DNA from: a virus
Lineage: Duplodnaviria > Heunggongvirae > Uroviricota > Caudoviricetes
Direction: 5' to 3' (one strand)
Virus record (IMG/VR): IMGVR_UViG_2698536450_000012
Coordinates: 1-4,961 of that record
Length of the DNA: 4,961 bases
In this document: positions 1 through 4,961 of the stretch, one piece after another
How positions within the stretch are numbered: position 1 is the stretch's first letter
Layout: each line of letters starts with the position of its first letter
Notes under the pieces: model-generated
What the model saw: the letters and a program-made list of their open reading frames with translations, nothing else
The model's database searches: none
What the model was told of the DNA's origin: nothing
Position numbers and translations under genes: made by a program

Positions 1-84
1 AATGGCAGTGGCTACAGCGACGGCACCTTCTTCCTTTATTGCCTGTTCGTCCGGAATGGCGGCGCAAATAAAGACTTTACTCAT
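1..84 (-). CDS. Hypothetical protein, 5' end only (gene continues past the left edge of the window); N-terminus MSKVFICAAIPDEQAIKEEGAVAVATAI
   Basis: ATG at 84..82 on the minus strand, with a GAGGT Shine-Dalgarno (reverse complement of 93..97) 8 nt upstream. The frame is open to the window edge (28 codons). It is absent from the ORF track because no stop lies inside the window. Confidence 0.5.
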   Translation of the reverse strand, partial: MSKVFICAAIPDEQAIKEEGAVAVATAI

Positions 85-163
85 TTTGTTTTACCTCATT
101 ACAGATTTAAGGGTGAACAAATCCCTGCCATTGCTGGCATATAAAAATGAAACTGGATATTAA

Positions 164-367
164 TTACGGCGCTGTTTTTAATCCTGCCGGGATTTCGTTA
201 TTGTCCATGTGAATAACTTTATCGACCGGATAACAGTTGCCGGGAATTTTCTGTTCCGCTGCGGCAGCCATGCATTCTTTCATTGAGTTGTACATGCCGG
301 TGATTGCATCAAGCGACTCACCAGTATTGAGATGTACAGTCAGAATGAGTATGAATAATGTGTTCAT
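164..367 (-). CDS. Small hypothetical protein (67 aa from the ATG) with a hydrophobic N-terminal segment (MNTLFILILTVHLNTG), possibly a signal peptide or membrane anchor, and two Cys in the C-terminal part
   Basis: ORF track 164..373. The ATG at 367..365 overlaps the TGA stop of the upstream ORF (366..364) as ATGA, which suggests translational coupling. GGAGAG lies 5 nt upstream. The track start at 373 is a GTG two codons further up. Confidence 0.55.
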   Translation of the reverse strand: MNTLFILILTVHLNTGESLDAITGMYNSMKECMAAAAEQKIPGNCYPVDKVIHMDNNEIPAGLKTAP

Positions 368-552
368 CGCCACTCTCCGAAAATACCGAGTTTAAGAAGG
401 GCAATTCTGGAGAGTATGGAATTGTCATTCAGCAGGTAGGGTTCATATTTTCTCATATTGATTGCATCCTCGGTGAAATCCCTGTTACTGAGCAGAACAC
501 CAATATTAAAGCACCCGTCAGACGTATTAACGTTTGGTAGTGACGTTTCCAT
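364..552 (-). CDS. Small hypothetical protein, 62 aa, no recognisable domain
   Basis: ATG at 552..550 lies 10 nt downstream of the rha stop (565..563). A GAGGA Shine-Dalgarno overlaps the rha stop codon with a 7-nt spacer. Same strand and operon context as rha. Confidence 0.55.
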   Translation of the reverse strand: METSLPNVNTSDGCFNIGVLLSNRDFTEDAINMRKYEPYLLNDNSILSRIALLKLGIFGEWR

Positions 553-562
553 TATCGCGTCC

Positions 563-1120
563 TCAACAATGAATTTTTAGCAATTGCTCCACAGTCATAT
601 TTTTAATTGCGCTCCGGTTTACAAGAGTCCATCCTTGTTTCTCCAGATAAAACCGGAAGGTATCCAGGGTGCAGACCATTGCGCCGTCAGGAACGGTTTC
701 AGTGAATTTGATATTGCCGTGTTCGTCGAGACGGATAACTAGGGTGCGTCCGTCCCCGTGAATCATTTTGTCGGGAGACGGGGCGTTATTCTGGCGCAGT
801 TCTTCCTCCATGCGATCGAACTCAGCGATGTAGGCTTCTTTGAAAGTTGCGGCTTTTTTACCTGTGAACCCCATCACCAGGAAAACGAAGCCGTTTTTGG
901 TGATTTGGTACATGGGGCGTTTTTCGCCTTTGGCGTCGGTGTAGGTAACGGGCGTAAAATTGCGCTCGTTAAAATCTTCAGAGCATTCTAGCGTTTCAAT
1001 TTTGCGCAGAACGTCCTTGTGCATTTTGCGGAAGAACTCTGCAACCGCAACAGACGTAGTGACAGCGCGACCATTTTCGATGGTTACGTCAGGGTGAGAA
1101 AGGGTAGGGATAGTAGCCAT
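563..1120 (-). CDS. rha: Phage regulatory protein, Rha family (N-terminal Rha domain MATIPTLSHPDVTIENGRAVTTSVAVAEFFRKMHKDVLRKIETLE...KGEKRPMYQITKNGFVFLVMGFTGKKAATFKEAYIAEFDRMEEEL, plus a C-terminal domain of unknown function)
   Basis: Recognised from memory as the Rha (Phage_pRha) family. Start placed at the ATG at 1120..1118, which has an AAGAGG Shine-Dalgarno (reverse complement of 1129..1134) 8 nt upstream. The ORF track extends the frame to 1417, but that extension contains a terminator-like hairpin with a U-tract and has no domain-like sequence. Confidence 0.8.
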   Translation of the reverse strand: MATIPTLSHPDVTIENGRAVTTSVAVAEFFRKMHKDVLRKIETLECSEDFNERNFTPVTYTDAKGEKRPMYQITKNGFVFLVMGFTGKKAATFKEAYIAEFDRMEEELRQNNAPSPDKMIHGDGRTLVIRLDEHGNIKFTETVPDGAMVCTLDTFRFYLEKQGWTLVNRSAIKNMTVEQLLKIHC

Positions 1121-1150
1121 AATGGCAGCCTCTTGGTTGAGTATTAATAA

Positions 1151-1189
1151 CTCACCACCAAGGTTTTCCACGACCATAAGGGTGGTGAG
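1151..1189 (-). promoter_or_regulatory. Perfect 9-bp inverted repeat (CTCACCACC / GGTGGTGAG) with a 21-nt loop, in the rha 5' leader about 20 nt upstream of the Shine-Dalgarno
   Basis: Read directly: 1151..1159 is the reverse complement of 1181..1189. As RNA on the minus strand the loop contains GUGGAAAAC. Confidence 0.4.
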
Positions 1190-1288
1190 GCGTACAGGGG
1201 TGGAAATACCGGTCAACCAAGAATCCGGCCAGCCTTGCAGCTGCCCTGCACGCCCCACCATAATCTGAATGTGGCTGTGCTTGACGCA

Positions 1289-1312
1289 TAAAAAAACCGC
1301 CTGAGCGCGGTT
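1289..1312 (-). terminator. Candidate intrinsic terminator on the minus strand (stem aaccgc/gcgguu, 6-nt loop, then U7)
   Basis: On the plus strand an A-run (1290..1296) precedes the hairpin at 1295..1312, so on the minus strand the hairpin is followed by UUUUUUU. The stem is short (4 GC and 2 AU pairs), so strength is moderate. Confidence 0.5.
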
Positions 1313-1372
1313 ATGCGCTTGATTGAATTCCGGGTTTCCACGCCCGGCACCCGTTTTATGAGGTGCAGGTGC

Positions 1373-1401
1373 ACTATAATTCCACCCGTTCTGGTTTTCA
1401 A
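1373..1401 (-). promoter_or_regulatory. Candidate sigma70 promoter on the minus strand: -35 TTGAAA (1401..1396), 17-bp spacer, -10 TATAGT (1378..1373); predicted start near 1366
   Basis: Both hexamers match consensus at 5 of 6 positions with the optimal 17-bp spacer. It lies about 75 nt upstream of the terminator at 1289..1312. Confidence 0.4.
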
Positions 1402-1904
1402 TAGCTACATTCAACATTTTCTCTTACCTTTCATCACCGAAGTGAACTTTGTTGATGCGGTGCCTGGTGCCTCCAGGTGACGTTAACCAGTTAACAATTA
1501 ACGCCGGATACAGAGAATCCACCCATAACACTGTTTTTGGTTTTAACTGTTCCGCGTGCGCTGAGCCGCATTCACCGCATCACAAAATTCACTTTAAAAA
1601 GGGCGGCAGAGCAGCCACGGAGTAAAACTGATACTGCCAAACGTCACCAGAAAATTGATAACAGAGGGCGTTGCAGCGGGGTTGTCACTTAAGCGTATGG
1701 TCAACCTGACAACCCGGTGTCCTCAACGGGGAAGGAATAACCCCGCCATACTTACCGCCGCGCCATTTCGCGGAGTGCCACAACCGGAAGCGCACGGTCG
1801 ACGAAAATTTAACGACAGGCTATCTATGAACCAGCAACCTCGCCGTGCACTTTCGCGTTATGCTCTGACTTTTCAGAGAAATATCCTTTCAGTAAACTGT
1901 CAGT

Positions 1905-1954
1905 GCCGGATGTTCACCCGTGTCCGGCGCACGCACTCCACTTCACCCGTGGAG
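1905..1954. other. Two adjacent stem-loops with a shared loop motif TTCACCCGTG (plus strand) / CACGGGUGAA (minus-strand RNA)
   Basis: Hairpin A has stem 1905..1910 / 1923..1928 (gccgga/tccggc) and a 12-nt loop. Hairpin B has stem 1936..1941 / 1949..1954 (ctccac/gtggag) and a 7-nt loop. The 10-mer TTCACCCGTG occurs at 1913..1922 and 1942..1951. Confidence 0.45.
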
Positions 1955-1993
1955 AACTCCTTAATTACCAACCTTAGCTTCGTTGGTTAGCTA

Positions 1994-2212
1994 TTAACGC
2001 GGGTATGTAATCATTCTGGCAATGCTTAATGCCGCTGCTTTTTCCAGATTGGTGATATCCTGCTCCAGAGCGGACAGATTTTCAGCCTGCTTAGCCCTGG
2101 CTTCATTGGCCCATTTCAGGTCCTGCGCTGCCTTAATTTTCTGGTGCATCCACTCATAAAGTTCATCATCGGTATAGTCTGGCGCGATGATGACGGGTTC
2201 TCGTTTCTGCAT
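1994..2212 (-). CDS. Small hypothetical phage protein, 72 aa (MQKREPVIIAPDYTDDELYEWMHQKIKAAQDLKWANEARAKQAENLSALEQDITNLEKAAALSIARMITYPR)
   Basis: ATG at 2212..2210 with an AAGGAG Shine-Dalgarno 5 nt upstream. The sequence looks protein-like (charged, helical). Same orientation as the leftward early operon. Confidence 0.65.
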   Translation of the reverse strand: MQKREPVIIAPDYTDDELYEWMHQKIKAAQDLKWANEARAKQAENLSALEQDITNLEKAAALSIARMITYPR

Positions 2213-2283
2213 GTCGGCTCCTTGTGGTTAGCGTTGCCTGCTTTTAACCACGTCAGGCGAGGTGGTATCCTCTGAGGGGTCTG

Positions 2284-2640
2284 TTACTCGAGAGGAAATT
2301 GGTTATGAATACAATCAAGTTTTCTTGCCCAGAATGTGGCGGCGAAGTCTTTGACACATCCTTTAAACCGCATGGCTCTGACAGTTTCGCGGGAGCCATC
2401 TGCAAAAATTGTGGTCACCTTGTAACTGAAGATGAGTCCTCGCAGTTTGATGACGAAATCGTTGACAATATCTTCGGTGCACTCACCAGAGACTTTCTGA
2501 AGTAAAGGCGCATACCGCTTAGTTACCGCTCTGATAATTCTTACCTGTCCGGCAATGGCGCTGATATCAATATAAAGCGCCATCGCTGTTTCTTTGCTGA
2601 TCCCTGGATGCCTTCCATTCTGATGTTTGACTTCGCCCAC
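2284..2640 (-). CDS. Alternative call: 118-aa ORF immediately downstream of the leftward early promoter (GTG start), fully overlapping the zinc-ribbon ORF on the opposite strand
   Basis: GTG at 2640..2638 with an AGAGGA Shine-Dalgarno and a 7-nt spacer, about 70 nt downstream of the candidate leftward promoter. Against it: 5 of 9 Arg codons are AGA/AGG, there is no recognisable domain, and antisense frames in the same register often stay open by chance. Confidence 0.3.
   Translation of the reverse strand: MGEVKHQNGRHPGISKETAMALYIDISAIAGQVRIIRAVTKRYAPLLQKVSGECTEDIVNDFVIKLRGLIFSYKVTTIFADGSRETVRAMRFKGCVKDFAATFWARKLDCIHNQFPLE
2305..2505 (+). CDS. Small C4 zinc-ribbon protein, 66 aa (CPEC ... CKNC), with an acidic C-terminal tail (EDESSQFDDEIVD)
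   Basis: ATG at 2305 with an AGAGGA Shine-Dalgarno and an 8-nt spacer. Two CxxC pairs are 23 residues apart. Codon usage is ordinary. It is antisense to, and in the same codon register as, the minus ORF 2284..2640, so only one of the two may be real. Confidence 0.55.
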   Translation: MNTIKFSCPECGGEVFDTSFKPHGSDSFAGAICKNCGHLVTEDESSQFDDEIVDNIFGALTRDFLK

Positions 2641-2718
2641 TGAGAAATCCTCTGTTTCCCCTTAACGCCGGGGTAGCGGAACTAAGACCTGTCGCACCGT
2701 TGTGCTTTGATGGAATAC

Positions 2719-2747
2719 ATTGTTCTCTCTAGGTGAACAAAAGTCAA
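2719..2747 (-). promoter_or_regulatory. Candidate leftward early promoter (pL-like) on the minus strand: -35 TTGACT (2747..2742), 17-bp spacer, -10 AACAAT (2724..2719), overlapped by an operator-like inverted repeat TGTTC-N9-GAACA (2721..2739)
   Basis: Same hexamers, spacer length and embedded inverted repeat as the rightward promoter at 3249..3277. It sits immediately downstream of the repressor terminator. Confidence 0.5.
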
Positions 2748-2761
2748 CATGATGAATACGC

Positions 2762-2791
2762 AAAAAAAAAAAAAAACCGCCTTGCGGCGGT
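2762..2791 (-). terminator. Strong intrinsic terminator of the repressor transcript (stem accgcc/ggcggu, GCAA tetraloop, then U15)
   Basis: On the plus strand A15 (2762..2776) is followed by ccgcc ttgc ggcgg (2777..2790). On the minus strand this is a GC hairpin followed by 15 U, about 25 nt downstream of the repressor stop (2813). Confidence 0.8.
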
Positions 2792-2812
2792 ATGATTCTG
2801 TAAAATAAAGAA

Positions 2813-3202
2813 TTATTTTTGTCGTGTTATTGGGTCGACGTATTCTGAGTAAAATTCGGTCAGTTTTTGGAGTCGCATTTGAAAAGCTGCCAGCATATTT
2901 CTACGTTCTACAGGTGGCAGGTTTCTGTAAACATCAAGCAGGGCCTTCTCGTCATCATCAAGCGCCTCTCTATTTGTCTCTTCTTTCCCTGTCAGTAGCC
3001 AAGAAAGGGAAACGTTTGTGGCTTCTGCAATTTTGGCTGCGGAATCTTTACTGATTGTTCCTCTTTTTTTCCATGCGTTGACTGATGAACGACCTACACC
3101 AGCGATACGCGCTAAATCTGAACCACTTAAATGATGCTGTTGAGAGATCGTATCTAACCTTTCTGCTAGCGGGGTGTCGTATTGCTTTTTTCTCATGTCC
3201 AT
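2813..3202 (-). CDS. Prophage repressor, XRE-type helix-turn-helix (cI / RacR / DicA-like), 129 aa
   Basis: Helix-turn-helix motif LSGSDLARIAGVGRSSVNAWKKRG. Divergent from the Cro-like gene. A consensus TATAAT ends 7 nt before the ATG, which predicts a leaderless transcript with no Shine-Dalgarno, as for lambda cI from pRM. Confidence 0.85.
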   Translation of the reverse strand: MDMRKKQYDTPLAERLDTISQQHHLSGSDLARIAGVGRSSVNAWKKRGTISKDSAAKIAEATNVSLSWLLTGKEETNREALDDDEKALLDVYRNLPPVERRNMLAAFQMRLQKLTEFYSEYVDPITRQK

Positions 3203-3208
3203 TTGGCA

Positions 3209-3236
3209 ATTATAACCGTTCAGTGAACACTAACAA
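3209..3236 (-). promoter_or_regulatory. Candidate repressor-maintenance promoter (pRM-like) on the minus strand: -35 TTGTTA (3236..3231), 16-bp spacer, -10 TATAAT (3214..3209); the spacer contains the palindrome GTTCAgTGAAC (3218..3228)
   Basis: Hexamers and spacing read directly. The predicted transcription start coincides with the A of the repressor ATG at 3202. Confidence 0.5.
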
Positions 3237-3248
3237 TTCCTCGAGGTG

Positions 3249-3277
3249 TTGACTTGTGTTCGTTTTAAGTGAACAAT
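3249..3277 (+). promoter_or_regulatory. Candidate rightward early promoter (pR-like): -35 TTGACT (3249..3254), 17-bp spacer, -10 AACAAT (3272..3277), overlapped by an operator-like inverted repeat TGTTC-N9-GAACA (3257..3275)
   Basis: Back-to-back with the pRM-like promoter. A GGAGG Shine-Dalgarno (3297..3301) precedes the ATG at 3306. Confidence 0.5.
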
Positions 3278-3305
3278 CGTTGTGGTTAGTTGAACTGGAG
3301 GTTGT

Positions 3306-3581
3306 ATGACAGCATTGGACAAAGCAATAAAGATTGCTGGTGGTATTCGTCCGCTAGGGCGTGCAATAGGGGCTTGGCCATCTCAAATACACAAATGGGC
3401 AAATGAATACAATGGTCGAGTGCCGACGGGAGAACGGGTTCGTCAAATTTATATTGCAACTGGGGTTACTCCTCATGAATTGCGACCAGATTTATACCCG
3501 AATCCAACTGACGGGTTGCCTGCTGGAGATAAGGCTAACACACCAAATACACCGGAGTTGATTCATGAAAATCAAGCATGA
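3306..3581 (+). CDS. ydaS: Cro-like DNA-binding regulator, YdaS family, 91 aa
   Basis: Divergent from the repressor, with a GGAGG Shine-Dalgarno. The motif GVTPHELRPDLYP is typical of the YdaS / Cro-type family as recalled from memory. Confidence 0.8.
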   Translation: MTALDKAIKIAGGIRPLGRAIGAWPSQIHKWANEYNGRVPTGERVRQIYIATGVTPHELRPDLYPNPTDGLPAGDKANTPNTPELIHENQA

Positions 3582-3990
3582 ACACATCCGCATGGCGATG
3601 AATGCCTGGGCGCGTCCTGATGGCGAAAAAGTTCCAGCAGCTGGAATAACCCAGGCTTATTTTGAGTTGGGTATGACGTTTCCTGAACTGTATGACGACA
3701 GCCATCCGGAAGCCCTGGCTCGCAATACACAGAAAATTTTCCGCTGGGTAGAGAAAGACACCCCTGATGCAGTTGAAAAAATTCAGGCGTTGTTACCAGC
3801 GATCGAAAAGGCAATGCCACCTTTGCTGGTGGCCAGAATGCGCAGCCACAGTTCAGCTTATTTTCGGGAGCTGGTGGAGACGCGGGAGCGACTGGTGAGA
3901 GACGCTGATGATTTTGTCGCAGTGGCAATCGCCGGTTTCAATCAGATGAACCGTGGTGGCCCGGCAGGAAATGCTGTGGCAGTACATTGA
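3565..3990 (+). CDS. ydaT: YdaT-family regulator, 141 aa, in the cII-equivalent position
   Basis: The N-terminus MKIKHEHI and the C-terminal ...AVAVH match what I recall of Rac YdaT. The start overlaps the ydaS-like stop by 17 nt. GGAG lies 8 nt upstream. Confidence 0.8.
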   Translation: MKIKHEHIRMAMNAWARPDGEKVPAAGITQAYFELGMTFPELYDDSHPEALARNTQKIFRWVEKDTPDAVEKIQALLPAIEKAMPPLLVARMRSHSSAYFRELVETRERLVRDADDFVAVAIAGFNQMNRGGPAGNAVAVH

Positions 3991-4061
3991 CTGACAATAG
4001 CCATATCGAATCGCTTCCGGCAACTCGTGAGTAAAATGATTCGGTATCAGAAGAGGTGAGT

Positions 4062-4961
4062 ATGGCTAACGCCTGGCTCAGATTATGGCATGACATGCCA
4101 AATGACCCTAAGTGGCGAACAATTGCCAGGGTGTCAGGGCAGCCAATTGCAACAGTGATGGCAGTGTATATCCACCTCCTGGTGAGCGCGTCACGAAATG
4201 TCACGCGAGGTCACATTGATGTCACGACAGAAGATTTGGCAAGTGCGCTCGACGTGACAGAAGAGGTAATTGATTCAATTTTGCAGACGATGCAGGGGCG
4301 GGTACTTGATGGTGATTTAATCACTGGATGGGAAAAACGCCAGGTGCTGAAAGAGGACAACGGCAATATTTCGCAAACCGCAAAATCTCCTGCAGAGCGC
4401 AAGAGGGCGCAGCGAGAGAGGGAAAGAAAGCGGGAACAAAATGGCGATTGTCACGGCGCGTCACGAAATGTCACGCACATGTCACGACGAGTCACGACAG
4501 ATAAAGATACAGATAAAGATACAGATCAAGAAGATCAAAACACTATGGTCCATGGCGTAAAAAACGCCACGAACCAGGCAGGGGATGTTCAGACCGTCAA
4601 TCCTGGTCAGCCAGCAGGCACGACACCGGAAGCCGATTCAGCGTATGCGCTGAAAGCCGATTCGGGCGCTGTGCAGCAGGTGATGACCGCAAGGCCGGAG
4701 CAATCACACCAACTGCAGCAGCCTGAAGCCGATTCCGCCATTCAGCGGGAAGCCGATCGGGTAGTCCCGGAAAGCACCGGGCAGTCTGTGGGACGAGTGG
4801 ATTATCCGGATGTGTTCGAACAGGTCTGGCGGGAATACCCGTTGCGTGCCGGGGCAAACCCGAAGAAATCCGCTTTCAGTGCCTGGAAGGCCAGATTGCG
4901 CGAGGGGGTGCCACCAGAGACCATGCTGGATGGTGTGAGGCGTTACGCGAGATACCTGGCG
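4062..4961 (+). CDS. Phage replication initiation / replisome-organizer-type protein, 3' end outside the window (300 codons open to the edge); YdaU / lambda-O-equivalent position; family assignment unverified
   Basis: ATG at 4062 with an AGAGGTGA Shine-Dalgarno. Translated by hand with no stop to position 4961 (MANAWLRLWHDMPNDPKWRTIARVSGQPIATVMAVYIHLL...). Two iteron clusters lie inside the gene. It is absent from the ORF track because it has no stop. Confidence 0.8.
   Translation, partial: MANAWLRLWHDMPNDPKWRTIARVSGQPIATVMAVYIHLLVSASRNVTRGHIDVTTEDLASALDVTEEVIDSILQTMQGRVLDGDLITGWEKRQVLKEDNGNISQTAKSPAERKRAQRERERKREQNGDCHGASRNVTHMSRRVTTDKDTDKDTDQEDQNTMVHGVKNATNQAGDVQTVNPGQPAGTTPEADSAYALKADSGAVQQVMTARPEQSHQLQQPEADSAIQREADRVVPESTGQSVGRVDYPDVFEQVWREYPLRAGANPKKSAFSAWKARLREGVPPETMLDGVRRYARYLA
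4190..4230. repeat. Iteron cluster 1: four GTCACG/GTCACA repeats at 10-11 bp spacing (4190, 4200, 4210, 4221)
   Basis: Read directly: gtcacgaaat gtcacgcgag gtcacattgat gtcacgacag. The spacing is helically phased. Confidence 0.6.
4450..4541. repeat. Iteron cluster 2: five GTCACG repeats (4450, 4460, 4470, 4481, 4491), then an A-rich tract with a tandem 12-bp repeat CAGATAAAGATA x2 (4498..4521) and two GATC sites (4524, 4533); candidate phage origin of replication
   Basis: Read directly. The 18-mer GCGTCACGAAATGTCACG is shared between the two clusters (4187..4204 and 4457..4474). Iterons followed by an AT-rich segment inside the initiator gene mirror the lambda origin within gene O. Confidence 0.6.

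Follow-up and report, generated by a model that had tools for sequence, protein, structure and literature searches.

Introduction

The closest described counterparts of the locus studied here are the genes dicB and ydfD in the Qin (Kim) prophage of Escherichia coli K-12. There the annotated order is ydfA, ydfB, ydfC, dicF, dicB, ydfD ("lysis protein") and ydfE, and a single ydfABC-dicF-dicB-ydfD transcript has been described (PMC10448788). DicB binds the division regulator MinC and, together with ZipA, recruits it to midcell, which prevents formation of the Z-ring; via MinC it also inhibits ManYZ, providing an approximately 100-fold resistance to lambda and other ManYZ-dependent phages (PMC6832061). 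The N-terminal ~14 residues of K-12 DicB and in particular Leu5 are essential for its function. The last 8 aa are dispensable, while C-terminal deletions of at least 12 residues lower the activity (PMC4967827).

Expression of K-12 YdfD lyses cells, and lysis is prevented by co-expression of either DicB or SulA (PMC8835842). YdfD was reported to bind IspG, and overexpression of ispG or HMBPP rescues the cells from lysis (PMC8835842). This IspG mechanism, as reported, comes from the work of one laboratory. A further described system that concerns the locus is the isrK-orf45-anrP antirepressor module, for which a function of its own has been described (PMC4825925).

Here we analysed a DNA stretch of 4,961 nucleotides, called the window in the following, which its gene content assigns to a Qin-like lambdoid prophage of Escherichia, where it covers the immunity region and the early-left region. 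A first-pass annotation had described two coupled small genes downstream of rha (ORF62 and ORF67) and had considered neither protein recognisable. Judged by homology, the two genes are the already known pair of dicB, a cell-division inhibitor gene, and ydfD, a lysis protein gene, which is found in most E. coli genomes. Our preferred reading, to which we assign a probability of roughly 0.87, is that window 164-552 represents the dicB-ydfD module of a repressor-controlled early-left operon with functions like those in K-12.

Results

Gene layout

ORF62 and ORF67 are both encoded on the minus strand. The segments relevant for their translation are:

553..577, minus strand: dicB translation-initiation region, AAAATTCATTGTTGAGGACGCGATA, identical to the 25 nt before dicB of K-12 Qin
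364..552, minus strand: dicB (ORF62), 62 aa, ATG 552..550, TGA 366..364, stop included
364..378, minus strand: dicB/ydfD junction with GGAG (375-378), a 7-nt spacer and ATGA (364-367)
164..367, minus strand: ydfD-like gene (ORF67), 67 aa, ATG 367..365, TAA 166..164, stop included

The stop codon of rha was read from the sequence as TGA at 565..563, and a gap of 10 nt, GGACGCGATA (562..553), separates it from the ATG of ORF62. The Shine-Dalgarno sequence GAGGA of dicB (564..560) is found 7 nt before the ATG and overlaps the rha stop, such that the coordinates given for this arrangement in the first-pass annotation hold. The initiation region 553..577 contains, besides GAGGA (560-564), the last five codons of rha and its stop (563-565).

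For ORF67 a GGAG sequence (378..375) precedes the ATG by 7 nt, and the start codon overlaps the dicB stop by 4 nt within ATGA at 364-367. According to the ORF listing the frame of ORF67 can be extended upstream to a GTG at 373. We took the ATG as the start, since all homologues as well as the RefSeq protein begin at the ATG of an MNT or MNS sequence. The 4-nt overlap is shared by K-12 Qin, B19695, CU37RT-2, E. albertii and the phages PPompW and 689R5, and it is annotated in a Klebsiella phage as well. The ATGA-type overlap, already pointed out before, is thus conserved in every relative inspected. From the tight coupling that had been proposed for the locus, the close packing and a probable co-translation of ORF62 and ORF67 stand; the shared function with Rha that had been drawn from it does not (see below).

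The DicB-like protein

ORF62 matched the Pfam family PF05358 (DicB) with an E-value of 1.3e-32 and 111.7 bits (cutoff 27) over residues 1-60 of 62. The match to NCBIfam NF049927 (DicB) reached 103.4 bits at a cutoff of 100, i.e. with a margin of only 3 bits. The protein is 64% identical to K-12 DicB over aa 1-55 and 100% identical to RefSeq WP_000450218.1, "cell division inhibition protein DicB", of strain B19695. From these matches we classify ORF62 as a member of the DicB family.

The N-terminus reads METSLPNVNTSDGC in the window versus MKTLLPNVNTSEGC in K-12. Leu5 was invariant in 26 homologues, and most of the N-terminal residues were nearly so. Divergence from K-12 was found mainly after residue 35 and was largest in the last 8 aa. 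By sequence comparison, the part after residue 35 belongs to an allelic class other than that of K-12 (YEPYLLNDNSILSRIALLKLGIFGEWR versus QERELLNKICIVSMLARLRLMPKGCAQ). A sequence search of the PDB with DicB returned no significant match, the one hit being at E = 0.06. The AlphaFold2 models obtained from the alignments of ORF62 and ORF67 were of low confidence, one with a pLDDT of 67.2 and the other with 61.8, and structure contributed nothing to the identification.

A separate observation is that the 5' end of the small RNA DicF (window 1639-1654) shows complementarity to codons 2-7 of dicB (window 533-548). The duplex energy from RNAduplex was -27.5 kcal/mol compared to -20.9 ± 3.4 kcal/mol for shuffled sequences, with 4.4% of the shuffles being equal or better. 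The K-12 duplex was similar and was matched or beaten by 3% of the shuffles. Pairing of DicF near the start of dicB is supported by a marginal signal, which chance could explain.

The YdfD-like protein

ORF67 matched Pfam PF07358 (DUF1482) with an E-value of 4.4e-19 and 68.6 bits (cutoff 25), its residues 4-61 spanning profile positions 1-57 of 57. It furthermore matched phrog_1092 (E 1.3e-35) and K-12 YdfD (b1576, "lysis protein") with 65% identity over 63 aa, and it is 100% identical to RefSeq WP_021569117.1 (DUF1482) of strain CU37RT-2. On this basis ORF67 is assigned as orthologous to YdfD, the lysis protein of Qin. With full-length matches to curated families and exact sequences that are named in RefSeq, both proteins are recognisable, contrary to what had been stated.

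Compared with K-12 YdfD, ORF67 ends in four extra residues, KTAP. The resulting 67-aa form is the commonest length of close homologues (64/120 among the clusters listed). Loss or mutation of the last residue is known to weaken lysis for K-12 YdfD. No match for YdfD was found by sequence search in the PDB. The EQKIPGNCYPVDKVI core is invariant or nearly so among the homologues, and Cys32 and Cys45 of ORF67 are invariant across 28 of them; the conserved cysteines of YdfD were also noted previously (PMC8835842).

A hydrophobic N-terminus and two cysteines had been noticed in ORF67 before, and both features are present. The N-terminus begins with MNTLFILILTVHLNTGES, in which residues 3-13 (TLFILILTVHL) are hydrophobic, corresponding to a run of ~11 residues. 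One may therefore ask whether ORF67 works at the membrane or in the periplasm, with a signal peptide or anchor, a disulfide between the cysteines and direct damage to the envelope, rather than on the cytoplasmic IspG. We consider this unlikely, even though it survives better than the other alternatives. In its favour, the hydrophobic residues are followed by a conserved (N/V)(T/S)G-E(P/S) sequence that resembles a signal-peptidase site, where the putative cleavage would occur between G and E of L-N-T-G-E in ORF67 and of V-S-G-E in K-12 YdfD. An AlphaFold2 model calculated from the alignment contains a helix at residues 3-15, the model being of low confidence. The invariant Cys32 and Cys45 would suit such a location as well. 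Reportedly, Masuda et al. described in 2016 the N-terminal 22 residues of YdfD as a hydrophobic, membrane-associating domain.

The length and composition of the segment speak against it. We calculated Kyte-Doolittle averages and compared them with the classical threshold for a membrane span, a 19-aa mean of 1.6, which is a crude measure. The 9-aa maximum of ORF67 was 2.89, while its 19-aa maximum was 1.32 and thus below the threshold; for K-12 YdfD a 19-aa maximum of 2.0 was found, a value that speaks for the membrane reading. Relative to the K-12 protein the hydrophobic stretch of ORF67 is weakened by His12 and Asn14. A transmembrane segment of ~18-20 hydrophobic residues was not detected in ORF67 by this hydropathy scan. 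Regarding the features of a Sec signal peptide, the h-region is present, but the n-region (MNT) carries neither Lys nor Arg. The suggestion of a secreted or membrane peptide is thus not supported by the segment, which is too short for a confident span and lacks the positively charged n-region of a typical signal peptide. Further counterevidence comes from the K-12 protein. Its Cys mutants retain IspG binding, and lysis is relieved by ispG overexpression or HMBPP (PMC8835842). Its C-terminal domain is essential and on its own keeps reduced killing activity, according to earlier work in the form relayed by PMC8835842.

The early-left operon

The preferred reading places the pair in a leftward operon in the order ydfC - dicF - [isrK/C4-orf45-rha cassette] - dicB - ydfD - exonuclease. 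Outside of the cassette its elements are:

1..84, minus strand: start of the exonuclease gene, the next gene after ydfD, running off the window
1601..1652, minus strand: DicF small RNA, Rfam RF00039, 67.3 bits (gathering 48), full length
1994..2212, minus strand: ydfC, phrog_1744 (E 2e-39), aligning to K-12 ydfC
2719..2747, minus strand: pL/dicBp-like promoter of the leftward operon, TTGACT-17-AACAAT

A terminator-like stem of DicF is located at 1618-1603. The first 28 aa of the exonuclease are identical to the RefSeq "exonuclease" encoded behind ydfD in CU37RT-2. The promoter of the operon lies within one of two 31-nt inverted repeats (2719-2749 and 3247-3277), which are 77% complementary and include pL-like and pR-like promoters. 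These repeats flank the repressor gene (2813-3202) and carry GTGAACA operator-like motifs. The repressor itself is weakly DicA-like, with 37 bits versus a cutoff of 101. Matches to GGTGAACAA with at most one mismatch were found 5 times where 1.4 were expected, and 4/200 shuffles reached 5.

Several observations were made alongside. The intergenic stretch between ydfD and the exonuclease gene also contains an exact copy of GGTGAACAA, at 112-120. On the plus strand at 2305-2505 a gene for a 66-aa CxxC zinc-ribbon protein (NCBIfam ECs_2282 family, E 1e-15) is found inside the early-left operon in an orientation opposite to it. Nearby, at 2762-2791, there is an A14 homopolymer together with a GC-rich hairpin, the latter resembling a bidirectional terminator that follows the repressor gene. 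Finally, iteron-like direct repeats containing GTCACG occur on the plus strand at 4190-4228 and 4450-4498 within the replisome-organizer gene, and these repeats are probably the prophage replication origin.

The rha cassette

The region between dicF and dicB differs from K-12 by an additional block:

578..1442, minus strand: cassette of 865 nt absent from the K-12 dicB leader, containing the isrK promoter, isrK, C4/orf45 and rha (from BLAST against K-12)
563..1123, minus strand: rha/AnrP-like antirepressor core, 186 aa from ATG 1123, frame open to 1417
1290-1366, minus strand: isrK RNA, Rfam 69.2 bits (gathering 50), full length
1178-1265, minus strand: C4 antisense RNA, Rfam 78 bits (gathering 45), full length

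In the BLAST alignments, window 1443-2212 matched K-12 ydfC-dicF and the dicB leader with 96.6% identity, ending 18 nt before dicB, and window 1-577 matched K-12 from 25 nt before dicB onward with 76%. Both junctions of the cassette share a short microhomology, AAA(A/G)TTCA. The difference may stem from an insertion in the window as well as from a loss in K-12. The RNA control region of the cassette (1178..1366) is accompanied by a promoter-like site at 1401-1373 and a terminator at 1312-1295. Rha matched Pfam Phage_pRha (E 2e-31), TIGR02681 and phrog_995.

In the window orf45 and rha are joined into one continuous frame. RefSeq annotates a 284-aa "Rha" ORF (563-1417) whose start lies before the 5' end of isrK, and translation of its N-terminal extension in the annotated form is improbable. 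A similar fusion of 287 aa was mentioned for S. dysenteriae (PMC4825925). In relatives a "partial DicB" is annotated upstream of rha. A tblastn search with DicB found no second dicB copy in the window. The annotated fragment is the long in-frame leader ORF preceding K-12 dicB, which is split by the cassette.

The first-pass annotation had suggested that Rha shares its function with the two small proteins. That rha, ORF62 and ORF67 form a single functional unit, in which the small proteins work with Rha, appears highly improbable to us. The arrangement itself invites the idea: the Shine-Dalgarno sequence of dicB contains the rha stop and there is no intervening terminator, such that ribosomes ending translation of rha could re-initiate at dicB. 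That a number of E. coli genomes retain the trio (counts below) also speaks for it. The 25 nt before the dicB ATG, Shine-Dalgarno sequence included, are nonetheless identical in K-12, which has no rha. The overlap of the Shine-Dalgarno sequence with the rha stop hence represents the ordinary initiation region of dicB rather than one that evolved with rha, and the nearness of rha is, from the alignments, a by-product of the cassette junction.

The distribution of the genes leads in the same direction. Co-occurrence was counted from BLAST searches of phage records and of complete genomes of E. coli, since a contig search gave too few loci: searching genome contigs with the single YdfD protein returned one locus only, from E. 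albertii. Using 164-552 as query, 4292/5426 complete E. coli genomes contained any dicB-ydfD match and 3655 of the 5426 contained one at a query coverage of at least 80%. The trio (query 164-1420) is kept at the same coverage in 271/5426 genomes, such that more than 90% of the pair-bearing genomes are without rha. When window 1-1450 was searched in 50,697 phage records, none covered 80%, the two halves being found separately. No contiguous trio was thus seen in the phage records. The proposal that rha, orf62 and orf67 are conserved as a unit consequently fails, as the pair is conserved with each other but not with rha.

The cassette is moreover seen with another neighbour. In E. coli UID2309220036 (locus 2221-3336) kil stands directly behind this rha cassette, with the exonuclease known from the window coming next, and the cassette homology ends at window 579, i.e. 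at the same boundary. The slot before the exonuclease therefore appears to hold interchangeable division inhibitors, either dicB-ydfD or kil. Being an indel that precedes kil elsewhere and that belongs to the isrK-orf45-anrP module with its own function (PMC4825925), the cassette offers no ground for a function shared with the pair. We conclude from the comparison of the loci that Rha is most plausibly an unrelated antirepressor module within the dicB leader of a minority lineage.

Occurrence and selection of the pair

Among the E. coli records listed, all were annotated as DicB together with DUF1482/YdfD at this locus. Pairwise dN/dS ratios ranged from 0.10 to 0.45 for dicB and from 0.10 to 0.34 for ydfD, which indicates that both genes are under purifying selection. 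That they are decaying, non-functional remnants of a cryptic prophage is very improbable: Qin-type prophages are often defective and related loci contain frameshifts (in the integrase in B19695 and CU37RT-2, in the exonuclease in PPompW), but here neither reading frame is interrupted and each has a good Shine-Dalgarno site, the dN/dS values are well below 1, the functional determinants are retained and identical proteins occur in other strains.

In the phage PPompW (locus 2316-2689) DicB is 85% identical to that of the window, and the adjacent YdfD-like protein just 50%; the latter starts with GTG in a GTGA overlap. These identities indicate that dicB and ydfD have been separated by recombination. 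More distant DUF1482 homologues with ~41-42% identity were seen in a Klebsiella phage (locus 2391-2692) and in the Salmonella phage SW-37 (~2300-2690). Both are coupled, by ATGA or by a one-base TGATG overlap, to small upstream ORFs (37 aa and ~66 aa) that are unrelated to DicB. This raises the question whether such ORFs are alternative partners that restrain YdfD-like lysis. Searching DicB, YdfD and Rha against the PADLOC-DB defence models provided no match at E <= 0.01.

Discussion

The functions of the dicB and ydfD alleles in the window are predicted by homology from the K-12 proteins. If they behave alike, DicB together with ZipA would take MinC to the septum, such that FtsZ rings would be dismantled and the cells would filament. 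Through the same interaction with MinC it would inhibit ManYZ and thereby exclude lambda-like phages that inject their DNA via ManYZ. The small YdfD would act as a lytic toxin with IspG of the MEP isoprenoid pathway, which it reportedly binds and inhibits, as its target. Lysis would require ongoing division and would be cancelled by DicB or SulA. The ATGA overlap would tie the synthesis of YdfD to that of DicB, such that YdfD would not be made in excess, and with such a tie the division block could restrain lysis.

The early guess of a toxin or a superinfection-exclusion factor turned out well in its general direction, given that K-12 YdfD is a lytic toxin (PMC8835842) and that DicB blocks entry of lambda DNA via ManYZ (PMC6832061). 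Exclusion had however been sought in the hydrophobic protein, while this function belongs to the non-hydrophobic DicB.

The architecture at the junction of the isrK/C4-rha cassette is the sole mildly new point and could, speculatively, provide a second regulatory input into dicB-ydfD. Transcripts from the isrK promoter that pass the isrK terminator, in combination with ribosomes that finish rha, could drive synthesis of DicB and YdfD, a possibility that we regard as rather doubtful. If true, the division-inhibitor/lysis pair would stand under the control of an RNA-switch antirepressor circuit besides that of the prophage repressor. Otherwise the discovery value is small, with curated families, studied K-12 orthologues and identical sequences already in RefSeq. 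A useful correction results nevertheless: dicB and ydfD are the appropriate labels for the pair, instead of small genes of no known family that are tied to Rha.

Comparison with known systems

YdfD has been likened to the single-gene lysis proteins E of phiX174, A2 of Qbeta and LysM of phage M, which lyse by blocking the synthesis of envelope precursors and not by digesting the wall (PMC8835842). A sequence relation to YdfD has been neither found nor claimed. In contrast to these proteins, YdfD is encoded in the early operon of a temperate phage and not in a lysis cassette, and its reported target IspG is cytoplasmic and acts upstream of the lipid-carrier pathway. Within E. coli, the proteins named YebW belong to the same family as YdfD (DUF1482).

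The cassette resembles isrK-orf45-anrP of Salmonella Gifsy-1 and c4-icd-ant of P1 immI in its combination of isrK and C4, a promoter, a terminator and a Rha/antirepressor gene. It differs from the Gifsy-1 module in that orf45 is fused to rha, without an AUGA overlap. For isrJ no Rfam match was obtained in the window. Kil of Rac and lambda, an FtsZ-directed division inhibitor of the early-left operon, takes the same slot between the rha cassette and the exonuclease as dicB-ydfD. In UID2309220036 the gene is annotated as Rac prophage Kil, the locus has no match to the DicB query, and no ydfD partner is annotated alongside.

The nearest system remains Qin (Kim) of K-12. Compared with its dicB (b1575), the C-terminal third of the window protein comes from another allelic class, and the long leader ORF that is in frame with dicB there is interrupted in the window by the isrK/C4-rha cassette. 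Compared with its YdfD (b1576), the window protein has the KTAP extension and a weaker hydrophobic stretch. In common are for DicB the length of 62 aa, the position between dicF and ydfD, the ribosome-binding region and the N-terminal segment containing Leu5, and for YdfD the hydrophobic N-terminus, the two invariant cysteines and the 4-nt overlap with dicB.

Follow-up and report, generated by a model that had tools for sequence, protein, structure and literature searches.

C4-type antisense RNAs serve immunity and heteroimmunity in P1-like plasmids, P4-like satellites, phage-inducible islands and lambdoid prophages. In P1, the GenBank annotation lists the elements in the order a1, b1, c4, a2, b2 and start codon, and the C4 precursor of P1/P7 is a substrate of RNase P, which releases a stable RNA of about 77-79 nt (Hartmann 1995, as cited in PMC11143913). 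In P4, transcription of the immunity region begins at an internal constitutive promoter and Kil is translated on read-through; termination is suppressed by translation of Eta from an upstream promoter (PMC10111431). In Gifsy-1 of Salmonella, IsrK supplied in trans increases anrP translation more than 100-fold, and the pairs G28-C162 and G31-C159 have been proven by compensatory mutation (Hershko-Shalev et al. 2016, PMC4825925). The C4 a/b framework was not used in that study, and its structural constructs end at nt 180, before the element that we call IR3 below (PMC4825925). IsrK and C4 have been equated in the literature with the seqA and CI RNAs of P4 (PMC3632133; PMC10111431). For the CB RNA of phage N15, a literature search gave no usable paper.

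We analyzed a window of 4,961 nucleotides, the whole stretch taken from viral record IMGVR_UViG_2698536450_000012, with attention to the region upstream of rha. An initial annotation of this DNA had reported a 9-bp inverted repeat there, with a loop motif shared with an upstream hairpin. The minus strand at 1118-1401 is, with high confidence, an antisense-RNA immunity cassette of the kind found in P1/P7, P4 and Gifsy-1, in the order promoter, IsrK (seqA-like, with a1/b1 and a terminator), C4 RNA, a2/b2 and rha. We observed directly the matches in sequence and in structure, the complementarities between segments and the covariation of these. The locus belongs to a known system and is ordinary within it, apart from one conserved helix that is apparently undescribed. 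Feature coordinates are collected in Table 1.

Table 1. Elements of the minus-strand cassette and the reading frames that overlap it (positions in the window).
Feature	Position	Strand	Detail or basis
Nested rha ORF	563..1120	-	ATG 1120..1118; MATIPTLSHP...; Pfam Phage_pRha, E = 4.6e-31
Long 284-aa ORF (Ash and Rha domains)	563..1417	-	Like P4 eta, runs through IsrK, C4, a2 and b2 in the frame of rha
Candidate sigma-70-like promoter, IsrK/C4 transcript	1373..1401	-	-35 TTGAAA 1401..1396, 17-nt spacer, -10 TATAGT 1378..1373
IsrK / P4 seqA-like small RNA	1290..1366	-	Hairpin 1, a1-presenting hairpin, b1, intrinsic terminator
C4 / P4 CI-type antisense RNA	1181..1259	-	79 nt, mature-C4-equivalent extent; Rfam C4 RF01695 match
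a1 target, GUGGAAA	1335..1341	-	8-nt loop of hairpin 1330-1347; complementary to a'
b1 target, UCAAUCAAG	1318..1326	-	Nine pairs with b' loop, one G-U
a' single-stranded segment, UUUCCAC	1200..1206	-	Unpaired junction in Rfam alignment and fold
b' loop of C4 hairpin 2, UCUUGGUUGA	1213..1222	-	Second-hairpin loop in Rfam alignment
Inverted-repeat 5' arm, CUCACCACC	1181..1189	-	C4 covariance-model alignment, P1 c4 alignment, complementarity
a2 target, GUGGAAA	1165..1171	-	In inverted-repeat loop; flanked by small inner stem GGU/ACC
Inverted-repeat 3' arm, GGUGGUGAG (IR3)	1151..1159	-	Helix statistics; leader-only folds
Alternative partner of IR3, ACUCA	1138..1142	-	Within leader element 1129..1142, directly ahead of b2
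b2 target, UCAACCAAGA	1131..1140	-	10/10 with b'; overlaps rha Shine-Dalgarno AAGAGG 1134..1129

The first part of the cassette matches an IsrK-type RNA gene. A scan found the candidate promoter, a consensus match only (10 of 12 positions), inside the 284-aa ORF and positioned as in Gifsy-1, where TTGACA-17-TATATT lies upstream of the isrK start. The Rfam isrK model (RF01394) matched downstream of it with 69.2 bits against a threshold of 50 (E = 7.9e-14); three hairpins are present in the fold, and the terminator consists of a stem at 1312..1295 followed by a U run. The features of the isrK/seqA type, namely a model match above threshold, a promoter-like site and an intrinsic terminator, are found here together. 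On the same sequence covered by isrK, the Rfam c4-a1b1 model remained below its threshold (25.5 against 46.7). The initial annotation had marked a candidate terminator in this region; it was right that a terminator is present, but this terminator belongs to the IsrK/seqA-like RNA (Rfam isrK, 69 bits). Tandem isrK and C4 matches recurred in all 14 phage homologues that were fetched, as well as in Gifsy-1 and P4.

The second RNA is a full-length match to the Rfam C4 model (RF01695; 78.0 bits against a threshold of 45, E = 1.1e-14) at 1265..1178 of the minus strand, and its ends were set by alignment to the annotated P1 c4, a 77-nt RNA ending in ...CCACC. Its 17-bp closing stem encloses two hairpins, with a' unpaired ahead of the 3' strand and a CC tail at the 3' end. 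The minimum-energy fold of C4 has -47.4 kcal/mol (z = -5.05) and is also retained in the 273-nt precursor, from which C4 is expected to be cut out by RNase P.

As in other C4 systems, a' and b' are complementary to a2 and b2 downstream, and second copies, a1 and b1, lie upstream on the same predicted transcript. The complementarity of a' extends over 7 nt with a1 and with a2, and all ten positions of the b' loop are complementary to 1131-1140; predicted duplex energies are -16.1 kcal/mol for a':a1, -12.8 for a':a2, -10.0 for b':b1 and -16.2 for b':b2. The b2 site overlaps AAGAGG, 9 nt before the rha ATG, and C4 would by this arrangement repress rha. We compared these sites among 104 unique related loci, using cut-offs of at least 7 nt for a sites and at least 8 nt for b sites. 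The a2 site was found 3-10 nt past the C4 3' end in 102 of the 104 and changes jointly with a'; a1 was present at about -77 from C4 in 94 loci, b2 in 94 and b1 in 95. Over these loci, a'/a2/a1 and b'/b2/b1 covary through 17 a-site variants and 43 b-site variants. The inner stem GGU/ACC around a2 covaries too.

These results account for the loop motif that the initial annotation had noticed. The motif is real: GGTTTTCCACGACC (1162-1175) and GGGTTTCCACGCCC (1332-1345) are 86% identical, and the upstream copy is presented by the hairpin CCGGG-TTTCCACG-CCCGG at 1330-1347, with GGTTTCCACG at 1333-1342 rather than at 1332-1341 as first given. One binding partner for both hairpins had been proposed, with an antiterminator, an operator-binding protein or RNase III as candidates. 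A common motif does exist, but the partner is an RNA and not a protein, because the complementary a' segment (1206..1200), encoded between the two hairpins and overlooked at the time, covaries with both loops.

The cassette lies within a reading frame. Pfam Phage_ASH covers aa 14-109 of the 284-aa ORF (52.6 bits against a cut-off of 26), and the 284-aa form is the one annotated in RefSeq. The long frame is free of stops in 65 of the 104 loci; each other frame averages 3.5 stops. At the level of reading frames the window has, like the P4 sequence, a nested architecture of the eta/kil type, the long frame being open through the RNAs and in frame with rha. The N-terminus of the nested rha product resembles that of P4 Kil (MATTLTPSHP), and the Phage_pRha domain of the downstream gene belongs to the Bro/antirepressor network. 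A 45-aa ORF at 1289..1152 was considered as a homologue of Gifsy-1 'orf45', with the UGA inside IR3 as the reason for its conservation. It was rejected: the true orf45 corresponds to the AUG-GUG-GGG frame, and many loci carry GGUGGUGGA at this site, without a stop codon.

The reported inverted repeat was located correctly: CTCACCACC (1151-1159) and GGTGGTGAG (1181-1189) are 100% complementary across a 21-nt spacer. Dinucleotide shuffles ruled it out as a statistical exception in the window, which contains three perfect 9-bp inverted repeats with loops of 3-40 nt; shuffles contained 0.85 on average, and 47% of them had at least one. Folded in isolation, the hairpin of the repeat reached -17.6 kcal/mol (z = -2.5), a value equalled by 4 of 200 shuffles. 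We count the repeat as real because it is conserved in homologues. Contrary to the initial annotation, it does not lie wholly in the rha leader, since its upstream arm (1189..1181) is the final 9 nt of C4, comprising 7 nt of the closing-stem 3' strand and the CC tail. The other arm, IR3, has two possible partners, the C4 3' end or 1138-1142 in a leader hairpin, and in leader-only folds it was paired with the downstream partner at a mean probability of 0.83.

Conservation of this tail-leader helix was extensive. A helix of at least 7 bp was found in 92 of the 94 loci that are not P1-type, with a2 in its loop every time, against 1 of 94 for a control region of the same size. In one alignment (A1) the helix was 92.9% paired and three pairs showed double changes. 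In a second (A2) it was 96.5% paired, against 18-57% for slid controls, with compensatory double changes in six of nine pairs and no C-A combinations; there were 46 double-change cells against 13.4 in shuffles, none of 500 shuffles reached the observed score, and, the sequences being related, the independent events are fewer than the cells. When the C4 5' strand was left out of the alignment, RNAalifold returned the tail-leader helix as the sole consensus helix. The P4 counterpart, GCUAUCGCC/GGCGAUAGC, is a perfect 9-bp helix in which five of the nine pairs are compensated relative to the window, and P1-type loci have only a 5-bp equivalent. In two loci (L122 and L061), the C4 tail changes from C to U and IR3 from G to A while the C4 5' strand is unchanged, and the IR3 position concerned is outside the leader hairpin. 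Because G-U pairs occur in the helix stems of homologues, the constraint acts on the minus-strand RNA and not on duplex DNA. Judged by this covariation, the inverted repeat itself is a conserved RNA helix kept by compensatory substitutions. A lack of conservation in homologous loci had been posed at the outset as what would refute the repeat and its loop motif; the repeat and the logic of the motif are both retained.

The helix nevertheless competes with C4. It is mutually exclusive with the outer 7 bp of the closing stem of C4, and this stem out-competes it in folds of 273 nt and 148 nt. Full-precursor partition functions ruled out the repeat as a stable structure of the transcript: the C4 stem wins and the median probability of the helix is 0.0. 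The energy penalty for forcing the helix in the precursor is 7.3 kcal/mol for the window, against 6.4 for P4 and 3.7 for Gifsy-1. When the first 24 nt were blocked, the helix occurred together with b':b2 on one molecule in the minimum-energy folds of both the window and Gifsy-1; in P4, blocking the 5' strand did not suffice to make the helix the best fold. Most likely, the helix would require the C4 5' strand to be unavailable in order to form. After C4 excision, the 5' arm and the leader are no longer on one molecule. The rha Shine-Dalgarno sequence is predicted to be mostly paired with or without the helix, its mean unpaired probability being 0.15 when the leader is folded by itself and 0.20 when it is folded with the C4 3' strand. 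Because the Shine-Dalgarno is sequestered either way, the helix does not simply switch the ribosome-binding site on and off; a role in freeing the Shine-Dalgarno sequence was unsupported, clear opening being predicted only in loci of the L009 type.

These findings suggest the following model. Transcription would start at the constitutive-looking promoter within the ash-rha gene, and the majority of transcripts would end at the IsrK terminator, giving a short RNA that bears a1 and b1. Read-through transcripts would carry C4, for excision by RNase P. The a' strand of C4 would then pair with a2, which is the loop of the reported repeat, and the b' loop with b2 over the rha Shine-Dalgarno; this pairing would block rha translation and, by analogy with P1/P4, permit Rho-dependent termination. 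Because IsrK bears the same two sites, it may act as a decoy that competes for C4. The helix would join the 3'-terminal 9 nt of C4 to the conserved leader element IR3, whose second partner is just upstream of b2, at times when the C4 5' strand is unavailable, either as a ribosome occupies the conserved AUG there or as the transcript is not in the C4 fold. It would then show a2 in its loop, and b' could reach b2 intramolecularly. We infer this role of the helix and the timing of its formation; by such a route the reported element would control rha expression, as the initial annotation held.

Pairing between two molecules would also explain the helix. The 3' CC tail of mature C4, with the outer closing-stem strand, would pair with IR3 on a target mRNA, forming a constant third contact beside the variable a':a2 and b':b2. 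In most loci the 5' arm stops precisely at the 3' end of mature C4 (offset 0), and it includes the two unpaired C residues, which have a conserved GG as their partner. Where the C4 5' strand forms wobbles, IR3 offers Watson-Crick pairs (for example in P4 and L122), and the best co-linear C4-leader duplex consists of this helix and b':b2. Such pairing would, however, need about 7 bp of the 17-bp stem to open, and the order of the elements (a' then tail; a2 then IR3) would give a pseudoknot-like complex with no continuous duplex. IsrK, the other target of C4, is without an IR3-like element, and the present data are compatible with pairing within one molecule and between two. We consider a two-molecule helix rather unlikely. 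Less likely still is a complementarity with no function of its own, in which IR3 is kept as the 5' arm of the leader hairpin, a contributor to sequestering the Shine-Dalgarno, or by the Ash frame (LTT ... GGE), and matches the C4 tail only through the likeness of IR3 to the C4 5' strand. The strong downstream pairing of IR3 in leader-only folds is consistent with this, as are the lower unpaired probability of the Shine-Dalgarno (0.15 against 0.39 in shuffled controls), the Phage_ASH match to the translation of this stretch in a frame open in 65 of 104 loci, and the thermodynamic disfavor of the helix in the full precursor. Against it stand the compensatory double changes in six of nine pairs with zero C-A combinations, the joint change of tail and IR3 in L122 and L061 at a site outside the leader hairpin with a constant C4 5' strand, and the arms of P4, which are wholly different yet perfectly paired. 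Gifsy-1 'orf45', moreover, is reported to be conserved in nucleotides and variable in amino acids (PMC4825925).

If the two hairpins were bound or cut by a protein, such as an antiterminator, an operator-binding repressor or RNase III, this would account for two near-identical loops upstream of one gene; it would not call for a perfectly complementary RNA encoded between the loops and co-changing over 17 variants. The G-U pairs in the stems rule out a duplex-DNA palindrome, and RNase III usually acts on substrates longer than 9 bp, so that this stem is too short for it. Protein sites are left with very little likelihood. We find it equally hard to credit that the repeat is the stem of an intrinsic terminator or attenuator before rha. 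A U/A-rich stretch, UUAUUAAU, does follow the 3' arm in the window, but an intrinsic terminator was defined by a G+C-rich stem, a short loop and a U run immediately 3', and the scan called none at 1151-1189. The loop there measures 21 nt, and homologues do not conserve the U tract (for example, Gifsy-1 has UAAACAAAAC). We continue to favor a helix within one transcript, formed when the C4 5' strand is unavailable.

The locus is a textbook phage regulatory device and not itself a discovery. Its annotation masks the system, in that RefSeq and many GenBank phage records show one long 'Rha family', 'antirepressor' or 'peptidase' protein over IsrK and C4, and the Pfam Ash family corresponds to the translation of IsrK/C4 RNA genes. 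The covarying tail-leader helix is a concrete, testable addition to the C4 mechanism. Compensated from P4 satellites to lambdoid prophages, it could be an undescribed functional part of these immunity systems, a proposal that we make tentatively and hold to be possible rather than probable. If it is true, the helix would be the middle pairing of four segments (C4 5' strand, C4 3' strand, IR3 and the IR3 partner beside b2), and this arrangement would couple the folding of a processable C4, translation from the conserved AUG in its 5' strand and the presentation of a2/b2, either intramolecularly or toward the C4 of another molecule. A description of the helix was not found in the searchable literature, and the P1/P4 papers of the 1990s may already draw it.

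In comparison with P1/P7 immI (a1 b1 - c4 - a2 b2 - icd - ant), the window has the same order of elements and the same C4 fold (Rfam C4). It also shares with P1/P7 a single-stranded a', b' in a loop, b2 over the ribosome-binding site of the first gene and an antirepressor-type gene downstream. P1 differs in that no intrinsic terminator or IsrK-type hairpins are annotated between a1/b1 and c4, and no reading frame runs through c4. In addition, a2 begins 9 nt past the C4 end here and 3 nt past it in P1, the first gene is rha itself here and icd in P1, and the tail-leader helix is 9 bp here in contrast to 5 bp (CCUGC/GCAGG) in P1.

Gifsy-1 (isrK-orf45-anrP) is, like the host of the window, a lambdoid prophage, and it has IsrK, a terminator and a C4, which the authors named 'orf45' and whose processed RNA is STnc1160. 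The tail-leader helix there spans 8 bp and encloses a2 in its loop, and b2 lies over the Shine-Dalgarno of the antirepressor gene. Mapped on its sequence, the proven pairs G28-C162 and G31-C159 fall exactly on a1 (UUGGCGU) and a' (ACGCCAA), and the closing stem of C4 (G114-C175) appears in the authors' 'structure B' as helix d-II. When the IsrK experiments in Gifsy-1 are mapped onto C4, a simpler reading emerges, in which IsrK would provide decoys of the sites that C4 targets; the same behavior would then be predicted in the many E. coli prophages with the cassette, Stx phages included. Gifsy-1 differs in that the frame opened by the AUG of the C4 5' strand terminates at AUGA, overlapping the anrP start (translational coupling), whereas the equivalent frame in the window is fused in frame to rha.

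The closest match is the immunity region of P4 (seqA - CI RNA - seqC within nested eta/kil). The window lies in a lambdoid, Qin-like prophage whereas P4 is a satellite, the a'/b' specificities and helix arms differ between the two, and the nested product is a 185-aa Rha-domain protein here and the 65-aa Kil in P4. Both contain an isrK-type seqA with a terminator hairpin, followed by CI (C4 model, 74.9 bits in P4), and in both a2 occupies the loop of a perfect 9-bp helix formed with the CI 3' end. The second partner of IR3 is likewise just ahead of b2 in P4, where CUCC pairs with the Shine-Dalgarno, the nested gene begins MATTLT..., much as in the window, and the long frame is likewise open through the RNAs.

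The inverted repeat that the initial annotation placed at 1151-1189 in the rha leader is confirmed: its arms, CTCACCACC (1151-1159) and GGTGGTGAG (1181-1189), are perfect complements with a spacing of 21 nt. The loop motif described as common to this repeat and to the upstream hairpin CCGGG-TTTCCACG-CCCGG (1330-1347) is likewise present in both (GGTTTTCCACGACC versus GGGTTTCCACGCCC), with the second copy lying at 1333-1342 rather than 1332-1341. By itself, the repeat is unremarkable; the window contains three perfect 9-bp repeats with loops of 3-40 nt (shuffle mean 0.85), and 47% of shuffles contain at least one. Taken alone, the repeat hairpin has a folding energy of -17.6 kcal/mol (z = -2.5). 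A further perfect 9-bp inverted repeat, GGGTTGTCA-N19-TGACAACCC (1679-1687 / 1707-1715), lies between ydfC and DicF.

RNA genes, pairing sites and signals of the rha leader region
Feature	Position	Strand	Remarks
DicF	1652..1601	-	Rfam 67.3 bits (threshold 48)
Promoter-like site TTGAAA-17-TATAGT	1401..1373	-	upstream of isrK
isrK	1366..1290	-	Rfam 69.2 bits (threshold 50)
a1, GUGGAAA	1341..1335	-	in IsrK hairpin loop; complementary to a'
b1	1326..1318	-	9 pairs with b'
Intrinsic terminator	1312..1295 + U run	-	closes isrK
C4 antisense RNA	1265..1178	-	Rfam 78 bits (threshold 45)
b', UCUUGGUUGA	1222..1213	-	loop of C4 hairpin 2
a', UUUCCAC	1206..1200	-	unpaired C4 segment
a2, GUGGAAA	1171..1165	-	in loop of reported repeat; complementary to a'
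b2	1140..1131	-	overlaps rha Shine-Dalgarno; 10/10 complementary to b'
rha start ATG	1120	-	AAGAGG 9 nt upstream

An Rfam scan at curated thresholds placed three small RNA genes above threshold in the window, among them C4, an antisense RNA of the P1 c4 / P4 CI type. We set the mature extent of C4 by alignment to the annotated P1 immI region, which has the order a1, b1, c4, a2, b2, icd and a 77-nt c4 ending in CCACC. The mature-equivalent C4 spans 1259..1181 (-), and the upstream arm of the repeat (1189..1181 in RNA sense) is therefore its final 9 nt, consisting of 7 nt of the closing-stem 3' strand and a 2-nt CC tail. Since the a' segment of C4 is complementary to both loop motifs, the shared RNA- or DNA-binding factor that had been proposed for the two hairpins is an RNA encoded between them; the initial interpretation is supported in part, in that the sharing holds, and the partner is C4. 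Duplex energies were -12.8 kcal/mol for a':a2, -16.1 for a':a1, -16.2 for b':b2 and -10.0 for b':b1. A second 8-nt complement of a', GGGUGGAA, lies at 1380-1387 (-), where it overlaps the -10 element of the candidate promoter for IsrK. This complement is common to the closest relatives and would be present in RNA only on transcripts begun further upstream.

The region matched 176 phage records, and isrK and C4 occur in tandem at all 14 phage homologue loci examined. A pattern scan of viral contigs, keyed solely on the C4 5' strand, yielded 104 unique C4 loci. In 102 of these, site a2 (7 or more Watson-Crick pairs) is located 3-10 nt past the C4 end, and a1 (same minimum) is present in 94, while b2 (at least 8 pairs) and b1 were found in 94 and 95, respectively. 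Across these loci the a sites take 17 distinct sequences and the b-site cores 43, every one fitting its own C4; judged from sequence, this variation is the specificity covariation expected for a heteroimmunity determinant. Some viral contigs carry tandem C4 cassettes (three copies at 656-nt spacing on L051, two each on L035 and L036) that differ in a'/b' specificity, e.g., CUGCGAA, ACGCCAA and GUUCCAA on L051, which suggests stacked immunity modules.

The helix joining the C4 tail to the leader is also conserved. In 92 of 94 non-P1-type loci, pairing is possible between the final 7-11 nt of C4 and an element located 15-23 nt downstream, in every case with a2 in the loop, and a control region reached 7 bp at only one of the 94. 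Pairing of the helix reaches 92.9% in an alignment of 55 sequences, where column pair 12-52 is U-A in 42 sequences, C-G in seven and U-G in six, being unpaired in none. When the C4 5' strand was left out of the alignment, RNAalifold returned this helix as the sole consensus structure; the small inner stem flanking a2 covaries too (G-C and A-U). A further scan, independent of the first and based on the IsrK hairpin, recovered 80 unique P4-like loci, which have other arm pairs: GCUAUCGCC/GGCGAUAGC, GCUACCACC/GGUGGUAGC, GCCACCACC/GGUGGUGGC and GUCACCGCC/GGCGGUGAC. P4 has its own perfect 9-bp helix, with five of nine pairs compensated relative to the window. In a 41-sequence alignment joining the C4-keyed and IsrK-keyed sets, the helix is 96.5% paired (18-57% for slid controls) and six of nine pairs have both-sided changes. 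These changes fill 46 cells compared with 13.4 in shuffles, and none of 500 shuffles attained the observed value; the sequences are related, such that independent events are fewer than cells, but there are nonetheless several distinct arm types. The G-U pairs indicate that the constraint acts on the minus-strand RNA. Older P1 and P4 literature aside, this covarying helix may be the one new point.

The C4 closing stem has 17 bp, and its outer 7 bp and the helix are mutually exclusive. In folds of the full precursor, the C4 fold was retained, the helix had a median probability of 0.0, and the cost of forcing it was 7.3 kcal/mol for the window, 6.4 for P4 and 3.7 for Gifsy-1. When the C4 5' strand (the first 24 nt) was blocked, both the window and Gifsy-1 folded best with the helix and b':b2 together in the same molecule; the best fold of P4 under this block was without that combination. 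The helix would belong to an alternative fold, adopted when the C4 5' strand is occupied, possibly by a ribosome on its conserved AUG. The base pairs are equally compatible with the tail of mature C4 contacting a target on another molecule. The downstream arm of the repeat (1151..1159, -) has a second partner directly upstream of b2. In leader-only folds, this arm pairs downstream at a probability of 0.83, and the rha Shine-Dalgarno is sequestered to a greater degree than in controls (unpaired 0.15 versus 0.39); a short CCUU/CUCC/CCUCU element 5' of the arm, read directly from the sequences, faces the Shine-Dalgarno. A simple switch exposing the Shine-Dalgarno through the helix was not supported by the folds.

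Hershko-Shalev et al. (PMC4825925) proved the pairs G28-C162 and G31-C159 by compensatory mutation, and we placed the Gifsy-1 sequence on their numbering. IsrK G28 and G31 fall in a1 (UUGGCGU, nt 26-32) and C162 and C159 in a' (ACGCCAA, nt 158-164), so that the experimentally proven pairs are a1:a'; G114-C175 is a C4 closing-stem pair. In the Gifsy-1 region 34131-34316 (-), 'orf45' coincides with a C4 RNA (Rfam 69 bits), its start being the AUG of AAUUAUGGUGGGG within the C4 5' strand. By this mapping, the processed RNA STnc1160 is C4. With IsrK given in trans, translation of anrP rose more than 100-fold (PMC4825925), as it would with a C4 decoy. The authors' own account differs, in that IsrK opens the orf45 ribosome binding site, and does not use the C4 framework (PMC4825925).

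With its cI-like, cro-like, cII-like and O-like genes, the window represents a lambdoid immunity region. The cassette is part of a Qin-like operon whose order is ydfC, dicF, ash-rha, dicB, ydfD. A 92%-identical E. coli genome has a dicB 5' fragment pseudogene annotated at the equivalent place, just upstream of the cassette. Given this fragment and DicF, the IsrK-C4-rha module looks like an insertion into a ydfC-dicF-dicB-ydfD operon of Qin-like type. Downstream of DicF is a sub-threshold STnc100-like match (1448-1589, -; 36.6 versus 47). Elsewhere, clusters of GTCACG-type short repeats within the O-like replication gene (4190-4240 and 4450-4500, +; e.g., cgtcacgaaatgtcacgc...gtcacgac) look like origin iterons, and a 15-A run followed by the hairpin CCGCCTTGCGGCGG (2760-2792) is, on the minus strand, a strong intrinsic terminator directly downstream of the cI-like repressor gene.

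Read upstream, the rha frame stays open as far as an ATG at 1417, giving 284 aa (563-1417, -). Pfam assigns aa 14-109 of this product to Phage_ASH (Ash family, PF10554) and aa 120-205 to Phage_pRha; the stretch matched by Ash is what the IsrK and C4 RNA genes encode when translated. RefSeq annotates this long form, and several GenBank phages have CDSs that span the RNAs and encode about 380 aa; the long proteins in these records are named 'Rha', 'antirepressor', 'peptidase' or 'transcriptional regulator'. The frame AUU-AUG-GUG-GGG is stop-free from -140 to +45 in 65 of the 104 loci, with the remaining two frames averaging 3.5 stops each. This layout reproduces the eta/kil arrangement of P4, where an upstream promoter serves translation of the long frame, which suppresses termination, and an internal constitutive promoter drives a transcript that allows the nested gene to be translated on read-through (PMC10111431). 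The N-termini are also alike (MATTLTPSHP in P4 Kil, MATIPTLSHP in the window Rha).

The element belongs to the known C4/CI family of antisense immunity RNAs, within its P4/Gifsy-1 subtype. IsrK and C4 were previously equated with P4 seqA and CI, and such systems noted in lambdoid prophages (PMC3632133) and phage-inducible islands (PMC10111431). In its order of a1, b1, C4, a2, b2 and first gene, the window cassette follows P1 immI.

Follow-up and report, generated by a model that had tools for sequence, protein, structure and literature searches.

Upstream of rha, on the minus strand of a 4,961-nucleotide stretch of prophage DNA (the whole of which is called the window here), a promoter, a GC hairpin and a terminator-like hairpin follow one another within an open reading frame (ORF) that continues into rha. 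The question raised by this locus is whether the region gives rise to a small RNA, acts as a leader that controls rha, or encodes part of a protein. The original prediction, made from the letters alone, favored a small RNA of about 75 nt or a leader controlled by a terminator, and regarded the 99 codons upstream of rha as an extension that an ORF finder had fused to the gene. The results below indicate that the unit is, with high confidence, the IsrK of an E. coli prophage, which forms the leading element of an RNA-immunity cassette that lies inside an Ash-Rha ORF and works by the overall logic set out below. The element itself is already known; its family has been described and its mechanism worked out in Gifsy-1, P4 and P1, and the original call was correct but ordinary.

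Genomic context of the cassette

The window belongs to a lambdoid prophage of E. coli. Its rightward genes are of the Cro-like, YdaT/CII-position and replisome-organizer types, and the leftward operon comprises ydfC, DicF, the IsrK feature, rha and dicB. The coordinates of the features are summarized in Table 1. Three of them, namely hairpin 1 of IsrK (1366..1347), the C4 RNA (1265..1178) and DicF (1652..1601), were missing from the list of features first drawn up for this DNA.

Table 1. Positions of the genes, RNAs and pairing sites in the window
Feature	Position	Strand	Sequence and evidence
CI/LexA-type repressor gene	2813..3202	-	
DicF	1652..1601	-	Rfam scan
Upstream 99 codons of the long ORF	1121..1417	-	ATG 1417 with SD-like AAGG/AAGAG just before it; Pfam 'Ash' PF10554
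Sigma70-type IsrK promoter	1373..1401	-	-35 TTGAAA 1401..1396, 17-nt spacer, -10 TATAGT 1378..1373
IsrK/seqA-type RNA, 77 nt	1290..1366	-	Hairpin 1, hairpin 2, AU-rich linker, U7 intrinsic terminator
IsrK hairpin 1	1347..1366	-	GCACCU / loop CAUAAAAC / GGGUGC; Rfam model and MFE fold
IsrK hairpin 2	1331..1346	-	CGGG / loop CGUGGAAA / CCCG; loop carries site a1
Site a1	1341..1335	-	GUGGAAA; IsrK hairpin-2 loop; complementary to C4 a'
Site b1	1318..1326	-	UCAAUCAAG; IsrK linker; complementary to C4 b' loop with one G-U pair
IsrK intrinsic terminator	1290..1312	-	AACCGC / GCUCAG / GCGGUU and U7; scan and fold
C4-type antisense RNA	1178..1265	-	Rfam RF01695, 78 bits, E 1.1e-14
C4 b' loop	1224..1213	-	AUUCUUGGUUGA; b' pairing segment CUUGGUUGA at 1221..1213
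C4 segment a'	1206..1200	-	UUUCCAC; complementary to a1 and a2
Site a2	1164..1171	-	GUGGAAAA; downstream target of C4 a'
Site b2	1140..1130	-	UCAACCAAGAG; overlaps rha Shine-Dalgarno; complementary to C4 b'
rha Shine-Dalgarno	1134..1129	-	AAGAGG; 8 nt before ATG 1120
rha (Phage_pRha domain)	563..1120	-	ATG 1120, MATIPTLSHPD; Pfam PF09669, E 4.6e-31; TIGR02681

Of 5426 complete E. coli genomes, 712 had the cassette (positions 1110-1420), 154 of them at an identity of at least 99%; in E. coli strain 7/2 (NZ_CP023820), for instance, the identity is 100%. In the RefSeq records listed, the region is labeled with a CDS for a 284-aa 'Rha family phage regulatory protein' alone; an IsrK or C4 annotation was found under the cassette match in none of these records, and the one region that was fetched in full had no RNA gene annotated. 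The practical value of the identification lies in annotation.

The unit upstream of rha is of the IsrK type and has its own predicted promoter

The original prediction had named a search against Rfam as one means of checking the unit. When the window was scanned with all Rfam families, a full-length match to isrK (RF01394) was detected at 1366..1290, covering model positions 1-77 with 69.2 bits (E 7.9e-14; the gathering score is 50 bits). Position 1 of the model fell 7 nt past the -10 hexamer; thus the promoter and the RNA fit together, and the predicted transcript is 77 nt long, close to the length first estimated. The elements of the unit lay on the minus strand where they had been placed, i.e., the promoter TTGAAA-17-TATAGT, a GC hairpin CGGG/CCCG at 1346..1331 and a terminator-like hairpin with U7 at 1312..1290. 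The original prediction of a small RNA or a leader of rha is thus supported; the unit is a full-length member of the IsrK family, and the Gifsy-1 homolog is both.

The promoter hexamers matched the consensus at 10 of 12 positions. The promoter sits within the long ORF (1417..563) and is the equivalent of P4 PLE; its region aligned with the P4 PLE and Gifsy-1 PisrK regions. All three hairpins were seen in the minimum free energy (MFE) fold of the 77-nt RNA, the energy of which was not significant (-23.8 kcal/mol, z = -1.24) and was dropped as evidence. In the whole window, 10 promoter-like sites were detected versus 5.5 expected, and 13 terminator-like sites versus 5.6 expected. These separate scans, at about twice the shuffle expectation, are not beyond chance and were not used as stand-alone evidence. 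Taken together, however, promoter, hairpins and terminator go far beyond what chance would give, as the full-length isrK match shows.

A C4-type RNA and its pairing sites follow IsrK

A C4-type antisense RNA started 24 nt downstream of the IsrK terminator, with a score well above the 45-bit gathering score of the Rfam C4 family (RF01695) and a significant fold (z = -3.7). It is equivalent to c4 of P1/P7, the CI RNA of P4 and STnc1160 of Salmonella. Two segments of this RNA, a' and b', have complementary sites both upstream, in IsrK, and downstream, before rha (Table 1). In the window, b1 is complementary to b' only by way of a G-U pair, and their longest exact run is 5 nt, which weighs against the pairing. 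The computed duplex of IsrK(21-52) with the C4 loops had an energy of -24.2 kcal/mol versus -15.7 +/- 3.3 for shuffles, and that of the C4 loops with the rha start region -28.3 kcal/mol versus -16.8 +/- 3.3. When the 189-nt read-through RNA was folded (nested MFE), IsrK and C4 formed separate modules, and the 'structure A' of Gifsy-1 was looked for and not found; loop-loop contacts cannot show in a fold of this type.

The cassette is conserved and its pairing sites covary

A BLAST search against phage genomes returned 176 records, and many of the matches started at query positions 82-86, which correspond to IsrK +1, and extended into the downstream gene. In 10 of 10 diverse phage loci (Stx phages, ST64B, cdtI, a P2-like phage, a Klebsiella phage and a Yersinia phage), isrK (56-75 bits) was followed by C4 (68-84 bits) at a spacing of about 24 nt. 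The same pair was also present in Gifsy-1 and in phage P4 (seqA/CI). A pattern scan of viral contigs yielded about 110 further loci, which gave 98 unique cassettes.

The promoter kept its position in these cassettes. When 67 unique upstream sequences were registered by the IsrK hairpins, the -10 element was conserved (T-12 in 52/67, A-11 in 63/67, A-9 in 62/67 and T-7 in 65/67) and TTGA was found at -35..-32, with spacers that came from several unrelated sequence families. The hexamers, the conservation of which the original prediction had singled out for examination, thus hold their position over 67 different upstream sequences, and the numbering of the Gifsy-1 RNA agrees with a predicted start at position 1 of the isrK model.

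Covariation in the stems, also named there, was observed for hairpin 1, in which six of the seven pairs had changed on both sides among 50 distinct sequences. The covariation score of the whole structure was 0.223 versus 0.117 for shuffles; none of 500 shuffles reached it, and it exceeded all slid controls. The stem of hairpin 2 was invariant and therefore uninformative on covariation. The terminator stems were taken sequence by sequence (the MAFFT alignment misregistered the arms, with 54% of cells paired) and occurred in at least four compensatory versions (CCGC/GCGG, GACGC/GCGTC, ACACGC/GCGTGT and GCCAGC/GCTGGT), all with a T-run after the stem.

The pairing sites varied together as well. 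The a1/a'/a2 sites covaried over about 24 sequence types and the b1/b'/b2 sites over about 42 types, nearly all of which have three copies that change together. Further, b2 was the reverse complement of b' and ended in the GAGG of the ribosome-binding site (RBS) in about 40 b-types. Runs of matches between b' and the downstream region had a mean of 8.5 nt for cognate pairs versus 4.4 nt for non-cognate pairs. The corresponding run-length test of a'/a1 and a'/a2 was weak, with 6% of the cognate pairs above the non-cognate 95th percentile, and the extraction of a' was imprecise. Many a-types share CCAA, and an explicit table of types replaced the run-length test for a'.

A proposed mechanism and the question of cis or trans action

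We propose the following mechanism for the cassette. Transcription from the promoter (1401..1373) would start at about 1366, and most transcripts would end at the U7 terminator to give the 77-nt IsrK, as judged by homology. Transcripts that read through the terminator would carry the C4-type RNA (1265..1178), which is probably processed as its homologs are. In P1, P4 and Salmonella, excision from the transcript yields a stable C4-type RNA of about 80 nt. The 77-nt transcript, its start at 1366, its end near 1290 and the processing of C4 are all predicted here from homologs.

The a' and b' segments of C4 would pair with a2 and b2, and the pairing of b2, over the rha Shine-Dalgarno (SD) sequence, would keep translation from the ATG at 1120 off. 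Covariation shows the pairing of C4 with its targets, and the repression of rha is expected by comparison with P1 and P4. Because IsrK carries copies of both C4 target sites in a1 and b1, it would compete for the C4 loops. In cis, this would keep the leader locked; in trans, by analogy with Gifsy-1, IsrK would free the rha RBS and the downstream regulator would be turned on. The trans-acting step of IsrK deserves less confidence than the identification of the unit and the overall logic.

Finally, transcripts that begin further upstream, in an early-left operon of the DicF/dicB type, would include the ATG at 1417. Ribosomes that translate the stop-free frame would pass the terminator and C4, and the transcript would escape RNA control. 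We suggest this last step on the basis of the stop-free frame described below and the precedent of eta/kil in P4.

The copies of the target sites in IsrK may also be read in another way, in which the unit is a purely cis-acting leader or attenuator, the 77-nt RNA is an inert by-product, and a1 and b1 act on the nascent transcript alone. The cassette lies directly before its one obvious target and the terminator is always retained; further, the passages on P4 in PMC4825925, PMC3632133 and PMC10111431 describe seqA as the cis target of the CI RNA in termination control, where pairing of CI is proposed to promote premature termination. However, the short IsrK of Gifsy-1 raises translation of anrP 114- to 171-fold in trans, and its G28A and G31A mutants are inactive (PMC4825925), and the RNA predicted in the window, like that of Gifsy-1, consists of three hairpins and is preceded by a conserved promoter of its own. 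The sequence of the window by itself does not separate cis from trans action. With the Gifsy-1 data taken into account, we consider a purely cis-acting unit unlikely, but a serious alternative. The pairing sites give the cassette dozens of different specificities, and these would set the cross-talk between co-resident prophages.

The 99-codon extension is stop-free but lacks the codon pattern of a protein domain

The long ORF (1417..563) encodes 284 aa, and its frame spans the promoter, IsrK and C4. The boundaries originally given for the extension, 1417..1121, agree with the rha ATG at 1120. Residues 14-109 of the 284-aa ORF matched the Pfam family 'Ash' (PF10554) with 52.6 bits versus a cutoff of 26, and no NCBIfam model was found for the 99-codon extension.

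The frame was examined in the Rha-linked subgroup, which consists of 62 loci with 44 unique segments and is defined by a distance of 243 or 246 nt between IsrK +1 and the ATG. It was free of stops in 62/62 loci. In the rha frame upstream of the gene, none of the 553 distinct position/codon pairs was a stop, versus 32 of 546 and 27 of 547 in the other two frames, and stops were depleted in each sub-region on its own (IsrK, spacer, C4 and the segment preceding the ATG). Further, the frame opened upstream of IsrK +1 in every Rha-linked case, and an SD-like sequence with an in-frame ATG was found 51-57 nt before IsrK +1, upstream of the -35 element, in at least five unrelated upstream contexts; the ATG at 1417 is the instance in the window. 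Stops broke the frame in other subgroups (Gifsy-1, Klebsiella, Yersinia), which nevertheless retained the RNAs. These subgroups have just a short ORF that starts from a conserved AUG inside C4, the counterpart of which in the window is at 1261 and is in frame with rha.

A stop-free frame in every Rha-linked locus, the conserved SD and ATG and the Pfam match would all be expected if 1121..1417 were ordinary coding sequence, i.e., the genuine 'Ash' N-terminus of a 284-aa Rha, with the RNA matches secondary and IsrK derived from a protein gene. The 284-aa Rha CDS without any ncRNA in RefSeq agrees with this, as does the reported homology of IsrK to ASH domains, along with the proposal of a protein-domain origin for IsrK (PMC8825220). 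However, the variable columns of the extension were spread evenly over codon positions 1/2/3, with 55/57/53 and 47/58/48 in the two length classes, whereas the true rha coding region had 25/22/50. The extension had a synonymous fraction of 0.26-0.30 in frame 0 versus 0.23-0.26 in the other two frames; for the rha control the values were 0.63 and 0.13-0.18. The third-position wobble that the original prediction had suggested looking for in the 1121..1417 frame was thus absent. Since the variable columns are even over the codon positions and the synonymous fraction resembles that of the other frames, we concluded that the extension (1417..1121) is not evolving as an ordinary protein domain. Moreover, variation was concentrated in the six RNA pairing sites, which covaried as RNA; the subgroups that break the frame nevertheless keep the RNAs; and in P4 the match to PF10554 is to the old 'cI protein' ORF that overlies the CI RNA. 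A genuine protein N-terminus is therefore improbable, and we infer that the absent amino-acid constraint points against the idea that IsrK came from a protein domain (PMC8825220).

A chance co-occurrence of functionless motifs that merely resemble a promoter, a hairpin and a terminator, which the modest excess of the separate motif classes and the insignificant fold energy would permit, is refuted by the covariance-model E value and by conservation with covariation in about 100 loci from phages of E. coli, Salmonella, Klebsiella and Yersinia and from P4.

The view that the extension is an ORF-finder fusion needs correction. The absence of codon wobble agrees with that view, but the frame that is stop-free in 62/62 loci and the upstream SD and ATG show that the extension is not a mere artefact, and the fusion of the extension to rha is not accidental. 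The 'Ash' family appears to represent translated RNA genes, kept stop-free without amino-acid constraint. We tentatively suggest, as a possibility that we would rate slightly below even, that Ash on Rha regulators is no protein domain but the obligatorily stop-free translation of IsrK and C4, that selection holds the frame open solely to let ribosomes that start upstream of the internal promoter pass the terminator and the antisense RNA on early-operon transcripts and so override RNA immunity, and that the loops form a combinatorial code of specificity. If this is true, an override device like that of P4 eta would be conserved over the lambdoid prophages, and the published idea that IsrK came from an ASH protein domain would be reversed. 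Further, the loop types, at least 20 for a and at least 40 for b and recombined as mosaics, would decide cross-regulation among co-resident prophages and satellites.

Comparison with known systems

In the immI region of phages P1 and P7, the c4 antisense RNA has the targets a1/b1 and a2/b2 before icd-ant (Rfam RF01695 and RF03163). C4 is co-transcribed with its own targets there and is processed by RNase P, b2 lies over the RBS of the first translated gene, and the loops set specificity. By covariation, the window resembles immI in that a' and b' of C4 are complementary to upstream a1/b1 and downstream a2/b2, with b2 over the RBS. It differs from immI in the gene downstream, which is of the Rha type instead of icd/ant. 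The Rfam model c4-a1b1 (RF03163) scored 25.5 bits against the window, below the threshold of 46.7, and 48.1 bits against the Gifsy-1 copy.

Gifsy-1 provides an experimental precedent for IsrK, in which the short RNA acts in trans on translation of the downstream regulator and Hfq binding is a further feature. IsrK of Gifsy-1 occurs in two forms, namely as a short, terminated sRNA and at the 5' end of a read-through isrK-orf45-anrP mRNA, which encodes an antirepressor; this long form is translationally silent, and STnc1160, of about 80 nt, is processed out of the read-through transcript (Hershko-Shalev et al. 2016, PMC4825925). The window has the layout of Gifsy-1, in which a sigma70 promoter precedes a 77-nt RNA (predicted in the window) made up of two hairpins at the 5' end, a linker rich in AU and a U-rich terminator; a C4-type RNA (STnc1160 in Gifsy-1) lies about 24 nt further on, and then comes a regulator whose RBS is complementary to b'. 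The published compensatory mutant pairs G28A/C162U and G31A/C159U (PMC4825925) mapped exactly onto the a1:a' pairs of the Gifsy-1 sequence; thus, the published 'helix b-I' is the a1:a' interaction. G28 and G31 have their counterparts in the a1 loop of the window. The name 'IsrK-C4 immunity system' was used earlier, and copies in lambdoid prophages were noted then (Barquist et al. 2013, PMC3632133).

In contrast to these shared features, the specificity sequences are GUGGAAA / UCAAUCAAG in the window and UUGGCGU / UCACCG in Gifsy-1. The cassette of the window lies in an early-left DicF/dicB operon, whereas that of Gifsy-1 follows the late antiterminator gene antQ. The downstream gene is of the Rha type in the window and AnrP of the ORF6N type in Gifsy-1, and because of this difference in domains an antirepressor role for Rha is an assumption. 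Further, a separate ORF of 45 codons begins in Gifsy-1 at the AUG within C4 and ends on the anrP start, and its translation (orf45) is needed for coupling, whereas AUG 1261 of the window is in frame with rha; the details of coupling must therefore differ. Unlike in Gifsy-1, the frame in the window is open from upstream of the promoter.

In phage P4, for which our statements rest on the P4 sequence and on the summaries in PMC4825925, PMC3632133 and PMC10111431, the Rfam isrK model matched seqA and the C4 model matched CI; IsrK has been described as a structural homolog of P4 seqA (PMC4825925). A 214-codon ORF of P4 (8812..8168) starts upstream of PLE and crosses seqA and CI, and within it lies the in-frame start of the 65-aa kil, MATTLTPSHPE, which aligned with EAAIMATIPTLSHPD of the window. 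Thus, in both, the promoter lies within a long ORF that opens upstream, a nested in-frame start follows CI/C4, and a b2-type site lies over the SD of the nested start. The junction at the nested start reads EAAIMATT in P4 eta/kil and EAAIMATI in the window, with EAAIMAT in common, and rha occupies the position of P4 kil. Pfam 'Ash' maps onto RNA-coding DNA in both P4 and the window. The statement that P4 epsilon is 'Ash' (PMC8628076) was rejected; epsilon, the actual protein of helper derepression, matched PF25738, and PF10554 matched the old cI ORF over the CI RNA.

P4 differs from the window in the distance from seqA to CI, which is longer by about 90 nt, and in its nested gene, which is the 65-aa kil rather than one for a Rha-domain protein. 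Further, control in P4 is described as Rho-dependent termination at timm, and a discrete short RNA like IsrK was not the focus of the P4 work. As summarized in the P4 passages of PMC10111431, eta holds a constitutive internal promoter, the transcript of which is quickly terminated and processed to CI; Kil is a truncated Eta, and full-length Eta is translated solely from the upstream promoter, its translation preventing termination. The stop-free frame of the lambdoid Rha cassettes would fit this model of P4 eta. By the covariation of its pairing sites, the cassette of the window follows the logic of P1/P7 c4 and P4 CI, with IsrK as the upstream a1/b1 (seqA) element.

Operon setting of the cassette

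A full-length DicF sRNA was detected approximately 235 nt upstream of the 77-nt RNA IsrK and on the same strand (see table). Therefore, the cassette comprising IsrK, the antisense RNA C4 and rha is part of a dicB-type operon, to which ydfC and the DicB-like ORF also belong. The stretch that follows DicF and precedes ATG 1417, the start codon of the 99-codon extension labeled Ash (Pfam PF10554), gave a sub-threshold match to the Salmonella sRNA STnc100. According to the PGAP annotation of one related genome, a truncated dicB pseudogene occupies the equivalent of this stretch and an intact dicB follows rha, which suggests that the 5' end of dicB was the insertion site of the Ash-Rha cassette.

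Features of the window and tandem IsrK-C4 cassettes on viral contigs
Feature	Sequence	Position	Strand	Remark
DicF sRNA, full-length	window	1601..1652	-	Rfam RF00039, 67.3 bits (threshold 48)
STnc100 match, sub-threshold	window	1448..1589	-	36.6 bits (threshold 47)
ydfC	window	1994..2212
DicB-like ORF, 62 aa	window	364..552
Conserved GGUGGUGAG box	window	1148..1156	-	Shortly 3' of a2; same position in all aligned loci
AUG within C4 5' arm	window	1259..1261	-	AUUAUGG context, kept in all loci
Tandem cassettes	L029	4676/5335
Tandem cassettes	L042	9712/10368/11024
Tandem cassettes	L091	7842/8495
Tandem cassettes	L114, L120			Viral contigs

Other features of the window

At 2761..2791, a run of 15 A residues was followed by a GC hairpin (ACCGCC GCAA GGCGGT). 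On the minus strand, this segment resembles a terminator with a long T-run, a short distance past the end of the repressor gene. Lying between that gene and the small plus-strand gene at 2299..2505, it probably terminates transcription in both directions. Further, clusters of GTCACG / TCACGAAATGTCACGC repeats were present on the plus strand at 4185..4245 and 4450..4500, within the replisome-organizer gene (from 4063), and look like origin iterons embedded in an O-type replication gene.

Related phage loci

On some phage contigs, two or three complete IsrK-C4 cassettes were arranged in tandem with a spacing of approximately 656 nt. The specificity of the a/b pairing sites differed from cassette to cassette, and each cassette was followed by a short ORF. 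A second subgroup comprised P2-like phages (L008 1146..1763 and 12 similar loci), in which a stop-free ORF starting approximately 57-87 nt upstream of IsrK ran through IsrK and C4. The frame of this ORF differed from that of the predicted start codon, and its C-terminal part was unrelated to Rha.

In phage P4 (L132 7888..8584, minus strand), the PF10554 match corresponded to the obsolete "cI protein" ORF over the CI RNA, the counterpart of C4, and epsilon matched PF25738. A census of satellites marked epsilon by PF10554 (PMC8628076); this marker may therefore have detected the RNA-immunity region instead of epsilon.

Repeated box and internal AUG of C4

The conserved GGUGGUGAG box is a repeat of the C4 5' arm AUGGUGGGG. 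Its complementarity to the 3' arm of C4, CUCACCACC, makes an alternative pairing between the two possible, which would disrupt or mimic the closing stem of C4. The AUG within the C4 5' arm is the start of the small ORF orf45 in the Salmonella prophage Gifsy-1, whereas the same AUG is in frame with rha in the window. Initiation there would thus yield Rha extended by 47 residues and not a separate small ORF.

Follow-up and report, generated by a model that had tools for sequence, protein, structure and literature searches.

An untranslated dicF region in the early operon of a lambdoid prophage, its structured RNA modules and an inserted antirepressor cassette

What does a phage early operon carry where its protein genes are interrupted? 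The question is raised by positions 1418–1993 of the window (the whole 4961-nucleotide stretch of viral DNA that was analysed; features lie on its minus strand unless stated otherwise), which a preliminary description had singled out as an unusually long ORF-free gap. The window covers the part of a lambdoid prophage that contains its immunity and early-left genes. A cI/DicA-like repressor gene lies at 2813–3202, the plus strand carries cro-like and cII-like genes and a replication gene, and a leftward operon is also present. The gap is the known long untranslated stretch of the prophage dicBF operon, which releases the cell-division-inhibiting small RNA (sRNA) DicF; this well known locus had gone unrecognized in the preliminary description, and the novelty implied there does not hold.

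Coding potential and identity of the gap

The lack of minus-strand genes is real. The three frames contain 9, 9 and 13 stop codons between 1418 and 1993 (31 in total), and the longest start-initiated ORF has 36 codons; the ORF list holds short frames at 1424–1531 (35 residues), 1594–1704 (36 residues) and 1685–1795 (36 residues). As a statistic, however, this ORF poverty is unusual only to a mild degree, since 5.9% of 2000 mononucleotide shuffles likewise have a longest ORF of no more than 36 codons on one strand, so that the length of the gap by itself is less striking than had been claimed. The plus-strand ORF at 1655–1990 (111 residues) does start with TTG, shows no AGGAGG-like motif in the 15 nt upstream and is rich in arginine (16 of 111 residues, 14%). 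It is the sole plus-strand ORF of at least 60 residues at the gap, but it is not the only one, two shorter ORFs also overlapping the gap at 1449–1625 (58 residues) and 1537–1692 (51 residues). The flanking frames, a 72-residue ORF at 1994–2212 and a 284-residue 'Rha' ORF at 563–1417, are as described, but the non-coding DNA in fact extends beyond the reported gap, from 1993 to about 1120 except for a 45-codon orf45 homologue at 1152–1289, since the 'Rha' ORF spans IsrK and a C4-like RNA in its first ∼99 codons.

A permissive Rfam scan, a search that had been proposed at the outset, placed four RNA families on the minus strand (DicF, STnc100 below its threshold, IsrK and C4). The DicF family (RF00039) matches 1652–1601 over model positions 1–52 of 52, with 67.3 bits against a gathering threshold of 48 (E = 1 × 10−14), and with a U-tract reaching to about 1596 the sRNA and its intrinsic terminator hairpin occupy 1596–1652. 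The Rfam structure line gives the layout as a single-stranded 5′ seed, a Rho-independent terminator hairpin and a U-tract, and a separate scan found a terminator-like site at 1618–1603 followed by UUUUU. DicF is identical to K-12 dicF at 50 of 52 bases, with both differences in the terminator hairpin region. One A·C mismatch in the terminator stem and a score 9 bits under that of the K-12 copy suggest that the termination efficiency of DicF may differ here.

The context of DicF consists of ydfC upstream, dicB downstream (displaced by a cassette) and a DicA/cI-like repressor. The 72-residue ORF is ydfC (phrog_1744), nearly identical to K-12 ydfC and annotated as such by PGAP in relatives; it is the last protein gene ahead of the untranslated region. 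Pairwise alignment with the ydfC–dicF–dicB leader of the K-12 Qin prophage shows ∼97% identity from the ydfC start codon to about 1453, and ydfC and dicF are 341 nt apart in the window and 340 nt apart in K-12. The Qin dicBF operon thus has the same order (ydfC, a ∼340-nt spacer, dicF of RF00039, a structured leader and dicB) and the same DicF terminator, and a cI/Cro-like immunity region of the DicA/DicC type also lies upstream. It differs in that its ydfA and ydfB are replaced here by other small ORFs, in the one A·C mismatch in the DicF stem, and in a ∼865-bp IsrK–orf45/C4–Rha cassette that stands here between the leader and dicB.

The region is widespread in Escherichia coli, with a match in 4760 of 5426 complete genomes, and in phage Tritos a 'DicF antisense sRNA' is annotated at the corresponding place. 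When the DicF neighbourhoods of about 130 loci were compared with the window, the block 1862–1443 was found in every one, at 86–98% identity, with a variable upstream joint. A scan for the DicF core using one genome per species returned only ten loci, some of them in contaminated metagenome-assembled genomes, and so added little taxonomic breadth. The gap is very probably the untranslated central part of a dicBF operon of the Qin type, carried by a lambdoid prophage. The dicF gene and dicBF operon of Qin are reportedly treated in Faubladier et al. 1990, Balasubramanian et al. 2016 and Ragunathan et al. 2023. The rediscovery of dicF is therefore mainly an annotation correction, the gap not being empty. 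Beyond the known dicF, the analysis points to two pseudoknotted modules, B (absent from Rfam) and D (a divergent relative of STnc100), and to a 12-nt complementarity between DicF and ydfC, with putative functions that are taken up below.

Processing of the transcript and structured RNA around DicF

In K-12, RNase III generates a 190-nt DicF species and RNase E a 53-nt species from the dicBp transcript, no internal promoter has been found for dicF, and a large fraction of transcripts terminate at DicF, the toxic genes downstream requiring readthrough (PMC10448788). Transcripts that read through DicF are cut by RNase III ∼20 nt further on, which yields a 72-nt DicF and frees the downstream message. 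The sRNA acts by Hfq-mediated pairing with the ftsZ, pykA, xylR and manX mRNAs. Two studies that mapped RNase III sites across the transcriptome cite DicF only, without cleavage coordinates.

If transcription and processing in the present prophage are as in K-12, to which they are related by homology, a leftward polycistronic RNA would start at a repressor-controlled PL-like promoter and would then be cut into small RNAs. A candidate for this promoter (TTGACT-17-AACAAT at 2719–2747, from a consensus scan) lies downstream of the cI/DicA-like repressor gene and its terminator (2776–2791); its position matches that of K-12 dicBp, and the leftward operon transcript presumably starts here. An RNase III cut upstream of DicF would give the 190-nt species, and an RNase E cut in an A/U-rich single-stranded linker, CGCCCUCUGUUAUCAAU (1653–1669), whose 3′ end is the 5′ end of DicF in the RNase E cleavage region, would give the 53-nt DicF. 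The DicF hairpin would act as an intrinsic terminator, and RNA that reads through it would be cut by RNase III ∼20 nt on to leave the 72-nt form. Lengths, conservation and covariation suggest where these events would fall: the first RNase III site in a hairpin termed S0 (1855–1785), the body of the 190-nt RNA in a pseudoknotted four-helix domain (module B, 1784–1670) and the second RNase III site in the 22-bp closing helix of a further domain (module D, 1594–1440).

The ydfC stop codon is followed by a variable linker of local hairpins (1856–1993), delimited by homology breakpoints and a survey of folds and motifs. Homology of relatives to the window ends at 2212, 1973, 1951, 1933, 1876 or 1862, and strain STEC388 has ∼590 bp with an unrelated 106-residue ORF inserted by the ydfC stop. 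This variation of the upstream joint indicates that 1863–1993 is a replaceable hairpin linker. Two of its hairpins carry ACGGGUGAR loops. The hairpins with GGGUGAR loops were considered as boxB-like protein sites and rejected, as they are not conserved, occur as variants in most relatives and are separated by a deletion in one.

Hairpin S0 (1785–1855) has a stem of ∼13 bp with one mismatch (strands 1855–1843 and 1797–1785, loop 1842–1798) and abuts the closing helix of module B. Over 97 distinct sequences its stem varies only by wobble-type changes, with no double compensations, and its loop is variable. By calculation, if the 190-nt RNA ends at the DicF U-tract, its 5′ end would fall at about 1786–1790, within the 3′ strand of S0, and by this length arithmetic S0 is the likely RNase III site that makes the 5′ end of the 190-nt pre-DicF.

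Module B, which would thus form the 5′ body of the 190-nt pre-DicF, is a 115-nt domain (1670–1784) defined from an 85-sequence alignment and its covariation. It consists of a closing helix (1784–1777 with 1677–1670), three hairpins (1773–1758, 1746–1727 and 1715–1679, the stem pairs counted for the second being 1745–1741 with 1731–1727) and a pseudoknot in which GUAUGG (1751–1746) pairs with CCAUAC (1700–1695). In alignment A4 (85 distinct sequences) 94.5% of the cells are paired, compared with 34–57% when the partner strand is slid. There are 57 cells with changes on both sides of a pair, compared with 15.5 in shuffles (the observed number being reached in 0 of 500), although much of this covariation is contributed by a small number of lineages, chiefly the P1 group, and thus represents few independent events. 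One pair of the pseudoknot occurs as U–A in 61 sequences, C–G in 15 and U·G in 9, and the second hairpin is wholly different in sequence between lineages with its complementarity kept. The apparently invariant loops served in part as search patterns, which makes them look more conserved than they are. A scan of 1400–1900 at permissive E-values found no credible Rfam family for module B. The possibility of a tRNA-like fold was rejected, since ARAGORN identified no tRNA or tmRNA gene in the window and the resemblance to a tRNA-like Rfam family was not significant (E = 5.1).

The segment from about 1784 to 1662 matches sequences in Stx2c phages, cdtI, 2H10, Salmonella phage F1055 and the leader of the P1/P7 ban operon, the P1 record carrying the annotation 'dicF-like region' at this match. 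In P1, cdtI, the Stx2c phages and F1055 module B lies shortly behind an early promoter, and in every context found a terminator hairpin stands ∼10–40 nt 3′ of it. The sequence between module B and this terminator varies and may be canonical DicF, a DicF variant or an unrelated head, which suggests a phage RNA family with a constant 5′ domain (module B) and an exchangeable seed-plus-terminator part. Phage POCJ13 retains a DicF-like RNA and module D, with module B present only as a 3′ remnant. The leading guess is that module B serves as a carrier or biogenesis domain common to a family of phage sRNAs whose seed-plus-terminator ends are interchangeable. Module B may also affect readthrough of the terminator that always lies 3′ of it.

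Module D, a 155-nt pseudoknotted leader resembling STnc100 (1440–1594), starts six bases past the DicF U-tract and is supported by its fold energy (z = −4.8 versus shuffles), by covariation and by a sub-threshold Rfam match. Its 22-bp closing helix (1594–1573 with 1462–1440) is accompanied by an invariant hairpin (1569–1554), a hairpin at 1505–1479 with the loop UUGUUAACUGG, a hairpin at 1477–1463 and a pseudoknot between CAGUUAA (1549–1543) and UUAACUG (1494–1488). Scans for the module yielded 173 distinct sequences, of which 49 diverse representatives form alignment A5. In this alignment 93% of the cells are paired, compared with 32–39% on sliding, changes on both sides are seen in 25 of 50 pairs, and on each of five measures the observed value was reached by 0 of 500 shuffles. 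The pseudoknot occurs in three co-varying versions (CAGUUAA/UUAACUG, UGGUUAU/AUAACCA and UGGUUAA/UUAACCA). The covariation analysis proposed at the outset thus supports the folds of both modules.

The STnc100 family (RF02076) matches 1589–1448 with 36.6 bits against a threshold of 47, and scores of 28–43 bits against this same threshold were obtained for K-12, P1, P7, D6, POCJ13 and Kp4865-4. Module D nevertheless follows the STnc100 consensus architecture: it aligns to model positions 22–154 with the same closing helix, GGUGAAU, internal hairpins (one with a loop containing UUAAC) and CACCGGGAGGCACCCGGCACC, and the covariation recovers the same helices. It is also prophage-borne and often lies beside TerB genes, as does STnc100, a prophage RNA related to PasD sRNAs whose function is called unclear in the literature. 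Module D differs in falling under the gathering threshold at every locus tested and in the sequence of its first hairpin. Furthermore, STnc100 is an independent sRNA gene, whereas module D would act here as an intercistronic leader and RNase III site.

Homologues of module D lie directly upstream of dicB in K-12, terB/tciA in P1, P7 and D6, kil in Shigella phage POCJ13 and an unnamed ORF in a Klebsiella phage. The genes behind it encode DicB, Kil (phrog_294), TerB/TciA and various small or membrane proteins, and in many cases DicF is missing upstream. The start codon of the next gene keeps a nearly constant spacing from the GGUGAAUGCG motif of the module (+146 to +173). The closing helix is very probably the second RNase III site, since the expected RNase III-made 3′ end of the 72-nt DicF falls within it, at about 1581. 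As a leading guess, module D could act in cis as a leader through which expression of the gene behind it is coupled to RNase III processing.

The proposal of an RNA function for the gap is thus borne out by a DicF match above the Rfam threshold, by a processed untranslated region in the 97%-identical K-12 locus and by two covariation-supported folds; a structured noncoding RNA, processing sites and a long untranslated region had each been suggested and all three are present.

A further relationship is found within the operon. An inverted repeat places a segment inside ydfC (2135–2146, RNA CACCAGAAAAUU) in perfect complementarity with the 5′ end of DicF and the RNase E-site region (1645–1656). 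The 12-nt pairing is kept in all 43 distinct relatives with ydfC and dicF, one position being either A–U or G·U, and an exact 12-mer complementarity arises in a fraction of 5 × 10−5 of shuffles. Pairing of the DicF seed with the ydfC mRNA could constitute a self-regulatory loop within the operon.

Alternative readings of the gap and a possible wider family

The conservation of the region bears on the possibility that it is a decayed protein-coding gene left in the operon, as the preliminary description had also considered. This is extremely improbable, as the same sequence, likewise free of ORFs, is preserved at 86–98% identity in K-12 and about 100 distinct relatives. Nor do relatives carry an intact homologous protein gene here, the ORFs annotated over this DNA in other phages being in different frames. 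PGAP does report a 'partial DicB, missing C-terminus' pseudogene at about 1447–1530 in close relatives, but this is an in-frame GTG extension of the dicB ORF over module D (97 codons in relatives and 35 here), and it overlies the covariation-supported RNA fold rather than the DicB domain, which is intact at 364–552. The 106-residue ORF between ydfC and dicF in STEC388 might similarly be taken for the parent gene, but it is an insertion and has no tblastn match in the window. A real small antisense protein, encoded by the plus-strand ORF 1655–1990 or by its ATG-initiated 55-residue version (1826–1990), is very improbable. RefSeq has a 55-residue hypothetical protein (WP_001331716.1) here in strain THO-006, and cdtI and F1055 have annotated plus-strand ORFs over module B; the latter, however, match the window only in other frames and in short pieces, and ORF 1655–1990 combines its TTG start and missing Shine–Dalgarno sequence with the absence of any Pfam match. 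In 19 of 43 distinct relatives, moreover, the longest open plus-strand stretch, of 130 codons, is cut to no more than 93. Variable sites are distributed over the codon positions as 8/16/13 and 20/25/24, with no third-position excess, in a test of low power that is flat for ydfC too. The 'partial DicB pseudogene', the 55-residue hypothetical protein and the 284-residue 'Rha' or 'Ash' calls in relatives are probably translations of structured RNA. It is also extremely improbable that the segment, apart from the 52-nt DicF that it carries, is neutral filler or spacer DNA. Such a reading is possible for the first ∼130 nt after ydfC (1863–1993), which are replaceable and differ among relatives, but it is excluded for 1443–1862: every DicF locus examined has kept this block, parts of which also occur independently in P1, P7 and D6, in Stx phages and in phages of Klebsiella and Salmonella, and compensatory changes preserve base-pairing in modules B and D.

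A different kind of alternative accepts an RNA function and assigns module B the role of a put-like processive antiterminator, attenuator or riboswitch that decides between stopping at DicF and reading through into dicB and rha. The terminator hairpin behind the module in every context, the complex pseudoknotted fold under selection and the dependence of the toxic K-12 genes on readthrough past DicF are all consistent with this role, as is the location close behind an early promoter in P1, cdtI, the Stx2c phages and F1055, which is the nutL/putL position. The put RNAs of HK022 (putL and putR) are likewise cis-acting structured RNAs behind early phage promoters and ahead of terminators, and they suppress termination by binding the zinc-binding domain of β′. 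However, they are ∼70 nt in length with two stem-loops in a V shape, whereas module B, at 115 nt, combines a closing helix and three hairpins with a pseudoknot, and no similarity between the two sequences was seen; the likeness is a functional analogy only, and module B was rejected as a put RNA on the basis of this mismatch in architecture. No alternative pairing between module B and the terminator is evident, given the ∼30 nt of variable sequence that intervene. In addition, a large fraction of K-12 transcripts do end at DicF, and POCJ13, in which module B is reduced to a 3′ remnant, still has the DicF-like RNA and module D. A role as antiterminator, attenuator or riboswitch is thus unlikely.

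With the gap read as the untranslated core of a dicBF operon, a more general proposal can be made tentatively, although the odds are somewhat against it: DicF could be one allele of a phage RNA family with the order module B, variable seed plus terminator, module D and small toxic gene. In such a family module B would be an undescribed class with an activity of its own, either control of readthrough or carriage of interchangeable sRNA heads, and module D would gate septation inhibitors or toxic peptides via RNase III. DicF, which is among the oldest known bacterial sRNAs, is flanked by two independently mobile and covariation-supported pseudoknotted domains, which are common to P1/P7, Stx, Klebsiella and Salmonella phages and always lie beside terminators and small toxic genes. 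If the modules control readthrough or processing-coupled expression, this would explain how prophage cell-division inhibitors are silent yet inducible, and it would provide a function for the STnc100 family.

The cassette between module D and dicB

The feature is an already known one, the untranslated region of dicF, here in a variant prophage that has acquired an antirepressor cassette by insertion. What had been called the rha leader is also RNA, belonging to an IsrK–orf45/C4–Rha cassette of ∼865 bp (578–1439) between module D and an intact dicB, and the gap appears to run into this leader because of the insertion. The cassette is absent from most relatives, in which the sequence passes directly from the equivalent of about 1443 to 577, in the dicB ribosome-binding region. 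About 1% of E. coli genomes carry it (in 59 genomes, 80% or more of the query is covered).

The order within the cassette is promoter, IsrK terminator, orf45/C4 and antirepressor gene. A promoter-like site from a promoter scan (1401–1373) is followed by IsrK with its terminator (RF01394, 1366–1290; 69.2 bits against a threshold of 50) and by the orf45 homologue of 45 codons (1289–1152), which overlaps a C4-like antisense RNA (RF01695, 1265–1178; 78 bits against a threshold of 45), so that both RNAs score above their gathering thresholds. The Rha/AnrP-like coding sequence (Pfam Rha) lies within the 284-residue ORF, in which the Rha domain begins at residue 120. ATG 1119, preceded by AAGAGG, is the likely start of the protein, which would extend to the stop codon at 563.

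The same order, with an own promoter and a leaky terminator, is found in isrK–orf45–anrP of Gifsy-1 and in the c4–icd–ant genes of P1/P7 immI. The present cassette, with its candidate promoter, differs from these in having been inserted into a dicBF operon, where it separates dicB from its leader. It lies outside the reported gap, and the window contains no antQ gene. Homology to the K-12 leader resumes at 577, ahead of an intact dicB gene of 62 residues (364–552; Pfam DicB, E = 1 × 10−32).

Module order in the ban operons

Module B, the pseudoknotted domain 5' of DicF (1670-1784, minus strand), and module D, the STnc100-like pseudoknotted leader (1440-1594, minus strand), both have counterparts in the ban operons of phages P1 (segments 2990-3154 and 4342-4461 of locus L135) and P7 (1568-1705 and 3001-3116 of locus L136). 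In these operons module B follows Pban and has a terminator hairpin behind it; module D lies immediately upstream of tciA/terB. The order, module B then module D, is identical to that of the Qin dicBF operon; in the ban operons, tRNA genes separate the two modules. This matching order indicates an operon design that is common to unrelated phage types.

Protein annotations and cassette joints

Within the 284-amino-acid 'Rha' ORF, a match to the Pfam family Phage_ASH (PF10554) covers residues 14-109. This part of the ORF (1120-1417, minus strand) corresponds to the translated IsrK terminator, orf45 and the C4-like RNA. In relatives, RefSeq names the gene either 'Rha family' or 'ash family protein'. 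Conserved RNA read as protein may account for the long ORF, and possibly for the Phage_ASH family itself; the true Rha protein probably starts at ATG 1119. A RefSeq pseudogene over module D, 'cell division inhibition protein DicB, incomplete' (1447-1530, minus strand; 2848-2931 in the related loci L001-L003), corresponds to the dicB reading frame extended upstream to a GTG start across the STnc100-like leader and is therefore probably an annotation artefact.

On either side of the inserted IsrK-Rha cassette lies the terminal part of the module D 3' arm, as an imperfect direct repeat (1440-1452, upstream joint ACAAAGUUCACUU; 566-578, downstream joint AAAAAUUCAUUG). The presence of this repeat at both joints suggests cassette exchange by recombination at the module D leader.

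Complementarity of DicF to ydfC and the variable linker

The DicF 5' end together with the RNase E-site region (AAUUUUCUGGUG; 1645-1656, minus strand) shows perfect complementarity to 12 nucleotides of the ydfC coding sequence (2135-2146, minus strand), approximately 490 nucleotides upstream within the same transcript. The complementarity is retained in all 43 distinct relatives (43/43), with one position being either A-U or G.U, and exact complementarity of this 12-mer occurs in shuffles at a frequency of 5 × 10−5. It could sequester the seed in the precursor, allow DicF to regulate ydfC or provide an additional RNase III duplex.

Two neighbouring hairpins in the variable linker (1905-1957, minus strand) share the loop motif ACGGGUGAA, for which most relatives have GGGUGAG. 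A deletion between the two hairpin repeats is seen in one relative (L092), and the first hairpin is replaced in others; these elements may be protein-binding or recombination-prone repeats.

Neighbouring genes and repeats

K-12 has ydfA/ydfB at the position where the window carries an antisense pair of overlapping ORFs, both with family matches, either of which may be the real gene. Residues 20-118 of the minus-strand ORF (2284-2640) strongly match phrog_21318 (220 bits), and the plus-strand ORF (2299-2505), a 68-amino-acid zinc-ribbon reading frame annotated by RefSeq ('ECs_2282 family'), weakly matches phrog_4852.

The cI-like gene is followed immediately, ahead of the PL-like promoter, by a 15-A run that adjoins a strong GC hairpin (2761-2791; ACCGCCGCAAGGCGGT); in the minus-strand reading the two make up a predicted terminator with a long U-tract. 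The O-like replication gene contains clusters of GTCACG-type repeats (tgtcacg, ggtcaca and gtcacga), together with a GATAAAGATACA tandem and its A-rich tract (segments 4187-4230, 4450-4497 and 4499-4540), which look like the origin iterons and AT-rich region of lambdoid ori sites.

Follow-up and report, generated by a model that had tools for sequence, protein, structure and literature searches.

A zinc-ribbon gene and an early-operon gene read from shared triplets on opposite strands: a probable antisense coding pair in the immunity region of a Qin/Kim-like lambdoid prophage

The window, by which we mean the whole stretch of 4,961 nucleotides that was analysed, comes from a Qin/Kim-like lambdoid prophage of E. 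coli and spans its immunity and early region. Near-identical DNA was found in about 940 of 5,426 complete E. coli genomes, as well as in several phage records. Prophage Sp12 of O157:H7 Sakai, for example, carries the segment with both ORFs at 2249818-2250174 of NC_002695.2. The features of the region are collected in Table 1. The pL-like and pR promoters are mirror images of each other and together make up a 31-nt inverted repeat. Judged from its sequence, the pL-like promoter is the one that drives the leftward operon, i.e. the minus-strand ORF considered here, ydfC, DicF and the genes beyond. Using Pfam and Rfam, the order of this operon was determined to be the disputed segment with the minus ORF, ydfC, DicF, an STnc100-like region, isrK, the C4 antisense RNA and the Rha gene. 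The first-pass annotation of this DNA had placed the minus ORF directly downstream of a pL-like promoter, and this position was confirmed, the hexamers being the same as those of pR.

Table 1. Positions of the genes and sequence elements in the window
Feature	Coordinates	Strand	Remarks
ydfC	1994..2212		leftward operon
sieB-type 5' element	2235..2271	+	CCTGCTTTTAACCACGTCAGGCGAGGTGGTATCCTCT, 37 bases; 34 nt upstream of the plus ATG
Minus ORF, 118-aa form	2284..2640	-	from the ORF listing; GTG start
Minus ORF, conserved form	2284..2583	-	99 aa, basic; start ATG 2583-2581; residues 1-26 outside the overlap, the rest antisense
Shine-Dalgarno of plus ORF	2291..2296	+	AGAGGA, 8 nt before ATG 2305
Plus ORF	2305..2505	+	66 aa, zinc ribbon; the ORF listing has a TTG form, 2299..2505; conserved ATG at 2305
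Plus codons 36-42	2410..2430		TGT GGT CAC CTT GTA ACT GAA, minus F-S-Y-K-V-T-T; no synonymous change in any clade
Conserved hairpin	2552..2586		arms ATGGCGCT (2555-2562) and AGCGCCAT (2576-2583), 13-nt loop; followed by T-rich 2587-2600
Extension of minus ORF	2584..2640	-	19 codons to GTG 2640, non-conserved
Shine-Dalgarno-like site	2648..2653	-	AGAGGA, 7 nt before GTG 2640
pL-like promoter	2719..2747	-	TTGACT-17-AACAAT, operator-like repeat; upstream of minus ORF
pRM-like promoter and repressor's terminator	2791-2762
CI-type repressor gene	2813..3202	-
pR promoter	3249..3277	+	hexamers identical to those of the pL-like promoter
YdaS/Cro-like gene	3306..3581	+
YdaT-like gene	3565..3990	+
Second antisense ORF	3572..3928		118 aa, inside ydaT

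Two mutually antisense ORFs occupy the disputed segment. As had been noticed at first pass, the plus ORF lies wholly within the listed minus ORF and in exact codon register with it: the first letters of the plus codons are at positions 3n+1 (e.g. 2305), and the minus codons use the same triplets (2638-2640 and so on), the pairing of plus with minus codon positions being 1:3, 2:2 and 3:1. Public annotation is split between them, phage and older RefSeq records calling the minus ORF and newer RefSeq records the plus ORF. An antisense frame in this register is closed by sense TTA, CTA and TCA codons only, and would therefore stay open over a 66-codon gene with a probability of about 0.22 when the plus protein is kept and E. 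coli codon usage is assumed; for the 52 extra open codons of the minus ORF, the probability was 0.07. A second antisense ORF of 118 aa, lying in ydaT, is present in the same window. The observation made on a single sequence is, on its own, not far beyond chance, and it is the comparative evidence that lifts the ORF pair above it. Codon usage, which had been held to be more ordinary in the plus ORF, did not separate the two, as CAI-like values of 0.72 (plus) and 0.64 (minus) are both within the range of the other genes of the window (0.59-0.72).

For the comparison, loci were gathered via the plus protein and, separately, via the minus protein, neither set being chosen for the other frame. After removal of duplicates, 48 unique homologs were left. 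They represent at least eight clades, drawn from E. coli, Klebsiella, Citrobacter, Enterobacter and metagenomes, and have a gap-free alignment from the plus ATG to minus codon M20, with protein identities going down to about 50% for the plus and about 32% for the minus protein. Both ORFs were present in every family member found, and no member with just one of the two was seen among these homologs. The family is a small one: profile searches returned 17 proteins for the plus family and, out of 1.8 billion representative proteins, nine clusters for the minus family. A scan of GTDB genomes yielded generic zinc ribbons only, and scans of viral contigs for the most distant members gave nothing useful. 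The statistics given below are based on parsimony on a neighbour-joining tree and apply to mosaic, recombining phage DNA. A simple four-class omega test was set aside for position- and type-matched comparisons, since it is confounded by doubly nonsynonymous changes, which fall mostly at codon position 2. Our literature search returned no paper on this locus or gene pair.

The plus protein matched the NCBIfam family NF047912 (ECs_2282 family putative zinc-binding protein) over residues 4-59 of 66 with 57.4 bits against a cutoff of 37, and newer RefSeq records give the identical ORF this family's name. Ribo-seq values listed under ECs2282 in a supplement on strain Sakai (PMC5597208) were not used, the tag having then named an older, different ORF of 165 nt. 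The protein carries two CxxC pairs, CPEC at residues 8-11 and CKNC at 33-36; all intact homologs have C8, C11, C33 and C36, and zinc binding is predicted from the motif. The length of 66 codons was found in nearly every clade; two distant homologs from the databases have 62 and 67 aa. The ATG, the Shine-Dalgarno and the four cysteines are kept down to 48-52% identity, and the stop codon is conserved too. In every clade examined a purine-rich Shine-Dalgarno was found at constant spacing despite differing flanks (AAGGAGG, AGAAGGAAG, AGAAAGGAA), and in some distant clades it is placed past the stop codon of the minus ORF, no longer inside it.

The pattern of substitutions in the overlap is that of a gene on the plus strand. 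Changes at plus codon positions 1, 2 and 3 numbered 103, 46 and 167. In terms of the minus strand, position 1 thus changed more often than position 3 (167 vs 103; binomial p = 6e-5), which is opposite to what was observed in the free part of the minus ORF, where changes at minus positions 1, 2 and 3 numbered 57, 45 and 93 (Fisher p = 4e-6). Within the overlap omega was 0.37 for the plus frame, the lowest of all six frames, and 0.84 for the minus frame by a naive estimate. This clearly shows that the plus frame carries the dominant purifying selection inside the overlap, and the preference expressed at first pass for a real zinc-ribbon gene over a shadow is borne out both by this constraint and by membership of a curated family.

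These data bear directly on the opposite proposal, that the minus ORF is the sole gene and the zinc-ribbon ORF its antisense shadow. Purifying selection on the minus frame alone cannot give an excess of changes at minus position 1 over position 3, nor does it agree with the two omega values, or with the conservation of the plus ATG, Shine-Dalgarno, 66-codon length, stop and cysteine quartet, including those Shine-Dalgarno sites that are outside the minus ORF; the plus ORF, in addition, has a 5' element that is shared with other genes, as described below. The position directly downstream of pL and the gene calls in phage and older RefSeq records do favour the proposal, as do two nonsense alleles of the plus frame, both within E. 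coli, that leave the minus frame intact throughout. Taken together, we consider a lone minus gene very improbable.

The nonsense alleles merit description in their own right. The minus frame was open in all 48 unique sequences and the plus frame in 44, the exceptions being the alleles E14* and E44*. E14* is a change of GAA to TAA at 2344, with only a Phe-to-Leu replacement on the minus strand; 19 of the 106 loci of the initial set carry it, as do further copies among the metagenome loci. E44*, seen at one locus, is a GAG to TAG change at 2434 that leaves the minus protein unaltered. Three real plus nonsense events were counted, as against 7.7 expected, about the rate without selection. Since plus nonsense runs near this rate and affects a sizeable E. 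coli minority, the plus gene is dispensable or decaying there, and both alleles have the appearance of losses that happened recently, in prophages that are redundant or decaying. A separate decayed copy has one indel that disrupts both frames. It had been suggested that the shadow ORF could be recognised as the frame in which homologs carry stops, and on this locus such a rule misleads: stops hit the plus frame only, yet its long-term constraint is the stronger.

The minus ORF is conserved over a shorter length than the one listed. Its first 19 codons, starting at GTG 2640, show about 30% nucleotide identity in distant homologs and are frameshifted in some E. coli copies, and changes at their positions 1, 2 and 3 (18, 13 and 10) have no coding periodicity. 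Being neither conserved nor periodic, this extension is not part of the conserved minus ORF, which is therefore 2284..2583, of 99 aa. The match to phrog_21318 (E = 3.3e-66) pairs residues 20-118 of the 118-aa form with profile positions 1-99 of 99, and the older RefSeq gene call has the 99-aa length. Among the homologs the start of the minus ORF is at most four codons away from M20 and its end only a few codons from the plus ATG, and every distant clade has a Shine-Dalgarno ahead of the minus start. Based on these sequences, the minus start is probably ATG 2583 and not GTG 2640. Thus, of the two AGAGGA Shine-Dalgarno sites that had been reported, one for each ORF, both are there, and the minus one probably does not serve the conserved start. 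GTG 2640, with its strong AGAGGA, may nevertheless be a start used in E. coli, giving the 118-aa form.

In the 26 codons that lie outside the overlap the minus frame is clearly under selection at the amino-acid level. Its omega there was 0.20 for transversions (p = 8e-8) and 0.65 for transitions (p = 0.02), the lowest of six frames. Gly82, Ala83, Val89, Pro68 and Leu91 of this free part are each kept through three to four synonymous codons, while the plus-strand reading is scrambled. In all cases the gene runs in the direction of early transcription. The E. coli, C. freundii and Enterobacter types have it as the first ORF behind pL; some Klebsiella and Citrobacter phages have it on the pR side instead, as the first ORF behind cro.

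The first-pass annotation had called for a domain search of both proteins. It placed the plus protein in NF047912, as described above; the minus protein belongs to phrog_21318, which has no assigned function, and to no Pfam or NCBIfam family. Pfam, NCBIfam and PADLOC gave only a sub-threshold match of the minus protein to the Protein L B1 domain, and profile searches of PDB sequences gave no lead for either protein. AlphaFold2 models of both proteins are of low confidence (pLDDT 64 and 57), and Foldseek found no match below E = 0.3 for the minus model in the PDB. We also considered whether the minus ORF, as the first pL gene, could be a lambda N-type antiterminator. No N hit was obtained in Pfam, NCBIfam or PHROG, and the identification is further opposed by the hydrophobic N-terminus (MALYIDISAIAGQ) and by the low-confidence model, which is a folded alpha/beta structure.

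Inside the overlap, selection that keeps the minus frame open is well supported. Stop-creating minus changes were absent from the 48 sequences, whereas about 13 were expected under plus-only selection (7.3 of these being plus-synonymous), so that the probability of their absence is roughly 1e-4 to 1e-2, depending on the treatment of codon bias. With no stop in any sequence, a ribosome starting at the minus start must traverse the overlap. Selection on the amino acids encoded there is moderately supported. Doubly synonymous changes were two to four times faster than changes that are synonymous in plus and nonsynonymous in minus (p = 6e-4 for transversions). Minus replacements arising from plus-synonymous changes were more conservative than expected, with BLOSUM p = 1e-4 under uniform weights and 0.023 under codon-usage weights, the negative control of this test giving p = 0.058 unweighted. 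No plus-synonymous change was seen in plus codons 36-42, as against about 13 expected, in a block that was chosen after seeing the data; over-dispersion of plus-synonymous sites across the whole overlap was not significant (p = 0.09). At plus position 1, the transversion rate was no higher for minus-synonymous (0.31) than for minus-nonsynonymous changes (0.34). The per-strand analysis of synonymous sites that had been proposed at first pass is hence clear for the plus frame and mixed for the minus frame in the overlap.

It could be argued from this that the plus product alone is functional and that the overlapping two-thirds of the minus ORF is a passenger, translated or merely open. In one variant, the open frame lets ribosomes cover the pL/pR transcript, avoiding Rho-dependent polarity on ydfC and DicF; in another, only the N-terminal peptide of the minus protein matters. 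Such a reading draws on the dominance of plus-frame selection in the overlap, on the E. coli clade, which when taken alone shows 55, 10 and 19 changes at the three positions, like plain plus-only coding by a single gene, on the equal transversion rates just mentioned, on the moderate outcome of the amino-acid-level tests for minus, and on an in-register antisense frame being naturally stop-poor, with the 0.22 above applying to each sequence. It has more difficulty with a frame that is clearly selected over its free 26 codons and then runs on through the overlap of 48 sequences with none of the expected stops, or with doubly synonymous changes outpacing those that are synonymous in plus only. 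Minus identity in the overlap is similar to that in the free part, and the end of the minus ORF is never more than a few codons from the plus start, neither of which is what a passenger would lead us to expect. We therefore regard a passenger as unlikely, though it is the alternative to which we give the most weight.

The first-pass annotation had left it open whether one or both of the ORFs are real, with a leaning towards plus. The comparative data speak for both, the minus ORF being conserved as a coding frame as well. Based on the sequence comparison, we consider it probable that two protein-coding genes, antisense to each other and inherited together, occupy 2284-2583, namely a zinc-ribbon gene in the slot that sieB has in lambda and P22, and an early gene.

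The assignment to the sieB slot comes from the 37-base element ahead of the plus ORF. The same core precedes sieB, a superinfection exclusion gene within the pL operon, by 54 nt in lambda and by 74 nt in P22. In other prophages it fronts several unrelated ORFs, all of them directed against the early-left operon and each then preceded by its own Shine-Dalgarno. It also precedes the plus-type ORF of a very distant homolog, and in one Enterobacter prophage sieB and the zinc-ribbon gene stand in tandem. Judging from this distribution, the element may act as a promoter or a 5' UTR. A consensus scan upstream of the plus ORF found no sigma-70 promoter. An extended -10 reading of the element (TGgTATCCT) was rejected, as the motif is absent from the lambda and P22 copies. 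Expression of P22 sieB from the prophage has been reported (PMC10883804).

On the other side of the plus gene, about 50 nt past its stop codon, lies a hairpin whose 3' arm holds the minus start codon. It is kept in every clade, with 89.8% of cells paired and one pair covarying between UA and CG. The hairpin may be a terminator of the plus transcript, may occlude the minus start, or may do both. With the element in front and the hairpin behind, the plus gene resembles an autonomous unit occupying the sieB slot, with a putative promoter and terminator of its own.

The hairpin brings up the possibility that neither ORF matters as protein and that the segment has a role at the RNA or DNA level, e.g. 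in antisense-RNA control of the pL operon like that exerted by P22 sas. The block 2410-2430, which is invariant at the nucleotide level, would suit such a role, as would the abundance of small RNAs (DicF, isrK and C4) in the leftward operon. The strong triplet periodicity, which follows two different frames in two adjoining segments, is of a kind that an RNA or DNA element does not account for, and neither is the persistence of both open frames; Rfam had no family match within 2284-2640. Of the readings weighed here this is the most improbable, and we give it next to no credence.

Based on the evidence for an antisense pair of coding genes, the following mechanism may be proposed. The plus gene would occupy the position that sieB has in lambda and P22, within the early-left operon, opposed to it and behind the shared 5' element. 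With this position and element it would probably be transcribed independently in the lysogen, where repressor holds pL shut. The minus gene, as the first ORF after pL (or after cro on pR), would be made only early in lytic growth. Since 200 nt are read in shared triplets, transcription from pL or pR would run head-on through the plus gene and yield fully complementary RNA, and the two products would then be mutually exclusive. The frames, the element, the genomic contexts and the hairpin are conserved features, and it is from these that we infer the transcription and translation of each gene, their mutual exclusion and the biochemical roles of both products. The earlier suggestion of a built-in switch, in which leftward early transcription silences a lysogen-expressed gene on induction, plausibly fits a known layout, by analogy with lambda and P22 sieB, which are antisense in the pL operon. 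In its strongest form the proposal would be a hard-wired two-state module, in which one 200-bp stretch encodes a zinc-ribbon protein of the lysogen and an early lytic protein, both selected, co-inherited and mutually exclusive, so that the state of the phage switch would be read out as which strand gets translated. We put this form forward tentatively, as a possible but doubtful extension of the pair itself.

To our knowledge, there are few antisense pairs of bacteria or phages in which both frames are supported by evolutionary evidence; the case for most of them is based on the expression of young ORFs. The pair described here is old enough to be compared across genera, and its annotation flips strand between records. 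If confirmed, it would make a good test case for dual coding, and annotation pipelines should be allowed to keep both ORFs. Some changes in the overlap introduce a stop on one strand and leave the protein of the other unchanged, which makes clean separation-of-function alleles available, and E44* is a natural example of one. The plus gene also extends the set of genes carried by lambdoid prophages in the sieB slot.

Close counterparts are the laoB, ano, asa and pop cases of E. coli O157:H7, which are reportedly known mainly from RNA-seq, Ribo-seq and phenotypes, their embedded ORFs being said to be young, taxonomically narrow and weakly selected. These genes have been described as antisense overlapping pairs (PMC5810103, PMC5960689, PMC6294744, PMC7103648). 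As in those pairs, an ORF is here fully embedded in antisense in the same organism group, and annotation pipelines retain one of the two. In contrast to them, the present pair is known from sequence comparison and has both frames conserved together across several enterobacterial genera; moreover, the short embedded ORF is here the more constrained one, and the overlap is in the same codon triplets.

With sieB of lambda and P22 the plus gene shares the 5' element, a similar distance from element to start, the orientation against pL and a location just downstream of the first pL gene. The products are unlike each other, SieB being an unrelated membrane protein of about 185-190 aa and the plus protein a zinc ribbon of 66 aa. 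A further difference concerns the neighbouring early gene, N or gene 24 in lambda and P22, which stops at the end of sieB there, whereas here the early ORF spans the whole inverted gene. Prophage morons are self-contained transcription units located between phage genes, and the small plus ORF, with its portable 5' element and its downstream hairpin and T-rich tail as predicted promoter and terminator, resembles them. Unlike morons, which normally lie between genes, it is placed inside an oppositely oriented coding sequence. Antisense control is also known from phage switches, where lambda OOP RNA acts against cII and P22 sas RNA against sieB (PMC7067206, PMC12197685). The present locus has in common with them convergent transcription, as predicted here, in an immunity or early region, and complementary RNAs that could set which product is made. 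OOP and sas are short non-coding RNAs, whereas the antisense partner in this case would be the mRNA for a conserved protein.

The leader of the leftward early promoter pL, upstream of the minus ORF (2659-2690 (-)), is homologous to the first ORF of the pL operon in ydfA/ydfB-type prophages, over the part that codes for the N-terminus (…SATPALRGN…; 2973-3209 in comparison locus L003). This homology suggests that the module formed by the zinc-ribbon (plus) ORF and its antisense partner was swapped in for ydfA-ydfB, seemingly by recombination within that first ORF. Four loci (L088, L089, L105 and L109) represent the clade in which the module is positioned after cro. Here the plus-type ORF follows a different conserved flank, TTGGTGCCGAACCTTCCCCCGGTATATCCTGACGG, located ~30-80 nt ahead of it, and a strong AAGGAGG site. 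These loci do contain the sieB-type element, but elsewhere.

The conserved core of this 5' element spans ~35 nt (GCCTGyCTTTTmACCACnTCAGGCnnGGTGGT) and includes the dyad ACCAC-N10-GTGGT. In both lambda and P22 it lies 40-75 nt upstream of the sieB start, and several unrelated ORFs, all oriented against the pL operon, are also preceded by it. One of these is an unannotated two-helix membrane ORF of 82 aa, found in Qin-type prophages of ~1,000 E. coli genomes. The element has the look of a portable 5' cassette that serves genes expressed from the prophage.

A hairpin with a T-rich tail lies ~50 nt 3' of the plus stop and contains the ATG of the minus ORF. Minus codons 85, 86 and 92, which fall in the hairpin arms, show zero synonymous changes. 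The ydaT-like gene contains another antisense ORF, of 118 aa (3572-3928 (-)), whose register differs from that of the plus/minus pair; we cite it merely as a reminder that chance can yield long antisense ORFs.

Features located in the window and in comparison loci
Feature	Locus	Coordinates	Strand	Remarks
Hairpin + T-rich tail	window	2552-2600		8-11 bp, one covarying pair; conserved in all clades
sieB-type element	window	2235-2271		
sieB-type element	lambda (L156)	1201-1232		
sieB-type element	P22 (L157)	1201-1232		
sieB-type element	L111	1501-1537		
sieB-type element	L109	2266-2307		
DicF	window	1601-1652	(-)	small-RNA match
STnc100-like region	window	1448-1589	(-)	match below threshold
isrK	window	1290-1366	(-)	small-RNA match; terminator at end
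C4 antisense RNA	window	1178-1265	(-)	small-RNA match
C4 a1/b1 target	window	1327-1379	(-)	sub-threshold match

In O157:H7 Sakai (NC_002695.2, 2249953-2250153), the zinc-ribbon ORF of 66 aa (protein version.2) now bears the tag ECs_2282. A Ribo-seq supplement of 2017 (PMC5597208) gives this tag to a 165-nt ORF (old coordinates 2249591-2249755), ~60 nt from the zinc-ribbon ORF. Since the tag has been reassigned, the expression values in older tables are not those of the zinc-ribbon gene.

Within the replication-protein gene (+), repeats containing GTCACG form two clusters, at 4190-4228 and at 4450-4498; a perfect 12-nt tandem spans 4497-4520. The 4190-4520 (+) stretch resembles an iteron-type origin lying inside this O-like gene.

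On the leftward transcript, downstream of ydfC, a run of small-RNA matches occupies 1178-1652 (-), with the Rha gene immediately downstream. The mechanical ORF list gives a 284-aa ORF here (563-1417 (-)), the upstream part of which overlaps the C4 and isrK matches; the actual product is probably Rha, 186 aa long, with ATG 1123 as its start codon. The stretch from DicF to Rha looks like a P1/P7-type c4-ant module fused to a dicF operon.

Follow-up and report, generated by a model that had tools for sequence, protein, structure and literature searches.

In a Qin/PPompW-like lambdoid prophage, a conserved ORF of the early operon encloses, on the opposite strand, the whole of a small zinc-ribbon ORF, a feature missed by the sequence-only reading of this DNA. 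The window, the whole stretch of 4,961 nucleotides that we analyzed, holds the zinc-ribbon ORF on the plus strand (2305–2505, 66 aa) and the antisense ORF on the minus strand (2284–2583, 99 aa from an ATG; 118 aa from an alternative GTG at 2640). The antisense ORF encloses the zinc-ribbon ORF in codon register, with plus-strand codon positions 1, 2 and 3 facing minus-strand positions 3, 2 and 1, and one stretch of DNA therefore appears to encode two proteins. On balance, we favor the view that, within the early-left operon, segment 2236–2640 forms a compact two-strand cassette in which both genes are real, their expression alternates, and the zinc-ribbon protein serves an accessory function. 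The coding status of long antisense ORFs in bacteria and phages remains a matter of dispute, and the candidates put forward are for the most part young and lineage-restricted.

The zinc-ribbon protein and its relatives

The plus-strand ORF runs over 66 codons from ATG 2305 to TAA 2503–2505, as previously described, and encodes a 7.2-kDa protein of sequence MNTIKFSCPECGGEVFDTSFKPHGSDSFAGAICKNCGHLVTEDESSQFDDEIVDNIFGALTRDFLK. ATG 2305 is the likely start because its Shine-Dalgarno (GAGAGGAAA, 2290–2298 (+), read from the sequence) is suitably spaced, with 9 nt between the GAGG core and the ATG, and because RefSeq uses the same codon; TTG 2299 was rejected as a start, the Shine-Dalgarno being too close. 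Counted from ATG 2305, the cysteine pairs are C8/C11, numbered correctly before, and C33/C36, formerly given as C35/C38. Counting from TTG 2299 does yield C35/C38, but the first pair then becomes C10/C13, so the earlier numbering mixed two starts. After the second pair come the motif T41-E-D-E and an amphipathic, acidic segment. An acidic C-terminus had been proposed, which is accurate for residues 42–57 (EDESSQFDDEIVDNIF, 7 of 16 acidic) but not for the final nine residues, GALTRDFLK; overall, the protein has a pI of 4.4 and a net charge of −7.

The protein belongs to the NCBIfam family NF047912, 'ECs_2282 family putative zinc-binding protein', which it matches at 57.4 bits (E = 1e-15; cut-off 37), with residues 4–59 aligned to model positions 1–56 of 60. 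RefSeq gives it the same name, and the ORF is a RefSeq CDS in H1 and H2. This match goes far beyond chance, and the 66-aa protein has the two CxxC knuckles of the family. The family name is a label only, and a literature search for ECs2282/ECs_2282, the WP accessions and NF047912 turned up neither a paper nor a function or structure. NF047912 itself models the enterobacterial subfamily; an exhaustive profile search revealed a wider, undescribed family of 82 clusters of relatives, mostly 63–75 aa long. The CxxC…CxxC pattern is present in 75 of these relatives, 66 of which have a 21-residue spacer. The tails of these 75 have a median charge of +1, and only seven reach −3 or lower. Judged from these alignments, the acidic tail is a trait of the enterobacterial subfamily, tails elsewhere being neutral to basic; the family instead conserves an amphipathic helix preceded by a T-E-D-D-(I/V) motif. 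Against PDB sequences, a profile search returned generic zinc-ribbon or spurious matches only, and a scan of the genome contigs found just two zinc knuckles, both unrelated. A viral scan using the alignment of remote members added one locus, L140. The AlphaFold model, built from a 39-sequence alignment, reached a pLDDT of 53 and is therefore unusable for a fold search.

Conservation of the plus frame in homologues, the loss of which had been named as grounds for abandoning the earlier proposal, is clear. Homologues at 59–97% identity retain the ATG, the Shine-Dalgarno and the four cysteines, with every cysteine kept in Citrobacter, Klebsiella and Enterobacter, and the same features and the open frame are preserved down to ~25% identity. 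C8, C11, C33 and C36 are invariant in full-length homologues, C33 missing only from one frameshifted metagenome variant, and all four codons are TGY in every phage-type locus. The enterobacterial homologues and three of four remote phage homologues have AGGA or GAGG 6–9 nt 5′ of the ATG. The frame evolves under purifying selection, with dN/dS between 0.23 and 0.33 overall (pairwise 0.23–0.27; event-based ~0.3, NN/SN 0.33). Specifically, codons 2–50 have a dN/dS of 0.23, and their changes fall on codon positions 1, 2 and 3 in the ratio 130:67:212, a wobble bias. The signal is replicated in a second clade (Klebsiella/Enterobacter). By this pattern of substitution and conservation, the zinc-ribbon ORF is a real, conserved coding sequence.

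The zinc-ribbon gene is also found away from the antisense ORF. In loci L096, L099 and L141, it is co-oriented with its neighbors, and the antisense frame contains stops or lacks a start; the family thus exists on its own.

The enclosing antisense ORF

The minus-strand ORF comes first in the DicA-repressed early-left (dicB-type) operon; the next operon gene downstream is ydfC (1994–2212 (−); RefSeq annotation, 96% identical to K-12 ydfC). It is co-oriented with the adjoining genes in all phage contexts examined. In the window, its product has full-length profile matches to phrog_21318 (E = 3e-66) and phrog_29546 (E = 0.013). Of seven remote minus ORFs, six match phrog_29546: L145, a member of that PHROG, at E = 9e-61, and the other five at E values of 5e-7 to 8e-12; the minus ORF of L140 has no PHROG match. 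The RefSeq entry in O157:H7 and O121 is WP_001240336.1. There are no internal stops in the minus frame of 45 unique enterobacterial alleles and seven remote phage loci, and the ORF ends early, by three codons, only in L007 and L008. Start codons with a Shine-Dalgarno occur at the same place across loci, and in L140 an AGGAGG Shine-Dalgarno precedes the ORF, whose start forms an ATGA stop/start overlap. A tblastn search with a minus-strand protein found only phages that also have the zinc-ribbon frame, and no minus-only case. AlphaFold modeled the minus protein at a pLDDT of 65, and a Foldseek search of this model against BFVD and PDB gave nothing below E = 0.07.

The first 26 codons of the antisense ORF lie outside the zinc-ribbon ORF (region C, 2506–2583 (−); MALYIDISAIAGQVRIIRAVTKRYAP in the window), where the minus frame can be assessed by itself. 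It contains no stops and has the lowest dN/dS of the six frames (0.30; range across estimates 0.30–0.53), with 49 of 109 events synonymous in the minus frame against 33 expected. A peptide motif, h-x-h-[DEN]-[TA]-[ST]...Q-h-x-x-L, recurs in remote phages. In leave-one-out tests, it was found at p < 0.001 in six of the seven remote phages, with minus the best of six frames; among enterobacterial sequences, p was ~0.002–0.003 for four of five and 0.09 for the window's own. The minus-frame pattern of region C and the plus-frame pattern both recur in the independent Klebsiella/Enterobacter clade. As read from these substitutions, purifying selection acts on the minus frame in the N-terminal part outside the overlap.

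Within the overlap, the evidence for minus-frame selection is suggestive. The plus frame is the better conserved of the two throughout the overlap comparisons, and both frames are open in homologues except for the plus-frame nonsense alleles described below. The antisense dN/dS is 0.5–0.6 (NN/NS 0.63, SN/SS 0.49), and six control genes gave NN/NS values of 0.64–2.49, a measure confounded by second-codon-position effects and with one control gene near the value of the locus. Among phage-type loci, minus-frame identity is 0.85 of plus-frame identity, versus 0.63–0.69 against stand-alone loci, which suggests minus-frame conservation beyond the level of a shadow frame. An open antisense frame by itself was rejected as evidence of coding, since the stand-alone locus L099 also has one.

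Expression signals around the cassette

The two ORFs sit between signals of opposite polarity. A candidate sigma-70 promoter for the zinc-ribbon gene (2244–2271 (+)) consists of a −35 element TTAACC (2244–2249), a 16-nt spacer, a TG at 2263–2264 and a −10 element TATCCT (2266–2271), matching 8 of 12 hexamer positions plus the TG. It is placed within a conserved block that starts at 2236, GCCTG.CTTTT.ACCAC.TCAGGC..GGTGGTAT..T, and is common to the E. coli, Citrobacter, K. michiganensis and Enterobacter cassettes; farther upstream, the sequence diverges. Downstream of the zinc-ribbon ORF, folding predicts a conserved hairpin at 2555–2583 with arms ATGGCGCT (2555–2562) and AGCGCCAT (2576–2583). 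Nine sequences lend it weak support: 89% of cells are paired and two pairs are changed on both sides, a covariation score reached by 8 of 500 shuffles. On the plus strand, the hairpin may terminate the zinc-ribbon transcript; it is followed by T-rich sequence but lacks the adjacent U-run of a canonical terminator. On the minus strand, it overlies the ATG of the 99-aa ORF. If the gene were a moron, an autonomous insert of promoter, gene and terminator in a phage operon, the promoter-like block and this hairpin, both conserved, would be the candidates for its flanking signals. In loci L096, L098 and L102/L103, an IS1595-family transposase adjoins the cassette, but no enclosing terminal inverted repeats were found, and the idea of an IS passenger was rejected.

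On the other side, a promoter scan places the early-left promoter (PL/dicBp-like, TTGACT-17-AACAAT) at 2719–2747 (−), with hexamers identical to those of the rightward promoter at 3249–3277. A terminator scan finds the intrinsic terminator of the repressor gene at 2776–2791 (−), ACCGCCGCAAGGCGGT followed by a T run, and the gene itself, at 2813–3202 (−), encodes a 129-aa CI/DicA-type repressor (PF07022, E = 1.7e-12) that scores 37 bits against the DicA model NF007257, below the cut-off of 101. The zinc-ribbon gene had been located beside the repressor, which is true only loosely: its ORF ends 307 nt from the repressor stop, with the repressor terminator and the early-left promoter in between. 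The ORF is oriented toward that promoter and antisense to the operon driven by it. A lysogen-expressed accessory role for the gene is plausible because its own promoter-like element faces the repressed early-left promoter.

Distribution and natural alleles

The 357-bp cassette is present in 937 of 5426 complete E. coli genomes (17%), directly upstream of ydfC-DicF-DicB, and the pair is conserved in phages of Escherichia, Citrobacter, Klebsiella and Enterobacter as well as in uncultured phage contigs. Nonsense alleles are found in the zinc-ribbon frame, E14* in 18 of 128 sampled loci and E44* in one. E14*, which changes F to L in the minus frame, is carried by the two O157:H7 and O121 genomes inspected, with the antisense ORF intact; the zinc-ribbon frame is therefore dispensable in those strains. 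Natural alleles that already disrupt one frame and spare the other make the locus easy to test. RefSeq annotates an intact plus ORF as the gene, whereas in the inspected O157:H7 and O121 genomes its call is the minus ORF, and the submitters of three inspected phage genomes annotated the minus-strand ORF. Because the annotation flips between strands, gene catalogues undercount the locus.

Discussion

We propose that the plus strand carries a self-contained small gene, composed of the promoter-like element, the Shine-Dalgarno, the 66-aa ORF and the hairpin, in which promoter and terminator are predictions. Its product would be a zinc ribbon with four cysteines and, after it, an amphipathic helix, acidic within the enterobacterial subfamily. 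The minus strand would carry the 99–118-aa ORF as the first one transcribed from the DicA/CI-repressed leftward promoter. With the two promoters convergent, the zinc-ribbon protein would be made in the lysogen, while the leftward promoter is repressed. Induction would start leftward transcription and synthesis of the minus-strand protein, and would silence the zinc-ribbon gene through transcriptional collision and antisense RNA. We infer this alternation, the zinc-ribbon protein in the lysogen and the minus-strand protein after induction, from the arrangement of signals in the DNA. A lysogen-expressed product, or promoter collision at the cassette, could affect control of the toxic ydfC-DicF-DicB operon.

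More tentatively, with confidence a little short of even, we suggest that the pair is an old dual-coding module in temperate phages of distant hosts. It would couple a zinc ribbon to an unrelated ~95-aa protein, and convergent promoters would make their expression mutually exclusive, one in lysogeny and the other early in the lytic cycle. The minus protein would have been overprinted on a pre-existing zinc-ribbon gene and since kept by selection; the direction of overprinting, with the embedded gene as the older one, follows from the occurrence of the zinc-ribbon gene alone.

The doubt that only the zinc-ribbon gene codes, and that the minus ORF is its shadow, has real arguments behind it, but we judge it unlikely. 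An antisense frame in this register is easily kept open, since stops in it require the sense codons TTA, CTA and TCA, which are rare; the open frame of L099 fits this. The steadily higher plus-frame conservation in the overlap, the lack of any minus protein without the plus ORF, and a moderate structure prediction that matches no known fold point the same way. The minus ORF might even be kept open and translated merely to shield read-through operon transcripts from Rho-dependent polarity, and region C might owe its conservation to a role in the zinc-ribbon transcript, as 3′ UTR or terminator hairpin, in line with the two compensatory pairs of its hairpin. However, region C amino acids are conserved in the minus frame between phages whose zinc ribbons are only ~25–35% identical, and nucleotide-level conservation therefore cannot explain the shared peptide. 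The wobble periodicity of region C is that of the minus frame in two independent clades, initiation signals stay in place, including the ATGA coupling of L140, and in the overlap the minus frame is better conserved than the baseline from stand-alone loci. The converse, that in prophages only the minus ORF works, as an early-operon protein overprinted on an inherited, unexpressed zinc-ribbon relic, is quite improbable. It would account for a cassette orientation that always suits the minus ORF, for its annotation by phage genome submitters and for nonsense alleles that strike the plus frame while none is internal to the minus frame. A minus-only gene, however, would leave the cysteine codons as free third positions of Ala/Thr, and these are invariant TGY; nor does it explain a plus-frame dN/dS of 0.23–0.33 within clades or the conserved ATG and Shine-Dalgarno.

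The sequence-only reading had offered the protein as an anti-defense or host-takeover factor whose acidic tail inhibits a nucleic-acid enzyme, as YacG does with gyrase, or as the mimic Ocr does with restriction enzymes. YacG, an inhibitor of DNA gyrase, is small, with a Cys4 zinc site and an acidic C-terminal part, and Ocr is an acidic DNA mimic. A small, acidic protein that binds zinc by its motif, in an accessory position within a prophage regulatory region, invites the comparison, as do two weak matches, to the Lar-like restriction alleviation family phrog_6422 (E = 0.023, 16 bits, zinc-knuckle region only, not significant) and to the PADLOC candidate PDC-M14A (E = 0.0015). The comparison does not hold up, and we regard this reading as very improbable. 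No YacG model occurs among the NCBIfam matches at E ≤ 0.01 or the best 25 of 34 Pfam matches at E ≤ 1, and neither a YacG nor an Ocr family occurs among the listed NCBIfam, Pfam, PHROG or PADLOC matches. The knuckles of the window protein, C-x2-C-x21-C-x2-C, keep the spacer typical of its own relatives. Since only the enterobacterial subfamily is acidic, with neutral or basic tails in most relatives, charge-based mimicry is not a family property; 66 residues with a zinc-ribbon N-terminus and a net charge of −7 are far short of an Ocr-like surface. Moreover, lytic growth, the phase in which takeover factors act, should switch off a gene that points at the early promoter. Under the two-strand model, the protein would be neither a YacG-type gyrase inhibitor nor an Ocr-type DNA mimic; it would most likely bind a partner protein through ribbon and helix. 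By gene organization and by analogy, superinfection exclusion or another accessory role in the lysogen, such as control of a host or phage protein, is plausible.

Among known systems, the K-12 prophage Qin has ydfA-ydfB in the same slot, leading from the DicA-repressed promoter to ydfC-dicF-dicB, but this pair has no sequence similarity to the two-strand cassette; what the window and the K-12 slot have in common is limited to ydfC (96% identical) and 29 bp of leader. The P. aeruginosa phage Fc02 carries a lysogen-expressed gene, olg1 (sie1, 7.9 kDa), antisense to the early-lytic gene 10; both are translated, the strands alternate, and both confer superinfection exclusion (PMC9936078). The likeness lies in a small gene that overlaps, in antisense, an early lytic-operon gene next to the repressor. 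Olg1 was reported to resemble a DEDDh exonuclease domain (PMC9936078), whereas the window protein is a zinc ribbon, and exclusion was demonstrated for Fc02, whereas the role suggested for the window protein is by analogy. A tblastn search of phage genomes with the zinc-ribbon protein found no Pseudomonas phage, and within the scope of that search we found no evidence of homology to the Fc02 pair. An E. coli overlapping-gene preprint does not mention the locus. In E. coli O157:H7, the antisense embedded genes nog1, asa, ano, pop and laoB (PMC9927249, PMC6294744, PMC5960689, PMC7103648, PMC5810103) are likewise protein-coding ORFs antisense inside another E. coli ORF; they are described as evolutionarily young and are supported by ribosome profiling and phenotypes. 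In contrast to the genes so described, the pair in the window, known from sequence, is conserved across distant phage lineages, and its embedded gene would be the older of the two.

Genomic setting of the two-strand cassette

The window spans the immunity and early region of an E. coli prophage, lambdoid and Qin/PPompW-like. Its minus strand encodes a DUF1482 gene (164–373), dicB (364–552), a Rha/Ash gene (563–1417), ydfC (1994–2212), and a CI/DicA-type repressor (2813–3202) with its terminator (2791–2776). The plus strand carries a YdaS/Cro-like gene (3306–3581), a YdaT-like gene (3565–3990), and an ORF that runs from 4063 past the window's end, in a slot occupied by a replication-region gene in RefSeq neighbours. 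Leftward (2747–2719, minus strand) and rightward (3249–3277, plus strand) early promoters have identical hexamers (TTGACT-17-AACAAT) and, around each, GTGAACA-like repeats that are presumably operators for the repressor. Between the leftward promoter and ydfC, K-12 Qin contains ydfA and ydfB, whereas the window has unrelated DNA, the two-strand cassette. Apart from ydfC (96% identical) and a leader segment of 29 bp (~2655–2683), window 2212–2813 and K-12 NC_000913.3 1648341–1648823 have nothing in common, which makes this a clean module swap within the dicB operon.

Three minus-strand RNAs exceed the Rfam gathering score: C4 antisense RNA (1178–1265), isrK (1290–1366), and DicF (1601–1652). 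Sub-threshold matches in 1178–1652 (minus strand) are to c4 a1/b1 targets and STnc100. The 284-codon ORF 563–1417 has C4 and isrK within its 5' third, and its Rha domain begins only at about residue 109; in strain KFu019, RefSeq assigns the entire equivalent ORF (855 bp) to a Rha gene. This ORF may nonetheless be over-called; a shorter Rha gene that begins close to ATG 1122 could be the true one, under P1-type c4/antirepressor control.

The zinc-ribbon gene on the plus strand

The 66-codon ORF at 2305–2505 (plus strand), reported by the sequence-only reading, is present there and very probably represents a true ECs_2282-family gene. It scores 57.4 bits against NF047912 ('ECs_2282 family putative zinc-binding protein', curated cut-off 37), and RefSeq calls it on the plus strand. 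Among 5426 complete E. coli genomes, 937 carry the 357-bp cassette, which is also found in PPompW-type and Stx2a-converting phage records. Citrobacter, Klebsiella, and Enterobacter homologues (59–83% identity) retain the start, Shine-Dalgarno, and stop position. Twenty-nine of their residues are invariant, three of the four cysteines among them; the fourth, C33, is missing solely in one frameshifted metagenome variant. Substitutions in plus codons 2–50 are distributed 130:67:212 over positions 1, 2, and 3, and the plus-frame dN/dS of 0.23 is the lowest among six frames (~0.3 when events are counted on a tree built from 45 unique alleles).

An exhaustive profile search recovered 82 clusters at 50% identity, mostly of 63–75 aa, with the consensus M...F.CP.CG...F......DDF.GA.C..CGH..TEDD(I/V)..QA..IA..L. 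The knuckle spacer measures 21 residues in 66 of the 75 relatives with a CxxC...CxxC pattern. At three loci (L096, L141, and L099) the zinc-ribbon gene is co-oriented with its neighbours and the antisense frame is interrupted by stops or has no start, so the family exists alone. An IS1595-family DDE transposase gene adjoins remote homologues in three of six independent contexts looked up (neighbourhood at L096 2706–3674, L098 3911–4825, L102 2537–3487, and L103 1754–2704), and no inverted repeats were found around the cassette at these loci.

The sequence-only reading had proposed a zinc ribbon with an acidic C-terminus as a candidate host-takeover or anti-defence factor, by analogy with the gyrase inhibitor YacG and the DNA mimic Ocr. 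Cysteines C8 and C11 are as described; the second pair is C33 and C36 from ATG 2305, the 35 and 38 given earlier being numbered from TTG 2299. An acidic stretch does exist at residues 42–57, and the final nine residues are non-acidic. Acidity is not a general feature and is a subfamily trait: remote relatives have a median tail charge of +1 and a neutral to basic C-terminal helix, and only 7 of 75 reach −3 or lower. Neither a YacG nor an Ocr family appears among the listed NCBIfam, Pfam, PHROG, and PADLOC matches, where a Lar-like PHROG gives E = 0.023. A YacG- or Ocr-like mechanism is highly improbable.

Coding signature of the antisense frame

The zinc-ribbon ORF lies wholly within a minus-strand ORF of 99 aa (2284–2583), or 118 aa from GTG 2640, and their reading frames are in codon register, each position 1 facing a position 3. 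Shadow ORFs arise easily in this register, so openness of the minus frame alone proves nothing; at stand-alone locus L099 the in-register antisense frame is open too. With moderate confidence, we consider the minus ORF to be a functional gene as well. In region C (2506–2583, minus strand), the 26 codons from the plus stop to the minus ATG, differences fall 177:91:106 at minus positions 3, 2, and 1. Here the minus frame contains no stops and its dN/dS, 0.30, is lower than that of the other five frames; 49 of 109 events are synonymous against 33 expected. The region C peptide is found again in phage loci with zinc-ribbon proteins of only ~25–35% identity (L098, L102, L140, L142, L143, L144, and L145), with the motif h-x-h-[DEN]-[TA]-[ST]-x-h-x-x-Q-h-x-x-L, for which the minus frame is best among six. 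In this small phage-type sample, seven lineages besides the enterobacterial clade, leave-one-out profile scores surpass 1000 composition-preserving shuffles in six of seven loci. Of five enterobacterial sequences, the remote profile picks up four (p ~0.002–0.003); the window's own gives 0.09.

Within the overlap, minus-frame conservation is below that of the plus frame and, suggestively, above what a shadow frame should show, with a minus/plus identity ratio of 0.85 among phage-type loci versus 0.63–0.69 in comparisons with stand-alone loci. Antisense NN/NS and SN/SS are 0.63 and 0.49 at the cassette, against 0.64–2.49 and 0.52–1.38 in six control genes from the same loci, a test that is only suggestive and is confounded by second-position effects. 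Both patterns reappear in an independent Klebsiella/Enterobacter phage clade, with 12 plus-synonymous/minus-nonsynonymous changes versus five of the opposite kind in the overlap and single-base changes of 6:2:3 at minus positions 3, 2, and 1 in region C. Structure predictions are weak for both products, and Foldseek found no fold match for the minus model in BFVD and PDB.

The minus start codon and Shine-Dalgarno are similarly placed in most homologues; the start lies further upstream in L009, and in L140 it forms an ATGA overlap with the preceding gene's stop, behind AGGAGG. The minus ORF is co-oriented with adjacent genes in each phage context that was examined, and its 5' side holds the leftward promoter, cro, a cII-position gene, arc-ant or KilA/Rha antirepressor genes, or a tape-measure gene. 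Submitters annotated the minus strand in three phage genomes, and PHROGs places the ORF in phrog_21318 and phrog_29546. In three phages (L150 2471–4035, L142 969–2580, L145 2971–4872) the genes 5' of it in the operon are of antirepressor type (arc-ant, ORF6N, KilA/Rha). In Klebsiella phage 2b LV-2017 (L144 2986–3453), the cassette sits in the tail module directly 3' of the tape-measure gene, and the 155-aa minus ORF annotated there combines phrog_21096 (over its N-terminal 60 aa) with phrog_29546, possibly as a fusion or through an over-extended start.

Nonsense alleles and a possible origin of the overlap

A rival reading takes the plus frame to be a relic in these phages. An E14* allele (GAA to TAA, equivalent to window 2344–2346) occurs in 18 of 128 sampled loci. 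It is also present in the O157:H7 and O121 genomes inspected (L146 and L147), where RefSeq annotates the 99-aa minus ORF instead (WP_001240336.1); public annotation of the cassette therefore switches strand between strains. A relic is unlikely: the four cysteine codons are TGY everywhere, where a minus-only gene would leave the Ala/Thr third base free, and the plus ATG and Shine-Dalgarno are conserved though outside the minus ORF. No allele has an internal minus-frame stop. Given E14*, the zinc-ribbon protein is dispensable in some lineages. A tblastn search with a minus protein never found it without the plus frame, which fits overprinting on a pre-existing zinc-ribbon gene.

Expression signals and a proposed alternation

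A candidate plus-strand promoter, inferred from sequence, comprises a −35 TTAACC (2244–2249), a 16-nt spacer, TG (2263–2264), and a −10 TATCCT (2266–2271). The block from 2236 is kept in four clades, and DNA further upstream diverges. Region C contains a conserved hairpin (arms 2555–2562 and 2576–2583) with 89% of cells paired and two pairs changed on both sides; 8 of 500 shuffles match or exceed its covariation score. With T-rich sequence 3' of it on the plus strand, this hairpin may terminate a short plus transcript; on the minus strand it spans the ATG of the 99-aa ORF. At 2762–2791, the hairpin CCGCCTTGCGGCGG follows a run of ~15 A and on the minus strand is the terminator of the repressor gene. 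On the plus strand CCGCCTTGCGGCGG has no U-run, so plus transcripts from the cassette might enter the repressor gene antisense.

The candidate plus promoter and the repressed leftward promoter are convergent, ~450 bp apart. In a lysogen, the leftward promoter would be off and the zinc-ribbon gene transcribable. Upon induction, leftward transcription would yield the minus protein, then YdfC, DicF, and DicB, and would silence the plus gene through collision and antisense pairing.

The size of the zinc-ribbon protein, its conserved ribbon-plus-helix layout, and its variable helix charge are more in line with binding to specific partner proteins than with charge mimicry. A role in superinfection exclusion, or a comparable accessory function, is a tentative assignment, on the unlikely side. 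In L009 (3323–3823), sieB (superinfection exclusion) is the gene immediately 5' of the zinc-ribbon gene, and the two are co-oriented, opposite to the early-left operon, a single case that fits a lysogen-expressed accessory cluster. The alternation proposed for the cassette resembles that of olg1/gene 10, an unrelated pair in P. aeruginosa phage Fc02, for which alternating expression was demonstrated experimentally and both products exclude superinfecting phages (PMC9936078).

Follow-up and report, generated by a model that had tools for sequence, protein, structure and literature searches.

Genes and layout of the locus

The window, meaning the whole 4,961-nt stretch of DNA analysed here, is part of an E. 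coli lambdoid prophage, and a protein identical to its repressor is on record from E. coli. In plus-strand order it carries a pL-like promoter, a terminator, the repressor gene, the interval 3200-3306, a YdaS-family gene and a YdaT-family gene. The genes and the signals next to them are listed here in window coordinates.

2761..2791, minus strand: intrinsic terminator for the repressor mRNA, made up of a GC stem (2776-2791) with a 15-T run after it
2813..3202, minus strand: repressor gene, 129 aa (MDMRKKQY...), with a CI-type helix-turn-helix (HTH) and a short helical C-terminal part
3297..3301, plus strand: Shine-Dalgarno (SD) sequence of ydaS, GGAGG; GGAGGTTGTATG is identical to the lambda cro sequence
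3306..3581, plus strand: Cro-like YdaS-family gene, Pfam YdaS_toxin at 7e-10 (PF15943/PF06254 pair with YdaT)
3558..3575, unstranded: perfect YdaT operator TTGATTcatgaaAATCAA at the ydaS/ydaT junction, in a pRE-like region; motif TTGATT-N6-AATCAA
3565..3990, plus strand: CII-like YdaT gene, Pfam YdaT_toxin, 89% identical to YdaT of a CP-933P-like locus

Pfam recognises only HTH families in the 129-aa repressor, Phage_CI_repr (1.7e-12) and HTH_3, and finds no S24 peptidase (LexA-like autocleavage) domain; induction therefore presumably proceeds through an antirepressor instead of RecA-mediated cleavage. Eighty-three homologs of the repressor were found, and DicA aligns with it over the full length as a distant homolog (25% identity, E 3e-6). 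In the family alignment the protein fits the DicA-like short repressors of about 125-135 aa, which combine a CI-type HTH with a conserved C-terminal helical segment (LPP.E..NML-type), and by sequence it groups with DicA-like proteins. Solved structures match it at the HTH level only, namely the 186 CI N-terminal domain and the 434 repressor. Homology to PaaR2 or RacR was not found, BLASTP returning short HTH-level similarity only (E 0.002-0.37).

On the other side of the interval, the YdaS-family protein matches the solved Cro proteins 3bd1 and 5w8y, and the succession of a YdaS-family Cro analog and a YdaT-family CII analog (PF15943, PF06254) is that of a YdaS-YdaT immunity region. The site at 3558-3575 is the sole perfect YdaT-operator match, and looser matches occur at chance level. 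The same motif at the same location has been footprinted in CP-933P (PMC9986795), and the primer used for cloning PRE933P matches 3576-3595. Given the YdaT identity, the perfect site and the primer match, a CII/pRE-type establishment pathway, yielding a long-leadered repressor transcript, likely exists alongside pRM.

Of the 5426 complete E. coli genomes searched, 82 carry the 621-bp immunity core, with 87-99% identity and in each case on the chromosome, and the carriers include many O157:H7 strains; Sakai, EDL933 and K-12 are absent among the 60 of these 82 carriers that were listed. In strain EC12, the core is flanked by an integrase/exonuclease/kil arm and by a replication and lysis arm. 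A megablast search of the phage collection found no DNA-level match to the core and nothing covering the repressor region, and tblastn alone reveals phage homologs of the repressor, which share 38-60% identity where most of the protein aligns and 36-48% where only part of it does. Among relatives, variation in the stem of the repressor terminator looks compensatory.

With 3200-3306 as its OR/pRM/pR control region, this E. coli lambdoid prophage belongs to the YdaS-YdaT type, together with CP-933P, Rac and Qin. Its immunity specificity is new and so far uncharacterised; the switch itself is of this already known kind.

Divergent promoters and strong operators

The repressor gene and the cro-like gene diverge from back-to-back promoters that, at the sequence level, are overlapped by shared operators, and a further promoter with its operator lies beyond the repressor gene.

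2719..2747, minus strand: pL-like promoter TTGACT-17-AACAAT, with the same hexamers as pR
2721..2739, unstranded: OL, perfect TGTTC-N9-GAACA, within the pL-like promoter
3200..3202, minus strand: first repressor ATG and predicted transcription start (leaderless 5'-AUGGACAUG), the A being the 7th nucleotide after the -10 hexamer
3203..3208, minus strand: six-nucleotide stretch TGCCAA between the -10 hexamer and the ATG, conserved in length and partly in sequence
3209..3214, minus strand: -10 hexamer TATAAT of the pRM-like promoter, unchanged in every E. coli variant as well as in Salmonella, Klebsiella and Lelliottia
3231..3236, minus strand: -35 hexamer TTGTTA of the pRM-like promoter, separated by a 16-nt spacer; only TTG (3234-3236) is invariant across genera
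3249..3277, plus strand: pR-like promoter TTGACT-17-AACAAT for ydaS-ydaT; TGTTGAC and GTGAACAAT are invariant across genera
3257..3275, unstranded: OR1, perfect TGTTC-N9-GAACA, spanning the spacer and the -10 hexamer of pR

The pL and pR regions mirror one another as inverted repeat I1. In their fuller form, OR1 and OL read TGTTCnn-N5-GTGAACA, with a perfect GTGAACA on the right of the plus strand in both, and this half-site was found in five copies against 0.81 expected. The half-sites of OR1 are invariant and its spacer is variable in all relatives. Relatives in Salmonella (repressor 81% identical), Klebsiella (77%) and Lelliottia (77%) have the same operators, placed at -73 (OR1) and about +463 (OL) relative to the ATG, plus an identical TGTTCAC block at -27. 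The pL operon also carries a Rha-family gene preceded by C4 and isrK RNAs.

Near pRM and pR, the operators found are OR1 and one weak site only. A search for half-sites in 3230-3256 revealed no OR2 equivalent, so the tripartite arrangement of OR was not recovered here; the stretch 3237-3246, where OR2 would be, lacks a half-site, differs across genera and varies more than any other part of the region. Since OR2 is absent, pRM is probably constitutive and repressible rather than activated, and its near-consensus sequence (10/12 matches) makes a need for activation by the repressor unlikely. Of two other candidate operators, CCTCGAGG (3239-3246), the only symmetry in 3230-3256, is not conserved even among E. 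coli variants and was rejected, and a possible third operator downstream of pR at 3278-3296 (direct repeat D3 with 2698-2712) has a variable right half.

A predicted leaderless repressor transcript

The minus strand upstream of the repressor reads TTGTTA(3236-3231)-16 nt-TATAAT(3214-3209)-TGCCAA(3208-3203)-ATG(3202-3200)-GAC-ATG. The first-pass annotation, made from the sequence alone, had placed a consensus TATAAT with its end 7 nt before the repressor ATG, and correctly so: the last T lies seven positions from the A, with six nucleotides between them. Within those six, 3203-3205 vary and 3206-3208 are invariant in four genera. TATAAT occurs twice in total on the two strands of the window, and the score of 10/12 comes from a consensus scan of the pRM-like promoter. 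An in-frame TAG at 3232-3230 makes the ATG at 3202 the first possible start of the reading frame. The same annotation had noted the absence of a Shine-Dalgarno sequence, which the pairing energies confirm, as the 20 upstream nucleotides reach -2.4 kcal/mol with the anti-SD sequence against -10.0 for ydaS. Additionally, the first 60 nt of the predicted repressor mRNA are no more structured than shuffled sequence.

Comparative analysis extends this arrangement to the repressor family. Loci encoding 24 repressor relatives (29-100% identity) were collected from Escherichia, Salmonella, Klebsiella, Lelliottia, Enterobacter, Cronobacter, Raoultella, Erwinia, Serratia, Chimaeribacter, Sodalis, Phlomobacter, Xenorhabdus and Pantoea, and a hexamer was counted as -10-like if it had A at position 2, T at position 6 and at least 4/6 matches to TATAAT. 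Such a hexamer (TATAAT, TATACT, TAAAAT, TACAAT, TAAACT or TAATAT) precedes the first ATG by 6-7 nt in 21-22 of the 24 relatives, which span the full identity range and about 12 genera; the count rises from 21 to 22 when TAATAT in one locus (L014) is taken as -10-like. The spacing is N6 in 18-19 loci and N7 in 3-4, and as background, 4.3% of all ATG triplets in the 24 loci carry such a hexamer at that distance. The nominal binomial P is 4e-26, a figure that overstates the significance because the loci are related by descent. All 24 starts are ATG, this having been a selection criterion, and in about a third of the loci the start was picked by alignment to the family N-terminus and was not the sole candidate. 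The six intervening bases differ between loci, so it is the distance that is conserved. Two Pantoea loci with a GGGAG leader are the exceptions, and the trait is therefore not universal.

Similar spacings are found upstream of other repressors. In the lambdoid phages SEN34 and mEp237, the sequence upstream of the homolog, read by eye, is TATTCT-N6-ATG and TACACT-N6-ATG, respectively. A CP-933P-like repressor shows TAAAAT-N6-ATG; at the same N6 distance, RacR has only the weak hexamer GAATAT.

The lambda cI mRNA transcribed from pRM is leaderless, as experiments have shown. Further precedents come from one distant homolog of the repressor, DicA, and from two analogs, RacR and PaaR2. In K-12, dRNA-seq mapped five leaderless mRNAs, and three of them, dicA, racR and ymfK, all encode prophage regulators (PMC4681348). 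PaaR2 of CP-933P is leaderless according to 5' RACE and N-terminal sequencing (PMC8630535). For racR, which has three promoters, the strongest, PracR3, gives a leaderless transcript mapped by primer extension, and the further promoters lie upstream (PMC9638921). The region upstream of dicA was inspected for a clean N6 arrangement, and the result was not clear-cut. A locus considered as paaR2 (L033) encodes a product starting MMSALE, not MQKKE, and was set aside as a paralogous paaR-like locus that serves as an analog only.

The first-pass prediction of a leaderless repressor mRNA holds up by comparison, through the family spacing, the lambda-like geometry and the DicA, RacR and PaaR2 precedents. 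Leaderless expression is thus a prediction strongly supported by comparison and precedent, and the maintenance transcript very probably starts at 3202 or 1-2 nt upstream, where two A's lie. Such a start at pRM would be a well-supported but ordinary further example of an arrangement known from other prophages, adding an uncharacterised immunity type to the few enterobacterial prophage repressors for which a leaderless mRNA has been predicted or demonstrated. The arrangement of -10 hexamer, N6 and AUG is conserved across the DicA-like repressor family, and this family-wide spacing supports the idea that lysogeny-maintenance repressors have been selected for leaderless translation.

A different account would have the repressor made mainly from a leadered transcript, begun at an upstream start or at a YdaT-activated pRE-like promoter, and translated from the second ATG (3196-3194), with TATAAT being incidental. 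It draws on PGAP, which in many genomes, O157 strains included, calls this ATG and a 127-aa product, on the extra upstream promoters of racR (PMC9638921) and on the perfect YdaT site at 3558-3575. However, the second ATG also lacks a Shine-Dalgarno sequence (-3.0 kcal/mol against -2.4 for the first), and the scan turned up no further promoter-like site in the intergenic region on the minus strand. Codon 2 changes only synonymously across lineages, between GAC and GAT, and the distance from the -10 hexamer to the first ATG is kept family-wide, whether the protein begins MDMRKK or MKKK. The constant spacing with or without the MD extension, together with codon 2, favours the first ATG over the PGAP choice. 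A mainly leadered origin is very unlikely. For the leaderless reading, the practical consequence is a corrected repressor start in many genomes, giving 129 aa and not 127 aa.

The pRM spacer: a palindrome and a candidate weak operator

Three readings overlap in and around the spacer of pRM.

3211..3229, unstranded: proposed weak OR3-like operator TATAA-N9-GAACA, in which one half is a perfect GTGAACA and the other, in the -10 hexamer, is poor
3217..3235, unstranded: alternative register, E. coli only, CGTTC-N9-TAACA, with 8/10 matches, spanning the spacer and the -35 hexamer
3218..3228, unstranded: palindrome GTTCAgTGAAC (GTTCAGTGAAC), inside the pRM spacer at 3215-3230

The second palindrome reported by the first-pass annotation is indeed present in the pRM spacer. 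Bare palindromes of this form, with two 5-nt arms and a loop of 0-3, occur at 0.36 per 100 nt in the 4,961-nt window, and what sets this one apart is solely that the operator half-site GTGAACA forms its right arm. That arm belongs to the conserved block CAGTGAACAC (3221-3230), which is invariant in four genera together with GCAATTATAACC (3206-3217), TTG (3234-3236), TGTTGAC (3247-3253) and both OR1 half-sites. The left-arm bases 3218-3220 are E. coli-specific and are replaced by TCT, ACT or TCG in other genera; the conserved unit is therefore one consensus half-site and not the 11-bp symmetry. Within seven E. coli-lineage sequences, the full palindrome is invariant, and 3198-3240 has 2 variable columns of 43 compared with 19 of 65 to its right (Fisher P = 0.001). 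That every E. coli variant retains the palindrome would agree with a lineage-specific function.

The half-site fits a repressor operator in the N9 register, at 3211-3229. This site lies at the same offset in four genera (-27 from the ATG), and its centre is 46 bp from that of OR1, compared with 47 bp between OR1 and OR3 of lambda. Its -10-side half matches only 2/5 positions, so binding there is a guess from position. Relatives with TTAGC-N5-GCTAA (DicA-type) operators have a 9/10 operator at the same place, overlapping the -10 hexamer, which supports the positional assignment. On sequence and analogy, we lean towards 3211-3229 being an OR3 analog for negative autoregulation and Cro-type shut-off, where binding would occlude pRM. 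The first-pass annotation had suggested either a low-affinity repressor site or a distinct YdaS site at the palindrome. The former fits better, as the N9 register 3211-3229 and not as the 11-bp element itself.

The YdaS proposal, in its full form, makes the palindrome a separate dedicated site with abutting half-sites for YdaS or another factor, so that YdaS and the repressor would recognise different sequences within pRM. Its appeal lies in a perfect palindrome built of the operator pentamer, unchanged in the seven E. coli-lineage sequences despite variation in the OR1 spacer and in the flanks, and in the finding that CP-933P YdaS binds the PRM side first (PMC8630535). Yet three genera that keep the repressor HTH, the operators and a nearly identical N-terminal HTH of YdaS with the recognition helix PSQIHKW, namely Salmonella, Klebsiella and Lelliottia, have lost the left arm (the Salmonella-type spacer, for example, reads TCTCAGTGAAC). 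Moreover, with CAGTGAAC conserved, three chance nucleotides complete the palindrome, roughly 1 in 64; the window-wide frequency of such palindromes also weakens the case, and, at about 10% divergence, three unchanged positions are not significant. A dedicated YdaS site at the palindrome is thus decidedly unlikely.

The left arm could instead matter as part of the register 3217-3235, which would then be the functional pRM operator of E. coli and may alternate with 3211-3229. This is the only other intergenic site within 2 mismatches of the operator consensus, and it would account for the left arm being kept in E. coli. Sites with at most 2 mismatches are, however, common by chance (7 found, 2.75 expected), the right half matches only 4/7 of the extended half-site GTGAACA, and both half-sites decay in Salmonella, Klebsiella and Lelliottia, whereas 3211-3229 keeps its position and a perfect half. 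We regard this register as an unlikely operator. It is improbable, too, that the 25 bp of the E. coli pRM spacer hold everything at once, with two 19-bp repressor registers that exclude each other and lie 6 bp apart, plus an 11-bp dedicated, high-affinity YdaS site. If that were true, the repressor and YdaS would read different pRM sequences, in contrast to the shared operators of lambda.

A proposed switch and its relation to known systems

Taken as a whole, an account with a leaderless pRM, strong OR1 and OL, a weak OR3-like site at 3211-3229, a by-product palindrome and no OR2 is probable on sequence and analogy. TTGTTA-16-TATAAT would start transcription at the A of the first ATG (3202), or 1-2 nt from it. 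The resulting repressor mRNA, having neither leader nor Shine-Dalgarno sequence, would be translated from its 5'-terminal AUG to give MDMRKK.... Repressor dimers would block pR from the strong 19-bp OR1 and pL from OL. In the predicted occupancy hierarchy, the weak 3211-3229 site, which overlaps pRM, would most likely serve negative autoregulation by the repressor and shut-off by the Cro-like YdaS. The perfect 11-bp symmetry would then be a lineage-specific by-product of the operator spacer and no separate site.

The lambda-like divergent switch described in the first-pass annotation stands, since the pRM/pR geometry resembles that of lambda despite the missing OR2, the missing S24 domain and the near-consensus pRM. 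Both systems have divergent repressor and cro genes and an N6 spacing before the repressor start, TAGATT-TAACGT-ATG in lambda and TATAAT-TGCCAA-ATG here. With the pR start taken in both as the 7th base after the pR -10 hexamer, the predicted pRM and pR starts are 83 positions apart in lambda and 82 here. The pR -35 context TGTTGACT and the cro Shine-Dalgarno sequence are identical in the two. As in lambda, a strong operator covers pR and a weaker one, here a candidate, covers the pRM -10 hexamer and spacer; OL/pL lies beyond the repressor gene, and a CII-type activator site lies at the start of the next gene. Unlike lambda, the locus has a variable stretch (3237-3246) in place of OR2, a pRM near consensus and a 129-aa repressor without the autocleavage domain. 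Its OL is single and 536 bp away, and its operators are 19-bp TGTTC-N9-GAACA sites. The region can be read as a simple two-operator variant of lambda OR.

CP-933P of O157:H7 (PMC8630535, PMC9986795) shares the gene order, in which YdaS takes the part of Cro and YdaT that of CII, as well as the identical TTGATT-N6-AATCAA at the ydaS/ydaT junction and PL hexamers identical to those of PR. Compared with the proteins of the CP-933P-like locus, YdaT is 89% identical and YdaS only 49%. Unlike CP-933P, the locus has a repressor that is unrelated to PaaR2 beyond the HTH and carries no paaA2-parE2 toxin-antitoxin pair behind it. The operators differ as well, those of CP-933P being GTTTAGTAA-type repeats in four IRs. 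Rac differs in having a repressor, RacR, that is non-homologous beyond the HTH and is expressed from three promoters. Qin resembles the locus in its order, dicA followed by ydfA-ydfB-ydfC-DicF, with the same downstream order here. Its DicA operators, TGTTAG-N7-CTAACA, have the same frame as the operators described above, and the half-sites differ, TTCAC here and TTAGC in Qin.

Repressor start codon and its relatives

RefSeq/PGAP annotates the repressor gene as 129 aa, starting at ATG1 (3202-3200), in some genomes and as 127 aa, starting at ATG2 (3196-3194), in others, on DNA that is identical there (3194-3202; loci L002, L003 and L005). Comparison among relatives favours ATG1 rather than ATG2 as the repressor start.

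Phage mEp237 (L037, 414-1293) carries two repressor homologs in tandem, gp39 and gp38. The annotated start of gp39 is probably mis-called, because it leaves just 13 nt to the cro-like gene; further in than this start lies a TACACT-N6-ATG. Pantoea loci L019 and L020 are the only repressor-family members that lack this arrangement of a -10-like hexamer, six nucleotides and ATG. In both, GGGAG precedes ATGATG by about 15 nt, and a reversion to a leadered repressor mRNA is possible in these loci.

Promoters and operators

The promoter-operator units of pL (2719-2749) and pR (3247-3277) are inverted copies, 536 bp apart, that share TTGACT and AACAAT hexamers. Only a single OL, the predicted repressor operator within pL, was found. 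Should the repressor form oligomers, the 536-bp spacing would permit looping between OL and OR.

Two short stretches match lambda (L036, 790-845) exactly: GGAGGTTGTATG, from the Shine-Dalgarno sequence to the ydaS start (3297-3308), is found at lambda cro, and TGTTGACT, the -35 context of pR here (3247-3254), at lambda pR. Despite these identities, the proteins are unrelated.

A site for the CII analog YdaT lies at the ydaS-ydaT junction:

3558-3575, YdaT operator TTGATTcatgaaAATCAA

This copy is perfect and covers the ydaS stop and the ydaT start. Nucleotides 3576-3595 match the PRE933P cloning primer of PMC8630535. Together, the perfect operator and the primer match suggest a leftward, YdaT-activated pRE-like promoter near 3558-3575. 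If so, the repressor transcript from it would be leadered and antisense to ydaS.

The pL operon

The leftward operon contains predicted RNA genes and a ydfC-like reading frame:

1178-1265, minus strand, C4 antisense RNA (Rfam), within ORF 563..1417
1290-1366, minus strand, isrK (Rfam), within ORF 563..1417
1601-1652, minus strand, DicF sRNA gene (67 bits)
1994-2212, ydfC-like ORF, upstream of DicF

The same DNA (1178-1366, minus strand) scores both as the C4 and isrK RNAs and as the Pfam Phage_ASH part of the 284-aa ORF 563..1417, whose Rha domain begins only at residue 120. The Rha/antirepressor gene probably has its true start near MATIPTL, downstream of C4 and isrK, an order like that of a P1 immI-like module. 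What scores as "Ash" in the ORF may represent RNA genes, not protein. The left arm is Qin-like, resembling ydfA-ydfB-ydfC-DicF of Qin, since the pL operon has DicF downstream of the ydfC-like ORF.

Repeats in the replisome-organizer gene

Tandem repeats of 10-12 nt occupy 4449-4531, with five copies of TGTCACGACA and three of ACAGATAAAGAT. They lie inside the replisome-organizer gene, which continues past the end of the window, and are probably origin iterons.

Follow-up and report, generated by a model that had tools for sequence, protein, structure and literature searches.

The locus examined here raises the question of why a single hexamer should recur, at regular intervals, within the coding sequence of a phage replication gene. 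The window (the whole 4,961-nt stretch of DNA that was analysed) holds nine copies of GTCACG against 1.95 +/- 1.26 expected, a number reached by 0 of 200 shuffles, and every one of these exact copies falls within 307 bp (4190-4496). They lie inside a gene that begins with the ATG at 4062 on the plus strand, and of which the window contains the 5' 900 nt (4062-4961; 300 codons), ending before the stop codon. In phage Tritos, which is near-identical and has a complete 46-kb genome, 9 of 25 GTCACG sites fall in the corresponding 302-bp stretch, the other 16 being dispersed with no second cluster in the genome. The answer proposed here, which is regarded as very probable, is that positions 4186-4576 represent the vegetative replication origin of a lambdoid (Qin/Tritos-type) prophage, located within the gene that encodes the prophage's own initiator. 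As judged from sequence, this is a candidate origin of the design known from lambda, SPP1 and TP901-1, where the origin lies inside the initiator gene, in a family without a described origin; it was not described in the literature surveyed on GTCACG iterons, on replication regions of Eru-type Stx phages and on origins of replisome organisers.

The hexamers are arranged in two clusters of direct repeats on the plus strand. The first, read here as an accessory array (iteron cluster 1, 4186-4229), has exact GTCACG at 4190, 4200 and 4221 and a degenerate GTCACA at 4210, spaced by 10, 10 and 11 bp, and an inverted exact copy is found on the minus strand at 4253-4258, 32 bp past the cluster. The second, the core array (iteron cluster 2, 4447-4496), consists of five exact direct copies at 4450, 4460, 4470, 4481 and 4491, with spacings of 10, 10, 11 and 10 bp. 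At least three phased direct repeats within the initiator ORF are found at both places, with five at 4450-4496 and four, one of them degenerate, at 4190-4226. An earlier note on this DNA had counted nine GTCACG as four plus five copies, with 10-11 bp phasing in both clusters. The total, the five copies of the second cluster and the phasing agree with these measurements, and the four copies of the first are recovered either as three direct copies plus the inverted one, or as three exact copies plus the degenerate one. The note had also described an 18-bp block duplicated between the clusters; the duplication is real, but the block measures 21 bp (GCGCGTCACGAAATGTCACGC, with 4186-4206 identical to 4456-4476). 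This identity between the clusters is specific to the lineage, because the Pseudomonas homologues are without it.

Directly past the last iteron lies an A-rich, purine-rich tract on the plus strand (4497-4545, encoding TDKDTDKDTDQEDQ), which is proposed to act as the DNA-unwinding element. It includes a 12-bp tandem repeat, ACAGATAAAGAT, present in 2.9 copies (4497-4531), and two GATC sites, one at 4524 and one at 4533, as had been noticed before. The 50 bases past the last iteron (4497-4546) are 72% A+T and 56% A, as compared to 45% A+T for the gene. A tract of the AGATAA(A/G) type occurs directly 3' of the last iteron in every iteron class, including hosts whose genes are 32-40% A+T, and an A/T-rich tract adjoining the repeats is kept in all relatives, those from GC-rich hosts included. 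The tract is short (~45 bp) with a moderate A+T enrichment, and it doubles as a coding DK-repeat, mostly in one frame; both observations count against an origin reading. Directly to the right of the tract is an imperfect inverted repeat, TGGTCCATGGCGT / ACGCCACGAACCA (4546-4576), with the perfect core TGGCGT-aaaaa-ACGCCA. Among relatives, a perfect stem of at least 7 bp, situated 45-60 nt past the last iteron, is found in 28% of 39 loci versus 5% of 719 control windows. A weak DnaA-box-like site, TATATCCAC at 4167-4175, had been singled out by the earlier note, and is rejected as a meaningful feature: it carries two mismatches to TTWTNCACA, 13 sites elsewhere in the window match with at most one mismatch, and it is not conserved in homologues beyond codon constraints. 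Conserved DnaA boxes of the kind that mark a DnaA-dependent origin were not found at or near the candidate origin.

The gene at 4062 is taken to be a phage replication initiator by its context, as helicase, primase or loader genes come after it in relatives. The protein, which has a full length of 356 aa in phage Tritos, is 98-99% identical to proteins of phages Tritos, Evi and others that are annotated as replication protein, replisome organiser or O, and it is matched by PHROG 3729 'replication initiation protein' (E=1e-257). The AF2 model has a mean pLDDT of 72.7, with residues 11-90 scoring 87-96 in 10-residue blocks save one block at 78, and its N-domain has the topology H1-loop/b1-H2-H3-wing (H29-45, b51, H56-63, H67-77, hairpin 78-88). 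Top Foldseek PDB matches of this domain include winged-helix proteins (CRP/FNR, GntR, MarR, ArsR), all of them weak (E>=0.24), and a winged-helix-like fold is predicted for it. Cluster 1 codes for aa 43-56 (ASRNVTRGHIDVTT), that is, for the last part of helix 1 and the loop joining H1 to H2 in the predicted winged helix, and cluster 2 encodes a low-complexity linker, aa 130-145.

The full 356-aa initiator has no match to the Phage_rep_O profile at E<=1 and none to Rep_3 or other plasmid Rep Pfam profiles, and profile comparison (hhalign) with TP901-1 Rep detects no homology (probability 1.5%). The best Pfam match, Phage_rep_org_N (PF09681), is sub-threshold (15.6 bits, E=0.017, cut-off 23.3 bits); the alignment spans profile positions 1-119 of 121. 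Out of 18 initiator family members, a single one is matched at E<=0.1. A match to DnaT is restricted to the last 22-25 residues of the protein, beyond the end of the window, with 17 of 20 tail residues identical to DnaT chains 6aep and 2ru8 in a weak alignment (E=0.015-0.06). The NCBIfam DnaT profile gives 18.2 bits (cut-off 201), and Pfam DnaT, which matches 3 of 18 relatives, has no match to this initiator.

Evidence that the repeats are maintained as DNA comes from synonymous sites in 22 diverged homologue loci. At third positions, the commonest base has a frequency of 0.97 within hexamers versus 0.44 at invariant residues outside them (Mann-Whitney p=5e-5; 22 loci), and nucleotide identity is 0.96 in the hexamer cores versus 0.60-0.69 outside, or 0.37-0.49 at outside third positions. 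In the case of cluster 1, the codons of V47 (GTC, 22/22), T48 (ACG, 22/22), G50 (GGT, 22/22) and S44 (TCA, 21/22) are fixed, and the third position of R49, in the spacer between hexamers, is free to vary. In the case of cluster 2, all relatives examined have 2-9 copies at the equivalent place, spaced by 10 bp in 52 of 60 intervals and falling in all three reading frames (31/28/26), and the consensus of the iteron unit is GTCACG-M-N-R-N. The gene offsets of cluster 1 (128/138/148/159) are retained in ~27 genome loci. The inverted copy (offset 191, minus strand) is retained in roughly half of the GTCACG-class loci, and is therefore less conserved than the direct copies. The distance between the clusters ranges from 240 to 350 bp, and no consistent helical register between them was seen by inspection. 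Comparison of the loci shows selection at the DNA level on the GTCACG hexamers, on their 10-bp phasing and on where they lie, which is the opposite of a protein conserved without its DNA-level repeats, the outcome that the earlier note had held to speak against an origin. Conservation of this kind denotes a function of the DNA (or RNA); that the function is initiation does not follow from conservation.

When iteron position is compared in homologous replication genes, as had been suggested, the two-array layout is present in ~27 species of Gamma- and Betaproteobacteria and is retained from E. coli to Pseudomonas, Bordetella, Chromobacterium and further. The claim that the iteron is specific to this element is rejected because GTCACG is common to a large family across many genera. 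In more distant relatives, other hexamers (GTAACG, CGAACG) occupy the two equivalent places, and the classes found among relatives are GTCACG, GTAACG, CGAACG/GAACGC and AACGCC, with both arrays switching together. In an independent sample, picked solely by MPNDPKWR codons, hexamer class is concordant between the clusters in 57 of 57 unique viral contigs. In all cases, the hexamers travel with one N-terminal domain that is predicted to be winged-helix-like. The H1-H2 loop encoded by cluster 1 was considered as the determinant of iteron specificity, an idea that is weakened by loop length tracking the number of iterons; members of the GTAACG class have H1-H2 loops of unrelated sequence.

The C-terminal half of the initiator is interchangeable. 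For instance, Pseudomonas phages have the two-array layout and an N-domain that is 69.5% identical (tblastn). The C-terminal half of their initiator is unrelated, and its partner is a primase-helicase. Similarity to the Pseudomonas phage initiator stops at aa 150-160 (nt 4510-4540), where similarity to the PhiR5_2 initiator starts, placing cluster 2 and the A-rich tract exactly at the junction between the N-domain and an interchangeable C-domain, with the junction itself in the tract. In PhiR5_2 and 75/02 Stx, which have an unrelated N-domain, only weak repeats are found, along with a repeated, purine-rich CAGGAA at the corresponding junction. Downstream of the initiator, relatives have genes for Toprim+DnaB_C (primase-helicase), lambda P-like, DnaB or DnaC/IstB-like proteins, or none of these. 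The initiator-plus-origin module is present in 2210 of 5426 complete E. coli genomes (41%) and in only 11 plasmid records. Most of these are prophage-bearing entries, either large E. coli plasmids or chromosomes labelled wrongly, and two P. aeruginosa entries of 50.9 kb probably represent genomes of phages. Plasmids are uninformative as proof of autonomous replication.

In the proposed mechanism, initiator molecules would line up head-to-tail on cluster 2, one to each helical turn of its five iterons, creating a nucleoprotein array along one face of the DNA. This array, together with supercoiling and with transcription from pR across the gene, would open the adjoining A-rich tract, and the C-terminal half of the initiator would then recruit the helicase. 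With no loader gene downstream and an apparent copy of the host DnaT tail in the last 20 residues, it is probably the host DnaB-DnaC that is recruited, mimicking the replication-restart pathway. In relatives, the N-domain-plus-origin cassette would be joined to C-termini paired with a phage primase-helicase, DnaB, or a lambda P-like or DnaC-like loader. Cluster 1, 260 bp upstream, is read as an accessory array, expandable and absent from some distant relatives, that probably raises the local concentration of initiator or bridges to cluster 2. A bipartite origin, where the H1-H2 loop is an expandable iteron cassette bridged to the core array and the conserved AGATAA repeats are a sequence-specific single-strand recognition element and no mere passive A/T-rich stretch, is a more doubtful extension of this proposal. 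There, looping or handcuffing by the initiator would link cluster 1 to the core array at a distance of 260 bp, and would time or limit firing. If this were true, switches between GTCACG, GTAACG and CGAACG would need both arrays to be changed, one of the changes rewriting part of the initiator itself.

The arrays could instead be initiator-binding sites used mainly for regulation, whether autorepression, a transcriptional roadblock or handcuffing copy control, with the true origin elsewhere. Cluster 1 has features that agree with such a role, as it is without an adjoining A-rich tract, lies 130 bp into the coding sequence and is absent from some distant relatives, the last of which fits either an accessory or a regulatory function. 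Iteron plasmids are known to have separate control arrays, and these provide a parallel. This explanation is nonetheless improbable as a whole, since the Tritos genome has no other GTCACG cluster anywhere, the A-rich tract always abuts cluster 2, often with the palindrome, and cluster 2 at the domain junction resembles the proven origins of lambda and SPP1 (PMC7466680, PMC5737612). Were cluster 1 regulatory, this would fit alongside an origin at 4186-4576 and would not replace it.

The remaining explanations differ in what recognises the hexamers, if anything does. Response regulators of the OmpR/PhoB type bind 10-11-bp direct repeats, and the pho-box half-site is TGTCAT, so that head-to-tail units of 10-11 bp containing TGTCAC could suggest binding by a host protein of this type and not by the phage initiator. 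This is very unlikely given that an identical GTCACG is found in hosts as far apart as E. coli, Pseudomonas, Bordetella and Chromobacterium, whereas related enterobacterial hosts differ in class (loci of Serratia and Erwinia have GTCACG, those of Pantoea and Enterobacter have GTAACG), the class tracking initiator lineage and switching in both arrays together. The chances are just as slim that the repeats act in RNA, where a structure or a protein-binding motif in the initiator mRNA would control how it is translated or how stable it is. Synonymous constraint by itself cannot separate DNA from RNA function, and RNA of positions 4440-4580 folds slightly better than shuffles (z=-2.06), but the z-scores are marginal (-2.06, -1.19) and owed mainly to the downstream hairpin. 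Moreover, the direct-repeat hexamers are unable to pair with each other, and the strict helical-turn phasing and the opposite-strand copy suggest recognition of duplex DNA. That the motif is functionless, arising by chance, by recent local duplication or as a by-product of a repeated peptide (SRNVT...VT), is scarcely credible. Although the identical 21-bp block occurs in both clusters of this lineage, and the protein contains both ASRNVT and VTT more than once, shuffling does not produce nine copies, synonymous sites are frozen in the 22 diverged loci, and Pseudomonas homologues keep the hexamers but not the 21-bp identity. The hexamers also differ in reading frame, and a peptide-repeat source of GTCACG is refuted by frame usage together with the synonymous-site tests. 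The candidate origin, first suggested as lambda-like iterons plus an unwinding tract inside the initiator gene, is supported by all of the computational tests that were run.

The module is common in E. coli and also occurs among the prophages of many further Proteobacteria, although the literature surveyed does not describe its origin. With a defined origin, it could be tested directly how the host helicase is loaded by 'initiator-only' lambdoid phages, in this case probably via a mimic of the DnaT tail, and cross-activation or incompatibility could be predicted for co-resident prophages of one iteron class. The initiator/origin pair is compact and portable, with at least three natural specificity classes, and could be used in vector design. 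The overlapping protein and DNA codes also provide a clean natural case of frozen synonymous sites, useful for reading codon-level selection scans.

Among known systems, a precedent for the binding geometry is OmpR/PhoB, where one winged-helix monomer binds per helical turn, head-to-tail on the same DNA face; the analogy is limited to geometry, as these belong to a transcription factor family without sequence relation to the present initiator. In iteron plasmids of the RepA/pi family (P1, F, R6K, pPS10), a winged-helix initiator binds direct repeats beside an A/T-rich region. The present locus shares with them the direct repeats adjoining an A/T-rich region and the accessory array, and differs in a repeat unit about half of the usual 17-22 bp, and in a candidate origin that lies inside coding sequence without a DnaA box.

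Repeats within the initiator's own gene have experimentally proven precedents in SPP1, with oriL in gene 38 for the replisome organiser G38P (PMC5737612), and in TP901-1 ORF13 and Tuc2009 Rep2009, with repeats in the replisome-organiser genes themselves (PMC8965321). As in these phages, the present repeats are within the initiator gene beside an A/T-rich element, with binding by the initiator being proposed, and the likeness to SPP1 and TP901-1 extends to name, 'phage replisome organizer' being the label used for the present protein by NCBI and by some depositors. The differences are that the present hosts are proteobacterial and not Firmicutes, and that the present repeats are unlike theirs and follow a two-array layout.

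Lambda has iterons of 18-19 bp, each with dyad symmetry inside it, whereas the present units are 10-11 bp, abutting, with a 6-bp invariant core. The present locus also has an extra array 260 bp upstream, inside the region coding for the DNA-binding domain, and in place of a P-type loader gene downstream it has an initiator with a DnaT-like tail. The initiator is without sequence homology to lambda O, and the likeness is thus one of design and not of family. The lambda origin within gene O is itself experimentally proven, and in lambda-type phages, including Stx phages 933W and P27, the number of iterons differs between relatives, adding residues to the protein (PMC7466680). In both cases the origin (a candidate one in the present locus) falls in the middle of the initiator gene, between an N-terminal DNA-binding part and a C-terminal helicase-recruiting part (predicted for the present protein), and consists of a direct-repeat array, then an A/T-rich tract that shows purine strand bias, and then a palindrome, the N-domain and origin together forming an exchangeable module.

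The stretch at 4186-4576, lying within the replication initiator gene, is very probably the phage's origin of replication, which is the best explanation for the features described here. All nine copies of GTCACG in the window fall within 4190-4496, where 1.95 would be expected in the window as a whole, and nine copies were reached in none of 200 shuffles. The copies form two phased clusters with spacings of 10 or 11 bp throughout, as the earlier note had proposed. Its count of four plus five copies is correct for cluster 2, with five direct copies (4450, 4460, 4470, 4481 and 4491), but cluster 1 consists of three exact direct copies on the plus strand (4190, 4200 and 4221), one degenerate GTCACA (4210), and one inverted copy (4253-4258). 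Likewise, a block is indeed duplicated between the clusters, but it is 21 bp rather than 18 bp in length (4186-4206 is identical to 4456-4476). Cluster 2 is followed by the predicted A-rich tract, with a 12-bp tandem repeat (4497-4531) and GATC sites at 4524 and 4533; the tract is 72% A+T and 56% A, as compared to 45% A+T for the whole gene. An imperfect inverted repeat (4546-4576) lies 3' of the tract. The putative DnaA box at 4167 can be discounted, as it has two mismatches, is outnumbered by better matches elsewhere, and is not conserved.

The window comes from a lambdoid (Qin/Tritos-type) E. coli prophage, of which it represents the immunity and early-replication region. Over 3900-4961, its identity to phages Tritos, Evi and 204576, and to several vB_Eco isolates, is 97-99%. 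A Rha-type regulator (563-1417) and a cI-like repressor (2813-3202) are encoded on the minus strand, and a YdaS/Cro-like gene (3306-3581) and a YdaT/cII-like gene (3565-3990) precede the initiator ORF, which starts with the AUG codon at 4062 and is open past the window end. In Tritos, the ORF encodes 356 amino acids; its product is labelled there as a replication protein or replisome organiser, and has a match to PHROG 3729 'replication initiation protein' (E=1e-257). The next gene 3' encodes a DUF977/Ren-like protein, and no helicase or loader gene was found after the initiator or elsewhere in the Tritos genome.

On the minus strand of the window, there are Rfam gathering-level matches to C4 antisense RNA (1178-1265), the isrK Hfq-binding RNA (1290-1366), and DicF (1601-1652). 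Both the C4 and the isrK RNA overlap with the 284-aa ORF at 563-1417, and the 'Ash' Pfam match of this ORF (aa 14-109) spans that stretch; the true start of the Rha-type gene may therefore be an internal AUG near 1121, with both RNAs in the leader. A run of 15 A residues followed by a GC hairpin, CCGCCTTGCGGCGG (2762-2792), just downstream of the cI-like gene looks like its intrinsic terminator, and is possibly bidirectional. A plus-strand 68-aa ORF (2299-2505), flanked by the DicF region and the repressor gene, has two CxxC pairs (CPECGG ... CKNCGH) and possibly encodes a zinc-ribbon protein.

Conservation of the iterons at the DNA level was assessed with 22 gapless homologues from different species that, hexamers aside, are 60-69% identical to the window in nucleotide sequence. 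At invariant residues outside the hexamers, 3-6 synonymous codons are used and the commonest third-position base averages 0.44, whereas within the hexamers it averages 0.97 (Mann-Whitney p=5e-5), the opposite of a protein that is kept while its repeats drift as DNA. For instance, V47 (GTC), T48 (ACG), G50 (GGT) and V54 (GTC) are each frozen in 22/22 homologues and S44 (TCA) in 21/22. At R49, the third base falls in the spacer separating two hexamers and is free to vary. Depending on frame, the hexamer is translated as V-T, S-R or C-H, and the three frames are used 31, 28 and 26 times in cluster 2 across relatives. The consensus unit is GTCACG-M-N-R-N, with 10-bp spacing in 52/60 intervals.

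Searches of phage genomes with tblastn revealed that the initiator is modular. Residues 1-138 share 69.5% identity with the initiator of Pseudomonas phages phita81A and P7869, which has an unrelated C-terminal half and is followed by a primase-helicase gene. Residues 158-356 are common to many enterobacterial phage initiators with a different N-terminus (PhiR5_2, 75/02 Stx, phiP27, ST64B and mEp460), and phages sharing the C-terminus only have no GTCACG cluster. In the Pseudomonas genes, GTCACG is found at offsets matching the window (128, 138, 148, 159, inverted at 191, then 387-417), and GATAAAGATACAGAAGAAGAG comes next; the linker peptide differs. Similarity to the Pseudomonas initiator ends, and that to the PhiR5_2 initiator begins, at aa 150-160, within the A-rich tract. 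An N-terminal domain of 73% identity is also present on P. aeruginosa CP137943.1 and CP124671.1, filed as non-mobilizable plasmids, whose size of ~50.9 kb suggests that they are circular phage genomes recorded as plasmids.

When iteron position was compared across 52 loci from a genome-wide scan, both arrays were found at the same places in ~27, from Shigella, E. albertii, Aquitalea, Entomomonas, Rahnella, Serratia, Bordetella, Pseudomonas, Gilvimarinus, Acidovorax, Stenotrophomonas, Castellaniella, Pseudothauera, Chromobacterium and others. GTCACG is absent from more distant members, which instead carry GTAACG, CGAACG/GAACGC or AACGCC at the same two places, with motif discovery run separately on each region returning the identical hexamer for both. 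Because the peptide that cluster 1 encodes was part of one of the two scan patterns, an independent sample of viral contigs was picked by the MPNDPKWR codons only; here, the two regions agree in class in 57/57 unique loci (50 GTCACG, 4 GAACGC and 3 GTAACG). In two loci from Serratia and Pantoea (L049 and L056), the conserved N-terminal domain is followed at gene offsets 320-460 by ACTACG/TACGTAG repeats and a GIY-YIG-like peptide, YVYYVATTDGDVVRVGISRNPW, with the usual linker and C-terminal domain absent.

In all classes, a purine-rich tract of the AGATAA(A/G) type, 30-50 bp long, directly follows the last iteron, with an A+T content of 0.54-0.78 even where that of the whole gene is 0.32-0.40. 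At least two AGATA[AC] are present in 40/50 loci, and AGATAA(A/G) is kept in all classes, from Proteobacteria to Acidobacteria MAGs; an unwinding tract that had only to be A/T-rich would not require such sequence specificity. Inverted repeats are enriched 45-60 nt past the last iteron, with a perfect stem of at least 7 bp there in 28% of 39 loci, as compared to 5% of 719 control windows.

Residues 1-160 were modelled with AlphaFold (mean pLDDT 72.7; 87-96 in 10-residue blocks over residues 11-90, save one block at 78), which predicts three N-terminal helices, a loop and short strand (46-55), helices at 56-63 and 67-77, and a beta hairpin (78-88). This layout appears winged-helix-like, and the top Foldseek PDB neighbours include winged-helix DNA binders, as weak matches (E>=0.24). 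Cluster 1 falls in the part of the gene that specifies the end of helix 1 and the loop joining H1 to H2. Outside this loop the domain is nearly identical between iteron classes; the loop itself is replaced in other classes, differs among GTAACG-class members, and is longer by ~20 aa in one Pseudomonas locus and by 7 aa, corresponding to one more iteron pair, in E. albertii and many E. coli phages. The latter variants (L008 2501-2700, L062, L069, L071 and others) have cluster 1 enlarged by a 21-bp insertion (TTCHGVSL), with 4-6 copies in cluster 2, and in one viral contig (L128) the counts are 6 and 9; iteron number shifts by insertion within a loop of the predicted winged-helix domain. Cluster 1 looks accessory, since it is absent from a few distant relatives that retain cluster 2.

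The last 20 residues of the initiator (Tritos aa 337-356, L001 6171-6230, beyond the window), QRCVNHISEPDTEIPPGFRG, very nearly match the C-terminal end of host DnaT (PDB 6aep, 2ru8 and 9zbt), which works in the PriA-PriB-DnaT pathway reloading DnaB-DnaC (PMC13220808). This near copy, in a phage lacking a helicase or loader gene, suggests that DnaB-DnaC is obtained by means of a tail that mimics the replication-restart protein. What follows the initiator varies among relatives: a primase-helicase of the Toprim+DnaB_C type (L003), a protein resembling lambda P (L009), a DnaB helicase (L022), a DnaC/IstB-like loader (L031 and L047), or nothing recognisable. Such variety is typical of phage replication modules, and confirms that the cassette of N-terminal domain and repeats belongs to an initiator.

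Could the arrays serve another role? Purely regulatory binding sites are a weakened explanation, as this is the sole GTCACG cluster in the complete Tritos genome, where 9/25 sites lie inside one 302-bp stretch, the other 16 are scattered, and no second cluster was found. Recognition of the hexamers by a host factor is similarly disfavoured by the occurrence of the same two arrays in varied hosts and of other hexamers in distant members. The frozen synonymous sites and the use of three frames count against chance or duplication, and the case for an RNA element is weakened by marginal folding z-scores (-2.06 and -1.19). An origin within the initiator gene, the main reading of the earlier note, holds: the analysis shows selection on the arrays as DNA, their co-variation, their position, and the replication genes around them. 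The initiator would bind cluster 2, one molecule per helical turn, and the bound molecules would open the adjoining A-rich tract. The C-terminal half would recruit the helicase, here probably host DnaB-DnaC via the DnaT-like tail, with cluster 1 perhaps assisting or regulating.

Neither this origin nor GTCACG iterons were found described in the literature searched. Membership of the initiator in the lambda O or TP901-1-type families is not supported, as there is no Phage_rep_O match, PF09681 is below threshold, and profile comparison with TP901-1 Rep detects no similarity. The design, with an origin or repeats inside the initiator gene, is common to proven cases, namely lambda ori within gene O (PMC7466680), SPP1 oriL within gene 38 (PMC5737612), and the repeats within the replisome-organiser genes of TP901-1 and Tuc2009 (PMC8965321). 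The finding is ordinary in principle, yet well defined and very widespread, with the initiator module present in 41% of complete E. coli genomes. Its unusual details are the two arrays, one inside the coding sequence of the predicted DNA-binding domain, the 10-bp units, at least three matched specificity classes, and the conserved AGATAA tract.
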